From an uncultured Chloroflexia bacterium (GTDB lineage Bacteria > Chloroflexota > Limnocylindria > Limnocylindrales > CSP1-4), in NCBI GenBank assembly GCA_963731995.1, contig CAVSXV010000004.1, forward strand, positions 384,973 to 448,972: a stretch of DNA of 64,000 nt, given 5' to 3'. How positions within the stretch are numbered: the stretch's first letter is position 1; every line of letters starts with the position of its first letter. Positions 1 through 64,000 of the stretch are shown here, piece after piece. The notes beneath the pieces are model-generated. The model searched no databases. It was given only the letters and a program-made list of their open reading frames with translations, and had not been told where the DNA came from. Both the position numbers and the translations under genes were made by a program.

Positions 1-753
1 CACCATCCAGAACTCGGACAGGTGCCGGCTGGTGTTGGAGTTCTCGGCCCGGAAGGTGGGCCCGAAGGTGTACACCCGGGTCATGGCCAGGCAGTAGGTC
101 TCCACGTTGAGCTGGCCCGAGACCGTGAGGAAGGTCGGGCGGCCGAAGAAGTCCTGGCTGTAGTCCACGGCGCCGTCCGGCGTGCGCGGGAGGTTGGCCG
201 TGTCGAGGGTCGAGACGCGGAACATCTCGCCCGCGCCTTCGGCGTCCGAGGCGGTGATGATGGGCGTGTGGATCCAGTAGAAGCCGTGCTCGTGGAAGTA
301 GCGATGGATCGCCTGGGCGAGCGCGTTGCGCACGCGAGCCACCGCCCCGATGGTGTTGGTGCGCACGCGCAGGTGCGGCACCTCGCGCAGGTACTCGAAG
401 GTGTGGCGCTTGGCCGCGACGGGATAGGAGTCGGGGTCGTCGACCCAGCCCACCACCGTGACCGACTCGGCCTGCAGCTCGACCGACTGGCCCTTGCCCT
501 GTGACTCCGCGAGCGTGCCGCTGGCGGTGATGGCGCAGCCGGCGGTCAGGTGCTGGATCTCCTCTTCGTAGTTCGGCAGCTCGTTCTTGGCCACGATCTG
601 CAGTGGGGCGAAGGACGAACCGTCGTGGACCTGTACGAACGAGAGGCCGGCCTTCGAGTCGCGGCGCGTGCGCACCCAGCCCTGCACCGTCACCTCTTCG
701 CCGGCCGAGCGCGCTCCGCCCAGCACGTCGGCGATCCGGACCACATCTGTCAT
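1..753 (-). CDS. asnS: asparagine--tRNA ligase, N-terminal ~250 codons (3' part lies beyond the window edge)
   Basis: Absent from the ORF track because it runs off the edge. Reverse complement from ATG (751-753) reads [13 protein letters not shown]...[26 protein letters not shown]...[28 protein letters not shown], the class-II AsnRS anticodon-binding fold and motif-2 region. Confidence 0.9.
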
Positions 754-911
754 CGCGACCTCCCTCTGTCCCGCGAGGGTAGCGCGAACCGAAGGTGGTA
801 GGTCGCGCAGGGCGTCACAGGACCTTCATGCCCGCGTCATCGAGCGGCGCCATCCTGCGCAGTCGCGGTTGCACTCCCTGCAGCCGCAACGAAGGATGAG
901 GAGAACGATCG

Positions 912-1532
912 ATGCGAAGAATGACGACGATCGGCGCTGCTGCCTTGCTGGCCCTCGCGCTGGCTCCCGGTAGCGCACTCGCACAGGACGATGCGTCCGA
1001 CGACATGTCGGGCGACGACATGATGATGGGGACGATGGTGCCCCACCCTGCCCATATCCACGCCGGGCTGTGCCCGGGTGTCGGCGATGTGGTCGCCCCC
1101 CTCAATGACGTCACGGTCGTGGGCAATGAGGCCCAGGGCGCTGCAGACTCCATCCACGTCGACATCAGCCAGTCGACGGTGCCGCTGGGTCTCGCAGACA
1201 TCCTCGCCGCGGATCACGCCATCAACGTCCACCAGAGTGCCGACGACATGGGCACCTACATCACCTGCGGCAACATCGGCGGCCACGACGTCGACGGCTC
1301 GTTCCTCGTGGGCATGGGCCCGGTCGGCGACTCAGGCTACTCGGGCATCGCCTGGTTGACCGACAACGGCGACGGCACCACGGACGTGCTGGTCACGATC
1401 TCGCACTCAGGCGCCACCGAGTCGATGGGCATGGATGACGACATGTCCGACGACGGCGACATGAGCGCTGACGACGACATGTCCGATGACGGCGACATGG
1501 GTGGCGACGACGACATGGACAGCGACAGCTAG
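912..1532 (+). CDS. secreted CHRD-like protein with Met/Asp-rich N- and C-terminal tracts
   Basis: Sec signal MRRMTTIGAAALLALALAPGSALA. Core carries CHRD-like signatures AHIHAGLCPGVGDVV and HAINVHQS. Flanking tracts are DDMSGDDMMMG and a C-terminal 36-bp in-frame repeat (DDDMSDDGDM x ~3). Confidence 0.75.
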   Translation: MRRMTTIGAAALLALALAPGSALAQDDASDDMSGDDMMMGTMVPHPAHIHAGLCPGVGDVVAPLNDVTVVGNEAQGAADSIHVDISQSTVPLGLADILAADHAINVHQSADDMGTYITCGNIGGHDVDGSFLVGMGPVGDSGYSGIAWLTDNGDGTTDVLVTISHSGATESMGMDDDMSDDGDMSADDDMSDDGDMGGDDDMDSDS

Positions 1533-1575
1533 TCCCGCCGCCCTCGACACCGACCCACCACGCGGGTCACTAAAC

Positions 1576-1605
1576 GGAGCAGGTGCCGCATCCGCGCCCT
1601 GCTCC
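1576..1605. terminator. hairpin between convergent genes (possible bidirectional terminator)
   Basis: GGAGCAGG (1576-1583), 14-nt loop, CCTGCTCC (1598-1605). On the minus strand it is followed by GTTTAGTG and sits 1 nt after the MFS stop codon. Confidence 0.4.
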
Positions 1606-1606
1606 G

Positions 1607-2968
1607 TCACTCGTCCTGCTGCTCGGTCATCTCCACGGCCGGCTCGAGGCCCGGGTCGACCTCCGCGGCGGCGATGTTCGAAGCACCGACCCCGGTGGTG
1701 GCCATGGGCTGCACGCCCGGTCCTTCGATCAGCCGCCGACCCAGGTCCAGCTTCCGCAGCTGCGGTGCGAAGACGGCCACACCGCTGACCACCATCAGCG
1801 TCACGACACCACCGAGGACCACGCTGGCCACGACGCCCAGGATCGACGCCGCCACACCGCTCTCGAAGGCTCCCAGCTCGTTCGAGGCGCCGATGAAGAC
1901 GTGGTTGACGGAGGCGATGCGCCCGCGCAGGGCCTCGGGTGACTCGACGCGCAGGATGACCAGGCGGATGACCATCGAGACGCCATCGACGAGCCCGGCC
2001 CCGAAGAGCGCCAGCATCGACAGCCAGAAGCTCGTCGAGAAGCCGAACACGATCATGGCTACGCCGAACAGCGCGACGCACACGAGCAGGATGCGTCCCG
2101 CGTTGCGGCGGGGCTGGAAGCGGCCGGCGGCGAGCATGGCGATAAGGGCACCGGCTGACGGCATCGTGCGTAAGGCACCCAGCCCGACCGGACCGGCCCC
2201 CAGGATGTCGGTGGCGAAGACTGGCAACATCGCCATGGCGCCACCAAAGAAAACGGCGAACAGGTCGAGCGCCATCGATGAGAGCAGCACCTGGTGGTGG
2301 GCGACGTAGCCAACGCCGCCGGACAGGCTCTTGACGATGCCCTCTGATCGTTCGACCCGGGGCATCGGTTTGCGCGAGATGCGCGAGATGAAGAACACGG
2401 AGAGGCCGAGCACGATCGCGATGGCGAGGTAGGTCAGGGGGATCCCCAGGAAGGCGATCGACAGGCCACCCGCTGCCGGGCCGACGATGGCCGCCGCGGT
2501 CCAGGCGCCTCCGCTCAGCGAGGCGCCGCGGGTGGCGTGCTCCACGGGGATGACCTGGGTCTCGAAGGCCACCAGCGCCGGACGCTCGAACCCCGCAGCC
2601 ACCCCGACCAGGAAGACGACCACGAGGATGCCGGCGAACGTGGCACCCTCGCCGGTCAGCGAGATGATGGCCAGGACCAGGGCGCCGAGTGTGAGCAGGG
2701 TGCCGGTGGTGAGCACGATCGAGCGCCGGTCGCGACGATCGGCGACGTGTCCGCCGAAGAGCATCAGGCCCAGTGCCGGGATGGCCTCGACGAGACCCAG
2801 CAGCCCCAGCGCCAGCGGCTCGCCGGTGACCTCCCACGTCTGGAAGGCCACGACCGTGGCGATCGCGCTCATGCCCAGCGCCGCCAGCCCGCGGGCACCC
2901 AGCAGCGCCCGGAACTCGGGCTGCGAGAGGAGCGCCCGCGCCGGATCGGTCGAGGAGGACAGGGTCAC
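1607..2968 (-). CDS. MFS transporter
   Basis: 453-aa ORF that is hydrophobic throughout with about 12 predicted helices. N-terminus FRALLGARGLAALGMSAIATVVAFQ is typical of the EntS/DUF894-type MFS family. Confidence 0.85.
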   Translation of the reverse strand: MTLSSSTDPARALLSQPEFRALLGARGLAALGMSAIATVVAFQTWEVTGEPLALGLLGLVEAIPALGLMLFGGHVADRRDRRSIVLTTGTLLTLGALVLAIISLTGEGATFAGILVVVFLVGVAAGFERPALVAFETQVIPVEHATRGASLSGGAWTAAAIVGPAAGGLSIAFLGIPLTYLAIAIVLGLSVFFISRISRKPMPRVERSEGIVKSLSGGVGYVAHHQVLLSSMALDLFAVFFGGAMAMLPVFATDILGAGPVGLGALRTMPSAGALIAMLAAGRFQPRRNAGRILLVCVALFGVAMIVFGFSTSFWLSMLALFGAGLVDGVSMVIRLVILRVESPEALRGRIASVNHVFIGASNELGAFESGVAASILGVVASVVLGGVVTLMVVSGVAVFAPQLRKLDLGRRLIEGPGVQPMATTGVGASNIAAAEVDPGLEPAVEMTEQQDE

Positions 2969-2991
2969 CCCGAGAGCGTAGCGACCCCGGC

Positions 2992-3020
2992 TTGACCGAG
3001 ACGGACTAACGGTGTAAGGT
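2992..3020 (+). promoter_or_regulatory. sigma70-like promoter candidate overlapping a direct repeat
   Basis: TTGACC (2992-2997), 17-nt spacer, TAAGGT (3015-3020). GTGTAAG is repeated at 3012-3018 and 3034-3040. Confidence 0.3.
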
Positions 3021-3072
3021 TCACGCCATTACAGTGTAAGTCCAGCTCAGGGCCAAGTCCTGGGGCGCGCAC

Positions 3073-3540
3073 GTGACGGGCGTGTGCAGTACGCGCAACC
3101 TCGAGCTCGTGCAGTCGCTCGGCGTCGATGCGGTCATCGACCACACACGAGAGGACTTCACCGATGGCGACGAGCGCTACGACCTCGCCTTCCAACTTGG
3201 GGGTACCACCTCGCCTTCGGCTATCCGCAAGCTGCTGACCGAGACGGGGACGCTGGTGCAGTGCGCCGGCGACGGAGGCCGCCTGCTCGGACCCGTGCCC
3301 AACATCATCAAGGCCGTGATGGCCAACCGCTTCGTGAGCCAGACCCTTGGCCTGGTCAGCACGGTCGAAGACACCGCGACGCTCGATGCGCTTCGCGAGA
3401 TGGTGGAAACGGGCGCGCTGCGTCCGGTCATCGACAGCACCGTCCCCTTCGAGGAGGCAGGGTTCGCGGTCGACCGGGTCGAGACCGGTAGCCCCGGCGG
3501 AAAGATCGCCATCAGCGGCGTCGCCCAGGGATCCGGCTAG
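3073..3540 (+). pseudogene. C-terminal fragment of a zinc-type/MDR NAD(P)H:quinone oxidoreductase (N-terminal ~170 codons missing)
   Basis: VCSTRNLELVQSLGVDAVIDHTREDF...GALRPVIDSTVPFEEAGFAVDRVETGSPGGKIAI matches only the C-terminal Rossmann half of MDR quinone reductases. An in-frame TAA at 3037-3039 blocks any upstream extension. Confidence 0.6.
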
Positions 3541-4154
3541 GCTCCGGGCTTCCGGCCGGTGAGCAGGAAGAGCGGGTAGGTCCGGCCGTTGTCGTGCTCG
3601 AGCTCGTGCACGATCCGAACGCTGGCCTCTTCGAACCCGGCCGCGGTCGCGAGCGCCACCAGCGAGTCGCCCGCGAACCCCTGGTGGTGGATGCCCGGCT
3701 GGTCGGGATCGTGGAAGGAGCCGTCCTCCTCGTCGAGATCGATGAGCCCGATGTAGCCGCCGGGCACGAGTGCCGCGTTGATCGAGCGGAGGGTGGCCGC
3801 GGTGTCCTCGACATGGTGCAGCACCAGCAGTGACACGGCCAGGTCGAAGGGCGCGTCCTCGGGCGGCTCGTCGGCCGGGAAGTCGAAGACGATGGCCTTG
3901 GCATCGACGATGCCTTCGGCCTCGATCTTCGTGCGGGCCACCTCGATCATGCCCTCCGATGGGTCGGCCAGGACCACCGAGCCGATGTCGTGCAGCAGGT
4001 CCAGGCCCAGGAGTCCGGTGCCGGCACCGATGTCGATGGCGCGCATCTCCCCGTTCAGAGGCACGTGCTCGCGGATGGTATCGGCCAGGACGTGGGCTCG
4101 CGCGCGCCGCTCAGGGGTGTCCCATTCGGCCGCCTTCTCATCGAATTCGCTCAT
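3537..4154 (-). CDS. class I SAM-dependent methyltransferase
   Basis: Motif I IDIGAGTGLLGLDL, then acidic loop VLADPSEGM and motif LVPGGYIGLIDL. Confidence 0.85.
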   Translation of the reverse strand: MSEFDEKAAEWDTPERRARAHVLADTIREHVPLNGEMRAIDIGAGTGLLGLDLLHDIGSVVLADPSEGMIEVARTKIEAEGIVDAKAIVFDFPADEPPEDAPFDLAVSLLVLHHVEDTAATLRSINAALVPGGYIGLIDLDEEDGSFHDPDQPGIHHQGFAGDSLVALATAAGFEEASVRIVHELEHDNGRTYPLFLLTGRKPGA

Positions 4155-4213
4155 CTGCCCATGGTGAACGATGGCGCTTCGCGGCGCAGCGCCGACCGTG
4201 GCACAGTTGCCCG

Positions 4214-4645
4214 ATGCGATTGATCACCTCGGAGAACGTCAGCGCCTTCGTCAAGGATGGCGTGCTCCACGTCGACGACGGCTGGACGCTGGCGCCGTCT
4301 GCGCTCGAATACCTGCGCCGCAACCGCGTGCGCTTCGAGGGCGAGGAGTCGCGGGCGGCCGCCGCGGCCGCGGCCGAGAACCTCGTGGTCATCACCGTCC
4401 AGGGCATCGACAAGCCCGGCATCATCGCCACCGTCGCGAGCGAGGTCGCCCGCCAGCACGGCAACGTCACCGACCTCTCGCAGACCATCCTCGCGGGTGT
4501 GTTCGTGATGGTGCTCGTGGTGGACATGAGCAGCACCGATGGCTACGACTCGCTGGTGGCCGGCCTCGAGCGCGTGGGCGAGGAGCTGGGCATGGAGATC
4601 TCCGTGCGCCTCTACTCGGTCTATGAAGCGATGCACCGCATCTAG
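4214..4645 (+). CDS. ACT-domain protein, UPF0237 family, with a ~55-aa N-terminal extension
   Basis: ATG at 4214 (MRLITSENV...). C-terminal 90 aa LVVITVQGIDKPGIIATVASEVARQHGNVTDLSQTILAGVFVMVLVVD...MEISVRLYSVYEAMHRI form a typical UPF0237 ACT domain. It sits directly upstream of the UPF0210 partner. Confidence 0.85.
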   Translation: MRLITSENVSAFVKDGVLHVDDGWTLAPSALEYLRRNRVRFEGEESRAAAAAAAENLVVITVQGIDKPGIIATVASEVARQHGNVTDLSQTILAGVFVMVLVVDMSSTDGYDSLVAGLERVGEELGMEISVRLYSVYEAMHRI

Positions 4646-4663
4646 CGGGCAGGGGAGACAGCG

Positions 4664-6019
4664 ATGGCCCGTGGACTGCTGGGCATGGACGAGATCCTCG
4701 AGTCGGTGGGGATGGTCGGCCGCGATCACCTCGACATCCGCACCGTCACGCTCGGCATCAACCTGCGTGGCTGCCGCACGCCCGGGGACGTGGTCCGCCA
4801 CATCACCGACACCGCTGGCGATCTCATGCCCATCACCGACGCCATCGCGGCTGAGACCGGCATCCCCATCGTCAACCGACGCATCGCGGTGACGCCCATC
4901 GCGTGGGTCGCCGACCGGCCCGACCAGGAGCTGCTGCTCGACCTGGCGCGTGCGCTCGACGAGGCCGCCACGACGGTCGGGGTCGACTTCATCGGCGGCT
5001 TCAGCGCCATGGTCGAGAAGCACGCTTCGCGCATCGATGAGGAAGTCATGGCCGCGCTGCCATACGCGCTCGCGGAGACCGAGCGAGTCTGTGGCTCGGT
5101 CAACGTGGCCACCACCGGCGCGGGCATCAACATGGATGCGGTGGCCTTCATGGGCGAGGTCGTGAAGGAGACCGCTGCGGCCACCGCCGAGCGGTCCGCC
5201 ATCGGCTGCGCCAAGCTCGTCGTCTTCGCCAACGCCGTGCCCGACAACCCCTTCATGGCTGGTGCCTTCCACGGCTTCGGCGAAGGCGATGCCGCCATCT
5301 CCGTGGGCATCTCCGGGCCGGGCGTGGTGGCCAATGCGTTGCGTCGGCTGCCCACGGGTGCGCCCATGCACGAGCTGGCCGAGGAGATCAAGCGCACCGT
5401 CTTCAAGATCACCCGCGTGGGCGAGCACGTGGGTCGCGAGGTCTCGCGCCGCATGGGCGTGGCCTTCGGGGTGGTCGATATCTCCCTGGCACCGACCTCC
5501 ACGCCCGGCGATTCGGTGGCAGAGATCCTCGAGCTCATCGGTGTCGAGCGGGTGGGGCTGCCCGGCTCCACCGTGGCCCTGGCCATGCTCAACGACGCGG
5601 TCAAGAAGGGCGGGGCCATGGCGACCTCGCGTGCGGGCGGCTTGTCCGGCGCCTTCATCCCCGTGAGCGAGGATGCGGTCTTCGCCTCTGCCGCAGCCGA
5701 TGGACATCTCGTGCTCGAGAAGCTGGAGGCCATGACCGCGGTCTGCTCGGTGGGCCTCGACATGATCGCGCTACCGGGAGACACCTCGGCCGACACGATC
5801 GCCGCCATCATCGCCGACGAGGCCGCCATCGGCATCATCAACGGAAAGACCACCGCGGCGCGGCTGATCCCGGTGCCCGGTGCTGTGCCCGGCGACTGGG
5901 TCGACTGGGGTGGCCTGCTGGGGCGAGCGCCGGTCATGCACGTGCGCGACCGCGCCACGGTCGGTGTCGTCCAGCGCGGCGGCCACATGCCCCCGCCACT
6001 GCGCGCACTGGGCAACTGA
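4664..6019 (+). CDS. UPF0210 (DUF711) family protein
   Basis: 451 aa with family signatures throughout: DIRTVTLGINL, IPIVNRRIAVTPI, VDFIGGFSA, KLVVFANAVPDNPFMAGAFHG, GVVDISLAPT, LNDAVKKGG, GGLSGAFIPVSED, LEAMTAVCSVGLDMIALPGDT, ADEAAIG. Confidence 0.9.
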   Translation: MARGLLGMDEILESVGMVGRDHLDIRTVTLGINLRGCRTPGDVVRHITDTAGDLMPITDAIAAETGIPIVNRRIAVTPIAWVADRPDQELLLDLARALDEAATTVGVDFIGGFSAMVEKHASRIDEEVMAALPYALAETERVCGSVNVATTGAGINMDAVAFMGEVVKETAAATAERSAIGCAKLVVFANAVPDNPFMAGAFHGFGEGDAAISVGISGPGVVANALRRLPTGAPMHELAEEIKRTVFKITRVGEHVGREVSRRMGVAFGVVDISLAPTSTPGDSVAEILELIGVERVGLPGSTVALAMLNDAVKKGGAMATSRAGGLSGAFIPVSEDAVFASAAADGHLVLEKLEAMTAVCSVGLDMIALPGDTSADTIAAIIADEAAIGIINGKTTAARLIPVPGAVPGDWVDWGGLLGRAPVMHVRDRATVGVVQRGGHMPPPLRALGN

Positions 6020-6045
6020 CCGGGGCCTCATCGTCGAAGCGAGTG

Positions 6046-6696
6046 CTACCCCGCGGGGGTCTTGTCCCGCGACTTCGGTGCGTCCGCCAGCAACTGCTGC
6101 GTCAACAGCGCGCTGAGCCAGCGCTCATAGTCGTCAGCTGACCAGCCGTGGATGTCCAGCAGTTCCGACCACAGCTCGGGCAGCGTCAGGGCATCAAGGA
6201 CCGCGGCTGCCCGGACCGGTGAGAGCCCTCGGGCCAGGTCGGGCTCCAGCGCATCGGCCAGGGAGCGCAGCCCCGCCCGGCGTCGCTCCAGCACCCGCTC
6301 GACGCCGGCCCGCACGGCCGGATCGGTGAGTGCGGCGTCACGGTGGATGATGATGATGCTGGCGCCATGCTCCCAGCGCACCCGGATCGACCGCGCGAAC
6401 AGCGCCAGGCGATCTTCCGCCCGCGGCTCCGACATGGCGGCCGTGAACAGCCGTTCCGCTTCGGGATCGTGCACCACCCGCGCGAGGAGCTGCTCGAGGA
6501 TGCCGCTCTTGGAGCCGAAGACGGCGTACACCGTCTGGACCGCGACCCCGGCTTCGGACGCGATCTTCCGCAGCGGCGTGGCGCCGTAGCCGTCCCGCGC
6601 GAATAGCGCTAGCGCGGCATCGGTGATGCGCCGACGGGTCACCTCCGCGCGCTCTTCACGCAGGCTCAAACGATGCTCTTGTGCAAACTTGGACAT
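6046..6696 (-). CDS. TetR/AcrR family transcriptional regulator
   Basis: N-terminal HTH: RRRITDAALALFARDGYGATPLRKIASEAGVAVQTVYAVFGSK. Divergent from the SnoaL-like gene. Confidence 0.9.
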   Translation of the reverse strand: MSKFAQEHRLSLREERAEVTRRRITDAALALFARDGYGATPLRKIASEAGVAVQTVYAVFGSKSGILEQLLARVVHDPEAERLFTAAMSEPRAEDRLALFARSIRVRWEHGASIIIIHRDAALTDPAVRAGVERVLERRRAGLRSLADALEPDLARGLSPVRAAAVLDALTLPELWSELLDIHGWSADDYERWLSALLTQQLLADAPKSRDKTPAG

Positions 6697-6698
6697 GA

Positions 6699-6759
6699 CG
6701 ATAGAGTAGCGCTACTGCTTGATAGAGTCAGACTCTATCTGAATAGAGAAACACTCTAT
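6699..6759. promoter_or_regulatory. putative TetR operator cluster (three ATAGAG-containing sites)
   Basis: Perfect palindrome GATAGAGTCAGACTCTATC (6721-6739). Second palindrome ATAGAGAAACACTCTAT (6743-6759). A third ATAGAG (6701-6706) abuts GTAGCGCTAC (6706-6715). All lie in the 100-bp divergent intergenic region. Confidence 0.5.
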
Positions 6760-6796
6760 CGTCAACGGGCAGGATGGCCATCAAGGAGGTCGGCAG

Positions 6797-7249
6797 ATGT
6801 CGGTCGAGGACAACATCCGGATGTTTCGCAGCCTCATCGAGGACGGCATCAGCAAGGGTGACCTGACGATCGTGGACGAGCTCGTCGCGCCCGACTGCGT
6901 GGAGCACCAGCGTGGCAACCACTCTGGATCCGACGGCGTCAAGGAGGTCATCGGCACGCTCCACCGCTGGATGTCCGAGTTCACGCTCACCATCGAGGAC
7001 CTCGTCGCCGACGGTGACATGGTCTGGACGCGTAACCGGGCGAGGGGCGTCAACACCGGTTCGGTCATGGGCAACGCCCCGACCGGTCGTGCCATCGACA
7101 TCGACGTCATCGACATCGGGCGCTTCGAGGACGGTCGCCTGGTGGAGCATTGGGGCATCGCCGACCAGCTCGGGATGATGCTCCAGCTGGGGCTGATCCC
7201 AGGTCGCGACTCAGCCCCGCGGGTGCTGGCTGAGCCTCAGCGCGCGTAG
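6797..7249 (+). CDS. SnoaL-like ester cyclase / polyketide-cyclase-fold protein
   Basis: NIRMFRSLIEDGISKGDLTIVDELVAPDCVEHQ...GRAIDIDVIDIGRFEDGRLVEHWGIADQLGMMLQLG is the typical ester-cyclase pattern. Confidence 0.8.
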   Translation: MSVEDNIRMFRSLIEDGISKGDLTIVDELVAPDCVEHQRGNHSGSDGVKEVIGTLHRWMSEFTLTIEDLVADGDMVWTRNRARGVNTGSVMGNAPTGRAIDIDVIDIGRFEDGRLVEHWGIADQLGMMLQLGLIPGRDSAPRVLAEPQRA

Positions 7250-8343
7250 CCTTCGGCAGGTTCGGCCGGCTCGTGGCCGGCCGACTCCGGCCGACCGATC
7301 CGCGACTGGGCCACGACGGCGTCTCGCCGCAGGCCCCGGAAGTCCTCGAGCGTCGTCCAGCCCCGGTCCGCGTGCTGCTCGAAGAAGGCCTCCATGCCGT
7401 CGATGAGCCCGCGCACCACGTTGGGCCCGATGGCCTTGTCGAGCATGGCCGCGGTCGCCACCTGGACCGTGCCGCAGCCGAGCAGGAAGAACGAGAGCGC
7501 ATCGGCCCAGGTCGAGATGCCGCCAACACCCGAGAACGAGCCGTCGGGATAGGCCTGCGTCATCTGCGCCATCTTGGCCAGCGACTGCATAAGGATGGCC
7601 GGTCCGCCGAGCCCGCCTGGTGAGACGAAGCCGTCGACGTTGATCTCGAACTCGAGCGTCTCGGGATCGATCGGTGGCAGCGACGGGAAGGTGTTCGACG
7701 AGACGATGGCATCGGCCCCGCCGCGGAACGTGGCGCCGGCCTCCTCCGCGATATCGGCCGTGGCCGGCGTGAGCTTGGCCCACACCGGGACCCGGGCCAC
7801 CTCCTTCACCGCCTGCGTCGTGGTCGATACCAGCGCCGCGTCCTTGCCCAAACCGGAGCCCATGTCATCGCGGTCCATGTGGGGACAGGAGTAGTTCAGC
7901 TCGACCGCGTCGACGCCCTCGTCCTGCACGGCCTGCACCAGTGTCTGCCAGGCCCGCATCTCTTCGTCCGAGCCCGACCCGGCCATGACCGAGGCCACCA
8001 GCACGTGGTCGGGATAGTCGCGCTTGATGGCGCTGAGCTTGCCGATCCACCAGTCGAGCGGCTTGTCGCTGATGAGTTCCCAGTTCCACGAGGCCATCAC
8101 CGTCGAGTCGGCGCGCTTGGACATGGATTTCAGCGAGCCGCTGTGATCCAGGCGCAGGAACTTCGTCTTGGGGCCGCGCACGTTGGTGACCTGGTGCAGG
8201 CCGATGGTCTTGGTCACCACACCACCCCAGCCTGCGTCGTAGGCCCGACGGATGTTCGATTCCGACTCGGTCGGCGGCGCCGAGGCGAGCATGAAGGGGT
8301 TCGGGAACTTGATGCCGGTGAAGGTGGTCGACAGATCGGCCAT
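7237..8343 (-). CDS. dihydroorotate/dihydropyrimidine dehydrogenase-like flavoenzyme (PreA-like TIM barrel, no ferredoxin domain)
   Basis: Start taken at ATG 8343 (GAGGAG 7 nt upstream): MADLSTTFTGIKFPNPFMLASAPPTESE...GWGGVVTKTI...VELNYSCPHM...VWAKLTP...GGLGGPAI. No C-terminal Cys clusters are present. Confidence 0.8.
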   Translation of the reverse strand: MADLSTTFTGIKFPNPFMLASAPPTESESNIRRAYDAGWGGVVTKTIGLHQVTNVRGPKTKFLRLDHSGSLKSMSKRADSTVMASWNWELISDKPLDWWIGKLSAIKRDYPDHVLVASVMAGSGSDEEMRAWQTLVQAVQDEGVDAVELNYSCPHMDRDDMGSGLGKDAALVSTTTQAVKEVARVPVWAKLTPATADIAEEAGATFRGGADAIVSSNTFPSLPPIDPETLEFEINVDGFVSPGGLGGPAILMQSLAKMAQMTQAYPDGSFSGVGGISTWADALSFFLLGCGTVQVATAAMLDKAIGPNVVRGLIDGMEAFFEQHADRGWTTLEDFRGLRRDAVVAQSRIGRPESAGHEPAEPAEGYAR

Positions 8344-8508
8344 CGTGGTCTCCTCGCGTGTGGGGAAGCGCTCACCGTAGTCAACCACGGCACGAGCGGA
8401 AGAGCCACAGGTCACATCTCACCTCAACCGTCGCCGAACCGCTTCCGAGCCGCACCCGTCGTGCAGGGCGGCCGCCACGAAGACCCTCGTTGGTGTGACA
8501 ATTCGGGC

Positions 8509-9480
8509 ATGACCGAACTCGCACCCTTCCGTCTGGACCCCGTGCTCGTCGAGCGACCGTGGGGTGGCTCTCGCCTGGCCGACTACGGCAAGACGCTCCC
8601 GCCCGGCACCGACATCGGCGAAAGCTGGGAGCTCTGTGACCTGCCGCAGGAGGTCGCGCCGCATGTCGACGATCCCAGCAGCGGCGTGCTCGACGGGCCC
8701 TACGCTGGCGCCAAACTGCGGACCGTGGTGGCTGAACGTACCGAGGACCTGCTCGGGCCCGTGGCGCCCACGAAGGACGGTCGCTTTCCACTGCTCTTCA
8801 AGCTGCTCGACGCGCGTGAGCACCTCTCGGTGCAGGTCCATCCGAACGAGGCCTACGTGGCCCGGCACCCCGAGGCCCGACTCAAGACCGAGTCGTGGTA
8901 CATCGTCGATGCCGACCCGGGTGCCGAGCTCTATCTCGACGTCACCGACGGCACCACTGTCGAGGACGTGGAAGCGGTCATGGGCACGCCAGGCATCGTG
9001 CCCCTGCTTGGGGTGCGGCCGGCGATTCCGGGCGCCTTCCATCATGTGCCGGCGGGGCTCATCCACGCGCTCGGCGCCGGCACGTTCGTGGCCGAGGTCC
9101 AGACGCCCAGCGACACCACCTATCGCATCTACGACTGGGCCGTGGAGTACGGGCGCACACCCCGACAGCTCCACGCCGCCGAGTCGCTGGGCAGCATCAT
9201 CCTCGACCCCGAAGCAGCGTTCTCGCTCGACGCCACCGTCGCCCAAGGCGTGCGTGGGCTCGTCGCGACCGACTACTACTGGATGCGCGAGCACCGCGTC
9301 GACCAGGGCTCCAGCGAGCTCGCCCGCACGCTCGGCCCGGTCGTACTCAACGTCACGCGAGGTTCGGTGCGGCTGGGTGACCTCGTGCTGCCGAAGGGCA
9401 CGACCGCGATCGTCCCGGCGTCCTCGAGCATCACCGCTGTCGAGTGCGACGGTGCGGTGGTGCTGGAGATGGGGTTCTAG
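8509..9480 (+). CDS. manA: type I phosphomannose isomerase (short catalytic form)
   Basis: MTELAPFRLDPVLVERPWGGSRL...GESWEL...FPLLFKLLDAREHLSVQVHPN...ESWYIV...PAGLIHALGAGTFVAEVQTPSDTTYRIYDW. Confidence 0.85.
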   Translation: MTELAPFRLDPVLVERPWGGSRLADYGKTLPPGTDIGESWELCDLPQEVAPHVDDPSSGVLDGPYAGAKLRTVVAERTEDLLGPVAPTKDGRFPLLFKLLDAREHLSVQVHPNEAYVARHPEARLKTESWYIVDADPGAELYLDVTDGTTVEDVEAVMGTPGIVPLLGVRPAIPGAFHHVPAGLIHALGAGTFVAEVQTPSDTTYRIYDWAVEYGRTPRQLHAAESLGSIILDPEAAFSLDATVAQGVRGLVATDYYWMREHRVDQGSSELARTLGPVVLNVTRGSVRLGDLVLPKGTTAIVPASSSITAVECDGAVVLEMGF

Positions 9481-9783
9481 GGGGCACCGGCCTCGCGCAG
9501 CATCGAGCCTCTACCCGTGGTCCCGGCACGTCCGACGCAGCGCGGCCCAGGAGGGTCGGTAGTCCACGTGCCTGCTCGATCGTCCGGGGCTCGAACGTCG
9601 CCGTCGCGTGTCCCGTGCGGGATGCCAGGCGACCGGCGAGGACCTCCCCGGTCGCCGGCCGTCCCGGGCGCAGGGACATTCGGATGCGGAGACACGGCCG
9701 ACGACACCCCGGACGGTCACGTGGCATGCGGGATGGGACAGGCGAACCAGCCGATGGGCCAGCCGGACACCAGCGCCCGCGGC

Positions 9784-9956
9784 GACGCTCGGTGCCCGCG
9801 GCGACGTTCAGCGCCAGGACGATGGCCTCCCAGATGCTCGCAGCGCGGACGCTCGACGCGCGCGGGAACGCCCGATGCGCGCGAGAACGCCCGGCGCGTA
9901 CGGGGACGCTCGGCGCAAGACGTTCGGCGCAGACGCTGGGTGCAGATGTCGGGCGC
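9784..9956. repeat. array of degenerate GACGCTCGGCGC-like 12-mers in a convergent intergenic region
   Basis: Copies read in order: gacgctcggtgc, gacgttcagcgc, gatgctcgcagc, gacgctcgacgc, aacgcccgatgc, aacgcccggcgc, gacgctcggcgc, gacgttcggcgc, gacgctgggtgc, gatgtcgggcgc. Spacing shrinks from about 19-30 nt to 13 nt. No frame looks protein-like. Confidence 0.5.
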
Positions 9957-9999
9957 CGCGAACGAGCAGGGCAGCCGTGGCCGCTCGGCCGTGCTCCGT

Positions 10000-11304
10000 C
10001 TAGAGCTCCGCGAATGTCTCCTCGAGGATGCCCAGCGCCTGCTCGACCTCCTCGGCCGTGGTGACCAGCGGTGGGACGACCCGCACGACGTTGCCGTAGG
10101 GGCCGGCCGACAGGAGCATCAGCCCACGGTCGAGCGCTCCCGCGAGGACCTGCTTGAGGGCCGCCGGGTTGGGCTCGCGTCCGTCACCCACACCGGGCTG
10201 CACCAGCTCCACGGCCACCATCAGGCCGAGGCCGCGGGTGTCGCCGATGACCGGGTAGCGCGCCTGCAGCTCGCGCACGCCGGCCAGCAGCTGCGCGCCG
10301 CGCTCGCGGGCGTTGTCGATGAGGCCTTCGCTCTCGAGCACGTCGATGGTGGCCAGGGCCGCGGCGCAGGAGACGACGTTGCCGCCGTAGGTGCCGCCGT
10401 GCGTGCCGGGCGGCCAGGCCTCGATGAGCTCGCGGCGGGCCACCAAACCCGACAGCGGCAAGCCGGAGGCGATGCCTTTGGCCACGATCATGATGTCGGG
10501 CTCCACGGCGGTGTGCTCGTGCGCGAACATGGCACCGGTGCGTCCGAAACCCGTCTGCACCTCGTCGACCACCAGGAGCATGCCGTGTTCGCGGGTGATC
10601 TCGCGCAGGCGCGGCAGGAAGGTCGGCGGCGGCACGATGTAGCCGCCCTCGCCGATGACCGGCTCGATGAAGATCCCCGCGACCTTCCCGGGATCGACCA
10701 TCTGGTGGAAGAGCAGCTCGAGACTGGCCTCCCACTCGCAGGAGCAGTCGGTCGGGTCGTGTGCGCCCCCCGGTGCCCGATAGCAGTACGGGAAGTCGGC
10801 GAAGTAGACCGAACCTGCGATCGGCTCGTTGGCCGAGCGGATGGAGTGCTTGGCCGTGGTCAGGGCCATGGCTTGCGCCGTGCGCCCGTGGAAGCCGTAG
10901 CGGAAGGCGATGACCGGGATCCGACCGGTGCTCACACGGGCCAGCTTCACGGCCGCTTCGACCGCCTCGGCCCCGGAGTTGCTGAGGAACGCGCCCCACG
11001 GTCCGCCGGGCAGCATCTGCGAGAGGCGCTCGTGCAGCCGCAGGCCGGGCTCGTGGTAGACGATGTTCTGCTGGCCGTGCAGGAGCTTGGCCGCCTGCTC
11101 CGCGATCGCCGCCACCACCCGCGGGTGGGCGTGCCCGGTGTTGGTGACGCCGATGCCGCTGGTGAAGTCGAGGTAGCGGGTGCCATCGCGGGCGACCAGC
11201 CACGAGCCTTCGCCGTGGTCCGCCTCGATGTCCGTGAAGCGAGCCCAGACGGCGGGCACGACGGAGTGGTCAGGCCAGGGCGCAGCTTCAGCAGCTTCGG
11301 TCAT
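10000..11304 (-). CDS. class III (GabT/beta-alanine-type) PLP aminotransferase
   Basis: 434 aa, intact: YLDFTSGIGVTNTGHAHP, LSNSGAEAVEAAVKLAR, GFHGRT, IFIEPVIGEGG, LLVVDEVQTGFGRTG, IMIVAKGIASGLPL (PLP lysine), THGGTYGGN. Confidence 0.9.
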   Translation of the reverse strand: MTEAAEAAPWPDHSVVPAVWARFTDIEADHGEGSWLVARDGTRYLDFTSGIGVTNTGHAHPRVVAAIAEQAAKLLHGQQNIVYHEPGLRLHERLSQMLPGGPWGAFLSNSGAEAVEAAVKLARVSTGRIPVIAFRYGFHGRTAQAMALTTAKHSIRSANEPIAGSVYFADFPYCYRAPGGAHDPTDCSCEWEASLELLFHQMVDPGKVAGIFIEPVIGEGGYIVPPPTFLPRLREITREHGMLLVVDEVQTGFGRTGAMFAHEHTAVEPDIMIVAKGIASGLPLSGLVARRELIEAWPPGTHGGTYGGNVVSCAAALATIDVLESEGLIDNARERGAQLLAGVRELQARYPVIGDTRGLGLMVAVELVQPGVGDGREPNPAALKQVLAGALDRGLMLLSAGPYGNVVRVVPPLVTTAEEVEQALGILEETFAEL

Positions 11305-11312
11305 GATCTCCC

Positions 11313-12234
11313 CTACCTTGGATCTTCCTGTTCGTCCTTCGGAACGCCGGTGATGGCCAGTGGGCCCAGGCCGCGCATGACCTCGCCGGCGGCGAAGCCC
11401 TGCTCGTAGGCCGGGAGGGGAGGCGGCGGCGCGTCACGCAGCTGCTGCCACATCCGGATCATCCCGTACGTGCCGTGCTGTCGGACCGTATCGACGCGGC
11501 CCAGGTCCAGCACCTGGTTAAGGTACTCCTCGCCGTGGCCGCCCGAGGTCAGCACATGTCCCTCGGGGTCGACCATCAGCGAACGGCCGGTGCCCATCAG
11601 CCCGCCGAGGTTGGGGCTGACCACGAAGACCTGGTTGGTGATGGCGTTGGCCCGCGTGAGCACCAGCTCCAGCTCGCGGTCGTTGGTGCGCGTGTAGGTC
11701 GGCTGGAGGATGACGTCGGCACCCATCCAGGCGAGGTTGCGGGTGATCTCCGGCACCCACGCGTCGAAGCAGATGATGAGCCCGAAGCGGCCCACGTCGG
11801 GGATGTCGAAGACCGTCAGCTGGTTGCCCGGCTTGGTGGTCTCGTAGGGCATCCAGGGCATGATCTTGCGGTAGGTCGCGACCAGCTCGCCCTCGGGTGA
11901 GAAGGCCAGCGCGGTGTTGTAGATGTCGCCGCCGGAGGCCTCGTAGATCGAGCCGGGCACGATCCACTTGCCGACCTCGCGTGCCAGCTCCGAGATCCGC
12001 TGCGTGAGCGTGCCGCCGATGGGCTCGGCCACCGACTCCACGTAGCCCGGCCGGATAACCGTCGTTCCAGCTGCCGAGGCCGGTGAGGTAGACCTCCGGG
12101 AACACGTACAGCTCGAGGTTGGGGAACACCGTTGCGAGCGTGCGCACGTGATGCTCGAAGGAGCGGAAGGTGGCCTCCCGGTCGTAGGGCACCGGTGCCA
12201 CCTGGGCGGCCACCACGCCGATGCTGCGGTTCAT
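11313..12234 (-). pseudogene. carbon-nitrogen hydrolase (nitrilase/amidase superfamily), one frameshift
   Basis: ATG 12234 overlaps the OppF-like stop (ATGA). MNRSIGVVAAQVAPVPYDREATFRSFEHHV...LYVFPEVYLTGLGSWNDGYPAG continues in another frame as YVESVAEPIGG...GLIICFDAWVPE (catalytic Cys). An extra base lies near 12047 (GGG run). Confidence 0.8.
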
Positions 12235-13243
12235 CCGTTCACCTCCCGTTCGAAGCGCTCTGTGGTCTGGTCTGCGAAGTGGCAGGCGGCAGGGCCTGCC
12301 GCCGTCGGGGTCGATGGTGGGCACGGTCGTCTCGCACTCCTCGGGTCGGTCCAGCTGCTCACGCAGCCAGCAGCGGGGATGGAAGGCACAGCCGCTCGGC
12401 GGTGCGGTGGCGCTGGGGATCTCGCCCGATAGCAGCAGGCGAGGCGGTCCGTCGGCGTCGACATCGGGGCGGGCCAGGATCAGGGCACGCGTGTAGGGGT
12501 GCTGCGCGTCCTCGAAGATGCGCTCGGTGGGGCCTTGCTCCACGATGCGCCCGAGATACATCACCGCCACCCGTTCACAGAGGTAGCGGATGACGCCGAG
12601 GTCGTGGCTGATGAGCAGATAGGTGAGGTCGTGCTCCGCCCGTAGCCGCACGAGCAGCTCGAGCACCTGCGCCTGCACCGAGACGTCCAGCGCGGAAGTG
12701 GGCTCGTCGAGGATGAGCAGACGCGGCTGCAGGGAGATGGCCCGGGCGATGGCCACGCGCTGGCATTGACCGCCCGAGAGCTCGTGCGGCCGCCGATCGC
12801 GTAGCGCCAGCTCAAGGCCCACCTCGTCGATGAGGCGCTCCACGGTCGTGCGCAGCTCGGCACGGCCCAGCTTGCGGTGGGCACGCAAGGGCTCGGCGAT
12901 GAGGTCGAAGACGCTCATGCGCGGGTCGAGCGAGCCGACGGGGTCCTGGAAGACGACCTGGATCTGTGGCCGCATGCCTGCGCAGCTTGTTGCCGCCGAG
13001 GTGGGTGATGTCGGTGCCCTCGAGGCGGATGGAGCCGGCCGTGGGCTCGATGAGCCGCAGGATGTTGCGCGCCAGCGTCGTCTTGCCCGAACCGGACTCA
13101 CCCACCAGCCCGACGGCCTCGCCGGGCAGGATGTCGAGGTCGACCTCGGTCACGGCCTTGACCAGGCCCGTGCCGCGATGGCCTTTGACCTCGAACTCCT
13201 TGACCAGGCCGCGGACCTCGACCAGCGGTGCCGCGTCGCTCAC
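12231..13243 (-). pseudogene. Opp/Dpp-family peptide ABC transporter ATP-binding protein (OppF-like), two frameshifts
   Basis: GTG 13243 overlaps the OppD-like stop (GTGA). VSDAAPLVEVRGL...GLVGESGSGKTTLARNI...LGGNKLRR | MRPQIQVVFQDP...[14 protein letters not shown]...LDEPTSALD...GCAFHPRC...DGGRP | AACHFADQTTERFEREVNG*. Frame changes near 12976 and 12291. Confidence 0.8.
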
Positions 13244-14230
13244 GGTGTTTCCTCCCCGGCCAGGTGGCAGGCGACCTGTTGGCCATCGATCCGACGCTGC
13301 GCAGCAGCGGCCGTTCGGTGGCACAGCGATCGAAGGCCAGCTCGCAGCGATCGCGGAAGGCGCAGCCCTCGATGGCCCCCGGATCCGCCGGCACCGAGCC
13401 CGGGATGGTGGCCAGCAGACCGGCCGAGCGATGGGTCCGGGGCACGGCCGCGATGAGGCCCCGCGTATAGGGATGCTGCGGGGCACCGAAGAGCTCGGCG
13501 GTGGGGGCGGTCTCGACCACCCGCCCGGCATACAGCACGGCCACTCGGCTGCACACCCGCCGCACCACCCCCAGATCGTGGGTGATGAAGAGGACGCTGA
13601 AGCCCATCTCCTGCTGCAGCCGCAGGAGCAGCTCCAGGATCTGGGCCGCGATGGTCACGTCCAGCGCGGTCGTCGGTTCGTCGGCGATGAGCAGCTTCGG
13701 CCGGGACAGCAGCGAGAGGCCCAGCATCGCGCGCTGGAGCATGCCGCCCGAGAGCTGGTGCGGGTAGCTGCCCATGACGCGGTCGGGGTCGGGCATGGCG
13801 CACGAGACGAGCACCTCGCGGATGCGCGCATCGGCCTGCTGCCCTTGAGGCCCTCGTGCTGGGCCAGCACATCGCGCAACTGTGCAGCCGAGGGTGAACA
13901 CCGGGTTGAAGCTGTTGGTCGGGTTCTGGAAGACCATGGCCACGTCGGTGCCACGCAGCTCGCGCCACTCGGCGTCCGAGAGCGAGAGCAGGTCACGCCC
14001 CAGCAGGCGCAGCTCGGTCGCTTCCACCTCCGCGGTGTCCGGCAGCAGGCCCAGCACCGAGAGCCCGGTGACGGTCTTGCCGCAGCCGGTCTCGCCGACG
14101 ACGCCGAGGATCTCGCCGGCCCCCACCTCGAGGTCGATGCCGGCCACCGCAGTGGTGCGACGGCCCGGGGTGCGGAAGCGGATATGCAGGTCGCGGATGC
14201 GCAGGACGGGCTCGGGCGCGTGGGTGGCAT
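13240..14230 (-). pseudogene. Opp/Dpp-family peptide ABC transporter ATP-binding protein (OppD-like), about four frame changes
   Basis: ATG 14230 shares a base with the OppC-like stop (TGATG). EPVLRIRDLHIRFRT...GVVGETGCGKTV...MVFQNPTNSFNPVFTLG | AQLRDVLAQHEGLKG | QADARIREVL...[14 protein letters not shown]...DEPTTALD...GCAFRDRC...ERPLL | RRIDGQQVACHLAGEETP*. Changes near 14220, 13886, 13840 and 13300. Confidence 0.8.
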
Positions 14231-15126
14231 CAGTCCTCCTGCCGCGGATCGAGCAGGCGCAGCAGCAGGTCGCCCACGAGATTGAACGCCAGCACCGTGA
14301 AGAAGATGGCCAGGCCCGGGAAGGTGGACAGCCACCACTGCTCGAGGATGTACTGGCGACCCTCGGCCACCATCAGGCCCCAATCGGGCGCGGGCGGCCG
14401 AGCGCCGAGGCCGATGAAGGCGAGACCGCCGGCGGCGAGGATGACCGTGCCGATGTCGATCGTGGCCTGCACCACGATGGGGCCGATGGAGTTGGGCACG
14501 ATGTGGCGGAAGATGATGGTGGTCTCACGGATGCCCATGGCCCGGGCCGCGTCGACGAACGGCCACTCCCGCAGGGAGACGGCCAGGCCCCGGGCGATAC
14601 GCGCATACCACGGCCACCAGGAGATGACCAGCGCCAGGGTGGCGTTCTGCAGCCCCGGGCCCAGGGCCGCCACGATGGCCATCGCCAGCAGCAGCGGCGG
14701 GAAGGCCAGGAACAGGTCCGTGACCCGCATGATCAGCCCATCGACCCAGCCGCGGTAGTAGCCAGCCATGGCACCGAGGGGCACGCCGATGAGGATGGCC
14801 AGGCCGACCACGATGAGCGAGACCTCGCACCGCGATGCGGGCACCGAGGATGACGCGCGAGAGCACGTTGCGACCGAGCCAGTCGGTGCCGAAGGGGTAC
14901 TCGGCGCTGGGCGGCTGCATGCGCTCGCTGACGTTGACGACGCCCGCGCCATCGCCGGGAGATCGGCGCCAGCCAGCGGCCCCAGCACCGCCATCACGAG
15001 CACGATGACGATGACGACCAGGCCGAAGAGAGCCAGCGAGTCGGCCGCGATGGCCCGCGCGGCCCGGCGCGCGAACCCGGGACGCTCGGAGATCTGTGCC
15101 GGTATCTGGTTGAAGGTGGCAGCCAT
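14230..15126 (-). pseudogene. Opp/Dpp-family ABC transporter permease (OppC-like), compensating -1/+1 pair
   Basis: MAATFNQIPAQISERPGFARRAARAIAADSLALFGLVV... The conserved N-terminal motif GDGAGVVNVSERMQPPSAEYPFGTDWLGRNVLSRVILGARIAV is readable only in an alternative frame between about 14957 and 14826. The sequence then returns to ...LIVVGLAILIGVPLGAMAGYYRGWVD... Confidence 0.8.
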
Positions 15127-16144
15127 CAGCTCAGCCGGATGCGTGGGATCGACCCAGGCCTGAGCCAGGTCGACCACGAGGTTGATGACCACGTAGGCCG
15201 CGGCACCGAAGAGGGCGATGCCCATGATCGCGGGGTAGTCGGTGGCGAGGATGGAGTGCACCGCGAAGGTGCCCAGCCCGGGCCAGCTGAAGACGATCTC
15301 GACGAAGAACGTGCCGGTGATGAGGTAGGCCAGGGTCAGGCCGATGATGGTGAGCACCGGCACCAGCGCATTGCGCAGCGCGAGGCGGCTGACGATCAGC
15401 CGTTCGCTCAGGCCGTATGCCCGGGCCGTCCGGACGTAGTCCTTGCCCAGCGTCTCGAGCATCGACGAGCGCGTCATCCGCGAGATGAGCCCGATGGGGT
15501 AGGCGGCCAGCGTGATGGCCGGCAGGACGAGGTGCCAGGCCACGTCTTGCAGTGCGGTCCAGTTGGCGGTCACGCAGCGCATCGAGCAGGTACATGCCCG
15601 TGACCTCGTCGATCGGGCTGGTGAAGCGCAGGTCCGAATCGACGCGGCCCGAGAGCGGCAACAGGTCGAGCGACCGGAAGAAGAGGATCTGCAGCAGGAT
15701 GCCCAGGAAGAAGGCCGGCAGCGAGACGCCGATGATCGACACGATGCGCACGCCGGCATCGACCGGGCGGCCCTGCCAGCGCGCGGAGAGCATGCCCAGC
15801 GCGAGGCCCAGCGGCAAGGCGATGAGCATCGCCGCCACGATCAGCTCGATCGACGCCGGCAGCCGGCCCATGATCTCGGCCAGCACCGGTTGCTTGGTGG
15901 CGATCGAGGTGCCCCAGTCGCCCTGCAGCATGTCGCGCATGTAGACCACGTACTGGGTGGCCAGGTCCTCGTTGAGGCCCAGCTGTTCGCGCACGCGCTC
16001 GATGTCTTCGGGCCGCGCACGCGGTCCGATGTACATCGCGGCCGCATCGGTGGGGATCAGCCGGGCCAGTGCGAAGACGATGACCGAGACACCGGCCAGC
16101 ACGACCATCGAGGAGGCCAGCCGACGCAGCAGGAAACGGGTCAC
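15126..16144 (-). pseudogene. Opp/Dpp-family ABC transporter permease (OppB-like), two frameshifts
   Basis: MTRFLLRRLASSMVVLAGVSVIVFALARLIP...GMYLLDAL | VTANWTALQDVAWHLVLPAITLAAYPIGLISRMTRSSMLETLGKDYVRTARAYGLSE...WVDP | RIRLS*. Frame changes near 15574 and 15144. The second one fuses the ORF to the OppC-like gene. Confidence 0.8.
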
Positions 16145-16228
16145 GACGCAGTGAACCTCAGGGGGTGAGCGAAAGAGATGGGCGCGCGGAAGGCGTCCTG
16201 CCTGCCACGCGCCCGATCGCGCTGGGGC

Positions 16229-17836
16229 CTACTCGGCTGGGTGCAGCGGGTAGATGAACTGGCTGAACGGGTAGTTGAGGTTGTACTCGTAGCCGGCGAT
16301 GCTGGTAGGCACCGGCAGCGATCTGCATGGTGTCGAAGAAGAAGACGCCGGGAGACTCGTCCACCAGCAGGTTCATGGCCTCGGTGTACTTGGCCTGGGC
16401 CGCCTCACGGTCGGTGCCGGTCAGCGTGGTGGCCTCGTCGATGAGCGCGTCGAAGTCATCGTCGGCCCAGTAGCTGAGGTTGAAGAAGGGCGCTTCGCTG
16501 GACTTGAAGAGCGAGGCCAGGTTGTCCGAGCCGGCGTCACTGTAGGTCGGCCAGTAGAGCACCACGAACATGTCCTGGCGGCCCGCAGGGTCACCCTTGG
16601 CGCGATCCCACTGCTGGCCCCAGGGCATGGGCGTGAGCGTGACGTTGATGCCGATCTGGCTGTACGCGTCCTGGAGCAGCGGAGCGAACGCCTGCTCGAG
16701 GGTGTTCTCGGCGGTGTAGCTGATCTCCATGTCGAAGCCGTCCACGCCGGCCTCGGCCATGAGCTCCTTGGCCTTCTCGATGTCCGTCTCGTAGACGGGC
16801 ACGCTCTCGTCGTAAGGGAAGACGCCGATGGGCACCGCGGCGCGCGACTGCGAGCCTTCGCCCTGGACCGCGACCTCGATGATGTCCGAGTAGGGCGTGG
16901 CGTAGGCGATGGCCTGCCGCACGAGCGGATCATCGAGCGGCGGGTTCTGCGTATTCAGCAGGCCGACGTAGTTGAAGAGGGCCGGGTCGCGGACGACATC
17001 GAAGTCAGGGTTGGCCTCGTAGTCGTCGATCGACTCGGCCGGCACGCGTAGTGCGATGTCGATCTGGCCACCATCGAGCGCCTGCTGCTGGCCGACCGCG
17101 TCGGCGATGGTGAAGAGCACCTTCTCGTAGTGGTCCACGTCGTCCCAACCGCCCCAGTAGTCCTCGAACTGCGTGAGCAGGACTTCCGTGTCCGGGGTGT
17201 AGTCCTCGAGCATGTAGGGGCCGGTGCCGAACGACGGCGCCGCGGTCTCGAAGTAGCTGTCGTCCGCGGCGGCAGCCTCGAGCGCAGCTGGGCTGACCAT
17301 CCAGGCCGCGTAGGTGGAGGCGGCGATGAGGTCGATGGCGGCGGGCGTGCTGAGGTAGATGTCGAGGGTGTAGTCGTCGACCGCGAGTGACGTCGGTCAC
17401 GGGCCACCAGATCCAGGATGCACCGGCGCGCTCGCGGGCGGCATCGATCGAGGCCTTGGCGGCTTCAGCGTTGAAGGGTGCGCCGTCGTGGAAGGTGACG
17501 CCTTCGCGGAGGTTGAAGGTCCAGGTCAGGCCGTCGTCGCTGACCGACCAGTCGGTCGCCAGCGCGGGCTCGAAGTCCTCGTCCGCGCCCTCGGGGGTGG
17601 CGTACAGCAGGGGCTCGTACATGTTGGCCATGTACAGCGCTTCGGTGGAGAAGGACTTGACCGGGTCCCAGGTGGTGATGGTGGCGGTGGTGCCGACCTT
17701 CAGGACATCGAGATCGCCATCCTGCGCTGCGACCGAGACGGCCGAGCCGGCGATGGCCACGCTGACCGTGGCAGCCGATGGCGATGCTGCGGCCGAACCG
17801 GCCGACAGTGCGCGGATGGGGAGTGGTTCCTTGCAT
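16229..17836 (-). pseudogene. family-5 peptide/nickel ABC transporter substrate-binding protein (OppA-like), three frameshifts
   Basis: GAGGAGGA RBS plus ATG 17836. After an extra base, the frame gives signal peptide KEPLPIRALSAGSAAASPSAATVSVAIAGSAVSVAAQD, then ...TWDPVKSFSTEALYMANMYEPLLY...LTWTFNLREGVTFHDGAPFNA... | AVDDYTLDIYL...GPYMLEDY... | VPTSIAGYEYNLNYPFSQFIYPLHPAE*. Changes near 17833, 17385 and 16312. Confidence 0.8.
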
Positions 17837-17968
17837 GCGTCCTCCTCGAGAGTGCCGTGGGCAGGCCCCGACCAGCGGGCGTCTCCTACCGCTTCGATCG
17901 GCACAGTCTTGCCGTCCTTCACTATTCCGTCTAATACTTGGAACGTTCATGAAACATACCTCGGAGGC

Positions 17969-18874
17969 ATGATGGAGCTCCGCCACCTGCGCTACTTCGT
18001 GGCCGCCGTCGAGGCCGGTTCGATCACCCGCGCCGCGGCCGTCGTGCGGGTGGCGCAGCCCTCCCTCTCGCGCCAGCTGCGCCAGCTGGAGGACGAGTCG
18101 GGGAGCCACTCTTCGATCGCAGCGGTCGACGCGCACGGCTGACGCCGGCAGGTGAGGTGTTCCTGCCCCTGGCGCGCGACCTCGTGCGGCGGGCGGATCG
18201 CGCCGCGGCCCTCATGCGCGGGCTGGCCGCTCCGGACCAGGTCACGCTGCGCATGGTCGCGCCGGAGACGACCGTGGCCGACGTCATCGCGCCGTTCCTG
18301 GCGCATCTGCCGAGTGACGCGCCCATGATCGATGTCCGTGAGGCGGTGCCGGCCCGGGTCCACGAAGAGGTGCTCAGCGGTGGCGCTGACGTGGGCATCA
18401 CCTCGGTGCCGCCGCCGACGACGGTGGCCGAGCCGGCTGCTCGTGCATTTCCCGGTCTGGGCCTACGTGCCGCCCGGATCACCGCTGGGCACGGCGTGGC
18501 ACCGTCACCATCGCGGGAGCTGGCCAGGGAGCCGCTTGCTGGTGCTTGGCTCTGACCACGGCACCCGCCGGCAGCTCGATGCGGCCATGTCCGATGCCGG
18601 GCCTCTCCTACGGCGTGGTGGCCGAGACCAACGTGCCCCAGGTGGCCCAGGCCCTGGCCGCGGCCGGCCGTGGCGTGGCCGTCGTCTCCGACGACGCCCG
18701 CTATGGCCTGCACGGCGTGCGCATCCGGCCCGCCGGCGGGTCACTCGCGAGCTGCGGGTGCCGCTCTTCGCGGCCTGGGACTCGAGCCACTACGCCGAGC
18801 CGGTCATCGGGAGCGTGGTGCGCGGCCTCGCCACCTACGCCCAGGAGCGCTACGCGGTGTCCGCCTCAGGCTGA
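17969..18874 (+). pseudogene. LysR family transcriptional regulator, about seven frame changes
   Basis: MMELRHLRYFVAAVEAGSITRAAAVVRVAQPSLSRQLRQLEDE | LGEPLFDRSGRRARLTPAGEVFLPLARDL... | RLLVHFPVWAYVPPGSPLGTA | GTVTIA | ELAREPL | LVLGSDHGTRRQLDAAMSDAG | LSYGVVAETNVPQVAQAL... | ...RELRVPLFAAWDSSHYAEPVIGSVV. Changes near 18097, 18433, 18497, 18516, 18538, 18600 and 18740. Confidence 0.75.
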
Positions 18875-20014
18875 AGGTGCCTGCTCGTGGTCCGGCTGCT
18901 CCGGCGCGTCCGCCTCGAGGTCGGTGGACAGATCCTCCGCGCTCGATGTCGCCCCGCTCGAAGGCCTGCACTCGGTCACGTACGCGCATGGCCATGGCCA
19001 CGAACGGGGCCGAGAGCGTGGCGCCCAGGATGCCGAACAGGACGGAGCCGATGATGGTGGAGCCGAAGCCCGCGATGGGGTGGAGGTCGAGCGCGTTGCG
19101 CTCCATCTGGCGCTGGACGATGGGCTGGACCACGTTCTGGGCCACGAGGATGACGATGAGCATGACCAGGGCGGGCACGATGCCATCGGCGCCAAAGGCG
19201 ATGAGCACCGCGAAGACCGACGAGATCAGCGCGCCGATATAGGGCACGTACGAGGTCACGAAGGTGACCAGGGCGATGGTGAAGCCGAGCGGCACGCTCA
19301 TGAGCACGGCCGCCAGCCAGACCATGCCGGCGACCGGGAGGCTGGCCACGGTGAGCACGTAGAAGTAGTCGCGGAACGAGCGCGTTGCGTCCTCCACGAT
19401 GCCGGCGCCCAGGTCCGGCGGGACACCGAGGTGGGCACCGACCCAGCTCGCGAGCGACTCCCACTCGGCGATGACGTAGTACAGGATGAAGAGCGCGATG
19501 AAGGTGCCCACGAGGAAGCTGCTGATGCCGGAGAAGGCGCCGGGGACGTAGGACAACAGCCCCGGCAGGACCTCATCGCACGAAGTCGGAGAGCTGTGCC
19601 TGAGCGTCATCGATGAGCGTGACCGTGATGCCCTGGTCGGCGAGCCAGTTGCGGCCGGTGTCGATGGCTGCCTGCGTCTGGTCGACGATCTCCGGGGCTT
19701 TGGTCGATGACGCCGATCACCACGACCGCGACGATGATGATGGCCAGCACGAAGATGCCGGCGAGCACAAGCAGCGCCGCCGCCTGTCGCGGCATGAAGC
19801 GGGCGAAGAGCGAGGCCACCGGCTCGAAGATCATGCCCAGCACCACCGCCACCACCAGCGGCAGGATGAACGTGCTGAACGTCGAGAACGCCGTGTAGGC
19901 CACCACCGCCACGGCCACGATGCCCACGATCGACCAGGCGCGGATGCCGGCTGCCCGCAGCTGTCGGTCACGCTCGGGGCTGAAGAGGACGGAACCCCGC
20001 CGCTCCTGGCTCAT
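18866..20014 (-). pseudogene. AI-2E (PerM/YhhT) family transporter, three frameshifts
   Basis: GAGGAG RBS plus ATG 20014: MSQERRGSVLF...FILPLVVAVVLGMIFEPVASLF...VIGVIDQ | APEIVDQTQAAIDTGRNWLADQGITV...LSDFV | DEVLPGLLSYVPGAFSGISSFLVGTFIALFILYYV...SYVPYIGALISSVFAVLIAF...QRQMERNALDLHP... | EDLSTDLEADAPEQPDHEQAPSA*. Changes near 19700, 19578 and 18937. Confidence 0.75.
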
Positions 20015-20506
20015 CGGGAGCTCCTCGTGTGGTGGCGTCCTGCCCATGGTGACCGACGCGGTCTCGGTCTGCGCCGTGGGGATGCGATACAGGAACGCCG
20101 CGAGGATGAGCCCAATAGCGACGAGGGCGAACCGGACAGCCAGCGCATCGACGAGGATCACCGACAACGTGAATGTGACGGCCACCACCATCAGGGCACG
20201 GGTCTTGACGCCGGGCGGCAGCGACCGTGAGCGTCGCCACTCCGTGATGATCGGGCCCAGCGACTTCTGGCCCACGAGCCAGGTATACAGACGTGTCGAA
20301 GCTCGGGCGTAGCAGGCCGCCGTCACCAGCAGGAACGGCGTGGTGGGCAAGAGCGGCAGGACGATCCCGATCACGCCGAGGACGAGGCTGGCCGTGCCCA
20401 CGATGAGCAACAGCGCACGCCACACCGGCGAGATGGTCGACGGGTCGGGCGGTGCCCCGGGCTCGGTGAGGTGGGCGTCGGCGCTGCGGATCATCGCGCC
20501 AATCAT
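20015..20506 (-). CDS. DUF454 (YbaN-like) inner-membrane protein; no stop codon of its own in this frame
   Basis: VWRALLLIVGTASLVLGVIGIVLPLLPTTPFLLVTAACYARASTRLYTWL...GPIITEWRRSRSLPPGVKTRALMVV is the DUF454 pattern. The frame runs without a stop into the AI-2E start at 20014, so the 3' end is uncertain. Confidence 0.6.
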
Positions 20507-20547
20507 GCCGCTAGACAGAGGTGGGCGCTTTGGTCACGATTCGGGCG

Positions 20548-21522
20548 ATGGAGCACATCACGCCTACCGCGGTCGACTCGGTGACCGTCACCACCATCAT
20601 GGACAACAGCGCCGACCTGCTGGCACCAGCCGCGGGCAGGGCGCGCACAGTGGCCTTCACCGGCTCACACCCGGTCTCGCCGGTCATGGAGGACGGCGAG
20701 CAATTCGATGGCCTCGTCGGTGAGCACGGCTTCTCCACGCTGCTCGAGATCCGGCGCGGCGAGCGCACGACGCGGGTCCTCTACGACGCAGGCCTGACAC
20801 CGTTCGGGGTTCGCGACAACCTGCGGCGGCTGGGGATCGACCCGCGGGACATCGAGGCCCTGGTCATGAGCCACGGACACTTCGACCACACCACCGGGCT
20901 CGAAGGCGTCCTGGCCGATCTGGGTCGCTCGGGCAGGCCCATGGTGCTGCACCCGGATTTCTGGTCGCGTCGACGGCTGAAGCTGGAGGGGACGGAGTAC
21001 ATCGAGATCCCCACGCCGTCGCGAGCGTACGTCGAGGGCTCCGGCGTTCGCGTCATCGAGGAAGGGGCGCCATCCCTGCTCTTCGACGCAGGATTGCTGG
21101 TCACCGGTGAGGTCGACCGGACCACGGACTACGAACCCGGCATGCCCAACCAGCAAGCCTGGCGTGGCGGTGAATGGGTCGATGACCACCTCGTCGCTGA
21201 CGACCAGGCCGCGCTCATCAACGTGGCCGGGAAGGGTCTCGTGGTCATCACCGGCTGCGGCCACTCGGGCATCGTCAACATCGTCCGCTACGCCCAGAAG
21301 CTGACCGGCATCGAGCGGATCCATGCGGTCATCGGTGGGTTCCACTTGAGCGGCCAGGTCTACGAGCCGGTCATCGAGCGCGTGGCCGAGACGTTCGCAG
21401 GGTGGTCCCCCGACCTGGTCGTGCCGGCGCACTGCACCGGCTGGAAGGCGCAGGTCGCGCTCTCCGAGCGCCTGCCGGAGGCGTTCTCACCCAACGCGGT
21501 CGGGGCGACCTTCGAGCTTTGA
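20548..21522 (+). CDS. MBL-fold metallo-hydrolase
   Basis: EHGFSTLLEI...LVMSHGHFDHTTGL (HxHxDH motif)...VVITGCGHSGIVN...GGFHL. Start taken at ATG 20548; the ORF is open from 20521. Confidence 0.8.
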   Translation: MEHITPTAVDSVTVTTIMDNSADLLAPAAGRARTVAFTGSHPVSPVMEDGEQFDGLVGEHGFSTLLEIRRGERTTRVLYDAGLTPFGVRDNLRRLGIDPRDIEALVMSHGHFDHTTGLEGVLADLGRSGRPMVLHPDFWSRRRLKLEGTEYIEIPTPSRAYVEGSGVRVIEEGAPSLLFDAGLLVTGEVDRTTDYEPGMPNQQAWRGGEWVDDHLVADDQAALINVAGKGLVVITGCGHSGIVNIVRYAQKLTGIERIHAVIGGFHLSGQVYEPVIERVAETFAGWSPDLVVPAHCTGWKAQVALSERLPEAFSPNAVGATFEL

Positions 21523-21525
21523 CGC

Positions 21526-22572
21526 TCAGGCCAGCGGTACCTCTCCGGGGGCGTGGTCGCGGGCGTAGGCCACGAGCGCGTGCAGGTTCTCCGGCGGTGT
21601 CTCCGGGGCGACCTCGCAGCCGGTGCCGACGACGTGGTTGGGGCCACAGATCCGGTGGCACTCGGCTGCCGCGGCGTACACCTCCTCGGGTGAGCCGGTG
21701 AGCATCTCCTCGACGGTGTTGACGTTGCCCAGGATGACCGCGTCCCGGCCCAGCACCGCGCGGGCGTGGACCAGGTCCACGGGGAAGTCCAGCTCGAAGA
21801 TGTCGACGGGGAGGCGCTTCATGGTCGGCAGCAGGTCGTCGGTGCGGCCACACATGTGCAGGCGCACGATGACGTCGGGTCGAGCGGCCTTGATGTCCTC
21901 GACCACGCGCAGCTGGGCCGGGAAGATGAAGCGCTCGTAGTGACTCGGGCTCATCATCGAGGCGGCCGCGTCCGACATGCCGATGGTGTCGGCACCGGCC
22001 TCGACCTGCGGCCCCCAGTACGCTCGCCCGACCTGCGAAGTGAAGTCGAGGAGCTCGTCGAGGAAGACGGGGTCCTCGTAGGTGTCCATCATCAGCACGC
22101 TCAGGCCACGCATCTCAGCGGCCAACGCCAAGGGCCCCTCGACCCAGCCCACGATGGAGGTGTCCGGACCGGCGGCCTCGCGCATGACCTCGATGGACTC
22201 GATGCGGTCGCGCATGCGTCCCGGAGCCAGCGGATCGGGCACGAACAGGGTCGAGAGTACCGCCTTGTCGAGGACCAGCGCTCGGCTCTCGACGATGGCC
22301 GGCCCGGTCGCGGCCCACTCCACGCTGCTGTCGTCTCCACCGGCGATATCGATGAGCTCCCGGGCAGGATCGGAGCATTGCATGAGGCAGTCGATGCCGT
22401 ATTCGTCGGCCATCGACATCTGCGCCTCGGCCAGGCGCCGGCCGTCGGTGACGTAGTCGTTGTAGTCGAGGCCGGCGTGCCGCGCCGCCAACTGCATGAT
22501 CAGCGGTTGCGCCGGCAGGTGATCGATGGGCTCGCCGGCGATGAGCCCTCGGATGCGCTGCAGACTTCCCAT
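21526..22572 (-). CDS. uroporphyrinogen decarboxylase (URO-D/MtaA-like) family protein
   Basis: Start ATG 22572: MGSLQRIRGLIAGEPIDHLPAQPLIMQLAARHAG...GWVEGPLALAAEMRG...FPAQLRVVEDI...VRLHMCGRT...LDFPVDL...GNVNTVEEMLTGSPEEV. Confidence 0.8.
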   Translation of the reverse strand: MGSLQRIRGLIAGEPIDHLPAQPLIMQLAARHAGLDYNDYVTDGRRLAEAQMSMADEYGIDCLMQCSDPARELIDIAGGDDSSVEWAATGPAIVESRALVLDKAVLSTLFVPDPLAPGRMRDRIESIEVMREAAGPDTSIVGWVEGPLALAAEMRGLSVLMMDTYEDPVFLDELLDFTSQVGRAYWGPQVEAGADTIGMSDAAASMMSPSHYERFIFPAQLRVVEDIKAARPDVIVRLHMCGRTDDLLPTMKRLPVDIFELDFPVDLVHARAVLGRDAVILGNVNTVEEMLTGSPEEVYAAAAECHRICGPNHVVGTGCEVAPETPPENLHALVAYARDHAPGEVPLA

Positions 22573-22633
22573 CGGCTCAGCCTGCGTCAACTCCCGGCTA
22601 TCCGACAGGGCTCTTCGTCCCGTTCTCCGGCAC

Positions 22634-23464
22634 TCAGTCCCCGAGATCGAGGTCCTTGATGCTGAAGCCGCCGGTGACCTGTAGCTGCTTGAGCACGAGG
22701 CTCTCCACGTCGTCGTCCACGATGACGCGGGCGAGCGTGGCCGGCCCCGAGTCCTCCATGCTGGCCTTGCCACCGCCCAGCTGCATGCTCGAGATGGCGA
22801 TGCGCCAGCCGGACACCTGCAGGTCCTTGTCGATGACCGACTCGCCCGCGCACGTTCCGCGGAGCGAGAGGTGGTCGCCCGCTGAGGCCGCTGGCAGGGC
22901 CGCCCCGCTGAGCTGGTACTCGTCGCCGGTCTCGTCATCGCGCAGGTGGCAGGAGTTCAGGCTGGGGGTCGCGATCGAGGCGTCGAGCGACGCTTCCGAA
23001 TCCGCCCAGGCTGGAGGCGCCGCGCCATCCTGCCAGGCGGCGATGTCGTCGATGACGATGCCACCGCTGACCCGCAGGCCGGGGTTGATGTCGAAGCCGT
23101 CCACGCTGGGATCGATGACCAGGGCCGGTCGTCCGTCGCCGCCCCGGATCTTGCCCCTCGGATCGATGCGGTACTGCTTGCCAAGCGGCATCGAGGTGCC
23201 GGGCCAGCCCATGTAGCTGATGTCGAGGCTCTTGTCGATGAGGGTCGTACCGGTGCAGGTGCCCTGGACGAGCAGCGCATCGCCCGGGTCGGCGGCCAGC
23301 ACGGCTCGCTGAAGCGAATCGCGGTCGATGCCCTTGGCGAGGTCGTGGACCTTGCAGTCGTCCTTGGCGGCGGTGGCCACGCTCGCGGGCAGCGCGGATA
23401 CCAGCATCGCGGCTGCAGCCGCTACCGCCAGTACCCGGATGAGCTTCCCGCTCCGCCTGTGCAT
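22634..23464 (-). CDS. secreted hypothetical protein with an internal duplication
   Basis: Signal MHRRSGKLIRVLAVAAAAAMLVSALPASVATAA. Two related modules are present: LLVQGTCTGTTLIDKSLDISYMGW and LSLRGTCAGESVIDKDLQVSGWRI. Confidence 0.65.
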   Translation of the reverse strand: MHRRSGKLIRVLAVAAAAAMLVSALPASVATAAKDDCKVHDLAKGIDRDSLQRAVLAADPGDALLVQGTCTGTTLIDKSLDISYMGWPGTSMPLGKQYRIDPRGKIRGGDGRPALVIDPSVDGFDINPGLRVSGGIVIDDIAAWQDGAAPPAWADSEASLDASIATPSLNSCHLRDDETGDEYQLSGAALPAASAGDHLSLRGTCAGESVIDKDLQVSGWRIAISSMQLGGGKASMEDSGPATLARVIVDDDVESLVLKQLQVTGGFSIKDLDLGD

Positions 23465-23598
23465 GGATGCGTGTCCTCCTGCGCTGGTCGCACCGGACCC
23501 CTCCGGGCGCACCTGAACTTCCACACGGTGCCACATCTTCAGTACTAGTCGAGGCCCCGTACCAAGTTCCCGGTGCCGGTCGGCACCGGGACCTCGGA

Positions 23599-24072
23599 TC
23601 AGTCGGCGACGGGCTTGAAGGCGACGACCGTGCTCGTGTCGGCCAGCTCGCGGCGCATCTGGTCGGAGAAGTCATAGCCGTCGAGCATCCGCGGCAGGGT
23701 CCGCCTCGCTGTGCCGCGGTGCTGCGTCTCGTAGGCCTCGATGACCGTGTAGGCCTCTTCCGGGTCGAGGCAGCGGAACGTCGCACCGCGATAGCGTTGG
23801 CGGCCGTCCCACAGTTCGTCGACCCCGCCGGCCTCGATGTTTCGGAACCAGTCCGCTCGTTTGCCCCAGGCGGAGAACACGAACAGCTCGCCATCGCGGC
23901 GGATGAGCACCTCCAGGCCGGATACATACCGTCGCCCGGACTTCCGCCCGTGGTGGACGATGGCGAAGACTCGGCCGCCGAAGATGAACCCGAGATGGGC
24001 CTGATAGAGCCACACCGGGATCTTGAACCCGAGCTTGACGAGGCTCGAGGGACGTCCTGTTCGAGCGCTCAT
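23599..24072 (-). CDS. nitroreductase-family deazaflavin (F420)-dependent oxidoreductase (DUF385-like)
   Basis: 157 aa: ...FAIVHHGRKSGRRYVSGLEVLIRRDGELFVFSAWGKRADWFRNIEAGG... is the typical split-barrel DUF385 pattern. Confidence 0.75.
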   Translation of the reverse strand: MSARTGRPSSLVKLGFKIPVWLYQAHLGFIFGGRVFAIVHHGRKSGRRYVSGLEVLIRRDGELFVFSAWGKRADWFRNIEAGGVDELWDGRQRYRGATFRCLDPEEAYTVIEAYETQHRGTARRTLPRMLDGYDFSDQMRRELADTSTVVAFKPVAD

Positions 24073-24190
24073 GTGACACCCCCTTCGAACCGATCATAGG
24101 CCGACGCCGACTGCGTTCCTCAGCCGGAGAGACACCAGAGGTCTGGTTGTCGTTCCTGAGGGTTGTGAGACATCGCCTCACGCGGCTAGC

Positions 24191-24345
24191 GGCCAGCGGC
24201 CCACCGCGACGGCCAGCGGCCAGCACCGCGGCGGCCAGCGGCGCATCTCCTGGCGCCGGCCCTGCGGCCAGCGGCCAGCGGCGCATCTCCTGGCGCCGGC
24301 CCTGCGGCCAGCGGCCAGCGGCGCATCTCCTGGCGCCGGCCCTGC
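24191..24345. repeat. GGCCAGC heptamer cluster followed by a perfect 40-bp tandem repeat (2.9 copies)
   Basis: Units 24231-24270, 24271-24310 and 24311-24345 are identical (gcggccagcggcgcatctcctggcgccggccctgcggcca). Each contains GGCGC-n8-GCGCC. GGCCAGC recurs from 24191. Confidence 0.9.
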
Positions 24346-24691
24346 TCCCTCGACGCGGGAGGGCATGTCTGCGCAGTCATTGCACAGAGATCATCGCGGC
24401 CGGGCGTCATGGCGGTACCTGGGCCGACGGCTCCACGCCTGCCGCTGCTGTGCCCACTCATAGCGGGCATGGATCGTGCCACCGCGGCGTGCCCCGTGGC
24501 TCCAAACGCCGCTGATCCCGGCCCGCCGTGCAATGGCTGCGAAGACCTGCGCGGGCACCGGGTCGACCGCCAGACATGGACCGCACGGTCGGCCGTCTGG
24601 GTCCGTGGGCTGCACCGGCAGGCGCCCGTCGACGCGGCCGGTCGGCACCGATGTCTCGGCAGACCCGGGGACTTCAGCTAGCATCGAGTCC

Positions 24692-25021
24692 GTGGCCCGC
24701 CTCGGTCGGTTCCTCGACGTCTCGCTCCCCGTCCTTGCCGCGGTCGTCTTCGTCATCCTCTGGGTCTACGTAGCGCTGGCAGTCCTCACCGACAGCTCGC
24801 TCCCGGCCGATACCTGGGACTGGCTCAGCGGACTCGAGCTGGTCCCGGCGGTCATCGTCTGGCTGGCGCTGCTGCCCCTCGCGGTGTTCCTGTGGGCCTG
24901 GCAAGCCCAGCTCGCGCCGGTGATCTTCGGGCTGGTCATGGCGCTGCTCGTCGGCTGGAGCTTCCTCGCCTGGTCGGGCTTGGTGCGGGCCGTCGCGCGG
25001 CGGCGTCGCCGGTCACACTAG
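24692..25021 (+). CDS. small integral membrane protein (start uncertain)
   Basis: GTG 24692: VARLGRFLDVSLPVLAAVVFVILWVYVALAV...LVPAVIVWLALLPLAVFLWAWQAQLAPVIFGLVMALLVGWSFLAWSGL, giving three hydrophobic helices. The upstream part of ORF 24476-25021 is not protein-like. Confidence 0.5.
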   Translation: MARLGRFLDVSLPVLAAVVFVILWVYVALAVLTDSSLPADTWDWLSGLELVPAVIVWLALLPLAVFLWAWQAQLAPVIFGLVMALLVGWSFLAWSGLVRAVARRRRRSH

Positions 25022-25884
25022 GCGTGCGGCTGGCGGACCACCACCGCGAACTCGGGCAGCGAGGCGTCGTACGTTTCGCCGGCCACGTCGCCGAAGACTT
25101 CGTCCACGACCAGCCCGGCAGCCTCGACCTCGGTGGTCAGCGACTCCAGCGAGTAGTGCTGGAACCAGTTGAAGTACTCCGCCTGGCGCTCGCGCTCGAC
25201 GATGAGATAGTGCTCCAGCACGACCTTCTCCTCGTCATAGCGGAAGGTGTTGAGGAAGCCGTAGTAGGGCTCGGACGACCAGAAGCCATCCATCATGTTC
25301 TGGCTGTAGGCCACCGTCTCCTCCCACGTGTCGTAGAACGCCAGCGAGTTGACGTCGAAGAGGAAGGCGCCGCCCGGGAACAGCAGCTCGCCCACGCGCC
25401 GCAAGAGCCGGCCGCGCTGCACGGGCGAGAGCGCGCAGAAGTCGCACATGATCATCATGGCCAGGTCGTAACCGGTCTCGATGTCCAGCGCCAGGTAGTC
25501 GCCGAGGCGGTAGTCGACGACGAGGCCTTCTCGCTCGGCGCCCGCACGCGCGTAGTCGATCGACCGTGGCGAGAAGTCGACGCCGGTCACCCGGGCGCCC
25601 GAGTGTGCCAGCTGATTGACGTAGAGCCCCGGGCCACAACCCAGGTCGATCACGCGCTTGTCCGCACCGAGCCCGAACTTGGCGACGATCCAGGCCAGCG
25701 AGCGCTCGACGAACTCGGTCCGACGCGAGGCCAGGTCGACCTCCCCGTCGAGGTGATAGCGCAGCATCATCTCGGAGATGTCGGGCGAGGTCCACAGTGC
25801 ATCAGCGGTGTAACGCGAGTACACGTCGGGCCGCGTGTTGATGCGCTCGAGCGTCTCGAAGAGGCTCGTGGTGGTGTCGCTCAT
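25018..25884 (-). CDS. class I SAM-dependent methyltransferase
   Basis: RVIDLGCGPGLYV (motif I), GVDFSPRSI, LFPGGAFLFDV. The ATG overlaps the stop of the upstream MpaB-like gene (ATGA, 25881-25884). Confidence 0.85.
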   Translation of the reverse strand: MSDTTTSLFETLERINTRPDVYSRYTADALWTSPDISEMMLRYHLDGEVDLASRRTEFVERSLAWIVAKFGLGADKRVIDLGCGPGLYVNQLAHSGARVTGVDFSPRSIDYARAGAEREGLVVDYRLGDYLALDIETGYDLAMMIMCDFCALSPVQRGRLLRRVGELLFPGGAFLFDVNSLAFYDTWEETVAYSQNMMDGFWSSEPYYGFLNTFRYDEEKVVLEHYLIVERERQAEYFNWFQHYSLESLTTEVEAAGLVVDEVFGDVAGETYDASLPEFAVVVRQPHA

Positions 25885-26723
25885 GTCGTCTCCAGCGTCT
25901 CGAAGGGTCGTTTCTGCTTGAAGCGGTGCTCGGGGATGGGGCTGCCGGTGCGCTCGAGCGCGATGCGCCAGCGTGGTGAGGCGCCGAGTGCCCAGCGCAT
26001 GACCGCCATCGAGCCCAGGCCGACGGCGTGGGCGCCGGGGCGCGGCTTGAGCGCCAATGCGGTGCGGACCCGGGGCGGGATCGTCGTCACCGCAGCGCTG
26101 GCCAGCACGCGGTAGGCGAAGAGGACGGCCGGGTCGAGCGGCGGCTCGCGCAGGAAGTCGACCGCTTCATGCATGCCGGGGGAGGGCCCGACAGCCGGAT
26201 GCTCGGCGACCCAGCTCGAGAGCTCGGCTGCGGTCTCGGGGATGGGATCGGCGTCGAGCAGCCGGCCGATGCGCGCCTGTTCGGCCACGAATCGATCGGC
26301 CTCCTCGGGGCTCAGATGTCGGGCGCCGTATTCGCGGAAGGCGACCAGGAAGGAGTCGGTCAGCGAGTTGTGGACCCAGGCCGCCAGCGCCGGGGCGTCG
26401 GCAGCGTAGGGCAGGCCGCGATGGGAGACGCCCTCGACCGGCCGGTGCACCCGACGCACGATGGCCACCGCCGCGTGCACCTCGGGCATCGCGCCGAAGG
26501 AGGTGGCCGTGACATAGGCCGAGGTGCGCGACAGCCGGCCCAACGGGTCCTCGCGGTAGCGCGAGTGGTCGGCCACCCCGGCCACGACCTCCGGGTGGGC
26601 GGCCTGCACCAGCAAGGCGCGGATGCCACCGATGAAGCCGGAGACGTCGCCCATGACCTCCCAGCTGATGGAGTCCGGCCCGAACAGCCCGGGATCGCCG
26701 GCGTAGTCGAGGGTGTGCTCCAT
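25881..26723 (-). CDS. MpaB/rubber-oxygenase-like (DUF2236) oxygenase
   Basis: Start ATG 26723: MEHTLDYAGDPGLFGPDSISWEVMGDVSGFIGGIRALLVQAAHPEVVAGVADHSRYREDPLGRLSRTSAYV...VRRVH is the typical DUF2236 N-terminal pattern. Confidence 0.8.
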   Translation of the reverse strand: MEHTLDYAGDPGLFGPDSISWEVMGDVSGFIGGIRALLVQAAHPEVVAGVADHSRYREDPLGRLSRTSAYVTATSFGAMPEVHAAVAIVRRVHRPVEGVSHRGLPYAADAPALAAWVHNSLTDSFLVAFREYGARHLSPEEADRFVAEQARIGRLLDADPIPETAAELSSWVAEHPAVGPSPGMHEAVDFLREPPLDPAVLFAYRVLASAAVTTIPPRVRTALALKPRPGAHAVGLGSMAVMRWALGASPRWRIALERTGSPIPEHRFKQKRPFETLETT

Positions 26724-26847
26724 GGGGTCACCGGCGTGGGCGAAGAGGCTCACGGTCCGGCTGACCATGGTGATGCGGAGGCGTTCGAGTGGGTTCCTGG
26801 TGGGCACGACCACAACTGTAGCCGCGGAGACGGGCATACTCCTGCCC

Positions 26848-27756
26848 ATGCTTGTCGGAGTCGATTGGGGCGGTACCAAGATCGAGGTCGTGGCCATGAC
26901 CGAGGATGGCCTCGAACACTTCCGCCAACGCGTCGATACGCCCCGGGGTGACTACGCCAAGTGCCTGTCCGCGATCGCCGAGCTGGTGGCTCGGGCGGAG
27001 TCGGAGGTCGGGCGCGTCGAGCGCGTGGGCATCGGCATCCCGGGGTCCATCGACCCCGAGACCGGCCTGGGCAAGGGCGCCAGCTCCACCTGGATGATCG
27101 GCCAGCCGGTCGAGGAAGACCTGCGAGCAGCGCTGGACGGGCGCCAGGTCCGGGCCGTCAACGATGCTGACCTGCTGGCCGCGTCAGAGGCGCGTGACGG
27201 CGCCGGCGTCGGCTACCGCGTGGTCTATGCCGCCAACTTCGCGAGCGGTGTGGGCGCCGGCGTGGCCATGGACGGGCGGGCTCACCACGGACCCAACAAC
27301 AACGCGGCCGATTGGGGCCACAACCCACTGCCCTGGCCGAGCGAGGACGAGATCCCCGGTCCGGCCTGCTGGTGCGGTCTGAATGGCTGCATGGAGACGT
27401 GGGTCTCGGGCCGGGCCTTCCAGGCCCAGTACGAGGCCGCCGCCGGCAGCCGTCTCCACGGCTCCGAGATCGTGGCCCTCGCCCGCACCGGTGACGCGCT
27501 CGCCGCAGACCTGCTCGATCGCTACATCGATCGGGTGGCGCGCGGCCTGGCGGTCATCGTCAACGCGCTCGACCCGGACATCTTCGTGCTCGGCGGCGGC
27601 ATGTCCAACGTGGACGAGCTCTACCAGCGCCTGCCGACCGAGATCCTGCAGTACACCTTCACCACCGTCTTCACGACGCCCATCGTGAGGTCGCAGCATG
27701 GCGATTCCAGCGGGGTCCGCGGCGCCGCCTGGCTGTGGGCGGAGGACGCGGAATGA
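26848..27756 (+). CDS. ROK family sugar kinase
   Basis: ATG 26848: MLVGVDWGGTKIEVV...GIGIPGSID...VNDADLLAASE...GVGAGVAMDG...CWCGLNGCMETWVSG (ROK Zn Cys motif)...FVLGGGMS. Confidence 0.85.
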   Translation: MLVGVDWGGTKIEVVAMTEDGLEHFRQRVDTPRGDYAKCLSAIAELVARAESEVGRVERVGIGIPGSIDPETGLGKGASSTWMIGQPVEEDLRAALDGRQVRAVNDADLLAASEARDGAGVGYRVVYAANFASGVGAGVAMDGRAHHGPNNNAADWGHNPLPWPSEDEIPGPACWCGLNGCMETWVSGRAFQAQYEAAAGSRLHGSEIVALARTGDALAADLLDRYIDRVARGLAVIVNALDPDIFVLGGGMSNVDELYQRLPTEILQYTFTTVFTTPIVRSQHGDSSGVRGAAWLWAEDAE

Positions 27757-28550
27757 GCGATCCGATCGCCGAGCGCTACGCCTTCGGGCAGGAGCTCATC
27801 GTCGAGGCCGCCGCGCTGGCCCAACGCTTCTTCGAGAGCCAGGAGTCGCTGACCGTGCGCTCCAAGGGCACCCAGGACGTGGTCAGCGAGGCGGACACCG
27901 AGGTCGAGCGGCTCATCCGCGACGCCATCGAGGCGCGCTTCCCCGACGACGCCTTCTTCGGCGAGGAGTTCGGCCACAACGCGGTGGACGCCGAGGACAT
28001 CTGGATCGTCGATCCCATCGACGGCACGCAGCCGTTCCTGAAGGAGCTCTCCTCGTGGTGCGTATCGATCGGCTTCGCGCACCAGAACGTCCTCGAGCTG
28101 GGCTTCGTGGCCGCGCCCGCCCGCGACGAGATCTTCGTGGGACGCGTCGGGCACGGCGCGACGCTCAATGGCCGGCCGATCCGGGTCTCGGACAGCACCA
28201 GCCTCGACGACGGCCTGCTCTCGATCGGCATGAGTCCGCGCATCGGAGCGGATGAGATCGTGCCCATCGTGGACAAGCTGCTGCGCCAGGGCGTCGTCTA
28301 CTACCGTGAGGGCTCGGGTGCCCTGTCGCTCTGCTATGTCGCGGCCGGTCGGCTCATCGGCTACATCGAGTCACACCTCAACTCATGGGATGGGGCCGGG
28401 GGCGTGGCCATCGTGAAGGCCGCCGGTGGCAGGGTGAACGACTTCCTCACCGCGGAGTCGCTGCTCAAGGGTGCGCCCATCATCGCCACCAACGAGGCGC
28501 TCTACCCCGCGCTCGAGGCAGCCCTGCCGGACCACGTGCGTCAGCGCTGA
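27753..28550 (+). CDS. inositol monophosphatase family protein
   Basis: ATGA overlap with the ROK stop. DVVSEADTEVERLI...FFGEE...WIVDPIDGTQPF...WDGAGGVAIVKAAGG. Confidence 0.85.
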   Translation: MSDPIAERYAFGQELIVEAAALAQRFFESQESLTVRSKGTQDVVSEADTEVERLIRDAIEARFPDDAFFGEEFGHNAVDAEDIWIVDPIDGTQPFLKELSSWCVSIGFAHQNVLELGFVAAPARDEIFVGRVGHGATLNGRPIRVSDSTSLDDGLLSIGMSPRIGADEIVPIVDKLLRQGVVYYREGSGALSLCYVAAGRLIGYIESHLNSWDGAGGVAIVKAAGGRVNDFLTAESLLKGAPIIATNEALYPALEAALPDHVRQR

Positions 28551-28711
28551 CACCGCGGCGGCCTACCGGCAGCGCACCAGCCCACCGCGGCAGCCTTGTC
28601 TACCTAGGCTGCTCATCCCGTGAGCGATCTCGACCGGGCTGACCGTAAGTTCGTCGATCCTGCCCGCTGGGTGGCCAGTGGCGACACCGCTGCTCACCCG
28701 GCGCACAGGAC

Positions 28712-28911
28712 CAGCCAGGAACCGCGCAGACACGTCGGGATTGCTCGCGTCGTGAGCAGTCCGGCTCGCGACCCGGTGCCGGGGCTGGTGCGAGGTGACG
28801 TCGGTCGGCCGACGGGCTACGAAGCCAGGAACCGCGCAGACACGTCGGGATTGCTCGCGTGGTGAGCAGTCCGGCTCGCGACCCGGGTGCACCAGGGGCT
28901 GGTGCGAGGTG
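28712..28911 (+). repeat. direct duplication of an ~88-nt element (110-nt period) in the pyrB leader
   Basis: 28712-28797 and 28822-28911 align. The first 64 nt have one mismatch (agccaggaaccgcgcagacacgtcgggattgctcgcgt[c/g]gtgagcagtccggctcgcgacccgg), then ggggctggtgcgaggtga follows. Small hairpins lie inside each copy (tgctc-n7-gagca; cgtcgg-tcgg-ccgacg). Confidence 0.8.
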
Positions 28912-28979
28912 AGCAGCCCGGCTCGGGACTCGGCGTACCAGCGACTGGTGCGTCGAGGCAACAGTTCGCTAGACTGAGA

Positions 28980-30083
28980 ATGCCCCCAATGCCCATACCC
29001 GTCGTGCCCTCGGGAGATCGCCCCATGTCCTCCGCGCTTGACAGCGTCGGCGTGTCCACCGGCTCTGCTGCGTTCACTCCACCAGCCATCGATGGCAACC
29101 TCACCGGCAAACACATCGTGTCGGTCGAACAGTTCGCCAGGCCCGATCTGGATGACTTGATCAGGGTCACCGCGGATCTTCGGAACCGCGTGAGGACCGG
29201 CGACCAGTCGGTGCTCAAGCTATGCCGGCGGCGCATCATGGCGACGCTCTTCTTCGAGGCCAGCACTCGTACCGACATGTCCTTCCAGGCGGCCATGCTC
29301 CGCCTCGGCGGCGAAGTCGTGGCCACCGCCGGTGGCGTCAAGTTCAGCTCCGTCTACAAGGGCGAGAACCTGGCCGACTCGGTGCGCGCCGCCGGTAGCT
29401 ACGCCGACGTGGTCGTGCTGCGCCACCCGGAGGTCCGCTCCTCGTACGAGGCGGCCTACCAGCTCGACCAGCTGACCACGCGGCTCGGCACCCGCGCCGT
29501 GGTCGTGAGCGGTGGCGACGGCGTGGGCGAGCATCCCACCCAGGCGCTGCTCGACCTCTTCACCATCGTCGACCACAAGGGCACCGCCGACGGCCAGACC
29601 GTCACGCTCGTGGGCGATCTCGCCCACGGCCGCACGGTCCACTCGCTGGCCAAGCTGCTTGCGCTCTACGGAGCAGAGGGGCTGCGTCTGGAGCTGGTCT
29701 CGCCCGAGTCGCTGCGGACACCGCAGGGCGTCATCGACTTCGTCAAGGCGCGCGGCGTGGAGGTCCACGAGACGAGCTCGCTCGACGAGGTCATCGGCAG
29801 CAGCGACGTCATCTACTGGACCCGCGTCCAGGAGGAGCGTTTCGAGGACAGGGCCGACTACGACGCCATCGCGGGCGACTTCGTGATGACGCCCGAGGTC
29901 CTGGCCGGGGCCGGCGGCGATGCCATCCTCATGCACCCGCTGCCGCGCAAGCACGAGATGGGTACCGAAGCCGATCACGCCATCCTCGACAACGACCCGA
30001 GGGCGGTCTACTTCCACCAGATGCAGAACGGCATGTACATGCGCATGGCCCTGCTGGCTGGTGTGCTCGGAGCGCACGAGTAG
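28980..30083 (+). CDS. pyrB: aspartate carbamoyltransferase catalytic chain
   Basis: LFFEASTRTDMSF, VVVLRHPE, GDGVGEHPTQALLDL, LVGDLAHGRTVHS, WTRVQEERF, MHPLPR. Alternative in-frame ATGs occur at 28989 and 29025; the ORF is open from 28887. Confidence 0.9.
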   Translation: MPPMPIPVVPSGDRPMSSALDSVGVSTGSAAFTPPAIDGNLTGKHIVSVEQFARPDLDDLIRVTADLRNRVRTGDQSVLKLCRRRIMATLFFEASTRTDMSFQAAMLRLGGEVVATAGGVKFSSVYKGENLADSVRAAGSYADVVVLRHPEVRSSYEAAYQLDQLTTRLGTRAVVVSGGDGVGEHPTQALLDLFTIVDHKGTADGQTVTLVGDLAHGRTVHSLAKLLALYGAEGLRLELVSPESLRTPQGVIDFVKARGVEVHETSSLDEVIGSSDVIYWTRVQEERFEDRADYDAIAGDFVMTPEVLAGAGGDAILMHPLPRKHEMGTEADHAILDNDPRAVYFHQMQNGMYMRMALLAGVLGAHE

Positions 30084-30110
30084 CGACCGAAACGACGGGG
30101 AGCGACGGGC

Positions 30111-31184
30111 GTGACGACTCTGCGGATCCCGGGCGCAGTGGACCCGCATGTCCACCTGCGCGACATGGACTGGGCCCACAAGGCCACCGTCGAGCGCGAG
30201 ACCGCGGCGGCCCTCGCGGGCGGCTACTGGGCCGTGCTCGACATGCCCAATACACCGCCCAACACCACGACCGCCGAGCGCATGCGTGCCAAGTGCGGCT
30301 TCGTCGCTGCCCGAGCTCGTTGCGACTTCGGGCTGTACCTGGGCGCCGACGCTGCGGCTGACGGCTCCGAGTACATGCGCGGTGCGCCGGACGCGGTCGG
30401 GCTCAAGATGTACTGCGACCACACCACCGGCTCGTTGTTGCTCGCCGACCAGGAGAGCCGCCGCCGGCACCTGCGCGCGTGGGCCGCGGCGACGGACAAG
30501 CCGGTCGCCGTCCACGCCGAGGGGGACACGCTGCGAGCGGTCTTGCAGCTGGTCCGCGAGGAACGAGTCCGCGTCCACTGCTGCCACGTCAGCCTCGCCT
30601 CCGAGATCCTCCTGTTGCGCGAGGCCAAGGCGGACGGCCTGCCGGTCAGCGTGGGGGTGACGCCCCACCATCTCTACCTGGACGCTGCCGACCGTGAACG
30701 GCTCGGCGGCTTCGCCATGGTCAAGCCGCCGCTGAAGACCGACGCCGATCGCGAAGCTCTGTGGGCCGCCGTGCTCGACGGCACCGTCGACACCATCGAG
30801 AGCGACCATGCGCCGCACACCCGCGAGGAGAAGTCGTCGGCGGACCCGCCCTTCGGTCTGCCCGGCCTGGAGACGACGGTGCCATTGATGGTCACCGCCA
30901 TGCGCGACCGCGGGCTGACCGAGCAACGGCTCATCGAGCTGCTCGCGAGCAACGCTCAGCGGCTCTTCGGCCTCGTGCGCCCGCCCGAGACGGAAACGCT
31001 CATCGACATCGAGTCGAGCTACGTCATCAGCGACGACGAGCTGCGCTGCAGCTCTGGCTGGTCGCCCTTCTCGGGCATGCGTGTCCGGGGCCGCGTGACA
31101 GAGGTCAGGGTGCGGGGTCGCGTCGTCTTCGACGGCGAGGACGTCATCGCCCAGGCGGGTGAGGGGAGGCGCCTGATCCCGTGA
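30111..31184 (+). CDS. pyrC: dihydroorotase, short CAD-like type
   Basis: GAVDPHVHLRDMDWAHK...AALAGGYWAVLDMPNTPP...VGLKMYCDHTTGSL (carboxylated-Lys position)...VAVHAEG...VHCCHVS...IESDHAPH. Confidence 0.85.
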   Translation: MTTLRIPGAVDPHVHLRDMDWAHKATVERETAAALAGGYWAVLDMPNTPPNTTTAERMRAKCGFVAARARCDFGLYLGADAAADGSEYMRGAPDAVGLKMYCDHTTGSLLLADQESRRRHLRAWAAATDKPVAVHAEGDTLRAVLQLVREERVRVHCCHVSLASEILLLREAKADGLPVSVGVTPHHLYLDAADRERLGGFAMVKPPLKTDADREALWAAVLDGTVDTIESDHAPHTREEKSSADPPFGLPGLETTVPLMVTAMRDRGLTEQRLIELLASNAQRLFGLVRPPETETLIDIESSYVISDDELRCSSGWSPFSGMRVRGRVTEVRVRGRVVFDGEDVIAQAGEGRRLIP

Positions 31185-32302
31185 TGCTCGAGCTCTACGA
31201 GCTGGCTTGGCGACCGGCAGCCGCGCTCATCGCCCGCACCGATGCGATGACGGCGCACGCCCTTACGGTCTCGATGATGCGCACGTTCGATGGGACCGGC
31301 CCGCTGCTCGGGGTCGTCCGACGGCTCAGCGCAGCCACCTTCCCGAAGCGGCCCACGCGGGTCGGCGGCGTGGACTTGCCCTACCCGCTCATCCTCGCTG
31401 CCGGCCTGGTCAAGGGTGACGGCTTCAGCCGCGAGGAAGAGGCGCTCGCCGCGGTCCGTGCAGGACAGGACATCATCCCCGGCTGGCGGTCGGCTCCGGC
31501 GTTGGTGGGGCCGGTCGAGTTCGGCTCCTATACCCGACACCCTCGTCTGGGCAACAGCGGACGCGTCCTCTGGCGCGACAGCGCGGCTGGCTGGATGCAG
31601 AACCGCGTGGGCCTGCGCAATCCCGGTGCCCGCGCGGCCTCCGCTCACCTTGCCCGCCACGCTGCCGAGCTGCCGGGGGTGTGGGGCCTCAACCTCGCGG
31701 TCAGCCCGGGCGTCTCCGATCCGGCGCAGAGTCGCGACGAGATCGTCGAGGCCGCCGGCTTCTTCCGCGACGCCTTCGCCGGTCTCGAGGCCGGCCCCTC
31801 GTGGTTGACGCTCAACCTCTCGTGTCCCAACACCGAGGACGACCCGCGCGGGGTCGGTTCGGCGGAGCTGGCGCGCGTGCTCTGCGGCGCCCTCGTCGAG
31901 ACGGCCAAGGTGCCGGTGTGGGCCAAGATCGGTCCTGATCTCTCGGACCAGCAGCTGGCGGGCCTCGTCGCGGCCTTCGCCCAGACCGGTGTGCGCGCGG
32001 TCGTGGCCACCAACACCCAGGCCCGTCCCGTGCCCGGCGGCCACGGCTTGGCCGGTGTCAGTGGCTCGCGCCTGCGGTCCAGCGCGCTCGACGTGGTCGC
32101 GCGACTGAACCGGACCATCGATGTGTCCGGGCTGCCCCTCGACATCATCGCCGGCGGCGGCATCCTCGAGGGGACCGACCTGCGCGCATTCCGGGCGGCC
32201 GGTGCTCGAGCCGCGATGCTCTACACCGCGATGGTGCTGCGCGGTCCGCTGGCGGCGGCGCTGATCCTGCGAGAAGCCGAAGAGGGAGAGCCAGATGCCT
32301 GA
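31181..32302 (+). CDS. pyrD: dihydroorotate dehydrogenase (quinone-type, class 2-like)
   Basis: GTGATG at 31181-31186 overlaps the pyrC stop. ...LILAAGLVKGDG...VEFGSYT...NRVGLRNPGA...LNLSCPNT...VWAKIGPD...VVATNT...GVSGSRL...IIAGGGI. Confidence 0.85.
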   Translation: MMLELYELAWRPAAALIARTDAMTAHALTVSMMRTFDGTGPLLGVVRRLSAATFPKRPTRVGGVDLPYPLILAAGLVKGDGFSREEEALAAVRAGQDIIPGWRSAPALVGPVEFGSYTRHPRLGNSGRVLWRDSAAGWMQNRVGLRNPGARAASAHLARHAAELPGVWGLNLAVSPGVSDPAQSRDEIVEAAGFFRDAFAGLEAGPSWLTLNLSCPNTEDDPRGVGSAELARVLCGALVETAKVPVWAKIGPDLSDQQLAGLVAAFAQTGVRAVVATNTQARPVPGGHGLAGVSGSRLRSSALDVVARLNRTIDVSGLPLDIIAGGGILEGTDLRAFRAAGARAAMLYTAMVLRGPLAAALILREAEEGEPDA

Positions 32303-32928
32303 GGACACGCGGGCCGCAACGGTCGCCCGCGCGCTGCTGGCGGCCGGCACGGTCATGCTCACCCCCCACGAGCCAGTCACCTTCAAGTCAGGCCTGCGCT
32401 CCCCGGTCTACGTCGACAACCGACGACTCATCTTCGAGCCCGATCCGTGGCGCGTCGTCATCAGCGCCTTCGCAGCGGCGCTGCCCGAGGGCCAGCCGGT
32501 CATCGCCGGCGTGGAGAGCGCCGGTATCCCCCATAGCAGCGCGCTGGCCTTCTCGACCGGCCTGCCCTCGGTCTTCGTGCGCAAGACAGCCAAGGGACAC
32601 GGTCTCGGTCGCCGTATCGAGGGCGGCGACGTCGCAAGGGCGCCGGGTGATCCTGGTCGAGGATATGGTCACCACCGGCGGCTCGAGCCTATCAGCGGTG
32701 AAGGCCTTGCGAGCCGCGGGCGCGGAGGTCACCGACTGCCTCGCCATCATCACCTACGGCTTCGCCGAAGCGATCGCCGCGTTCGATGCGGCCGGCGTGA
32801 CCCTGACCACGCTGACCACCTTCGAGACGGTCGTGGCCCAGGCCCTTGAGGCCGGCGCCATCGACGAACCGGAAGCTGGGCTCGTCCGCTCGTGGCTGGC
32901 TGCTCCTCATGGCTGGGACGGCCGATGA
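32295..32928 (+). pseudogene. pyrE: orotate phosphoribosyltransferase with one apparent +1 insertion
   Basis: MPEDTRAATVARALLAAGTVMLTPHEPVTFKSGLRSPVYVDNR...IAGVESAGIPHSSALA...RIEGGDVA | (G)RRVILVEDMVTTGGSSL (PRPP loop)...The extra base lies in caaggg at about 32636-32640. Start overlaps the pyrD stop; stop overlaps the pyrF start. Confidence 0.8.
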
Positions 32929-33746
32929 CCGCTGCTGCGCTGGCCAAGCTCGAGGCTCGCATGGGCAGCACCGGTTCACTGCTGTGCGTCGGTCTCGACA
33001 GCGCCCATGGCCGCCTGCCGGCTCGGTTCGATCGCGAGAACCATCCGCAGCTCGCCTTCAACCGCTCGATCATCGAGCAGACGCTGCCCTACGTCGCTGC
33101 CTACAAGCCCAACCTCGCCTTCTACGAGGCGCGGGGCGCGGCCGGCTGGAGCGAGCTGGCCAAGACCATGGAGCTGCTGCGGGCCCTGGCCCCGGACGTC
33201 TTCACCATCGCCGATGCCAAGCGCGCGGACATCGGCTCGACCAACGCCGGCTACGTCACCGGCCTCTTCGACGAGCTCGGCTTCGACGCCGTCACGCTCC
33301 ACCCGTACCTGGGCGCGGAGGCGCTGCGGCCGTTTCTCGACCGGGAGGACAAGGCCTGCATCGTGCTCTGTCGCACCAGCAACGCCGGCGCCGGCGAGCT
33401 GCAGGACCTCGACGTCGGTGGCGTACCGCTGTGGGAGGTCGTGGCCGCCAAGGTCCGCGACGAGTGGAACGCGAATGGTAACTGCCTGCTCGTGGTCGGC
33501 GCTACCTATCCCGAGGAGCTGGCCCGTGCGCGTGAGCTGTGCCCCGATCTCGCCTTCCTGGTACCCGGCGTGGGCGCCCAGGGTGGCGATGTCGAGAGCG
33601 TCGTGGCCGCTGGACTCGACGCCCGAGGCCGCGGGCTGCTCATCAACGCCTCCCGCTCGATCATCTTCGCGGACGACCCCGGCGCGGAAGCGAGGGCCTT
33701 GCGCGACGCCATCCGGGAAGCGGTAGCCCGGGCGGTTGCGGTGTGA
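32925..33746 (+). CDS. pyrF: orotidine-5'-phosphate decarboxylase, type 2
   Basis: ATGA overlap with pyrE. LCVGLDS...AAYKPNLAFYEA...FTIADAKRADIGSTN...DAVTLHPYLG...LCRTSN...VVGATYP...LVPGVGAQGG. Confidence 0.85.
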   Translation: MTAAALAKLEARMGSTGSLLCVGLDSAHGRLPARFDRENHPQLAFNRSIIEQTLPYVAAYKPNLAFYEARGAAGWSELAKTMELLRALAPDVFTIADAKRADIGSTNAGYVTGLFDELGFDAVTLHPYLGAEALRPFLDREDKACIVLCRTSNAGAGELQDLDVGGVPLWEVVAAKVRDEWNANGNCLLVVGATYPEELARARELCPDLAFLVPGVGAQGGDVESVVAAGLDARGRGLLINASRSIIFADDPGAEARALRDAIREAVARAVAV

Positions 33747-33835
33747 GGGAACCGGGGCTTGCGGATGACATCACCGCCCTAATCGACGCTGGTGGTGGGC
33801 GGTCCCCTGTGTCGATCCAGGGAATCTGGTGATGG

Positions 33836-34987
33836 TCAGTCCACGAGGTACTCGTAGGTGATGACCATCTCATCGCCGGGCTCGACGCTGATGGGCCAGC
33901 GCATGATGTTGCCCGGGTCGCGCTGCGGGTCGATCGATGCCTTCAGCTCCTCCGCCTGGGGCGGCAGGTAGTCGACCACGTCCATGTGGACGGTGGTGGG
34001 AGTGAAGTTCTCGATGCTGAGCGTGACCTCGTACTGGTAGTCGAAGCGGCCCTGGGCGATGGCGTTCTGCGTCTGCTCGCGCTTGACCCGCACGTCCTGC
34101 AGGTGGCCGATGGTCACGCTGCCTTCGCCACCGACGGGCGTGAGCTCGATGAAGTCGCTGCCGATGAAGAGCCCGTCCTGGTAGTTGCGCACGACGCCTT
34201 CGCTGAAGGGCTGGTCGCTTTCGTTCTTGACCTTGTAGATGACCGTGACCTGCTGGTCGGTGGGCGCGTTCCAGAGGTGGAGCCGACGGGCCGGCAGCTG
34301 CTGACCCACGAGCTGGGCATAGATGGTGTCGCCCGGCTCCGCGGTGAGCTGCCCGATGTCGTAGGTGTGCTGGATGTCGACCTGGCCCACCGGTGCGCTG
34401 AGCGACAGGGTGTCCGCCTCCGCGAAGCCCGCCAGCTTCTGGTTGGCCGACAGCTCGGCCGCGGGTGCGATGGGCTGGTTGAGATCGACCATGCCGGCCA
34501 CGAGCTGCGTGTCCACGTCGTCGAGTTCGAGCGAGCTGTCGCTGATTTCGGCGAAGTAGTCGAAGCCGACGGTATCGTCAGCGTCCGCGCCGAGCCACAT
34601 GTCGTACGTCGGACGCCAGCTGACACCGCCGAGCAGGTACTCCATCGAGATGTCGCGCAGCTCCGAGTCGGTGGCCGACTGCCACTTGATGGTGGGCTGA
34701 CCAGCGCCGTAGTTGAGCCGGTAGTTCGAGACTCGCTCACCGTTCTCGCGCAGCACGAGCGTGTCGGGGTAGACCGTCTGCGGCAGCACGATGCGCACGT
34801 CGACACCGCCGGGCAACGCGACCTCATCACGCGCGTAGGCCACGTTGTTGAGGAAGACCGCGACCCTGTCAGGAGCGCTGGTGTAGCTGATGGAGTCGTC
34901 GATCGCCGCACTGGCGGCGCCAGCGGAGGCACCGACGAGCAGGCTCGTGGAGATGGCCGCAGCGACCGAGGTTCGGATGGCACGCAT
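33836..34987 (-). CDS. secreted protein, DUF4139-like (family assignment tentative)
   Basis: Start ATG 34987: MRAIRTSVAAAISTSLLVGASAGAASA (signal). ...DRVAVFLNNVAYARDEVALPGGVDVRIVLPQTVYPDTLVLRENGERV...VTVIYKVKNESDQPF... Confidence 0.7.
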   Translation of the reverse strand: MRAIRTSVAAAISTSLLVGASAGAASAAIDDSISYTSAPDRVAVFLNNVAYARDEVALPGGVDVRIVLPQTVYPDTLVLRENGERVSNYRLNYGAGQPTIKWQSATDSELRDISMEYLLGGVSWRPTYDMWLGADADDTVGFDYFAEISDSSLELDDVDTQLVAGMVDLNQPIAPAAELSANQKLAGFAEADTLSLSAPVGQVDIQHTYDIGQLTAEPGDTIYAQLVGQQLPARRLHLWNAPTDQQVTVIYKVKNESDQPFSEGVVRNYQDGLFIGSDFIELTPVGGEGSVTIGHLQDVRVKREQTQNAIAQGRFDYQYEVTLSIENFTPTTVHMDVVDYLPPQAEELKASIDPQRDPGNIMRWPISVEPGDEMVITYEYLVD

Positions 34988-35274
34988 GTGGGCTCCTTCG
35001 CATGAAGGCGTGCCGCAACACGGGCACGCAGCACCCCTGAGACGCATGAGGCGCCCGGCTGGTTCCGGCCGCGGTATCGGCGGCGTCGCTCGATGGTCCG
35101 CGCGCCGGAGTGCTCACCCCTCCACCGTGCACGGCTCGACCACCCGAATGTCCTACTGACACCGTGGAGGTCGCCCGCGAACATGGTGGCAGGTCTGCCG
35201 TGAGGCAGTCTCATGTAGCTAGCCACTTCCGTAGCCTGTCCGTCGGGCGGAGCCCGACATCGGAGTCAACCGGC

Positions 35275-36318
35275 ATGAATGACATCCCCATGGCACCGCC
35301 CGTCGGGGTGGCACCACCTGGGATAGCGCAGATCGGCAAGACCGCCGCCGCGCTCGATCTGGGCAGTGCCAGGGTCCTGATCGCCGACCGGGACGTCATG
35401 AGTCACCGTGTCGTCTCCTCGATCCTGGCGCAGGCCGGCTATGACATCGTCGATGTCGATGGTGAAAGTGGGGCCGTGCTGGCAGCGCTCGAGGCGAACG
35501 CGGTCGATGTCGTCCTGCTTGACGTCATGGTCGCCGACTCCACCGGCGGCGATGTCATGCAGAAGATCCATCGCGACCGTCGGTACGTCGATCTGCCCAT
35601 CGTCCTGCTGAGCAGCCCGTCGAACCACGATGCCGCGATCGCCGCGCTCAGCAAGGGCGCCGACGACGTCATCCTGAAGCCGGTCGATCCGCACGTCCTG
35701 GTGGCCCGGATCAAGGCCGCGCTGCGCACTCGCCGCGCGATGCTGGGCATGGAGGCCGCCCACCAGGTGATCACCACGCTGGCCAAAGAGATGAACGCTC
35801 GTGACAGCGACATCCAGCGCCACACCGAGCGCATCGGTGAGTACGCGGCCGAGCTCGGACGGAGGGTCGGGCTCTCAGCCGCTGACCTGAACGCGGTCGC
35901 CTACAGCATCCTGCTCCATGACCTCGGGCGCATCGGCATCTCCGAGTCGATCCTGCTCAAGCGGGGACCGCTCAACGACGAGGAACGAGAAGCGGTCAAA
36001 CGACACACCGAGATCGGCGAGCGCATCGCGGCGCCATTGTCCGGTGCTGAGCGCTTCGGCCCCATCATCCGCCACCACCACGAGCGCTGGGACGGACGGG
36101 GCTACCCCGACGGGCTGGTTGGCGAGGCGATCCCGACGGGCGCGCGCATCATCAGTATCGTCGACGCCTTCGACGCCATGACGCAGTTCCGGCCGTACCG
36201 TGAACCAAAGTCGGTGGCCGAGGCCATCGCCGAGCTCCGACGCGAGCGTGGCCAACAGTTCGATCCGCAGCTGGTGAACGAATTCGTCCAGGTCATCGAG
36301 TGGGACGGCCTGGCCTAG
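35275..36318 (+). CDS. response regulator with HD-GYP output domain (c-di-GMP phosphodiesterase type)
   Basis: REC: VLIADRD...DVVLLDVMV...PIVLLSS...VILKPV. HD-GYP: QRHTERIGEYA...LLHDLGRIGI...HHERWDGRGYPDGL...SIVDAFDAMT. Confidence 0.85.
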   Translation: MNDIPMAPPVGVAPPGIAQIGKTAAALDLGSARVLIADRDVMSHRVVSSILAQAGYDIVDVDGESGAVLAALEANAVDVVLLDVMVADSTGGDVMQKIHRDRRYVDLPIVLLSSPSNHDAAIAALSKGADDVILKPVDPHVLVARIKAALRTRRAMLGMEAAHQVITTLAKEMNARDSDIQRHTERIGEYAAELGRRVGLSAADLNAVAYSILLHDLGRIGISESILLKRGPLNDEEREAVKRHTEIGERIAAPLSGAERFGPIIRHHHERWDGRGYPDGLVGEAIPTGARIISIVDAFDAMTQFRPYREPKSVAEAIAELRRERGQQFDPQLVNEFVQVIEWDGLA

Positions 36319-36896
36319 CCACGACCTCCGGTCACATCGATGTCGATCTTGATCGCGATCGGTATCGACCGTTCGAGTGCGTCGTGGATGGGGCAGTGGG
36401 AGATGCCCCACTCGGCCAGTTCGCGCAGGGCAGCCTCCTCAACGCCATCTGCCGCAAGATGGACGCGGACGCGGGCGCTGAGCGGGCCGGCGGGGACCGA
36501 GTCATCGAGTCCCAGGATCCCGCGGTCGTCCGAAACCGAGTCAAACTCGACCTTCAAGCTCGTGAGCGAGATCCCGAGGACGGCGGCGCGCATCGCTATC
36601 ACCGTGGCCACGCAGCTCGCTTCGGCCGCCCGCAACAGCCAGCCTGGCGATGGGGCCGAGTCGGCCCCACCGACTGACCGCACCATGTCGGTGGTCAGTT
36701 CCTCGTCACCAGGTCCCGTGACCCGCACTGCGAGTCCATCGAGGAGCGTCGCGGTGGCGATGCTGTCGACAGCCTTCGCATCGGCAGGGTTGTTGCGTAA
36801 GTAGGTGGAAGCCACCTCGATCGCGTCCGCGATGCGCTCGTTCGCCATGATCGTCCCTCGTAGCTCCTGGCGGGCCTGGGCGTTGACGTCAGACAT
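36315..36896 (-). CDS. OsmC/Ohr family protein
   Basis: ...PGWLLRAAEASCVATVIAM...ELAEWGISHCPIHDAL carries the two conserved Cys of the OsmC fold. Confidence 0.8.
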   Translation of the reverse strand: MSDVNAQARQELRGTIMANERIADAIEVASTYLRNNPADAKAVDSIATATLLDGLAVRVTGPGDEELTTDMVRSVGGADSAPSPGWLLRAAEASCVATVIAMRAAVLGISLTSLKVEFDSVSDDRGILGLDDSVPAGPLSARVRVHLAADGVEEAALRELAEWGISHCPIHDALERSIPIAIKIDIDVTGGRG

Positions 36897-36967
36897 GGTA
36901 CTCAGCGCGCCGACGGGTCAGGACCAGGACTCTGGCAACTCCCCGTTGGGCAAGGGCCACGGACCAG

Positions 36968-37315
36968 CTACGCCTCGGCGGGCAGGAGCTCGAAGGTCTC
37001 GGCGATGGAACGCCAGCCATCGTGGGGTGGCTCGTCGGACTGACAGAGGAGCGCCGCCGCCGCGTCTCGACGAGCTCGACGGTCTGGTGGGCTGCTCGTT
37101 CGGCGGAGGGCGACTCCCTCCATGCGTGCGAAGTGGCAGACCTGTCGAGCGGCCACGTCGGTCGGCCAGATCCCGGTCGAGTGTCGAAGCTGCTCAGCGG
37201 GCCAGATGCGCCACGCCACCGGGAGCGTGACGGCCAGGCTGGCCCCTGGGGTCTCGAGGATCTGAGCAACCTCGTCCTCGGCGGTCGACCATCGAGGTGC
37301 GGCGGTCGATGTCAT
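36968..37315 (-). pseudogene. degraded paralogue of the 39571-39978 hypothetical protein
   Basis: Shares STGIWPTDVAARQVCHFARMEG with STAIPGTDVAAGQICDSSLMED of the 39.6-kb gene. The following conserved SAERAAHQTVELVE is readable only in a second frame (ORF 36889-37269). About 85 nt (37101-37185) are roughly 80% identical to 39793-39877. Confidence 0.45.
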
Positions 37316-37422
37316 CCCGGCTGCCTGAGCCGGTGGGACCCAACAGCGGGTAGCCACCTCGCCGAGGCTCAGCGATGGCGGCGCGGGGCTCGACGCGCCG
37401 TGCACGCCTCGGGCCACGATCG

Positions 37423-37659
37423 CTAGGCTCCCTGCTCTACCTCGAAGAGCGTGTGTGCTTCGAGTCCGTGGGCTTCTCGGTGCACGCGCGTGGCGGTCTC
37501 GCGATCGGGCGCGTCCACGAGACAGAAGATTTTGCCGGCCTCCTCGTCGACCCAGTAGTGCTTGTACTCGACGCCGTACTTCTCCTGGACTCGGACGTCC
37601 TCCTCATGGGCTTTGGCGACATCGGCCGCCTTCACGCCGGGGATGTCATGCATGTCCAT
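37423..37659 (-). CDS. DUF4242 (SCO4226-like) small protein
   Basis: MDMHDIPGVKAADVAKAHEEDVRVQEKYGVEYKHYWVDEEAGKIFCLVDAPDRETATRVHREAHGLEAHTLFEV. The ORF could also start at 37680. Confidence 0.7.
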   Translation of the reverse strand: MDMHDIPGVKAADVAKAHEEDVRVQEKYGVEYKHYWVDEEAGKIFCLVDAPDRETATRVHREAHGLEAHTLFEVEQGA

Positions 37660-37899
37660 ATATGAGGCCAACACAACCATGGCGATGTTCGACTGCCACT
37701 CCTCGGACTTCGCTCCCGCTCTGGAGCTGCGGACTCGGTGACGCGAGGCATGTGACATCCTTCGCAGACCGGGCTCGGTGGAGGCCACGGCGAATGACCC
37801 AGATGAGGCTGCTGAAGGTCCGCCCCCACATGGGACGGACCTTCGTCGCTGTCTTGGGCAGTGCGCTCCTCGGAGAATGGCTCGAACTGTGGCGACAGC

Positions 37900-38685
37900 C
37901 TATTCGGCCGAGGCTTGCGGTGGGCCCGGCAGCGCAGGCAAGTCGCCTTGCCAGGTCAAGCCCACCCAGTCGAGGCCGACGTCCGCCTCTTTCGTCAGCA
38001 GCATCTGCGCCGCGTAACCTTCGTAGCCGCCCTCACCGACACACCACTTCATGACCGGCACCTTCATGAGTGAGACTTCGCCGCCCGACCAGGTGCACTC
38101 CCAAGCCCCACCGTCGTTCTCGATCCGCTCGGTGCCCCACTGGGTCACGGCAGGCTGGCCCCAGTCCGGCGGCACCAGGTGGCTGTCCTGGTTGAGCGTC
38201 CCGGTCAGCGTTCCTGCCAAGCGTGGGTCAGAGGCCTCGATGATGCCCTCGTACACCTGGCCTCGCAGCTCCTCCAGGTTCCTCCCGTCTTCTGGGACCG
38301 TCTTCTCTCCGAAGTCGGGGAAGCTCAGGATGCGCACAAGGCCCTGCGAGTACTTGGACTCGTAGCCGGTCGGCTCCGCGGCGGCAGCCTCCGCCGAGTC
38401 CTGCAACGGAGAAGTGCTCGGCTGCTCCGCGCCTGGTGGGGCGACGACGCCGTCGTCTGGCGCGAGCCCACCAGGTGTAGCGAGGAGGAAGGCCGCTCCG
38501 GCGGCTGCCAGGATGCTCGCGGCCGCGGCGAACTTGATCGGACTTGACATGTTGATGTACCTCCAACGGGGGGATGTGGTCTTGGCTTGGCGCGTGATCG
38601 CCAGCGCATCGACGTTCCGAGGGGGCCCGACCTCGTAGTCGATCTCGTCGGCGAGCTGGCGCTCGAAGGCGTTTCGGTTATCCAT
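37900..38685 (-). CDS. single-pass membrane protein co-transcribed with the ECF sigma factor (putative anti-sigma factor)
   Basis: The start overlaps the sigma-factor stop by 8 nt (38678-38685). A 45-aa cytoplasmic N-terminus precedes TM helix IKFAAAASILAAAGAAFLLA and an extracytoplasmic domain of about 190 aa. Confidence 0.6.
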   Translation of the reverse strand: MDNRNAFERQLADEIDYEVGPPRNVDALAITRQAKTTSPRWRYINMSSPIKFAAAASILAAAGAAFLLATPGGLAPDDGVVAPPGAEQPSTSPLQDSAEAAAAEPTGYESKYSQGLVRILSFPDFGEKTVPEDGRNLEELRGQVYEGIIEASDPRLAGTLTGTLNQDSHLVPPDWGQPAVTQWGTERIENDGGAWECTWSGGEVSLMKVPVMKWCVGEGGYEGYAAQMLLTKEADVGLDWVGLTWQGDLPALPGPPQASAE

Positions 38686-39232
38686 CGCTGAGCTCCTGCC
38701 GGAGTCGGTCGTTCAGTCGTTCGAGTCGGTTGCGGATGCCTGACGGTGTGATGCCGACGACTGCCGCCAGCTCAGTGGCGTTGAAGCCGGCCACGTACCG
38801 CAGCGCCAGCAGCGCGCGGTCGTCGGGCTCGAGTCGCTTGAGTGCTTCGCGCAGGTCGAGCGCATCGATGCCGGTCTCGGGATTGCGGCCGCTCGGCGCA
38901 CCGAACCCGGCTACGAGCAATTCCACCTCCCAGCGTCGTCCGCGCTTCTTGAGACCACGTTTGGCCTCATTGACGGCGACGCGCATGAGCCACGACCGCA
39001 GTTTCGTTGCTTCGCGGACCGAGCCGAGCTTGCGCCAGGCGATCGCCCAGGCTGCCTGTACCGCGTCCTCGGCCAGGTCGTTGTCGCGCGTGATGAAGAC
39101 GCATACGCGGCGCATGTCATCGTGATAGGCATCGACGATCTGGGCGAAGGCGAACTCGTCACCCTCCGCGGCCGACGCCAGGGCCCCGACGAACTGTTGC
39201 TCAGCCACGGCCGTCTCTGCTTCCCATGACAA
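38678..39232 (-). CDS. ECF-type RNA polymerase sigma-70 family factor
   Basis: Region 2: DDMRRVCVFITRDNDLAEDAVQAAWAIAWRKL...SWLMRVAVNEA. Region 4: LEPDDRALLALRYVAGFNATELAAVVGITPSGIRNRLER. Confidence 0.85.
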   Translation of the reverse strand: MSWEAETAVAEQQFVGALASAAEGDEFAFAQIVDAYHDDMRRVCVFITRDNDLAEDAVQAAWAIAWRKLGSVREATKLRSWLMRVAVNEAKRGLKKRGRRWEVELLVAGFGAPSGRNPETGIDALDLREALKRLEPDDRALLALRYVAGFNATELAAVVGITPSGIRNRLERLNDRLRQELSDG

Positions 39233-39570
39233 CTAGACCTCTCGCGAGAGGGAAGTGTCCCATCCCGGTTCCGATCCAAGGTCAGGGACGCTGTGGCGAG
39301 GTCGGCGAGTCCGCAGCCTGCGGTCCTGGGCTCGGAACCGTGTGTCCTCCTCGCCAGGGAGCACCACGAACCTCTCAGAGAAGCAAAGTCGGCCCGCCGC
39401 GCGAAGGTCGGACGGCCCGGCTCCCATGGCGGCGACGACCGGACATGAACCGCTATCGGTGGCGATCCCAAGCGGCGGTCGGTCGTGGCTGGCGATGGAC
39501 GTCCGCGAGAGAACCAGCGGTAGCGGTAGGTGTTTACGCGCGGCCGGCGCGCTGGCTCCCTACGAAGGCT

Positions 39571-39978
39571 TCACCTTCGAGGGCGAGCCACCTCGGTACC
39601 CCGACCCCATCGAGCCGCCCGCCGACCAGGTACGTATGACGCGTTGAGCACGAACCGGGGGCCGTCGGGCGCGTCCTTCGGCCTGTAGGCCACTCGCACC
39701 GCGTTGCCCGCTGGGACGTTCAGGAAGGTGCGCTCCACAACCTCGTGCTGCGGCTGGCCATCGACGGCCCGGACTGTCTCGTGCGCAGCCCTCTCAGCGG
39801 AGGAGACATCCTCCATCAGCGAAGAGTCGCAGATCTGTCCAGCGGCCACGTCGGTCCCCGGGATCGCGGTGGAGCGCGTGGCCACGTCTTCGTCGGAGGC
39901 CGGCTGGGCGACGGCCGCCACGTTTGTCGTGATGATGACGAACCAGGCCAGAGGCACTCCCCGCAGGAGTCGATGCAC
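39571..39978 (-). CDS. secreted hypothetical protein (C-terminus possibly frameshifted)
   Basis: Signal MHRLLRGVPLAWFVIITTNVAAVAQP. The Arg-rich tail after ...FVLNASYV looks out of frame; the alternative frame gives LVGGRLDGVGVPRWLALEGEAFVGSQRAGRA* ending near 39537. Confidence 0.5.
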   Translation of the reverse strand: MHRLLRGVPLAWFVIITTNVAAVAQPASDEDVATRSTAIPGTDVAAGQICDSSLMEDVSSAERAAHETVRAVDGQPQHEVVERTFLNVPAGNAVRVAYRPKDAPDGPRFVLNASYVPGRRAARWGRGTEVARPRR

Positions 39979-40247
39979 CTTCTCATCCTCCGAGCGGACG
40001 CTCTCCAGCCTCGCGCCCCGCTCAGCGGGTCAAGGGCCGGACGGCCCGGCGGCGTGCGTGGGCATGGCGATGGCGACCAGACATAACCCCCTATACATGG
40101 CGACTGTGCAGAGATCCACGGAGCCCATGGACGTCGGCGAGAGAATCAGTTGGTAGCGGGAGGCTCCGACGCACGGCCCCAGCACTGGCCGCCTGGACCG
40201 TGCCGAGCCACTGGCGAACCCGGCCCGCGTGAGTGAAGGGGGATGCC

Positions 40248-41123
40248 ATGCGCACGTTGCGGCTGTCTCTGGTCGGGACGGTCATCTTGGTGCTGCTCGG
40301 CGGATCGGGCAGTGTGGCGCTGTCCCAGGACGATGCGTCCGGCGAGATCGAAGCCCTGTCCGAGGTGATCTGGGAGCTGGTGATCCCACGCGAGGCGCTA
40401 CCCGACGACTTCGTCAAGCTGGTCATGGAGGACTGGACGCTCGCGCCCGGTACCGACACCAGCGACTCCCTTGCCTCGGCCCTCGGGAACGAAGCGAACC
40501 GCGGTCGAGGCCTCGTCATCGAGAGTGGCGAGCTCGTCATCACGCCCGCCACGGACGCCCTGCTCTGGCGTGGTGCCACCGGTGACGCGGAGACGAGTCC
40601 CGCTGGCGAACCGGTGACACTCGCCGTCGGTGACGCGATCTTCCTACCCGCGATCCCCGTCGACGAGGTGGACGACGAGGCGCCGATCGCCTTCGTGAAC
40701 CCGGGTTCGGAGGCCGTCACCGCACGCTCGTTCCACACGCACCAGGAGGGCGGCACGTTCTACGGCTACCTGCCCGGCCTCGTGCTCGGTCCTTGGGACA
40801 TGGCCGGCCCCTTCGATCCTGCCGCCATCGAGGCGACGGCCGGAACTGACGTCCGCTTCCGTCTGTCCAGGATCATCGGCGGGCCCGGCGCGCAGTTGCC
40901 GACCATCGCTCCTCCGGGCGTCGGCTTGTACTTCGTCGAGAGCGGGGACCTGGAGCAGGTGAGCGCCGGTCCGGATTGGGAGGACGTCTACGACTGGCCC
41001 ACTGGGAGGAACGGCCTCCTACCGGCGTGGGAAGGCGTCGAGCAGACCGTGCGCGTGGCGGGTGATGAGGCGGCCACGTTGCTGGAGTTCGCAGCCATCC
41101 CCCAGCCCTCGTCCTCGGAGTAG
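40248..41123 (+). CDS. secreted hypothetical protein
   Basis: ATG 40248 with GAAGGGGGA upstream. Signal MRTLRLSLVGTVILVLLGGSGSVALSQDD. I recognise no family. Confidence 0.6.
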   Translation: MRTLRLSLVGTVILVLLGGSGSVALSQDDASGEIEALSEVIWELVIPREALPDDFVKLVMEDWTLAPGTDTSDSLASALGNEANRGRGLVIESGELVITPATDALLWRGATGDAETSPAGEPVTLAVGDAIFLPAIPVDEVDDEAPIAFVNPGSEAVTARSFHTHQEGGTFYGYLPGLVLGPWDMAGPFDPAAIEATAGTDVRFRLSRIIGGPGAQLPTIAPPGVGLYFVESGDLEQVSAGPDWEDVYDWPTGRNGLLPAWEGVEQTVRVAGDEAATLLEFAAIPQPSSSE

Positions 41124-41525
41124 GCGCCGGTGACCTGGGAGGGCTACGCCGACGACATCCGCGGCACCGTCGTCGCAGCTGGGATGACACCACCTCCCGA
41201 ACTCGCCGAGTAGCCCTGTCGCGCCGCCTCGGCTGTCGGCGCCATGGCGGCGATGACCATCAGGTGGATCCGGGCCGGGCCTGACGCGCCGGACCGGCCG
41301 CTCACGCAAGACCTGACCTTCACCTCATAGGAGAACCATGCGCCCGATGGGCCTCGGCCGAAGTCGGAGGCCCATCAGAGGCGGCATCATGACCATCTGG
41401 GCTCGGGGCGCGTCCCACCAGACCTGAATCCGCCCAATGCTCGAGCCGCTCGCCGAAGGGCAGGATGGAAGCCGACGATGGCTGAACCGCTGGCGGTCGG
41501 TCCTCGTGGTCAGAACCCTCCGCGG

Positions 41526-41888
41526 TCACGCTGGTCCGAGCACCAGACGCTCAGCCGATCCCGTGATGGACGAGACCGACGGCGCCCCGCTGGGCGTCGG
41601 ACGTGTGTAGGTGCCGTCGAAGGTGAGGTTGCCCCCGTCAGACGCGACCTTCAGATCGAAGTCGAGGGTGTGCCAGCCGGCCTGCCCCTCGGCGGGTCCC
41701 AGCGGAGCGACTGCCCGAAAACGCGCCGAGCCCAGGTTCGCCGCTCTCCAGACACCATGGGCGGTGTAGCCCGAGATCGTGATGGTCATCGTCCCATCCG
41801 GATGGAACGACGCGGTCGCGTAGTCGGGGCCGAACCTGCTCGTAGCCTTGAGCAGCACGGTCCAAGCGCCGATCGCTGGATGGTCCAT
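41526..41888 (-). CDS. hypothetical protein
   Basis: 120-aa ORF with a beta-rich, protein-like composition (GAWTVLLKATSRFGPDYATASFHPDGTMTITISGYTAHGVWRA...). No family recognised. Confidence 0.45.
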   Translation of the reverse strand: MDHPAIGAWTVLLKATSRFGPDYATASFHPDGTMTITISGYTAHGVWRAANLGSARFRAVAPLGPAEGQAGWHTLDFDLKVASDGGNLTFDGTYTRPTPSGAPSVSSITGSAERLVLGPA

Positions 41889-41927
41889 GTCGATCCCTCC
41901 GTTCGGGTGCAGGCCGGAAACCCTACC

Positions 41928-42173
41928 TCAGAACAGCCGCCAGAGGCTGGCCATGCCCGCGTTCCAGAGGCGCTCGAGCGAGCCTGTGCTGGGCGTCCCC
42001 GGGCTGGACATGAATGCGAGCTCGTCGAACACCTCGTCGTCAGCCTGGTCCGCCATCTCGTGGCTGTAGCACAGGACGTCGAGCTCCTCATTCTGGAATA
42101 GGCTCAGGTCATCGAGGTTGCAGCCGCCGATGAAGACTTCGTCATCGACCGTCGCGACGTTTGCCTGCGCCAT
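41928..42173 (-). CDS. small acidic hypothetical protein (81 aa)
   Basis: ATG 42173: MAQANVATVDDEVFIGGCNLDDLSLFQNEELDVLCYSHEMADQADDEVFDELAFMSS...LWNAGMASLWRLF. Very acidic with a hydrophobic C-terminus. Confidence 0.4.
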   Translation of the reverse strand: MAQANVATVDDEVFIGGCNLDDLSLFQNEELDVLCYSHEMADQADDEVFDELAFMSSPGTPSTGSLERLWNAGMASLWRLF

Positions 42174-42262
42174 CTCGGGGGTGCTCGAGGATCGCCGCGC
42201 AGGGCCTTCTCCATGTAACAAGGGCGACGACCAGACGTCGTACGCCTGGCGCCACGAAGAAA

Positions 42263-42288
42263 CGCGGCACCCTCCTCCAGGTGCCGCG
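42263..42288 (-). terminator. intrinsic terminator of the transcarbamylase/PLP operon
   Basis: On the minus strand: CGCGGCACC-tggaggag-GGTGCCGCG (perfect 9-bp stem) followed by TTTCTTCG, 26 nt after the stop at 42314. Confidence 0.55.
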
Positions 42289-42313
42289 TCCGTCGTTGGC
42301 GTGTGTGCGGGGA

Positions 42314-43292
42314 TCAGCCCATGGTCAGGGCCATCACCGCCTTCTGGGCATGGAGTCGGTTCTCGGCCTCGTCGAAGGCCGCCGACTTGGGGCCGTCGAT
42401 GACCGCATCGGCCACCTCGACACCACGGTCGGCCGGCAGCGGATGCATCCAGATGGCATCGTCCGCCGTCATGGCCATGCGACGCTCATCGGAGATCCAG
42501 TCGGTGTACTGCGCCGCGATCTTGGCGCCTTCCTCGTCGTCGACGCCGAGGGTATGTGCCCCCCATGACTTGGCGTAGACCACGTCGGCGCCGTCGAAGC
42601 CGGCATCGAAGTCATCGAGCTGCTCGAACTTCCCACCGGCCTTGGCCACGTTGGCCCTGGCCTCTTCCATGATCTGCGGCATCAGCTTGAACTCGGGTGG
42701 ATGAACCAGCTTCACGTCCATGCCGAAGCGGGTCGCGGCCAGCAGTAGTGACTGCGGCACGGAGATGGGCTTCTGGTAGCTCGAGGCGTAGGCCCAGCTG
42801 ATGGTGATCGACTGACCCTTGAGGCGGCCCTTCTTCTCGATGATGGTCATCAGGTCCGCGAGGATCTGGAAGGGGTGGTACGTCTCGCACTGCATGTTGA
42901 GCACGGGCACGCGAGAGGCCTCGGCCACGGCGCGGATGTACTCGTTGCCCTCACCCGGAGGTGACGTGGCGGATGGCGATGCCATCGTTGTAGCGGCCCA
43001 GGATCTCGCCGATCTCCGTGGCCGTATCGCCGTGGGCGATCTGTGTGGTGCGGCTCTCCATGAACATGCCGTGCCCGCCGAGCTGGGCCATGCCCGCCTC
43101 GAACGAGGCACGCGTGCGGGTGCTGCTGAAGAAGAACAGCATGGCCAGCGTCTTGTCCAGGAGGTACGCGTGGCGCTCGCCGAGCGCCCGCTTGCGCTTG
43201 AGGTCGAAGGCCACGTCGAGCGCGGTCTCGATCTCCTCGTTGGTCCAGTCCGAGAGCGCGATCAGGTCGCGCCCGCGAAGTCCGGTCTGCAT
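42314..43292 (-). pseudogene. YgeW-type (knotted) carbamoyltransferase, one apparent +1 insertion
   Basis: MQTGLRGRDLIALSDWTNEEIE...FFFSSTRTRASFEAGMAQLGG...TQIAHGDTATEIGEILGRYNDGIAIR... | GEGNEYIRAVAEASRVPVLNMQCETYHPFQILADL...ISWAYASSYQKPISVPQSLLLAATRFGMDVKLVHP...WMHPLPADRG. Frame change near 42955-42965. Confidence 0.75.
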
Positions 43293-43301
43293 CGCAGGCC
43301 C

Positions 43302-44259
43302 CTACTCGGCCTTGCCGAGGACCAGGGTCAGCAGCGCCATGCGCATGACCACGCCGTTGAAGGCCTCGACCCAGTAGCGGCCGAAGCGCGTCTCGTCCAC
43401 GTCCTCGGTGAGCTCGTCCATGCGCGGCAGGCTGTGCAGCACGAAGGCGTTGCGCTTGGCCTTCTCGTGCAGCAGCTTGAGGTTGACGACGGTACTCGGG
43501 CGGGGTGAGGCCCTTCTCGACGTCCTGCTCGTCCACGCGACCCTTGGTGTAGTCGGCCTGCACGACCGGCTCCATGTAGATGACATCGGCCTCGCCGATG
43601 ACGTCGCGGATGTCGCCGACCTCGCGGTAGTAGGTGGAGCGCTCGTCGAGCTCAGCCTTGAACTCGGGCAGCAGGCTCATCTCGTCGGGGCCGATGATGA
43701 TGGCTTCCATGTCGAAGCGCGACATGGCGTAGAGGATGGAGTGCATGGTGCGCATGCGCATGTCGCCCACGAGGATGACCTTGAGCCCGTCGAGGGTGCC
43801 GTGCTCCTTCCAGATGGTGTAGAGGTCGGTCAGCACCTGCGTGGGGTGCTCGCCCCAGCCGTCGCCGCAGTTGATGACGGGCACGGACGACCACTTGGCG
43901 GCCTCGTGCGGGGCGCCCTGCTGGAAGTGCCGGATGGCGATGACGTCGCCGTAGTACTCCAGCATGTGGAAGGTGTCCTTGATCGACTCCATGTAGAAGT
44001 CGCCGGCGCGGGTCATCTTGGCGTCGCTGAAGCCGAGCACGTGGCCGCCGAGGCGGTGCATCGCGGCCTCGGTCGAGAGGCGCGTACGGGTGGACGGCTG
44101 GTAGAACGCGGTCAGCAGCGTCTTGTCGGCCAGGAGGTCGGTGTTGCGGCGGTCGCGCGCGATGGGGGCCAGGTCGTCGCAGACCTGGAAGATGCGCAGG
44201 TACTCGTCGCGGGTCATGTCCTTGAGGGACAGGATGTCGCGGCCCTTGAAGCTTCTCAT
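43302..44259 (-). pseudogene. aspartate-carbamoyltransferase-like transcarbamylase of unknown acceptor, one apparent +1 insertion
   Basis: MRSFKGRDILSLKDMTRDEY...AFYQPSTRTRLSTEAAMHRLGG...IAIRH...GDGWGEHPTQVLTDL...LVGDMRMRTMHS...MEPVVQADY...LTPPEY | VVNLKLLHEKAKRNAFVLHSLPRMDE...Frame change near 43491. The ATG overlaps the upstream stop (ATGA, 44256-44259). Confidence 0.75.
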
Positions 44260-45658
44260 CGGGGGTGTTCGTCCTCCTGCTGCTTGTGCGGCACGACCGA
44301 CGATCGTCGGACGCCGCTGAAGATCACTGCCACGGTCTCGTCCGGGCTGACGAGTCCGTCGCGGGTGAGCTGGATCAGGCCGGCCAGGCCGGCAGTTCCG
44401 GTGTGGTCGGCATCGATGCCCGTCTCGCGTCGGGCCAGGGCATTGGCGGCTTCGAGCGTGGCCTCGTCGACCACGACCGAGCGTCCGCCGGTGATGAGCA
44501 TGGCACGCACGACGGCTGCCCAATCGTACGTCTCGTCATCGAGGATGCCATGGGCGACCGACACCGGTTCGGTCTCCCAGGCCCACATGTAGTCCGAGCG
44601 GTGATGCACCGCCTGTGAGATGGCGCCGGCGACAGCCTCCGGGTCGGCCGGTGTGCCCGCGGCGACCAGCAGGTGCTCCAGCGCGCGGTCGTGTGCCCGC
44701 TTGAGCGGGTAGCCGCCCTGCGTCTGGACGGTGTCGATGACCGGCAGCTCCGCGAGCTGACCGAAGGCGACAGCCTCTTCGAGCGCCTGCGCCGCGGCCG
44801 AAGCGAAGGCCCCACCGCCGACGTGGATGATCAGCCGGTCCAGCGCCGAAGCGTCGTCGGCCAGCTCGTCGACGAGCTCCCAGGCCAGCGTCTGCCCGCC
44901 CTCGATGGCGAGCCCGTTGAGGTTGCCTTGCACGGTGAAGGGCACGGCTCCTTCGGCGATGGCCTGCATCAATCGATGGACGGTGGGGTCACCCGACTGG
45001 CCCGACTGTCGCTCGCAGACTTCGAGCTCCGCTCCGAGCGAGTCGAGCCGGGCTACCACGGCTGGCTCGGCACTGGGCGGCACGAAGACCAGCAGGCGGC
45101 GCTGCGCTGCCCGGGCCACGACGGCGGCGGCCAGCGCGGCGTTGCCGCAGGAGGCGATGGCCAGGGGTGCGCTCGGGTCAGCGGTGCCGATCGACTCAGC
45201 CACCTTGAGCGCGAGCATCACGCCCATCAGGTGACGCGCCTTGTGCGAGCCCGAGACGTTGCCGGTCTCGTCCTTGACCCAGACACCGCCAGCAGTCGCG
45301 AAACCGAGCTCGGCGTCGAGCCCGGACGAACGCAGGATGGGTGTGACTCGGAAGCCCTTCCCGTCGACCGCAGCGACAGCGTCGTCGAGCTCGCCGACCA
45401 GGTCCACGTAGCGTCCGTCGCTCCAACCGGCAGCGCGGGCCACGTGGTACGAGTGGAACCGCCGCCGGTAGCGCACGAAGGGGTTGGCGCTCGGTTCGGC
45501 ATCCGGCTGGCCATCGGCCGCGGCCGGGTCGAGGACTCGCCGCAAGACGTGGTCGATGTCATCGCCGGGGCGTGCCGCCGGGCAGGCCCAGGTGATGGGA
45601 TCGTCGGCCGGGACCTCGGCGCCGCAACCGGCGCACACGAGGCGGGAGGCCGGTTGGC

Positions 45659-45662
<4 letters not shown>
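44256..45662 (-). CDS. threonine-synthase-like fold-type-II PLP enzyme with N-terminal Cys ribbon
   Basis: GTG 45662 overlaps the upstream stop (GTGA). VSQPASRLVCAGCGAEV...WACP...VWVKDETGNVSGSHKARH (PLP Lys)...ASCGNAALAAA...HVGGGAF...TGTAGLAGL. Confidence 0.8.
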
Positions 45663-47161
<1,499 letters not shown>

Positions 47162-47310
47162 CGTCTGTCTTTGCCGTCGTCGAAGCAGGACTGCGCCTCA
47201 TCGTGCGACTGGCCTGGCGGCATGTGCCCTGATCTTCCGGGCGGCAGCGTTGCCAGCAGGTTTGCCTAGCCTAACGGTGTCCGATAAGGGTAGGGTGTCG
47301 CTAGGGCCAC

Positions 47311-49956
47311 ATGGCCCCGCGATACGCACGGATGGCAGGACTCGTGGACATCAACCTCAACGGCCAGAGTCGCTCGGTCGACTTCACCCCCGGCACCTCG
47401 CTGCTGCAGCTCTTGCGCAACGAGCTCGGCCTCCGCTCGATGAAGGACGGCTGTGCTCCCGAGGGCTCTTGTGGCGCCTGCACGGTCATCGTCGATGGCC
47501 GTCCGGTGGTCTCCTGTGCCCAACCCGCGGAGCGCTTCGCGGGCAAGGACATCGAGACGCTCGAGGGCCTGCCCGAGGACTCGCGTGACCTGTGGGCGGA
47601 CGCCTTCAGCGCCACCGGTGCGTCGCAGTGCGGCTACTGCACCCCCGGCATCGTGATGAAGGCGGAGGCGCTGCTGCGCCGCGAGGCCGAACCCGGGCGC
47701 GAGACCATCACCAAGGCTCTCGCGGGCAACCTCTGTCGCTGCACCGGCTATCTCTCGATCATCGACGCCATCGGCCAGGTGGCAGCTGCGCGGGCCGGTG
47801 GGCCCCGACCGGTGCCGCATCCGGGCGCCGCGGTCGGCGACCCCGCGCCCAAGTACCGCTCACGCGAGCAGGTGCTGGGGATGCAGGAGTACGTGGCTGA
47901 CCACGTGGTGCCGGGCATGCTCCATGGCGCACTGCGCTTCAGCGACCACCCACGCGCGGTGGTGGTGTCGATCGATACGACAGCAGCCGAGGCGGCCGAG
48001 GGCGTGGTCGCGGTCATCACCGCCGCCGATGTCCCGGGCAAGCGCAACCAGGGCCTCATCACGGACGACTGGCGGCAGCTGGTGGCGGTGGGGGAGACGA
48101 CGCGATACGTAGGCGACGTGCTCGCGGCGGTGGCGGCCGAGACGCGCGCCCAGGCACGTGCGGCGGCGGAGCTGATCGAGATCGAGTACGAGGTGCTGGA
48201 GCCCGTGACCGATCCGTTCGAGGCCATGGCCGAGGGTGCGCCACGCATCGCGCCCGAGGGCAACGTGCTCTCGGAGTCGGCCTACGCCCGGGGTGACGTG
48301 GAGGCTGCCCTGGCCGCCTCTGCGCACGTCGTGAGTGACACCTTCAGGACAGCTGGCATCGAGCATGCCTATCTCGAGCCCGAGTCCTCGCTGGCCGTGC
48401 CCCAGGACGGGAAGGGTCCGCGCATGCACGTCCTCTCGCAGGGCCAGGGTGCCTGGGAAGACCGTCGACAGATCGCCTCGCTGCTCGGCTGGGAGCAGGC
48501 TGACGTGCTCGTCACACAGGTGGCCACCGGTGGTGCCTTTGGTGGCAAGGAGGACCTCAACGTCCAGGGCCACGCGGCGCTGTTGGCACTGGCGGCCGAG
48601 CGCCCGGTGCTGCTGGCGCTGAGCCGTGCCGACTCGCTGCGCTTCTCCATCAAGCGCCACCGTTTCTGGATGGAGTACACCGTCGGCTGCGACGCCGAAG
48701 GAAAGCTCACCGCGGTCAAGGCCCGCTTCATCGGCGACAACGGCGGCTACGCGAGCGTCGGTGCCAAGGTGCTCGAGCGCGCCGCCGGGCACGCCTGCAG
48801 CGCCTACGAGGTGCCCAACGTCGATGTCCAGGCCAACGCCATCCTGACCAACAACCCGCCCTGCGGCGCGATGCGCGGCTTCGGGGCCAACCAGGCCAAC
48901 TTCGGCATGGAGACGTGCCTCGACCGTCTCGCAGAGTCGGTCGGCATCGACGGCTGGGAGATCCGCTGGCGCAACGCGCTCGAGACCGGCAAGCGATTCG
49001 GGACCGGCCAGAAGCTGGGTCCAGGCGTGGGCCTCAGGGACACGCTGCTGGCGGTCAAGGACCAGTACCGGAACGCCAAGTACGCGGGCATCGCCTGCGG
49101 TGCCAAGAACACCGGCATCGGCAACGGCATGAAGGAGTACGGCCGTGCGGTCGTGCGTCCCGAGGGCGACGGCCGATTGACCGTCTTCCACTCCTGGACG
49201 GAGATGGGACAGGGCACCCACACGGTCATGCGCCAGATCGCCAGCGACGAGCTCGACCTGCAGCCAGAGGCCATCGAGGTCCGCGTCGATACTACGCACG
49301 AGCTGGACACCGGCATCACCACCGCCTCACGCGCCACGATGCTCGGCGGGCGTGCGGTGCTCAAGGCCTGTCAGGCGCTCCGCGCCGAGATGGTCAGGCG
49401 ACGCTGCCTGCTCGACGACCTCGCCGGGGAGGAGTTCCCCGCCGAGATCCTCATCGACTGGACGACCAAGCTGGGCGATGACGTCGAGGAGCCCATCACG
49501 CACTTCGGCTACGGCTGGGCCACGCAGGTCTGCATCCTCGACGAGGAGGGGGCCATCGAGAAGTTCGTGGCCGCCCACGACGTGGGCAAGGCGCTCGACC
49601 CGCTGATGCTGGAAGGCCAGGTCGTCGGCGGCGTGCACATGGGCCTGGGCCACACGCTCTCCGAGACGTTCGAGACCGAGGGCGGCTTCCCGGTCACCGA
49701 CACCGTCAAGTCGCTCAACATCATCCCCGCTGCGGGCATGCCGCCGGTGGAGACGATCCTCGTCGAGGAGTTCCAGCCCGAGGGTCCGTACGGTGCCAAG
49801 GGCATGGGCGAGGCCGTGCTGGTGCCGACCGCCGCGGCGGTGGCCGGCGCGCTCTACGCCTTCGACGGCATCCGGCGCACTGACCTGCCGATGCGCGATT
49901 CGCCCGCGGCCCTCGCGGCCGTGCCGAAGCTCAAGCGCCTGCTGGCCAAGGGCTGA
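47311..49956 (+). CDS. fused [2Fe-2S]-ferredoxin / molybdopterin hydroxylase (Mop/XdhD-like aldehyde- or purine-type oxidoreductase, no FAD subunit)
   Basis: N-terminus: INLNGQSRSVDF...KDGCAPEGSCGACTVIVDG...SCAQP...QCGYCTPGIVM...GNLCRCTGY. It is followed by ~730 aa of the CoxL/XdhB-type MoCo domain (GGAFGGKED, CGAMRGFGANQ, GQGTHT, GPYGAKGMGE). The start may be ATG 47332. Confidence 0.9.
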   Translation: MAPRYARMAGLVDINLNGQSRSVDFTPGTSLLQLLRNELGLRSMKDGCAPEGSCGACTVIVDGRPVVSCAQPAERFAGKDIETLEGLPEDSRDLWADAFSATGASQCGYCTPGIVMKAEALLRREAEPGRETITKALAGNLCRCTGYLSIIDAIGQVAAARAGGPRPVPHPGAAVGDPAPKYRSREQVLGMQEYVADHVVPGMLHGALRFSDHPRAVVVSIDTTAAEAAEGVVAVITAADVPGKRNQGLITDDWRQLVAVGETTRYVGDVLAAVAAETRAQARAAAELIEIEYEVLEPVTDPFEAMAEGAPRIAPEGNVLSESAYARGDVEAALAASAHVVSDTFRTAGIEHAYLEPESSLAVPQDGKGPRMHVLSQGQGAWEDRRQIASLLGWEQADVLVTQVATGGAFGGKEDLNVQGHAALLALAAERPVLLALSRADSLRFSIKRHRFWMEYTVGCDAEGKLTAVKARFIGDNGGYASVGAKVLERAAGHACSAYEVPNVDVQANAILTNNPPCGAMRGFGANQANFGMETCLDRLAESVGIDGWEIRWRNALETGKRFGTGQKLGPGVGLRDTLLAVKDQYRNAKYAGIACGAKNTGIGNGMKEYGRAVVRPEGDGRLTVFHSWTEMGQGTHTVMRQIASDELDLQPEAIEVRVDTTHELDTGITTASRATMLGGRAVLKACQALRAEMVRRRCLLDDLAGEEFPAEILIDWTTKLGDDVEEPITHFGYGWATQVCILDEEGAIEKFVAAHDVGKALDPLMLEGQVVGGVHMGLGHTLSETFETEGGFPVTDTVKSLNIIPAAGMPPVETILVEEFQPEGPYGAKGMGEAVLVPTAAAVAGALYAFDGIRRTDLPMRDSPAALAAVPKLKRLLAKG

Positions 49957-49967
49957 TCCCGCGCGCC

Positions 49968-50429
49968 TCAGCTCACCGCTCGCCTCACGAGCTCGGTGAT
50001 GGCCGCCTCCTCGGTCTCGGTCAGTGCCTCGAGCGCGAATGAGGTGGGCCACATGTGGCCCTCGTCGAGGTTCGCGTCGGGCTGGAAGCCGAACGTGGCG
50101 TAACGCACCTTGAACTTCTCCGCACTCTGGAAGAAGCACACGACCTTGCCATCCTTGGCATAGGCGGGCATGCCGTACCAGGTCCTGGGCATGAGCGTGG
50201 GCGCGGCCGCCGTGATGATGGCGTGCAGGCGTTCGCCCATGGCGCGGTCGTTGCCGGTCATCTCGGCCAGCTTGGCGAGGACATCAGCCTCGCCCTCGGC
50301 CCGCTTCGCGCCCTGCCGCGCCTCGGCCTTCAGTTCCTTCACGCGCTCCTTCATCGCGGCGCGTTCCACATCGGTGAGTCCATCGGATCTCGTCGTACCG
50401 TCCTTGGCGGACTGCTGCTCGTCTCCCAT
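49968..50429 (-). CDS. DUF1801 (YdhG-like) domain protein
   Basis: ATG 50429: [11 protein letters not shown]...[38 protein letters not shown]... Confidence 0.7.
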
Positions 50430-50522
50430 CGGGGGCTCCTCGTGCGATCGGGGGAACTGCATGCTACGAGAGGTGCCGGCGGATGGACACGCTGAGACCG
50501 CATCGCCGCTGGGCGGTACCGT

Positions 50523-52442
50523 GTGCCGGTACGTCCACGGACTCGTCGTCGACCGGAAAGGGGCCTGACGCTGGCTTTCACCCAACGCTCGCTATTCGGC
50601 CGCAGGGCTCGCCGTGGACGCGGGCGCTCTGCCGACGGCTCCGCTAACACCGCTGACGACCAGGACGATGAGGCCGGCCCCACGCGCCTGACCGGCATCC
50701 CCTGGCGTCGCCTGTTCGGCTACCTGCGACCGCACTGGCGGCTGTTCGCGGTGGCACTCGTGGCCCTGCTCGTCTCGACCGTCTTCGGGCTCTTGCTGCC
50801 GCTCGTCATCGGTGGCCTGGTCAACGAGGTCGTGACCGCCGGCGATGCGGCCGGGCTCGACCAACTGCTGCTCCTGCTGGTCGGCATCACGCTCGTGCTG
50901 GCCGTGGCGGGCTTCGCCCAGACGTGGTCGCTGGGGGTCATCGGCGAACGCATCGTGGCCCGTCTGCGGGCCCAAGTGTTCGACCGGCTGGTCTCGCTGG
51001 AGCTGGACTTCTACGTGAGGCGCCGCGTCGGCGAGCTCATCTCGCGGCTCTCGAGCGACGTGACCCAGGTGCGCACGATGCTGACGCAGACGGTGACCTC
51101 GCTGCTCTCGTCGCTGCTCAGCCTTGTCGGCTCGGTCTTCGTGCTCTTCCTGCTCAGCCCGGACCTGCTGCTGGTCATCCTCGTGCTGGCTCCGACCATG
51201 GTCATCGTGGCGGTCGTCTTCGCACGCCCGCTGCGGCGGCTCTCGACGCGTGTGCAGGACTCGATCGCGGCTTCGACCACGACCGCGGAGGAGGCACTCA
51301 GCGGCATCCGCGTGGTCAAGTCGTTCGGCCGGGAAGAGTGGGAACGCCATCGCTACGGCGAGGACCTGCGTGGGGTCGTGGCCATGGCCACGCGCCTGGT
51401 GACCTATCGCGGGCTCTTCGGCTCGATGATGCTCATCCTCGGATTCGGCACCCTCATCATCCTGCTCTGGTTCACCGGCCACCGCGTCATCGAGGGCTCC
51501 ATCAACCTCGGCGCCTTGACCAGCTTCCTGCTGTACGGCATCACCATCGGCACCAGCCTCTCGAGCATCGCCGGCATCTACGGCCAGTTCCAGGAAGGAG
51601 CCGGCGCAGTCGTGCGCGTCTTCGAGATCGTCGACGAACGCCCGTCCTTCAGGGATGCGGACGACGCGGTCGACCTCGAGCACGTCGGTGGGCGCGTCGC
51701 ATTCGAGGGCGTCACCTTCGGCTACGACGCCGAGCGGCCGGTGCTGCGCGATATCTCCCTCGAGATCGCTCCCGGCGAGGTGCTCGCGGTGGTGGGCCCA
51801 TCCGGCGCCGGCAAGACCACCTTCTGCAACCTCATCCCACGGCTGTGGAACGTGACCGATGGCCGTGTCCTCGTCGACGGGCAGGACGTGCGCGACCTGC
51901 GGCTGCGGTCGCTGCGGGAGGCCGTCTCACTGGTGCCACAGGACGCGGCCATCTTCGGCGGCACCATCGAGGACAACATCCGCTACGGCCGGCTCGAGGC
52001 CAGCGACGAGGAGCTGGAGGCGGCCGCGCGAGCTGCCAACGCCCACGACTTCATCAGCGCCATGCCCGATGGCTACCAGACGATCGTGGGCGACCGCGGC
52101 ACGCGACTCTCGGGAGGTCAGCGCCAGCGTGTGGCCATCGCCCGCGCGATCCTCAAGGACGCTCCGATCCTCATCCTCGACGAGGCCACCTCATCGCTGG
52201 ACAACGAGTCCGAGCGGCTGGTGCAGGACGCCCTGGCGCGGCTGATGCAGGGACGCACCACCGTGGTCGTGGCCCACCGTCTCTCGACCATCCGCGCCGC
52301 CGACCGTATCGCCGTCCTCGATGATGGCTGGCTCCTGGAGCTGGGCACGCATCAGGAGCTGCTCGCGAGCGACGGGCTCTACGCTCATCTCTGGCGCCTG
52401 CAGGCGAGCGAGCGTCCGGCCCCAGCGTCGGGTGTCGCCTAA
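50523..52442 (+). CDS. ABC exporter, fused permease/ATPase (MsbA/ABCB type)
   Basis: Six-helix TMD ([21 protein letters not shown]...). NBD: [43 protein letters not shown]. Confidence 0.85.
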
Positions 52443-52527
52443 GCCGGCGGATCTCCACCCTTGAGCGGCCAAGGACGAGGCTTTCGACGCCACACAGCCA
52501 GTACCCGGGGCCGTCTACGATGCGCCC

Positions 52528-53448
52528 ATGACTGCCCCGAGGGTCGCGCCGCGTTCATCCCTGCCTGCCACCGCGAGCGGGACGAACCTGCACGCCTACA
52601 CGCTGCTCGACTGGGGCCTGCTCGCGGCGATCGCCCTCATCTGGGGCTCATCCTTCCTCTTCATGGAGATCGGTCTGCGCGCGTTCGAGCCCGGCGTCAT
52701 CACGCTCGCACGCGTCGGTCTCGGCGCGGCGACGGTGGCGCTGTTTCCCAGGGCCCGAGCTCCAGTCCAGCGCGAGGACTGGCCGCGCATCGCGGTCCTC
52801 GGTGTCGTCTGGATCGCCGTCCCGCTCCTCATCTTTCCCGTTGCCCAGCAGTGGACCACTTCGAGCGTGACGGGGATGATCAACGGCGCTATGCCGGTCT
52901 TCACCGTGCTCTGGGCTACCTATCTCATGCGCAAGCTGCCCGGCTGGCGACAGCTCCTGGGCATCGGCCTCGGCTTCCTGGGCATGCTGCTCGTCTTCGT
53001 GCCCGAGCTGGAGGCCGGCTCCGACGAGCTGGTGGGAGCGACACTCGTGGTCGTGGCCGTTGCCTTCTACGGGTTGGCGGCCAACCTCTCGGTGCCGCTC
53101 GCGCAGAAGTACGGCCCGCTGCCGGTCGTGTTCCGGGCCCAGCTGGTAGCGCTCGCGATCGTCGCGCCGGTGGGTTTGCTGCAGATCCCCGCGTCGACCT
53201 GGTCATGGGAGTCGGCCCTGGTCATGATCCCGCTGGGCATGCTGGGCACCGGCGCAGCTTTCGCGCTGATGGCAACGCTGACCGCACGGGTCGGTGGCCC
53301 CCGCGCCTCGGTGGCGATCTACTTTCTGCCCATCGTGGCCATCGTGCTGGGCGTGCTCGTCCTCGGGGAGACGGTGGCGCCCATCGCCATCGCGGGCGTG
53401 ATGCTGGTCATGATCGGCGCCTGGATCGCCTCCCGTCGCGAGTCCTAG
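52528..53448 (+). CDS. DMT (EamA) family transporter
   Basis: About ten hydrophobic helices; duplicated EamA pattern (LLAAIALIWGSSFLFMEIGL...; ...LGETVAPIAIAGVMLVMIGAWIA). Confidence 0.8.
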   Translation: MTAPRVAPRSSLPATASGTNLHAYTLLDWGLLAAIALIWGSSFLFMEIGLRAFEPGVITLARVGLGAATVALFPRARAPVQREDWPRIAVLGVVWIAVPLLIFPVAQQWTTSSVTGMINGAMPVFTVLWATYLMRKLPGWRQLLGIGLGFLGMLLVFVPELEAGSDELVGATLVVVAVAFYGLAANLSVPLAQKYGPLPVVFRAQLVALAIVAPVGLLQIPASTWSWESALVMIPLGMLGTGAAFALMATLTARVGGPRASVAIYFLPIVAIVLGVLVLGETVAPIAIAGVMLVMIGAWIASRRES

Positions 53449-53545
53449 GGGCGAGCATGGCCACGCGCGTGGCGTCCCCGGTGGTGCCCTGCCACGACCT
53501 GCTTGCCGTTCCGCCTGTAAGCGCTCACATGGATGGTGTAGTTTC

Positions 53546-53573
53546 TTGACAGCCCGATGGCATCAGGCATCAT
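53546..53573 (+). promoter_or_regulatory. sigma70-like promoter candidate for the sugar ABC operon
   Basis: TTGACA (53546-53551), 16-nt spacer, CATCAT (53568-53573), about 50 nt upstream of the GGAGGAGG RBS. Confidence 0.3.
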
Positions 53574-53623
53574 GGTGGGTCGGGGGACGAGAGAACGTCC
53601 GACCAACTACGGAGGAGGAGTAC

Positions 53624-54757
53624 ATGGGTACAACCAAGCGAGCTTTGGTGATGGCATCTGCGGTAGCAGTTGTCAGCGCCGGCATGGTTTCGAGCGGCGC
53701 AGTGGTCGCGCAGGATGACGGCGTCTGTGACGTCGGAGTTTCCTGGAACAACTTCGAGCAGCCCCGCTGGGCGGCCAAGGACCGGCCGAACATGGAGGCC
53801 ACGATCCTTGAGGGTGGCGGCACCTTCACCGACCTCGACGCCAACCTTGACAGCGCACAGCAGCAGACGGACGTCGAGACCCTCATCAACGGTGGCGCCG
53901 ATGTGCTGGTCCTGCTCGCGCAGAACCAGGATGCGGCCATCGCGGCCATCGAGGTGGCCCAGAACGCCGAAGTCCCGATCATCGCCTATGACCGGCTCAT
54001 CGAGGACCCCAGCGTCCTGTACGTCACGTTCGACAACGTCGGCGTCGGCAAGGCCCAGGCTGAGACGATCCTCGGCGCCGTTCCGACAGGCAACTACGTG
54101 CTTATCAAGGGCGACCCGGGCGATGCCAATGCATCCACGTTCCTGCCCATGGGCTGGGATCAGGCCGGTCTCCAGGACAAGGTCGATGCTGGTGAGATCA
54201 CCATCCTCGCCGACCAGTTCACTGACGGCTGGAGGACTGAGACCGCACAGAACAACATGGAAGCCATCATCGATGCCGCCAACGCCAATGGCGACACGAT
54301 CGATGCCATCCTGGCCGAGAACGACAGCACCGCACTCGGTGTGGTCGGCGCACTCCAGGCCAAGGGTCTCGACCCCATTCCCTTGAGTGGCCAGGACGGT
54401 GACACCGGCAACCTCCAGAACGTCGCTGCCGGCTGGCAGTACGTGGACGTCTGGAAGGACGCCAACCAGCTGGGCAAGGTCGCCGGTGCGGCCGCACTGC
54501 AGCTGTGCGAAGGCGTGGCCATGGCGGATCTCGTGATCCCTGATGGCCTGATCACCGACGCGACCGTGCCGATCGCTGGCACTGGGGCTAGCGACTTCGT
54601 TACCCCTGGCGGAAACACGGTGACATCCTTCATCCTGCAGCCGCAGCCGGTCACGCAGGACAACCTCAACCTCATCCTCGATGCCAACTGGCTTACGCAG
54701 GACGAGCTCTGTGCACAAACGGCCGACGCCCCGAACCCCGCGGCGATCTGTCAGTGA
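53624..54757 (+). CDS. sugar ABC transporter periplasmic binding protein (XylF/FrcB-like, CUT2)
   Basis: GGAGGAGG RBS plus ATG 53624. Signal MGTTKRALVMASAVAVVSAGMVSSGAVVAQ. ...VGVSWNNFEQPRW...ADVLVLLAQNQDA...PIIAYDRLI...YVLIKGDPGD...ENDSTALGVVGAL...SGQDGD... Confidence 0.85.
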   Translation: MGTTKRALVMASAVAVVSAGMVSSGAVVAQDDGVCDVGVSWNNFEQPRWAAKDRPNMEATILEGGGTFTDLDANLDSAQQQTDVETLINGGADVLVLLAQNQDAAIAAIEVAQNAEVPIIAYDRLIEDPSVLYVTFDNVGVGKAQAETILGAVPTGNYVLIKGDPGDANASTFLPMGWDQAGLQDKVDAGEITILADQFTDGWRTETAQNNMEAIIDAANANGDTIDAILAENDSTALGVVGALQAKGLDPIPLSGQDGDTGNLQNVAAGWQYVDVWKDANQLGKVAGAAALQLCEGVAMADLVIPDGLITDATVPIAGTGASDFVTPGGNTVTSFILQPQPVTQDNLNLILDANWLTQDELCAQTADAPNPAAICQ

Positions 54758-54853
54758 TTTGAGCCGCTCCAGCACTAGCGGCTAGCACACGCCCCGCGTC
54801 CTCGAACACCGAGGGCGTGGGGCGTTATTCGTCTGTAGACGGAGAACGGGACG

Positions 54854-56194
54854 ATGAGCGGTACCGCCGAAACCACGCCTGAGCAGGCGCCCAGCGAGCA
54901 GCGCCCATCGCTGCGCGGGCTCTTCGCCGCTACCGAGATCGACGTGCGCCTGTTCGGCATGCTCATCGCGCTGGTCGTGATCCTGGTGGGTTTCCATTTC
55001 CTTTCGGGCGGCAAGCTCATCAACCCAGCGAACATGCTCACGCTCGGCGTACAGGCGAGCGGCACGGCCATCATGGCCACGGGCATGGTGCTGATCATCG
55101 TATCCCGCAATATCGACCTTTCGGTCGGCTCGCAGGTCGGCGTCATCGCGATGGTCTACGCGGTCCTCATGACCCATTTCCTGCCCGACGTACTGGGCTT
55201 CCCGGAGGTCGGGAGCCCGCTGATGTGGATCGTCGCGCTGGGACTCGGGATCGGGGTCGGGGTCCTCATCGGCGGCCTCCAGGGTTTCATCATCGCCTAC
55301 ATCGGTGTGCCCTCGTTCGTGGTCACGCTCGGCGGTCTGCTGGCGTTCCGCGGGGTGGTCTGGGTGCTCTCCGAGGGAGCGGCAGTCACGGGCATCGACA
55401 ACACGTTCCGCGTGGTCGGCGGCGGAGCCAATGGCTCGCTCGGCGGCACCTGGACCTGGGCCTTGGCCGTCATCGCCTGCATCGCTATCGTCGCCATCCT
55501 CGTCTACAACCGGCGGCAGCGCATCAGGTTCGACATACCGGCCCGACCGCTGTGGGCTGATGCCCTGATCGGAGGCGTGGCGTGCGCCGTAGTGCTCGTT
55601 GTCGCCTACGCCGCCAACCAACAGTTCTTTCCTGTCGGCCTTGCCAGGCGGATGGCCGAGGAGCAAGGCATGGCCTGGCCCGAAGGCGGCCTCCAGATCT
55701 CGATGGGGATCTCCTGGCCCATCATCCTGCTCATCGGCGTGACCCTGGTCATGTCGTTCATCGCCACGCGACGCCGCTTTGGCCGCTATGTCTATGCCTA
55801 CGGCGGCAATCCTGAGGCGGCAGATCTGGCCGGCATCAACACGCGCTGGACGATCATGAAGACCTTCATGCTCATGGGCGTGCTGTGTGCTCTCGCGGCT
55901 GCGATCGTGGTCGGCCGCCTCAACGGTGCGGCCCAGGACCTGGGCACGACCCAGGAGCTTCTTGTCATCGCAGCTGCCGTGGTGGGCGGGACCTCGTTTG
56001 CCGGTGGCGTCGGGACGATCACCGGTGCGGTCCTTGGCGCCTTCGTGATGCAGTCGCTCGCCTACGGGCTGGCCTTCATGGGCGTGCCCTCACCAGTGCA
56101 GTCCATCGTGGCCGGCATCGTCCTGGTCGTGGCCGTAGGCTTGGATACTTGGAACCGCCGGCGAGGCGGCGGCCGTCGGAGGGCAGGCACGTGA
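54854..56194 (+). CDS. sugar ABC transporter permease (XylH/FrcC-like)
   Basis: 446 aa, hydrophobic: ...[17 protein letters not shown]...[17 protein letters not shown]...[19 protein letters not shown]... Confidence 0.85.
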
Positions 56195-56976
56195 CCAACG
56201 AGAAGCGAGCTCCACTCGTGGAGATGCGAAACATCAGCGTCTCCTTCGGGGGAGTGCAGGCCGTGGAGGACGTGACCATCGATCTCCACGAGGGTGAGGT
56301 CATGGGCCTCGTGGGTGGCAACGGCGCGGGCAAGACGACCCTCATGCGCACCCTCTCGGGTGCCCACCCTGCGGATTCCGGAGAGATCCTCATCGACGGT
56401 CAGCCGCGCCCAATCAACAACACGCGAGACGCCAAGAACCTCAAGATCGAGACCATCTACCAGACGCTGGCCCTGGCTGACAACATCGGTGCGCCCGGCA
56501 ATGTCTTCCTGGGCCGTGAGCTCACCACCCGCCTCGGGACCCTCGACGATGGCGCGATGGAGAATGCGACCCGCGAGGTGATGGGGCGCCTGAACCCCAA
56601 CTTCACCAACTTCACGCAGCCGGTGATGTCGCTCTCCGGAGGCCAGCGCCAAGCCGTGGCCATCGCTCGCGCGGTCCACTTCAACGCGCGCATCCTCATC
56701 ATGGACGAGCCGACGGCGGCGCTGGGCCCGGCAGAGACCGCGCAGGTACGCGATCTCGTCAGTCAGCTCAAGGAGGAAGGGCTGGGCATCTTCCTCATCA
56801 GCCACGACATCCACGATGTGTTTGACCTGTCGGACCGCATCAGTGTCATGTACCACGGCAAGATCGTGGGCACGGTCAGGCACGACGAGGTCAGCACCGA
56901 CGATGTCCTGAGCATGATCATCCTGGGCAAGTCACCCGACTCGCTCACGAGCGAGGAACGCGCCGCACTCCACTGA
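56191..56976 (+). CDS. sugar ABC transporter ATP-binding protein, single-NBD FrcA-like
   Basis: GTGA overlap with the permease stop. [46 protein letters not shown]. 261 aa, a single NBD rather than the duplicated CUT2 form. Confidence 0.85.
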
Positions 56977-56994
56977 CCCCGGTGCGCCGAGGCC

Positions 56995-58641
56995 TCACGA
57001 CGCGGCAGGCAGACCACCCGTATCGCGCTCGGCGGCTCGGTCGATCGTGACGACCTGATCGGCGGCGACGGTCCGCCAGTCTCCGAGGGTGCCATCGGGC
57101 CAGATGACGCGCACCTCGGCCTGCTCGTGAGTTCCCAGCCCGAAATGCACCGGCCCCAACGCACCACTGGCGTGACCGCCGCCGACGGTGTTCTCGCGAA
57201 CGGTGCGGGCCTGGCCGGCCTTGACCTCGATCCAGGCTCCGATGGCATCGGCGTTGGCCTCGTCCTGCGAGATGCGCACGTCCAGCCAATGGCCCATGGC
57301 CTTGGGCTTGCTGGCCGTCCCTCGCCCGACGTTGCGACGGATGGCGACATTCTCGTAGCGGTTGACCTCGACGAGGTCGAGCAGGCCATCGCGGTTCAGG
57401 TCGACCAGTGCGGCGCCGCGAGTCCGCACCGGGCTGAGGATCCCGGCTTGCTTCGCCGCCCGCACGAACGTCCCGTCGGCGCGTCGCAGGAATAGCTCGT
57501 TGGGGTCTTCGATCGCGCTGTCCGCTGCTTCGTCGACGTTGCCCTTGGAGACGTAGAGATCGATGCGACCGTCGTTGTTGACATCATCGAACTCGGGGTG
57601 CCACGAGGTCGATGGGTCGATCGGCCGGCCGATCGATGGCGTGGTCGCGGAGATCCCATGATCGAAGGCGATGTCGGTGAAGACCGGCGCGGATGGGCCT
57701 GTCTCCAGGGTTTCGAGGCGGTTCGACCCGATGCTCGTGAGGTAGTACTCGGGGAACCCGTCGCCGGTGAGGTCCTCCACGGCGATGCCCATGCCGAAGA
57801 TGCGGACCGGCTTCCAGCCATCCTCCACGGATGTGTAGAGCCGCGGAGTGGCGTCGGGGGCCACCATCCAGAGTTGCTCGCCCCCTTCGTTGTAGTAGTA
57901 GTGGCGGTCGTTGGCGACGCGCAGGTCCCGACGTCCGGAGCGGTCCCAGTCGCTGAAGAGCATCGAGAGCGCGCATCGTCCCGGCTCCAACGTCGTCGGC
58001 GGCCCGAAGCGGCCTCCCTCGCCTGCAGGCCGGTACAGGAACCCCGGCGCACAATGCGCGAGGTTCTGGTCGTCGAAGTAGTCGACGTAGTTGCCGAAGG
58101 CCATCGTCGGCCAGGTCTGGCCGGCCTCCCAGGTCGCGCTGAAGGCCGTGGTCCAGTCGCTGCCACCATCGAACCCCCAACCCTCGTTCGCCCGCTCGAA
58201 GGTGCATCCGCCCAGTCCGCGCAGGAGCACGTTCTCGCCGTGTCGCAGGACCACGAGGTCGGTCTCGCCATCCGAGTCGATGTCCAGCGGGTAGGCACCC
58301 GTGACCGCAGTCAGGTCGGTGTCCTCGCTCCTGAGCTGTTCGAAGCGCAGGCGCTTGCCGGCTCGGCTCCGATTGAGAAACAGTGCCGCAGGTCCTTCGC
58401 CACCCGCGAAGAAGAGCTCGGGCCGCCCGTCATCGTTGCAGTCGAGGACCGCCACGCCGCCGCCGACGTAGAACTCGAAGCCGCCGCTGTACGAGTGCGT
58501 GACGCCGGCGGACGCGGCCTCCTCGACGAACGTCGGGACCACGGGCTGCCCCTTCGGCTCCTTGGCGGCCTCCACGGCCGCCGGCATGGCCAGAGCCAGA
58601 CACGTAGCCAGGGCGAGGGCGGCTGGAAACGTCTGTCGCAC
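56995..58641 (-). CDS. CRTAC1/ASPIC-UnbV family protein with FG-GAP/VCBS repeats
   Basis: Signal MRQTFPAALALATCLALAMPAAVEA. Repeats: DCNDDGRPELFF, DIDSDGETDLVV, DVNNDGRIDLYV, DLNRDGLLDLV. C-terminal UnbV_ASPIC: AIGAWIEVKAG...RENTVGGGHASG...HFGLG...VIWPDG. Confidence 0.85.
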   Translation of the reverse strand: MRQTFPAALALATCLALAMPAAVEAAKEPKGQPVVPTFVEEAASAGVTHSYSGGFEFYVGGGVAVLDCNDDGRPELFFAGGEGPAALFLNRSRAGKRLRFEQLRSEDTDLTAVTGAYPLDIDSDGETDLVVLRHGENVLLRGLGGCTFERANEGWGFDGGSDWTTAFSATWEAGQTWPTMAFGNYVDYFDDQNLAHCAPGFLYRPAGEGGRFGPPTTLEPGRCALSMLFSDWDRSGRRDLRVANDRHYYYNEGGEQLWMVAPDATPRLYTSVEDGWKPVRIFGMGIAVEDLTGDGFPEYYLTSIGSNRLETLETGPSAPVFTDIAFDHGISATTPSIGRPIDPSTSWHPEFDDVNNDGRIDLYVSKGNVDEAADSAIEDPNELFLRRADGTFVRAAKQAGILSPVRTRGAALVDLNRDGLLDLVEVNRYENVAIRRNVGRGTASKPKAMGHWLDVRISQDEANADAIGAWIEVKAGQARTVRENTVGGGHASGALGPVHFGLGTHEQAEVRVIWPDGTLGDWRTVAADQVVTIDRAAERDTGGLPAAS

Positions 58642-58714
58642 GATGGCGACAGTCTACGCGCCACGATCCTGTCATTGGCATGCCGGAGTAGCATCACGCC
58701 TGAGGAGGAAGCAG

Positions 58715-60580
58715 ATGTCGCATCGCATACCGCTGGCCCTGGGTCTGGTGCTGGCGTTGCTGTCTTCGCTGGTGCTGGCCGCGCCCGCGGCCGCTCGGGT
58801 GAACGAAGCAGGTCAGTGTGTCCGCAGCGCGGACCCGGCGAAGTCGGTGGCACGCCTGTGGGACGAAGTCCTGCTCGACGCGATCCGGCGTGACTTCCCG
58901 GCCCCCACGGTTCACTCGCGCAACCTGTACCACGTGTCGGCAGCGATGTGGGACGCATGGGCCGCTTTCGACCCGGTCGCGCAAGGTGTCTTCGTTACCG
59001 GGAAGGTCGAGCATGATCATCCGGCTGCGGCCCGCGACCGGGCCATCAGCTACGCCGCCTACCGGGTCCTCAGGCACCGCTACCGGAACGCCGTGGGTGG
59101 CGCCGAAAGCCTGCGAGAGTTCGACGCCTTGATGGCGAGCCTGTGCCTCCCGACCGACCGCACCGACACCAAGGGTGGGTCGGCCGCAGCGCTGGGCAAC
59201 CGCATCGCCGCGCGCATCATCGACGCCGGGCTGCACGACGGCTCTCGTGAGCGCCGCGGTTACGTGTCGGCGGACTACTCGCCGGTGAACGAACCCATGG
59301 TCGTCCGGGCACCGGGCACCTTCCTCACCGACCCCAACCGCTGGCAGCCGCTGGCTCTCGATGTGTCCGTGGCCCAGAACGGATTGCCCTTGCCAAGCGG
59401 ACCACAGAAGTTCGTGGGTGCCCACTGGGGATACGTCGACGCCTTCGCGCTGCCGGCCGCAGGGACCAACGGTGTACCGATCGACCCGGGGCCTCCGCCC
59501 CGGCTGGGCGATCCTCAGACGGTCCAGGCGTTCAAGGACAACGCGGTCGAGGTGATCGGGTTCAGCGGGCTGCTGGACCCCCGGGATGGCGTCATGATCG
59601 ATATCTCACCGCGTGCCATGGGGCACAACTCGCTCGGCACCAACGATGGTCACGGTTACGACGTGAACCCCGCCACGGGACTGCCGTATGAGCCGGTGCT
59701 CGTGCCGCAAGGCGACTTCGGTCGGGTCGTCGCGGAGTTCTGGGCCGACGGCCCCGCTTCCGAGACGCCGCCGGGTCACTGGAACACACTGGCCAACGCC
59801 GTCGCGGACGATCCCGGGTTCGAGCGGCGGATCGCCGGTGAGGGACCCGAGATCGATGCGCTCGAATGGGACGTCAAGATGTACCTCGCGCTCAACGGTG
59901 CCGTCCACGATGCGGCGGTCGCGGCGTGGGGTGCCAAGGGCTACTACGACTACGTGCGGCCCATCTCGATGATCCGCTACATGGGCGGGCTGGGTCAGTC
60001 GAGCGATCCGTCGCTGCCCTCGTACCATCCCGATGGTCTGCCGCTGATCGATGGGCAGGTGGAGCTCATCACGGAACAGTCATCGGCACCGGGTGAGCGC
60101 CACGCGCACCTTGCCGACCACGTCGGTGAGATCGCCATCCATGCCTGGAGCGGCAGTCCCGAGGACAGCGAGCACGAGCTCGGTGGCGTGGACTGGATCC
60201 GTGCCGTCGAATGGGTGCCCTATCAGCTGTCCACCTTCGTGACACCGTCATTCGCGGGCTATGTCAGCGGTCACTCCACGTTCAGTCGGGCAGCCGCGGA
60301 AGTGCTCGCGGCCATGACCGGCACGCCCTACTTCCCGGGGGGCATCAGCGCCTGGACGATCCCCGCCGGCTCGCTCGACTTCGAGGCGGGGCCGAGCGTG
60401 GATGTGCCGCTGGAGTGGGCGACCTACTACGACGCGGCCGACCAGGCCGGTATCTCACGCCTCTATGGCGGCATCCATGTCGAGGCCGACGACCTGCAGG
60501 GTCGGATCATGGGCGCCCAGTGCGGCATCGATGCCTGGGAGACCGCGCAGCACTACTTCGACGGCAGCGCCCGACTGTAG
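58715..60580 (+). CDS. vanadium-haloperoxidase / PAP2-superfamily-like secreted protein
   Basis: AGGAGGAAG RBS plus ATG 58715; signal MSHRIPLALGLVLALLSSLVLAAPAAA. Acid-phosphatase/V-HPO motifs: K-x6-RP (KGYYDYVRP), SGHSTFS, SRLYGGIHVEADD. Confidence 0.75.
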   Translation: MSHRIPLALGLVLALLSSLVLAAPAAARVNEAGQCVRSADPAKSVARLWDEVLLDAIRRDFPAPTVHSRNLYHVSAAMWDAWAAFDPVAQGVFVTGKVEHDHPAAARDRAISYAAYRVLRHRYRNAVGGAESLREFDALMASLCLPTDRTDTKGGSAAALGNRIAARIIDAGLHDGSRERRGYVSADYSPVNEPMVVRAPGTFLTDPNRWQPLALDVSVAQNGLPLPSGPQKFVGAHWGYVDAFALPAAGTNGVPIDPGPPPRLGDPQTVQAFKDNAVEVIGFSGLLDPRDGVMIDISPRAMGHNSLGTNDGHGYDVNPATGLPYEPVLVPQGDFGRVVAEFWADGPASETPPGHWNTLANAVADDPGFERRIAGEGPEIDALEWDVKMYLALNGAVHDAAVAAWGAKGYYDYVRPISMIRYMGGLGQSSDPSLPSYHPDGLPLIDGQVELITEQSSAPGERHAHLADHVGEIAIHAWSGSPEDSEHELGGVDWIRAVEWVPYQLSTFVTPSFAGYVSGHSTFSRAAAEVLAAMTGTPYFPGGISAWTIPAGSLDFEAGPSVDVPLEWATYYDAADQAGISRLYGGIHVEADDLQGRIMGAQCGIDAWETAQHYFDGSARL

Positions 60581-60734
60581 CCCCGACCGTCGGCCGACTT
60601 CGCGGGTCTACTGCCGTGCCAGCGCGATGCGGATCTCCGCCTCGTGATCGATCACCGAGTCACCGCCGGCCAGCCCGACGGTGTCTCGGCGAGACTCCGC
60701 ACGAACCCTGTCGAGGCGCGGTAGCCTCCGGGTC

Positions 60735-61910
60735 GTGAGACCGATCCGCTTCGTCCGGGCGCATCTCGATGCGATCGTCGCGCTGCTGCTGACGGCGGCC
60801 TACCTCGCCGAGGTCTATCTCGCGGACTCGGCCTTGGCCGGTGAGCCGATCGTCGCGGGGCTGCCGGTCGACGAGGTCGTGGCCGTGGCCGCGGGCGCCG
60901 TGTTCCTGCTCTCGCTGGCGCTTCGCTCACGTATGCCGGTCGTGCCCCTGGTGCTGGCCATCGTGGCGGTGACGCTGATGGGCCGCGGACCGGTCGACGC
61001 GACGACGACGCTCCTGCTGGGCCTGGTGCTGGCCGCCTACTCGGTGGGCGCCTGGAGCGGTGGGGTCGCCGCCGTCATCGGGCCGCTCGGCCTGGGCGCG
61101 CTCACCGGCCTGCTGGTGCTTCGCGGTGGCAGTAGCCCCCTCGAGGTCCGTGAGATCGCCGGACCGGTGCTCGTCCTGTGGGGCCCCTGGCTGGTCGGCC
61201 TCGCGGCACGCCGGTTGCGCGTGGCCCGCCGAGACGAACGCGTGGGCGGAGCCCGCGAATGGGCCTGGTCGGGTGACTACGGGGCGCCGGATTCGGCCGG
61301 TCGTGACGAGACCGTACGCGAGCTGCGTGACGTGATCGAGCGGGCCATGAGCACGGTCATCCTGCAGGCGCGGGAGGCGCGGCGGACCCTCGAGCGTGAC
61401 CCGCGCGCTGCCCACGAGGCCCTCATCATCGTGGACGCCGCCGGCACCGAGGCGCTCGAGGAGACGCAGCGATTGACAGGCTTGTTGCTGGCGCCCGACG
61501 GCACACCGCTGCCGGGGGCGGGTCCCGGCCTCGGTGATCTCGACTACCTCATCGACGAAGTCATCAAGGCCGGGCTGCCCGTGGACCTGCAGGTCAGCGG
61601 CCGCCCAGTGCCACTGACCTCAGACCTCGACGCGGTCGCTTACCACGTGGTGCACGAGGCGCTGATGGCGACGCTCGCGGGTGCCACCGACGCGAGCGCC
61701 ACGGTCCTGGTCCGCTTCGAGCCGGACGCGCTCGAGATCGAGGTCAGCGACGACGGTGTCGCGACCGGCGACGAGGCCCAACAGACCGCCGGGCTCGAAG
61801 CTGTTCGCAAGGAGGTGGCCGCGCTGGGCGGCACGCTCGATGCCGGCCCGCGCGAGAAGCGGGGCTACTGGGTGATGGCTCAGCTGCCCTACGAGCCGGA
61901 CTGGAGTTGA
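60735..61910 (+). CDS. HisKA_3/HATPase-type sensor kinase homologue with degenerate catalytic motifs
   Basis: GTG 60735 (ORF open from 60681). About five TM helices follow. The dimerisation region RELRDVIERAMSTVILQAREARRTLERDP replaces the usual ELHDvvaH. HATPase: HEALMATLAG...EVSDDGVATG...GLEAVRKEVAALGGTL. Confidence 0.7.
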   Translation: MRPIRFVRAHLDAIVALLLTAAYLAEVYLADSALAGEPIVAGLPVDEVVAVAAGAVFLLSLALRSRMPVVPLVLAIVAVTLMGRGPVDATTTLLLGLVLAAYSVGAWSGGVAAVIGPLGLGALTGLLVLRGGSSPLEVREIAGPVLVLWGPWLVGLAARRLRVARRDERVGGAREWAWSGDYGAPDSAGRDETVRELRDVIERAMSTVILQAREARRTLERDPRAAHEALIIVDAAGTEALEETQRLTGLLLAPDGTPLPGAGPGLGDLDYLIDEVIKAGLPVDLQVSGRPVPLTSDLDAVAYHVVHEALMATLAGATDASATVLVRFEPDALEIEVSDDGVATGDEAQQTAGLEAVRKEVAALGGTLDAGPREKRGYWVMAQLPYEPDWS

Positions 61911-61959
61911 GCGTCGGCACTCGCTAGGCTGTGGCGCCCAAGCACAGTGGAGGTGATCG

Positions 61960-62370
61960 ATGGCAGCGACCGGCAGCGGCACCAAGGAGGACCCCTGGGT
62001 CCTGCAGACCCCACCAGGTTCGTCGGAGTACACGATGTACCGCGACGAGGATTCCGACCCGCCGACGCTGATCTGCCAGGTCGGCTCGACGAAGCTCTCG
62101 TACCAGCTCCGCTGTATCGATGATCTGCACGCGATGCTCAAGGCTCGCGGTGACTGGATGGATCTTGGTGCGGCCGACGAGAAGAAGGAGCCGAAGTCGG
62201 ACACCGTCGAGGCCTGGGGTCGCGCAGCCGACAACCCCGTGGGCGGCTTCTACGGCTTGCGCAAGGGCTATCGCGGTCGCTTCGGCATGTATGTCCCGCC
62301 GCTGCTCGAAGCACTCGGCCTGGCCGAACTGACCCACGAGAAGCGGGGCAACCGCATGCGCGCCACCTGA
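61960..62370 (+). CDS. conserved hypothetical cytoplasmic protein
   Basis: 136-aa ORF with protein-like composition: MAATGSGTKEDPWVLQTPPGSSEYTMYRDEDSDPPTLICQVGSTKLSYQLRCIDDLHAML... No family named with confidence. Confidence 0.55.
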   Translation: MAATGSGTKEDPWVLQTPPGSSEYTMYRDEDSDPPTLICQVGSTKLSYQLRCIDDLHAMLKARGDWMDLGAADEKKEPKSDTVEAWGRAADNPVGGFYGLRKGYRGRFGMYVPPLLEALGLAELTHEKRGNRMRAT

Positions 62371-62439
62371 GCGGGAGGCGCCGGAGAATCGCGAAGGCCG
62401 TCCGGTCACCCGGACGGCCTTCGTCGTGTGCTGTTGGCG

Positions 62440-62691
62440 CTAGGCCGCGGGCGACTCGGCAGCCTCCTGGACGTCCGACTCGGCAGCCTCCTCGGCGGCC
62501 TGGACGTCCTCGGCAGCCATCGACTCGACGGCCGCCATGGTCTCCTCGGCGGCCTGGACGTCCTCGGCAGCCATCGACTCGACGGCTTCGGCCGGGGTAG
62601 TCGGCTCGGGCGTGGCATCGTTGTTGTCGCAGGCGACAGCCACGAGGCTCATGCTGGCAACCAGCGCAGCAGTGATCAGGGTCTTCTTCAC
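62440..62691 (-). CDS. small acidic lipoprotein with a tandem repeat
   Basis: GTG 62691 (GAGAGGA upstream): VKKTLITAALVASMSLVAVAC (lipobox), then DNNDATPEPTTPAEAVESMAAEDVQAAEETMAAVESMAAEDVQAAEEAAE... Confidence 0.6.
   Translation of the reverse strand: MKKTLITAALVASMSLVAVACDNNDATPEPTTPAEAVESMAAEDVQAAEETMAAVESMAAEDVQAAEEAAESDVQEAAESPAA
62488..62585. repeat. 54-bp in-frame tandem repeat (about 1.8 copies) inside the lipoprotein gene
   Basis: ctcctcggcggcctggacgtcctcggcagccatcgactcgacggc occurs at 62488 and again at 62542. It encodes VESMAAEDVQAAEE twice. Confidence 0.85.
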
Positions 62692-62873
62692 GGCAGGGTT
62701 TCCTCTCGCCTTCTGTTTGGTTCTCGCGTTCCTCATGGTTCGAGAACGTTCCGTATCGTATGCCAGATATGACTTGTGTGTCGTGTTCGCGCGCGTCGGC
62801 CGTCGTACCATCGCTCGGCTGGGCAGTCGATAGGCTACCGCAGCCATGACGTGGAGCAAGGAGTCGGACCAGC

Positions 62874-64000
62874 ATGGCCATCGAGTGGCGACCAGGTGAG
62901 CGACAGCTGCATCTGTACAACGAGCAGATCAGCTACGTCATGCGCGTGCTCGAATCAGGGATCCTCGCGCATCTCTACCTGGGCCCGCGGCTGGCCATAG
63001 CACGCGACTACGGGCACTTCGTACGCAGCTCGTTCGTGGCGCGCTACAACCAGGTCCTGGACCCCATTCCCCGCGAGCTGCCCACGGCTGGCCGCGGCGA
63101 CTTCCGCCTGCCTGGCCTGGCGGTCCGCCATGCCGATGGCAGCACGGTGCTCGAATTGGTCTACCGCGAACACACCATCAGTGCGGGCAAGCCGCACCTA
63201 GATGGCTTGCCTTCCACCTACGTCGAAGACGGCTCCGAGGCCGAGACCGTCGAGATCGTCCTCGTCGACGGCCACTCCGGCCTCCAGGTTCGCCTGCTCA
63301 CGACCATCTATGCCGCACGGCCGGTCGTCACCCGCAGCATGCGCGTCATCAATGACGGCACCGGTGACGTGAAGCTGACCACGGCCATGAGCGCCGTCCT
63401 CGATCTGCCCGACCCTGATTGGCACCTGCTCCAGCTGACCGGCGCGTGGGCGCGCGAGACGCACATCGTCGATGCCCCGCTGGTGACCGGCACGCGCGCG
63501 GTCCGCAGCCAGCGTGGCTCGACCGGGCATCAGCAGAACCCGTTCATGCTGCTGCGTCGGCCCGCCACCACCGAGGCTGCCGGCGAGGCCATCGGCATGT
63601 CGTTGGTGTACTCGGGCAACTTCCTCGCCGAGGTGGAGGTCGACTCCACCGACGCCGTCCGCGCACGCCTGGGCATGGATCCCGAGACCATCCGCTGGCG
63701 CATCACACCGGGCATGGACCTGCAGATCCCCGAGGCCGTGCTCGTGTGGTCCGACGAGGGCATCGGCGGCGTGTCCGACGCTTACCACCGGCTCTACCGC
63801 GAGCGGCTCGTCGGGGGAACCTGGCGTGACCGCCCGCGCCCGGTCCTGTTCAACAGCTGGGAGGGCGTCTACTTCGACTTCGACGAGGACGCCCTCGTCG
63901 AGATGGCGGCCGAAGCGAGGGATCTGGGCGCCGAGCTGTTCGTGCTCGATGACGGCTGGTTCGGCCAGCGCGACGATGACACGTCCTCGCTCGGTGACTG
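62874..64000 (+). CDS. GH36 alpha-galactosidase, N-terminal ~375 codons (continues beyond the window)
   Basis: Absent from the ORF track (no stop in the window). AAGGAG RBS plus ATG 62874: MAIEWRPGERQLHLYNEQISYVMRV...GRGDFRLPGLAVRHADGS...LTGAWARE...SQRGSTGHQQNPFMLL...LVYSGNF...RPVLFNSWEGVYFDFDE...ELFVLDDGWFGQRDDDTSSLGD. Confidence 0.85.
   Translation, partial: MAIEWRPGERQLHLYNEQISYVMRVLESGILAHLYLGPRLAIARDYGHFVRSSFVARYNQVLDPIPRELPTAGRGDFRLPGLAVRHADGSTVLELVYREHTISAGKPHLDGLPSTYVEDGSEAETVEIVLVDGHSGLQVRLLTTIYAARPVVTRSMRVINDGTGDVKLTTAMSAVLDLPDPDWHLLQLTGAWARETHIVDAPLVTGTRAVRSQRGSTGHQQNPFMLLRRPATTEAAGEAIGMSLVYSGNFLAEVEVDSTDAVRARLGMDPETIRWRITPGMDLQIPEAVLVWSDEGIGGVSDAYHRLYRERLVGGTWRDRPRPVLFNSWEGVYFDFDEDALVEMAAEARDLGAELFVLDDGWFGQRDDDTSSLGD

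Follow-up and report, generated by a model that had tools for sequence, protein, structure and literature searches.

In the 64-kb stretch of DNA analyzed here (the window), a gene cluster probably encodes part of a Chloroflexota version of reductive uric acid degradation, the route that proceeds through 2,8-dioxopurine ("yanthine"), namely its molybdenum enzyme and its downstream half. This anaerobic pathway, described in 2025, leads from urate via 2,8-dioxopurine, 2,3-diureidopropionate, and 2,3-diaminopropionate to pyruvate, and its enzymes are XdhD/XdhAC, YgfK/UacX, SsnA, HyuA, YgeW, YgeY, YgeX, and carbamate kinase (PMC12507026; PMC12990295; bioRxiv 10.1101/2025.04.24.650524). A Chloroflexota cluster has already been mentioned, at the Pfam level, by Li et al. 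(2025), and a 2013 study pointed out a "pseudo-ATCase" adjoining a homologue of ygeW (PMC4016543). The statement of an earlier note on this DNA that no nameable pathway fits the cluster is thus outdated, as the reductive urate route supplies both 2,3-diureidopropionate and 2,3-diaminopropionate (PMC12507026; PMC12990295; bioRxiv 10.1101/2025.04.24.650524). The catabolic alternative in that note, from an oxidized N-heterocycle through ureido and diamino acids to carbamoyl phosphate, fits the present data, as relatives carry SsnA, YgfK/UacX, and carbamate kinase. The features of the locus are as follows:

47161..45659, minus strand: PLP1, 500 aa
45662..44256, minus strand: PLP2, 468 aa, GTG start
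44259..43302, minus strand: ATCase-like gene, 318 aa once one base is removed
43292..42314, minus strand: YgeW-like gene, 325 aa once one base is removed
42255..42292, minus strand: terminator-like hairpin 3' of the last operon gene (YgeW-like)
47162..47310: divergent intergenic spacer, 149 bp from the coordinates
47311..49956, plus strand: XdhAC-type fused 2Fe-2S/MoCo gene, 881 aa

The set and order of the four co-directional minus-strand genes agree with the earlier note, as do the divergent 881-aa gene, located 149 bp from PLP1, and all the protein motifs quoted there. The start/stop overlaps it described were also found, i.e., GTGA at the PLP1/PLP2 junction (45659–45662) and ATGA at the PLP2/ATCase-like junction (44256–44259), together with the single gap of 9 nt (43293–43301) between the ATCase-like and YgeW-like genes. 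The reported hairpin is real, with a stem of ∼13 bp (∼42260–42291) and an RNA fold of −35.9 kcal/mol (z = −2.86) for the 72-nt stretch, but the tract that follows it is weak (merely UUUCUU), and a consensus terminator scan did not match the hairpin, which fails the loop and T-run criteria of the scan. The promoters of both transcription units are presumed to lie in the spacer, where a sigma-70 consensus scan gave no match, an Rfam search returned no family, and only weak repeats were observed.

The earlier note had treated both transcarbamylase genes as intact. However, neither is an intact ORF in the window sequence, and each carries a single-base homopolymer insertion. The frame of the ATCase-like gene changes at 43491–43492 (GAGTA-C-CGT), where there is an extra C and the relatives have one C, and that of the YgeW-like gene meets a TGA at 42951–42953 after an extra G in the GGG at 42954–42956, where the relatives have GG. 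Deletion of one base per site yielded 318-aa and 325-aa proteins collinear with intact homologues in L001, L002, L003, L005, L006, and L070. Errors in long-read assembly most likely account for both frameshifts, since both genes are intact in six related genomes and pyrE in the same window shows a frameshift of like kind. Scattered frameshifts also occur in the same conserved genes of the relatives, the closest of which are MAGs that we take to be long-read assemblies. It is very unlikely that the window genome harbors a decaying remnant, with true pseudogenes for both transcarbamylases and loss of the remaining pathway. Two frameshifts inside 550 bp, precisely in both transcarbamylase genes, and 64 kb devoid of SsnA, reductase, and carbamate kinase would be in agreement with decay, but both lesions are +1 homopolymer errors of a kind also present in a housekeeping gene (pyrE), and the repaired proteins are 94–97% identical to intact orthologues, with no lesion besides the one inserted base each. 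Moreover, the genes are intact in the closest relatives, whose arrangement is split in the same way.

The divergent gene was shown, as judged from its sequence, to encode an XdhAC-type, FAD-less Mo/2Fe-2S enzyme. The protein contains the Pfam domains Fer2, Fer2_2, Ald_Xan_dh_C, MoCoBD_1, and MoCoBD_2 and scores 904.6 bits against NCBIfam TIGR03311 ("selenium-dependent xanthine dehydrogenase"), above the cut-off of 830. A search for YgfM across the window gave no match, and no FAD subunit is present near the gene. Limnocylindria relatives share 63–67% identity with the window protein, and the relatives share 26–28% identity with E. coli XdhD. The enzyme is predicted to interconvert urate and 2,8-dioxopurine.

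The YgeW-like protein was compared with YgeW (YTCase), a knotted catabolic transcarbamylase (PDB 3Q98, 2YFK), to which its relatives show 35–37% identity. It contains the proline-rich loop (SWAYASSYQKPISVPQS) and the motifs TQIAHGDT, GEGNEY, NMQCxxxHPxQ, and YAKSW, and it retains all the carbamoyl-phosphate ligands of YgeW except for C330, which is replaced by Pro, and five of the six proposed second-substrate residues (Q160, S200, K203, K270, and L331). It differs from YgeW in being ∼70 residues shorter, in lacking the 120s insertion, the helices at both termini, and the two additional helices of the 240s loop, in having HPLP instead of H[AVC]LP, and in the substitution of D124 by His or Asn. 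The designation "YgeW-type" of the earlier note hence holds for the motifs and the active site but not at the equivalog level, as the protein scores 176–182 bits on the NCBIfam YgeW models against cut-offs of 453–500. OTCase/AOTCase models score it higher (∼259 bits), still below the cut-off.

The ATCase-like protein comprises OTCace_N and OTCace domains and retains STRTR, HPTQ, MRTMHS, and HSLP, while TRVQKER is replaced by EPVVQADYT and the Lys pair of the 80s loop by Phe-Tyr; the retained and the altered motifs are invariant in 25 homologues. The α-carboxylate ligand (equivalent to R167) is conserved, and the β-carboxylate ligands (R229 and Q231) and K84 are lost. The pseudo-ATCases of Barba et al. 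(2013), which include the ureidoglycine carbamoyltransferase Rxyl_2847 and a Nocardioides JS614 subgroup located beside a ygeW homologue (PMC4016543), likewise have the ATCase-branch fold with STRT, HPTQ, and H(S/T)LP, have lost the RxQ aspartate motif, and occur in a purine-catabolic context, with an adjacent YgeW-like gene in subgroup 2. In contrast, the 240s-loop motif PVV fits none of the three published groups (AIA/AIS/SIA, GX[SC], and VXP; the Nocardioides subgroup was compared by description only), the 80s-loop Lys pair is replaced, and the gene is accompanied by SsnA and the PLP pair in place of allantoinase.

PLP1 and PLP2 were placed by the profile-HMM and structure-prediction searches that the earlier note had proposed, at the family level. 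PLP1 is, on profile and model evidence, a fold-type-II PLP enzyme of the CysK/CBS (β-replacement) clade from an uncharacterized family: it scores 31 bits on PALP and 58 bits on cysK models (cut-off ∼350), and its profile and AF2 model (pLDDT 86.9) match cysteine synthase, CBS, and β-cyanoalanine synthase. K117, STGN (145–148), and SAxGSxG (260–266) are invariant, conservation across phyla is very high, and helical extensions of ∼100 aa are present at both termini. PLP2 is, on the same kinds of evidence, a fold-type-II PLP enzyme of the ThrC/serine racemase/dehydratase clade, with 119 bits on PALP, scores far under the cut-off on every ThrC model, and matches of its profile and AF2 model (pLDDT 85.6) to threonine synthase, serine racemase, and CapA2. 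Its invariant residues are C10, C13, C27, H38, K141, SCGNAA, GGGA, and GILDDETYDW, and the N-terminus forms a Cys3-His ribbon. Both enzymes share the catalytic Lys, Asn-loop, and Gly-rich phosphate loop of fold-type-II enzymes (YgeX, CysK/CBS, ThrC, and serine racemase) but are set apart from CysK and ThrC by the PLP1 extensions, the PLP2 ribbon, and equivalog scores that miss all CysK and ThrC cut-offs widely. YgeX (2,3-diaminopropionate ammonia-lyase) has the same PLP fold and the same cluster position, whereas here there are two proteins instead of one, neither resembling YgeX past the common fold (no tblastn match; PLP2 profile against 4D9G only E = 3e-4).

The β-replacement clade of PLP1 would also suit a biosynthetic cluster making a ureido amino acid such as albizziin (β-ureidoalanine) for a secondary metabolite; the viomycin and zwittermicin clusters contain diaminopropionate transcarbamylases and CysK-like diaminopropionate synthases (PMC4581275). 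This alternative of the earlier note found no support and is highly improbable, as NRPS, PKS, and tailoring genes are absent from the window and its relatives, the conserved neighbors are carbamate kinase, SsnA, YgfK, and purine/nucleoside transporters, and neither transcarbamylase possesses the HDLP or (T/S)RWQTTG motifs of diaminopropionate transcarbamylases (PMC4581275).

Gene neighborhoods, a comparison likewise suggested earlier, were counted in 84 related loci, of which 29 carry the ATCase-like gene. PLP2 lies directly downstream of PLP1 in all 74 informative loci (those with room for PLP2), and the YgeW-like gene accompanies the ATCase-like gene in 25 of 29; on these counts, both associations are beyond chance. 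The pair occurs without transcarbamylases in 55 of the 84 loci and sits amid housekeeping genes in Acidimicrobiia, and hence it may have a wider or another function. It is rather unlikely, however, that PLP1–PLP2 is a self-standing amino acid module (e.g., for a β-substituted-alanine, serine, or threonine-type reaction) recruited beside purine genes in some lineages, leaving only the Mo enzyme and the transcarbamylases to purine catabolism. The context of ClpP, XerC, MurI, and rpsB in Ilumatobacteraceae, the conservation of PLP1, and the link to an amino acid-type ABC transporter in L085 favor such a module. Against it, the ATGA overlap couples translation of the window pair to that of the transcarbamylases, and the pair adjoins SsnA and either XdhAC or XdhD in at least four architectures from three phyla (Chloroflexota, Actinomycetota, and Pseudomonadota), all of which lack YgeX. 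In alphaproteobacterial loci, where the pair is found with XdhAC, SsnA, and one protein each of the families Amidohydro_3 (UacY) and M20 (YgeY), it occupies the YgeX slot.

Among the 29 ATCase-like loci, the XdhAC-type enzyme is present in 27, SsnA in 21, and carbamate kinase in 16, and a reductase is usual too. YgeX is absent from all 84 loci, and the 29 contain no HyuA and one weak YgeY-family (M20) match. The SsnA neighbor scores 427 bits (cut-off 444; 37–42% identity to E. coli SsnA), YgfK 880 bits on TIGR03315 (cut-off 835), and carbamate kinase 364 bits on arcC (cut-off 358; 46–49% identity to YqeA). Candidate yanthine reductases are YgfK, a UacX-like DHODH/Fer4 (PreA) protein, or an F420 luciferase-like protein. 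Carbamate kinase is often directly downstream of the second transcarbamylase, and in L084 the genes form a single operon (PLP1-PLP2-XdhAC-SsnA-luciferase-like-TC-TC-CK). The window itself lacks SsnA, a YgfK- or UacX-type reductase, carbamate kinase, and hydantoinase, the only matches being a weak DHODH-like one at 7360–8322 and the pyrC-like gene, so the full pathway is not demonstrable for this genome.

The same logic may apply to another oxidized N-heterocycle (a purine other than urate, a pterin, or a pyrimidine-like ring) with intermediates unlike those of the urate pathway. The low identity of the Mo enzymes to XdhD, the lack of HyuA, YgeY, and YgeX, the ATCase-like 240s-loop motif outside the published groups (PMC4016543), and loci that join the PLP genes to adenine deaminase, aminotransferase, and a transketolase-like protein instead point in this direction. 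Such a substrate is nevertheless unlikely, as SsnA and YgfK, signature enzymes of the yanthine route, adjoin these genes at or near the equivalog level, the proposed substrate-binding residues of YgeW are conserved, and the C. difficile enzyme assigned to the urate/2,8-dioxopurine step is just as far removed from E. coli XdhD (PMC12507026).

For the urate route, we infer every substrate in the cluster as follows. SsnA, in related genomes, would be the ring-opening amidohydrolase, and the ring-opened product 2,3-diureidopropionate would lose both carbamoyl groups by phosphorolysis. One ureido group, probably the 3-ureido group by analogy with citrulline-type substrates, would be removed by the short YgeW-like enzyme. 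As the ATCase-like enzyme keeps the R167 equivalent without R229, Q231, and K84, it is proposed to remove the N-α-carbamoyl group, standing in for the hydrolytic YgeY. Carbamate kinase, encoded outside the window, would yield one ATP per carbamoyl phosphate, and the translationally coupled PLP1–PLP2 would replace YgeX in forming pyruvate and ammonia from 2,3-diaminopropionate or a derivative with one ureido group, possibly as racemase and lyase or as a heteromer. One canonical step is unaccounted for, as the neighborhoods of all 29 ATCase-like loci lack a HyuA-type hydantoinase.

The cluster thus resembles those of E. coli, C. difficile, and C. sporogenes (XdhD-YgfM or XdhAC, YgfK/UacX, SsnA, HyuA, YgeW/UacY, YgeY, YgeX, and YqeA) in its FAD-less XdhAC-type Mo enzyme and YgeW-like carbamoyltransferase and, in relatives, in SsnA, YgfK or UacX, and a directly downstream carbamate kinase. 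It deviates in that, in the window, neither the upstream genes nor carbamate kinase adjoin it, and in that HyuA, YgeY, and YgeX give way to a second, ATCase-like carbamoyltransferase and a pair of unrelated PLP enzymes of fold type II. It is most likely that two carbamoyltransferases and an uncharacterized PLP pair replace three enzymes of gut bacteria, so that soil Chloroflexota, in contrast to the gut anaerobes, would reach the same predicted ureido and diamino-C3 intermediates, and ATP via carbamoyl phosphate, with a different set of enzymes.

The four minus-strand genes and the molybdenum enzyme gene facing away from them are laid out as follows in the window, which has a G+C content of 68.5%:

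47161..45659, minus strand: PLP1, first fold-type-II PLP enzyme, 500 aa
45662..44256, minus strand: PLP2, second fold-type-II PLP enzyme, 468 aa, GTG start
44259..43302, minus strand: ATCase-like transcarbamylase gene, 318 aa once one base is deleted
43292..42314, minus strand: YgeW-like transcarbamylase gene, 325 aa once one base is deleted
47311..49956, divergent from PLP1 and 149 bp apart from it: XdhAC-type molybdenum (Mo) enzyme, 881 aa

The tight packing described in the earlier note, with a GTGA overlap at 45659-45662, an ATGA overlap at 44256-44259 and a 9-nt gap, was recovered in every detail. A stable hairpin was also found 3' of the last stop codon by RNA folding (72-nt stretch, -35.9 kcal/mol, z = -2.86), as had been proposed for the terminator, but the tract following it is merely UUUCUU. 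A scan for consensus promoters and terminators gave no matches, the terminal hairpin included, and when the divergent spacer and the operon were scanned with Rfam (E-value) for riboswitches and leader RNAs, the sole hit was malK-III at chance level. The repeats in the divergent spacer are weak.

The number of genes, their order and their overlaps stood as first described; however, both transcarbamylase genes proved to be frameshifted here, which had gone unreported. The ATCase-like reading frame changes at 43491-43492, and the YgeW-like frame is broken by a TGA stop at 42951-42953. Both may be true pseudogenes, although this is the less likely reading. When six to eight relatives were aligned at the nucleotide level, each site proved to have one extra base that lengthens a homopolymer (CC for C, GGG for GG), and deletion of one base per site gave proteins of 318 and 325 aa, collinear with and 94–97% identical to the intact ORFs of L001, one of the related loci found via PLP1. 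Frameshifts were observed in three of the 15 window genes that could be compared with intact ORFs of related contigs, i.e., the two transcarbamylases and a pyrE-like gene. The related contigs belong to metagenome-assembled Chloroflexia genomes, the closest among the matches listed being CAVQPG010000006.1 (89% nucleotide identity). Since the pyrE-like gene is also frameshifted, and since the relatives, themselves metagenome-assembled (MAG) contigs, carry frameshifts elsewhere in the same conserved genes, the sequence comparison indicates that the two transcarbamylase insertions are probably assembly errors rather than marks of pseudogenes.

In the pyrE-like orotate phosphoribosyltransferase gene (window 32502-32922, motif GRRVILVEDMVTTGGSS), the frame changes near 32637 when compared with the related locus L070, where the ORF of 140 aa is intact; that this third frameshift falls in a housekeeping gene suggests that the window has indel errors from assembly along its length. 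Among the relatives, PLP1, PLP2, XdhAC or ATCase-like genes are split in L003, L004, L010, L013, L018, L021, L027, L039, L065, and L070, each as two tblastn segments in different frames and at a position that differs each time, as would be expected if such assemblies often contain consensus indels.

The ATCase-like protein passed the ATCase model TIGR00670 marginally (244.0 bits against a cut-off of 236.95) and missed the PyrB model NF002032 (220.9 bits against 263). As the earlier note had it, the protein keeps STRTR and HPTQ and has lost the aspartate-binding motif, with EPVVQADYT in place of TRVQKER; in addition, it keeps the R167 equivalent (MRTMHS) and HSLP, and the Lys-Lys of the 80s loop (Lys84) is replaced by Phe-Tyr. 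Across 25 homologues, none of these features varies. A true aspartate transcarbamylase was rejected on these motifs, the marginal TIGR00670 score notwithstanding. Pseudo-ATCases have been described as proteins with STRT, HPTQ, and H(S/T)LP in which RxQ is replaced by AIA/AIS/SIA, GX[SC] or VXP (PMC4016543, Table 1), and on its sequence motifs the ATCase-like protein is probably a pseudo-ATCase as defined by Barba et al. (PMC4016543). Its RxQ position reads PVV, a replacement outside all three published groups; its context resembles that of group 2, as it adjoins a ygeW homologue, an arrangement recorded by the same authors in 2013 (PMC4016543).

A canonical pyrB, as the earlier note had stated, is present in the same window with GRTVHS, RVQEER, and HPLP, within a normal-looking pyrimidine cluster (28887-32302):

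28887-30083: pyrB, beside the pyrC-like gene
30111-31184: pyrC-like dihydroorotase
31181-32302: DHODH-like gene

This pyrB reads STRTD rather than STRTR, and its N-terminus as called is apparently over-long. A weak match to E. coli HyuA at 30573-31175 was rejected as a hydantoinase because it is the pyrC-like gene of this cluster. Elsewhere in the window (37900-39232), and unrelated to the operon described here, a 261-aa gene (37900-38685) whose product resembles an anti-sigma or membrane protein begins within the end of the preceding ECF-type sigma factor gene (38678-39232, minus strand).

The YgeW-like protein obtained its best scores with the OTCase and AOTCase models (∼259 bits, under their cut-offs) and missed the YgeW equivalog cut-offs (TIGR03316, 176.1 bits against 500; NF005538, 182.5 against 453). 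The alignment showed that it has the family-specific blocks of E. coli YgeW, including the proline-rich loop that is a signature of knotted transcarbamylases (YQKPISVPQS aligned with YgeW YGKPLSVPQG). The carbamoyl-phosphate ligands of YgeW are all kept save C330→P, as are five of the six residues proposed for its second substrate (Q160, S200, K203, K270, and L331, in 24/24 family members), the sixth, D124, being His or Asn in this family. YgeW has additional helices at both termini, a longer 120s loop and a longer 240s loop that contains two further helices (PMC4581275), whereas the YgeW-like protein has deletions at every one of these sites and is 325 aa long compared with 396 aa. Relatives of the gene show 35–37% identity to E. 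coli YgeW. Given the kept blocks and site residues on the one hand, and the low model scores and absent helices and insertions on the other, the last operon gene is, as far as its sequence tells, a short YgeW-like enzyme and not a YgeW equivalog.

PLP1 and PLP2 are fold-type-II PLP enzymes that fall far under all curated CysK, ThrC, SbnA, and dehydratase cut-offs (PLP1, cysK 58 bits against 351; PLP2, best ThrC model 77 against 303 and TIGR00260 33.9 against 167). Profile searches and AlphaFold models grouped PLP1 (pLDDT 86.9) with cysteine synthase, CBS and beta-cyanoalanine synthase, and PLP2 (pLDDT 85.6) with threonine synthase, serine racemase, threonine deaminase and CapA2. On these profiles and predicted structures, the likeness of PLP1 to cysteine synthase and of PLP2 to threonine synthase is at the level of fold and clade only. 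Either protein as a divergent YgeX (diaminopropionate ammonia-lyase) was rejected, as sequence, profile and fold searches all pointed to the CysK/CBS and ThrC/racemase clades; neither protein resembles YgeX past the fold. Public records consistently label the cluster proteins as aspartate carbamoyltransferase, cysteine synthase and threonine synthase. PLP1 is unusually conserved, with 58–66% identity between Chloroflexota, Actinomycetota, and Pseudomonadota and 72–77% mean column identity. The family alignments of PLP1 contain >150 invariant columns, among them GFGEHNIQGIGDKH and NLGYYTWVEQQ, and the model confidence is low at GFGEHNIQGIGDKH (pLDDT < 50 at 288-291 and 297-313). The exact PLP1 sequence of the window had no match on record in public assemblies. 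Scored candidates of the PLP1 and PLP2 types numbered at least ∼7,800–8,000 per search at E ≤ 0.001, a figure that includes other fold-type-II enzymes.

The divergent 881-aa protein combines fused Fer2/Fer2_2, Ald_Xan_dh_C and MoCoBD domains and scored 904.6 bits with the NCBIfam model TIGR03311, "selenium-dependent xanthine dehydrogenase", exceeding its cut-off of 830.45; the XdhD/XdhAC-type Mo enzyme of a reductive urate cluster is thus present in the window. No match to the FAD subunit (YgfM) was found anywhere in the 64-kb window, and SsnA, a YgfK/UacX/F420 reductase and carbamate kinase are absent from it as well.

A scan with PLP1, using one genome per species, gave at least ∼600 encoding stretches, of which the best 80 were examined together with four loci from an exact-protein look-up. 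In this set, PLP2 lies directly 3' of PLP1 in 74/74 loci with enough downstream sequence, and the ATCase-like gene occurs in 29 loci, mostly of Chloroflexia and Limnocylindria. These 29 loci also carry the YgeW-like gene (25), the XdhAC-type enzyme (27), an SsnA homologue (21), carbamate kinase (16), a UacX-like DHODH/Fer4 protein (12) and YgfK (5), while HyuA, or any hydantoinase near the ATCase-like gene, and YgeX were found in 0/29. The identities of the neighbors were verified with NCBIfam and E. coli proteins: SsnA scored 427 bits against a cut-off of 444 (37–42% identity to E. coli SsnA), YgfK 880 bits against 835 (TIGR03315), and carbamate kinase, which directly follows the YgeW-like orthologue in 16 examined loci, 364 bits against 358 (arcC; 46–49% identity to YqeA). 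Reductase candidates beside the orthologous genes are YgfK, UacX-like or Bac_luciferase proteins. With E. coli queries in tblastn, YgeX and YgeY were not found in the window or the first 81 examined loci, and HyuA matched only L052 and L067 among the latter. SsnA, reductase and kinase are not adjacent in the window or in its nearest examined relatives (L001-L005, L070); L006 retains YgfK and SsnA.

L084 has a single operon, PLP1-PLP2-XdhAC-SsnA-luciferase-like-TC-TC-CK (TC, transcarbamylase; CK, carbamate kinase), whose luciferase-like gene corresponds to the F420 reductase put forward for Chloroflexota by Li et al. (PMC12507026) as a putative one. In the alphaproteobacterial loci L030 (Rhodovulum sp. 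PH10) and L052, the PLP pair follows XdhAC and SsnA and stands alongside an Amidohydro_3 protein (UacY family) and an M20 peptidase (YgeY family), with HyuA too in L052. Streptosporangiaceae and some Chloroflexi have the pair with E. coli-type XdhD-YgfM-YqeB, adenine deaminase, aminotransferase and purine permease. In Acidimicrobiia the pair lies amid housekeeping genes, and in many genomes it occurs without purine genes.

Several further arrangements were observed. L008, L012, L022, L029, L045, and L050 combine the pair with adenine deaminase (TIGR01178, above cut-off), an AspC/GntC-like aminotransferase and a cytosine/purine permease, sometimes with an 800-aa transketolase-like protein; L045 and L050 additionally have E. 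coli-type XdhD, YgfM, and YqeB. Besides the SsnA that neighbors YgfK, L009 (8695-9963) and L011 (8691-9959) have between XdhAC and PLP1 a second, divergent SsnA-like amidohydrolase, with 30–32% identity to the SsnA representative, which from its sequence could be a candidate for the missing hydantoin-opening step. In L085 (1982-12704), which is part of a 5.6-Mb contig, a LivK-type ABC transporter of the branched-chain amino-acid or amide type precedes PLP1-PLP2, an ATCase-like transcarbamylase and carbamate kinase, with a transposase downstream and no Xdh or SsnA within 10 kb. This gene arrangement suggests that the downstream module can act on an imported ureido or diamino acid.

In the reductive urate pathway, urate is converted by XdhD-YgfM or XdhAC to 2,8-dioxopurine (yanthine), by YgfK or UacX to dihydro-yanthine, by SsnA to ureidomethyl-hydantoin and by HyuA to 2,3-diureidopropionate; YgeW then yields a mono-ureido acid and carbamoyl phosphate (ATP via YqeA), or alternatively UacY acts by hydrolysis, YgeY forms 2,3-diaminopropionate, and YgeX releases pyruvate and ammonia (PMC12507026; bioRxiv 10.1101/2025.04.24.650524; PMC12990295). 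The view of the earlier note that no nameable pathway fits is superseded by this route, from 2025, while its inference of catabolism was essentially right, as the relatives have purine-pathway neighbors. Of this route, the Chloroflexota clusters retain the functions of the first three steps as well as a YgeW-like enzyme and the kinase, but they lack HyuA, YgeY, and YgeX and have instead the ATCase-like enzyme and PLP1-PLP2, two PLP enzymes where E. coli manages with one.

The simplest reading of this comparison and of the sequences has three parts. The ATCase-like enzyme would be a phosphorolytic substitute for YgeY, since an ATCase scaffold with the alpha-carboxylate ligand and without the beta-carboxylate ligands suits N-alpha-carbamoyl-diaminopropionate. 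Both ureido groups would consequently yield carbamoyl phosphate. The PLP1-PLP2 pair would stand in place of YgeX, for which the proteobacterial clusters give independent support: they have hydrolytic decarbamoylases, and PLP1-PLP2 is again found where YgeX would be expected. A wider proposal, which we regard as possible rather than probable, is that a "fully phosphorolytic" reductive purine degradation, with PLP1-PLP2 as an obligate two-enzyme system, operates in Chloroflexota and in several further phyla of soil and freshwater. Here, both ureido groups of 2,3-diureidopropionate would end up as carbamoyl phosphate through a minimal YgeW-like enzyme and an ATCase-like enzyme with a catabolic role, giving two ATP per urate, and PLP1-PLP2, possibly heteromeric, would catalyze a terminal C3 reaction unlike that of the single-enzyme YgeX lyase, perhaps also making a hydantoinase needless.

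This kind of system is already known, from 2025, and a Chloroflexota cluster appears in Li et al. at the Pfam level only, with PF00291 as YgeX and PF00185 as YgeW (PMC12507026). Our literature search found no description of the double-transcarbamylase arrangement, of the PLP1-PLP2 pair replacing YgeX or of the absence of HyuA and YgeY. Coloring neighborhoods at the Pfam level conceals non-orthologous replacements. The reductive urate pathway was not resolved until 2025, and then in gut bacteria alone; the cluster suggests that Chloroflexota, Actinomycetota, and Proteobacteria from the environment use a rewired downstream half. How, and in which order, the ureido groups are cleaved has yet to be settled (PMC12990295), and for this a lineage with two dedicated transcarbamylases, each of which should be specific to one ureido group, is a natural experiment. 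The proposal renders the function of the pseudo-ATCase clade directly testable, and likewise that of a PLP-enzyme pair that is very widespread, highly conserved and wrongly annotated. If the wider, fully phosphorolytic proposal is true, two large families now misannotated, one as "cysteine synthase" and one as "threonine synthase", would gain a function, as would a pseudo-ATCase clade left without one since 2013.
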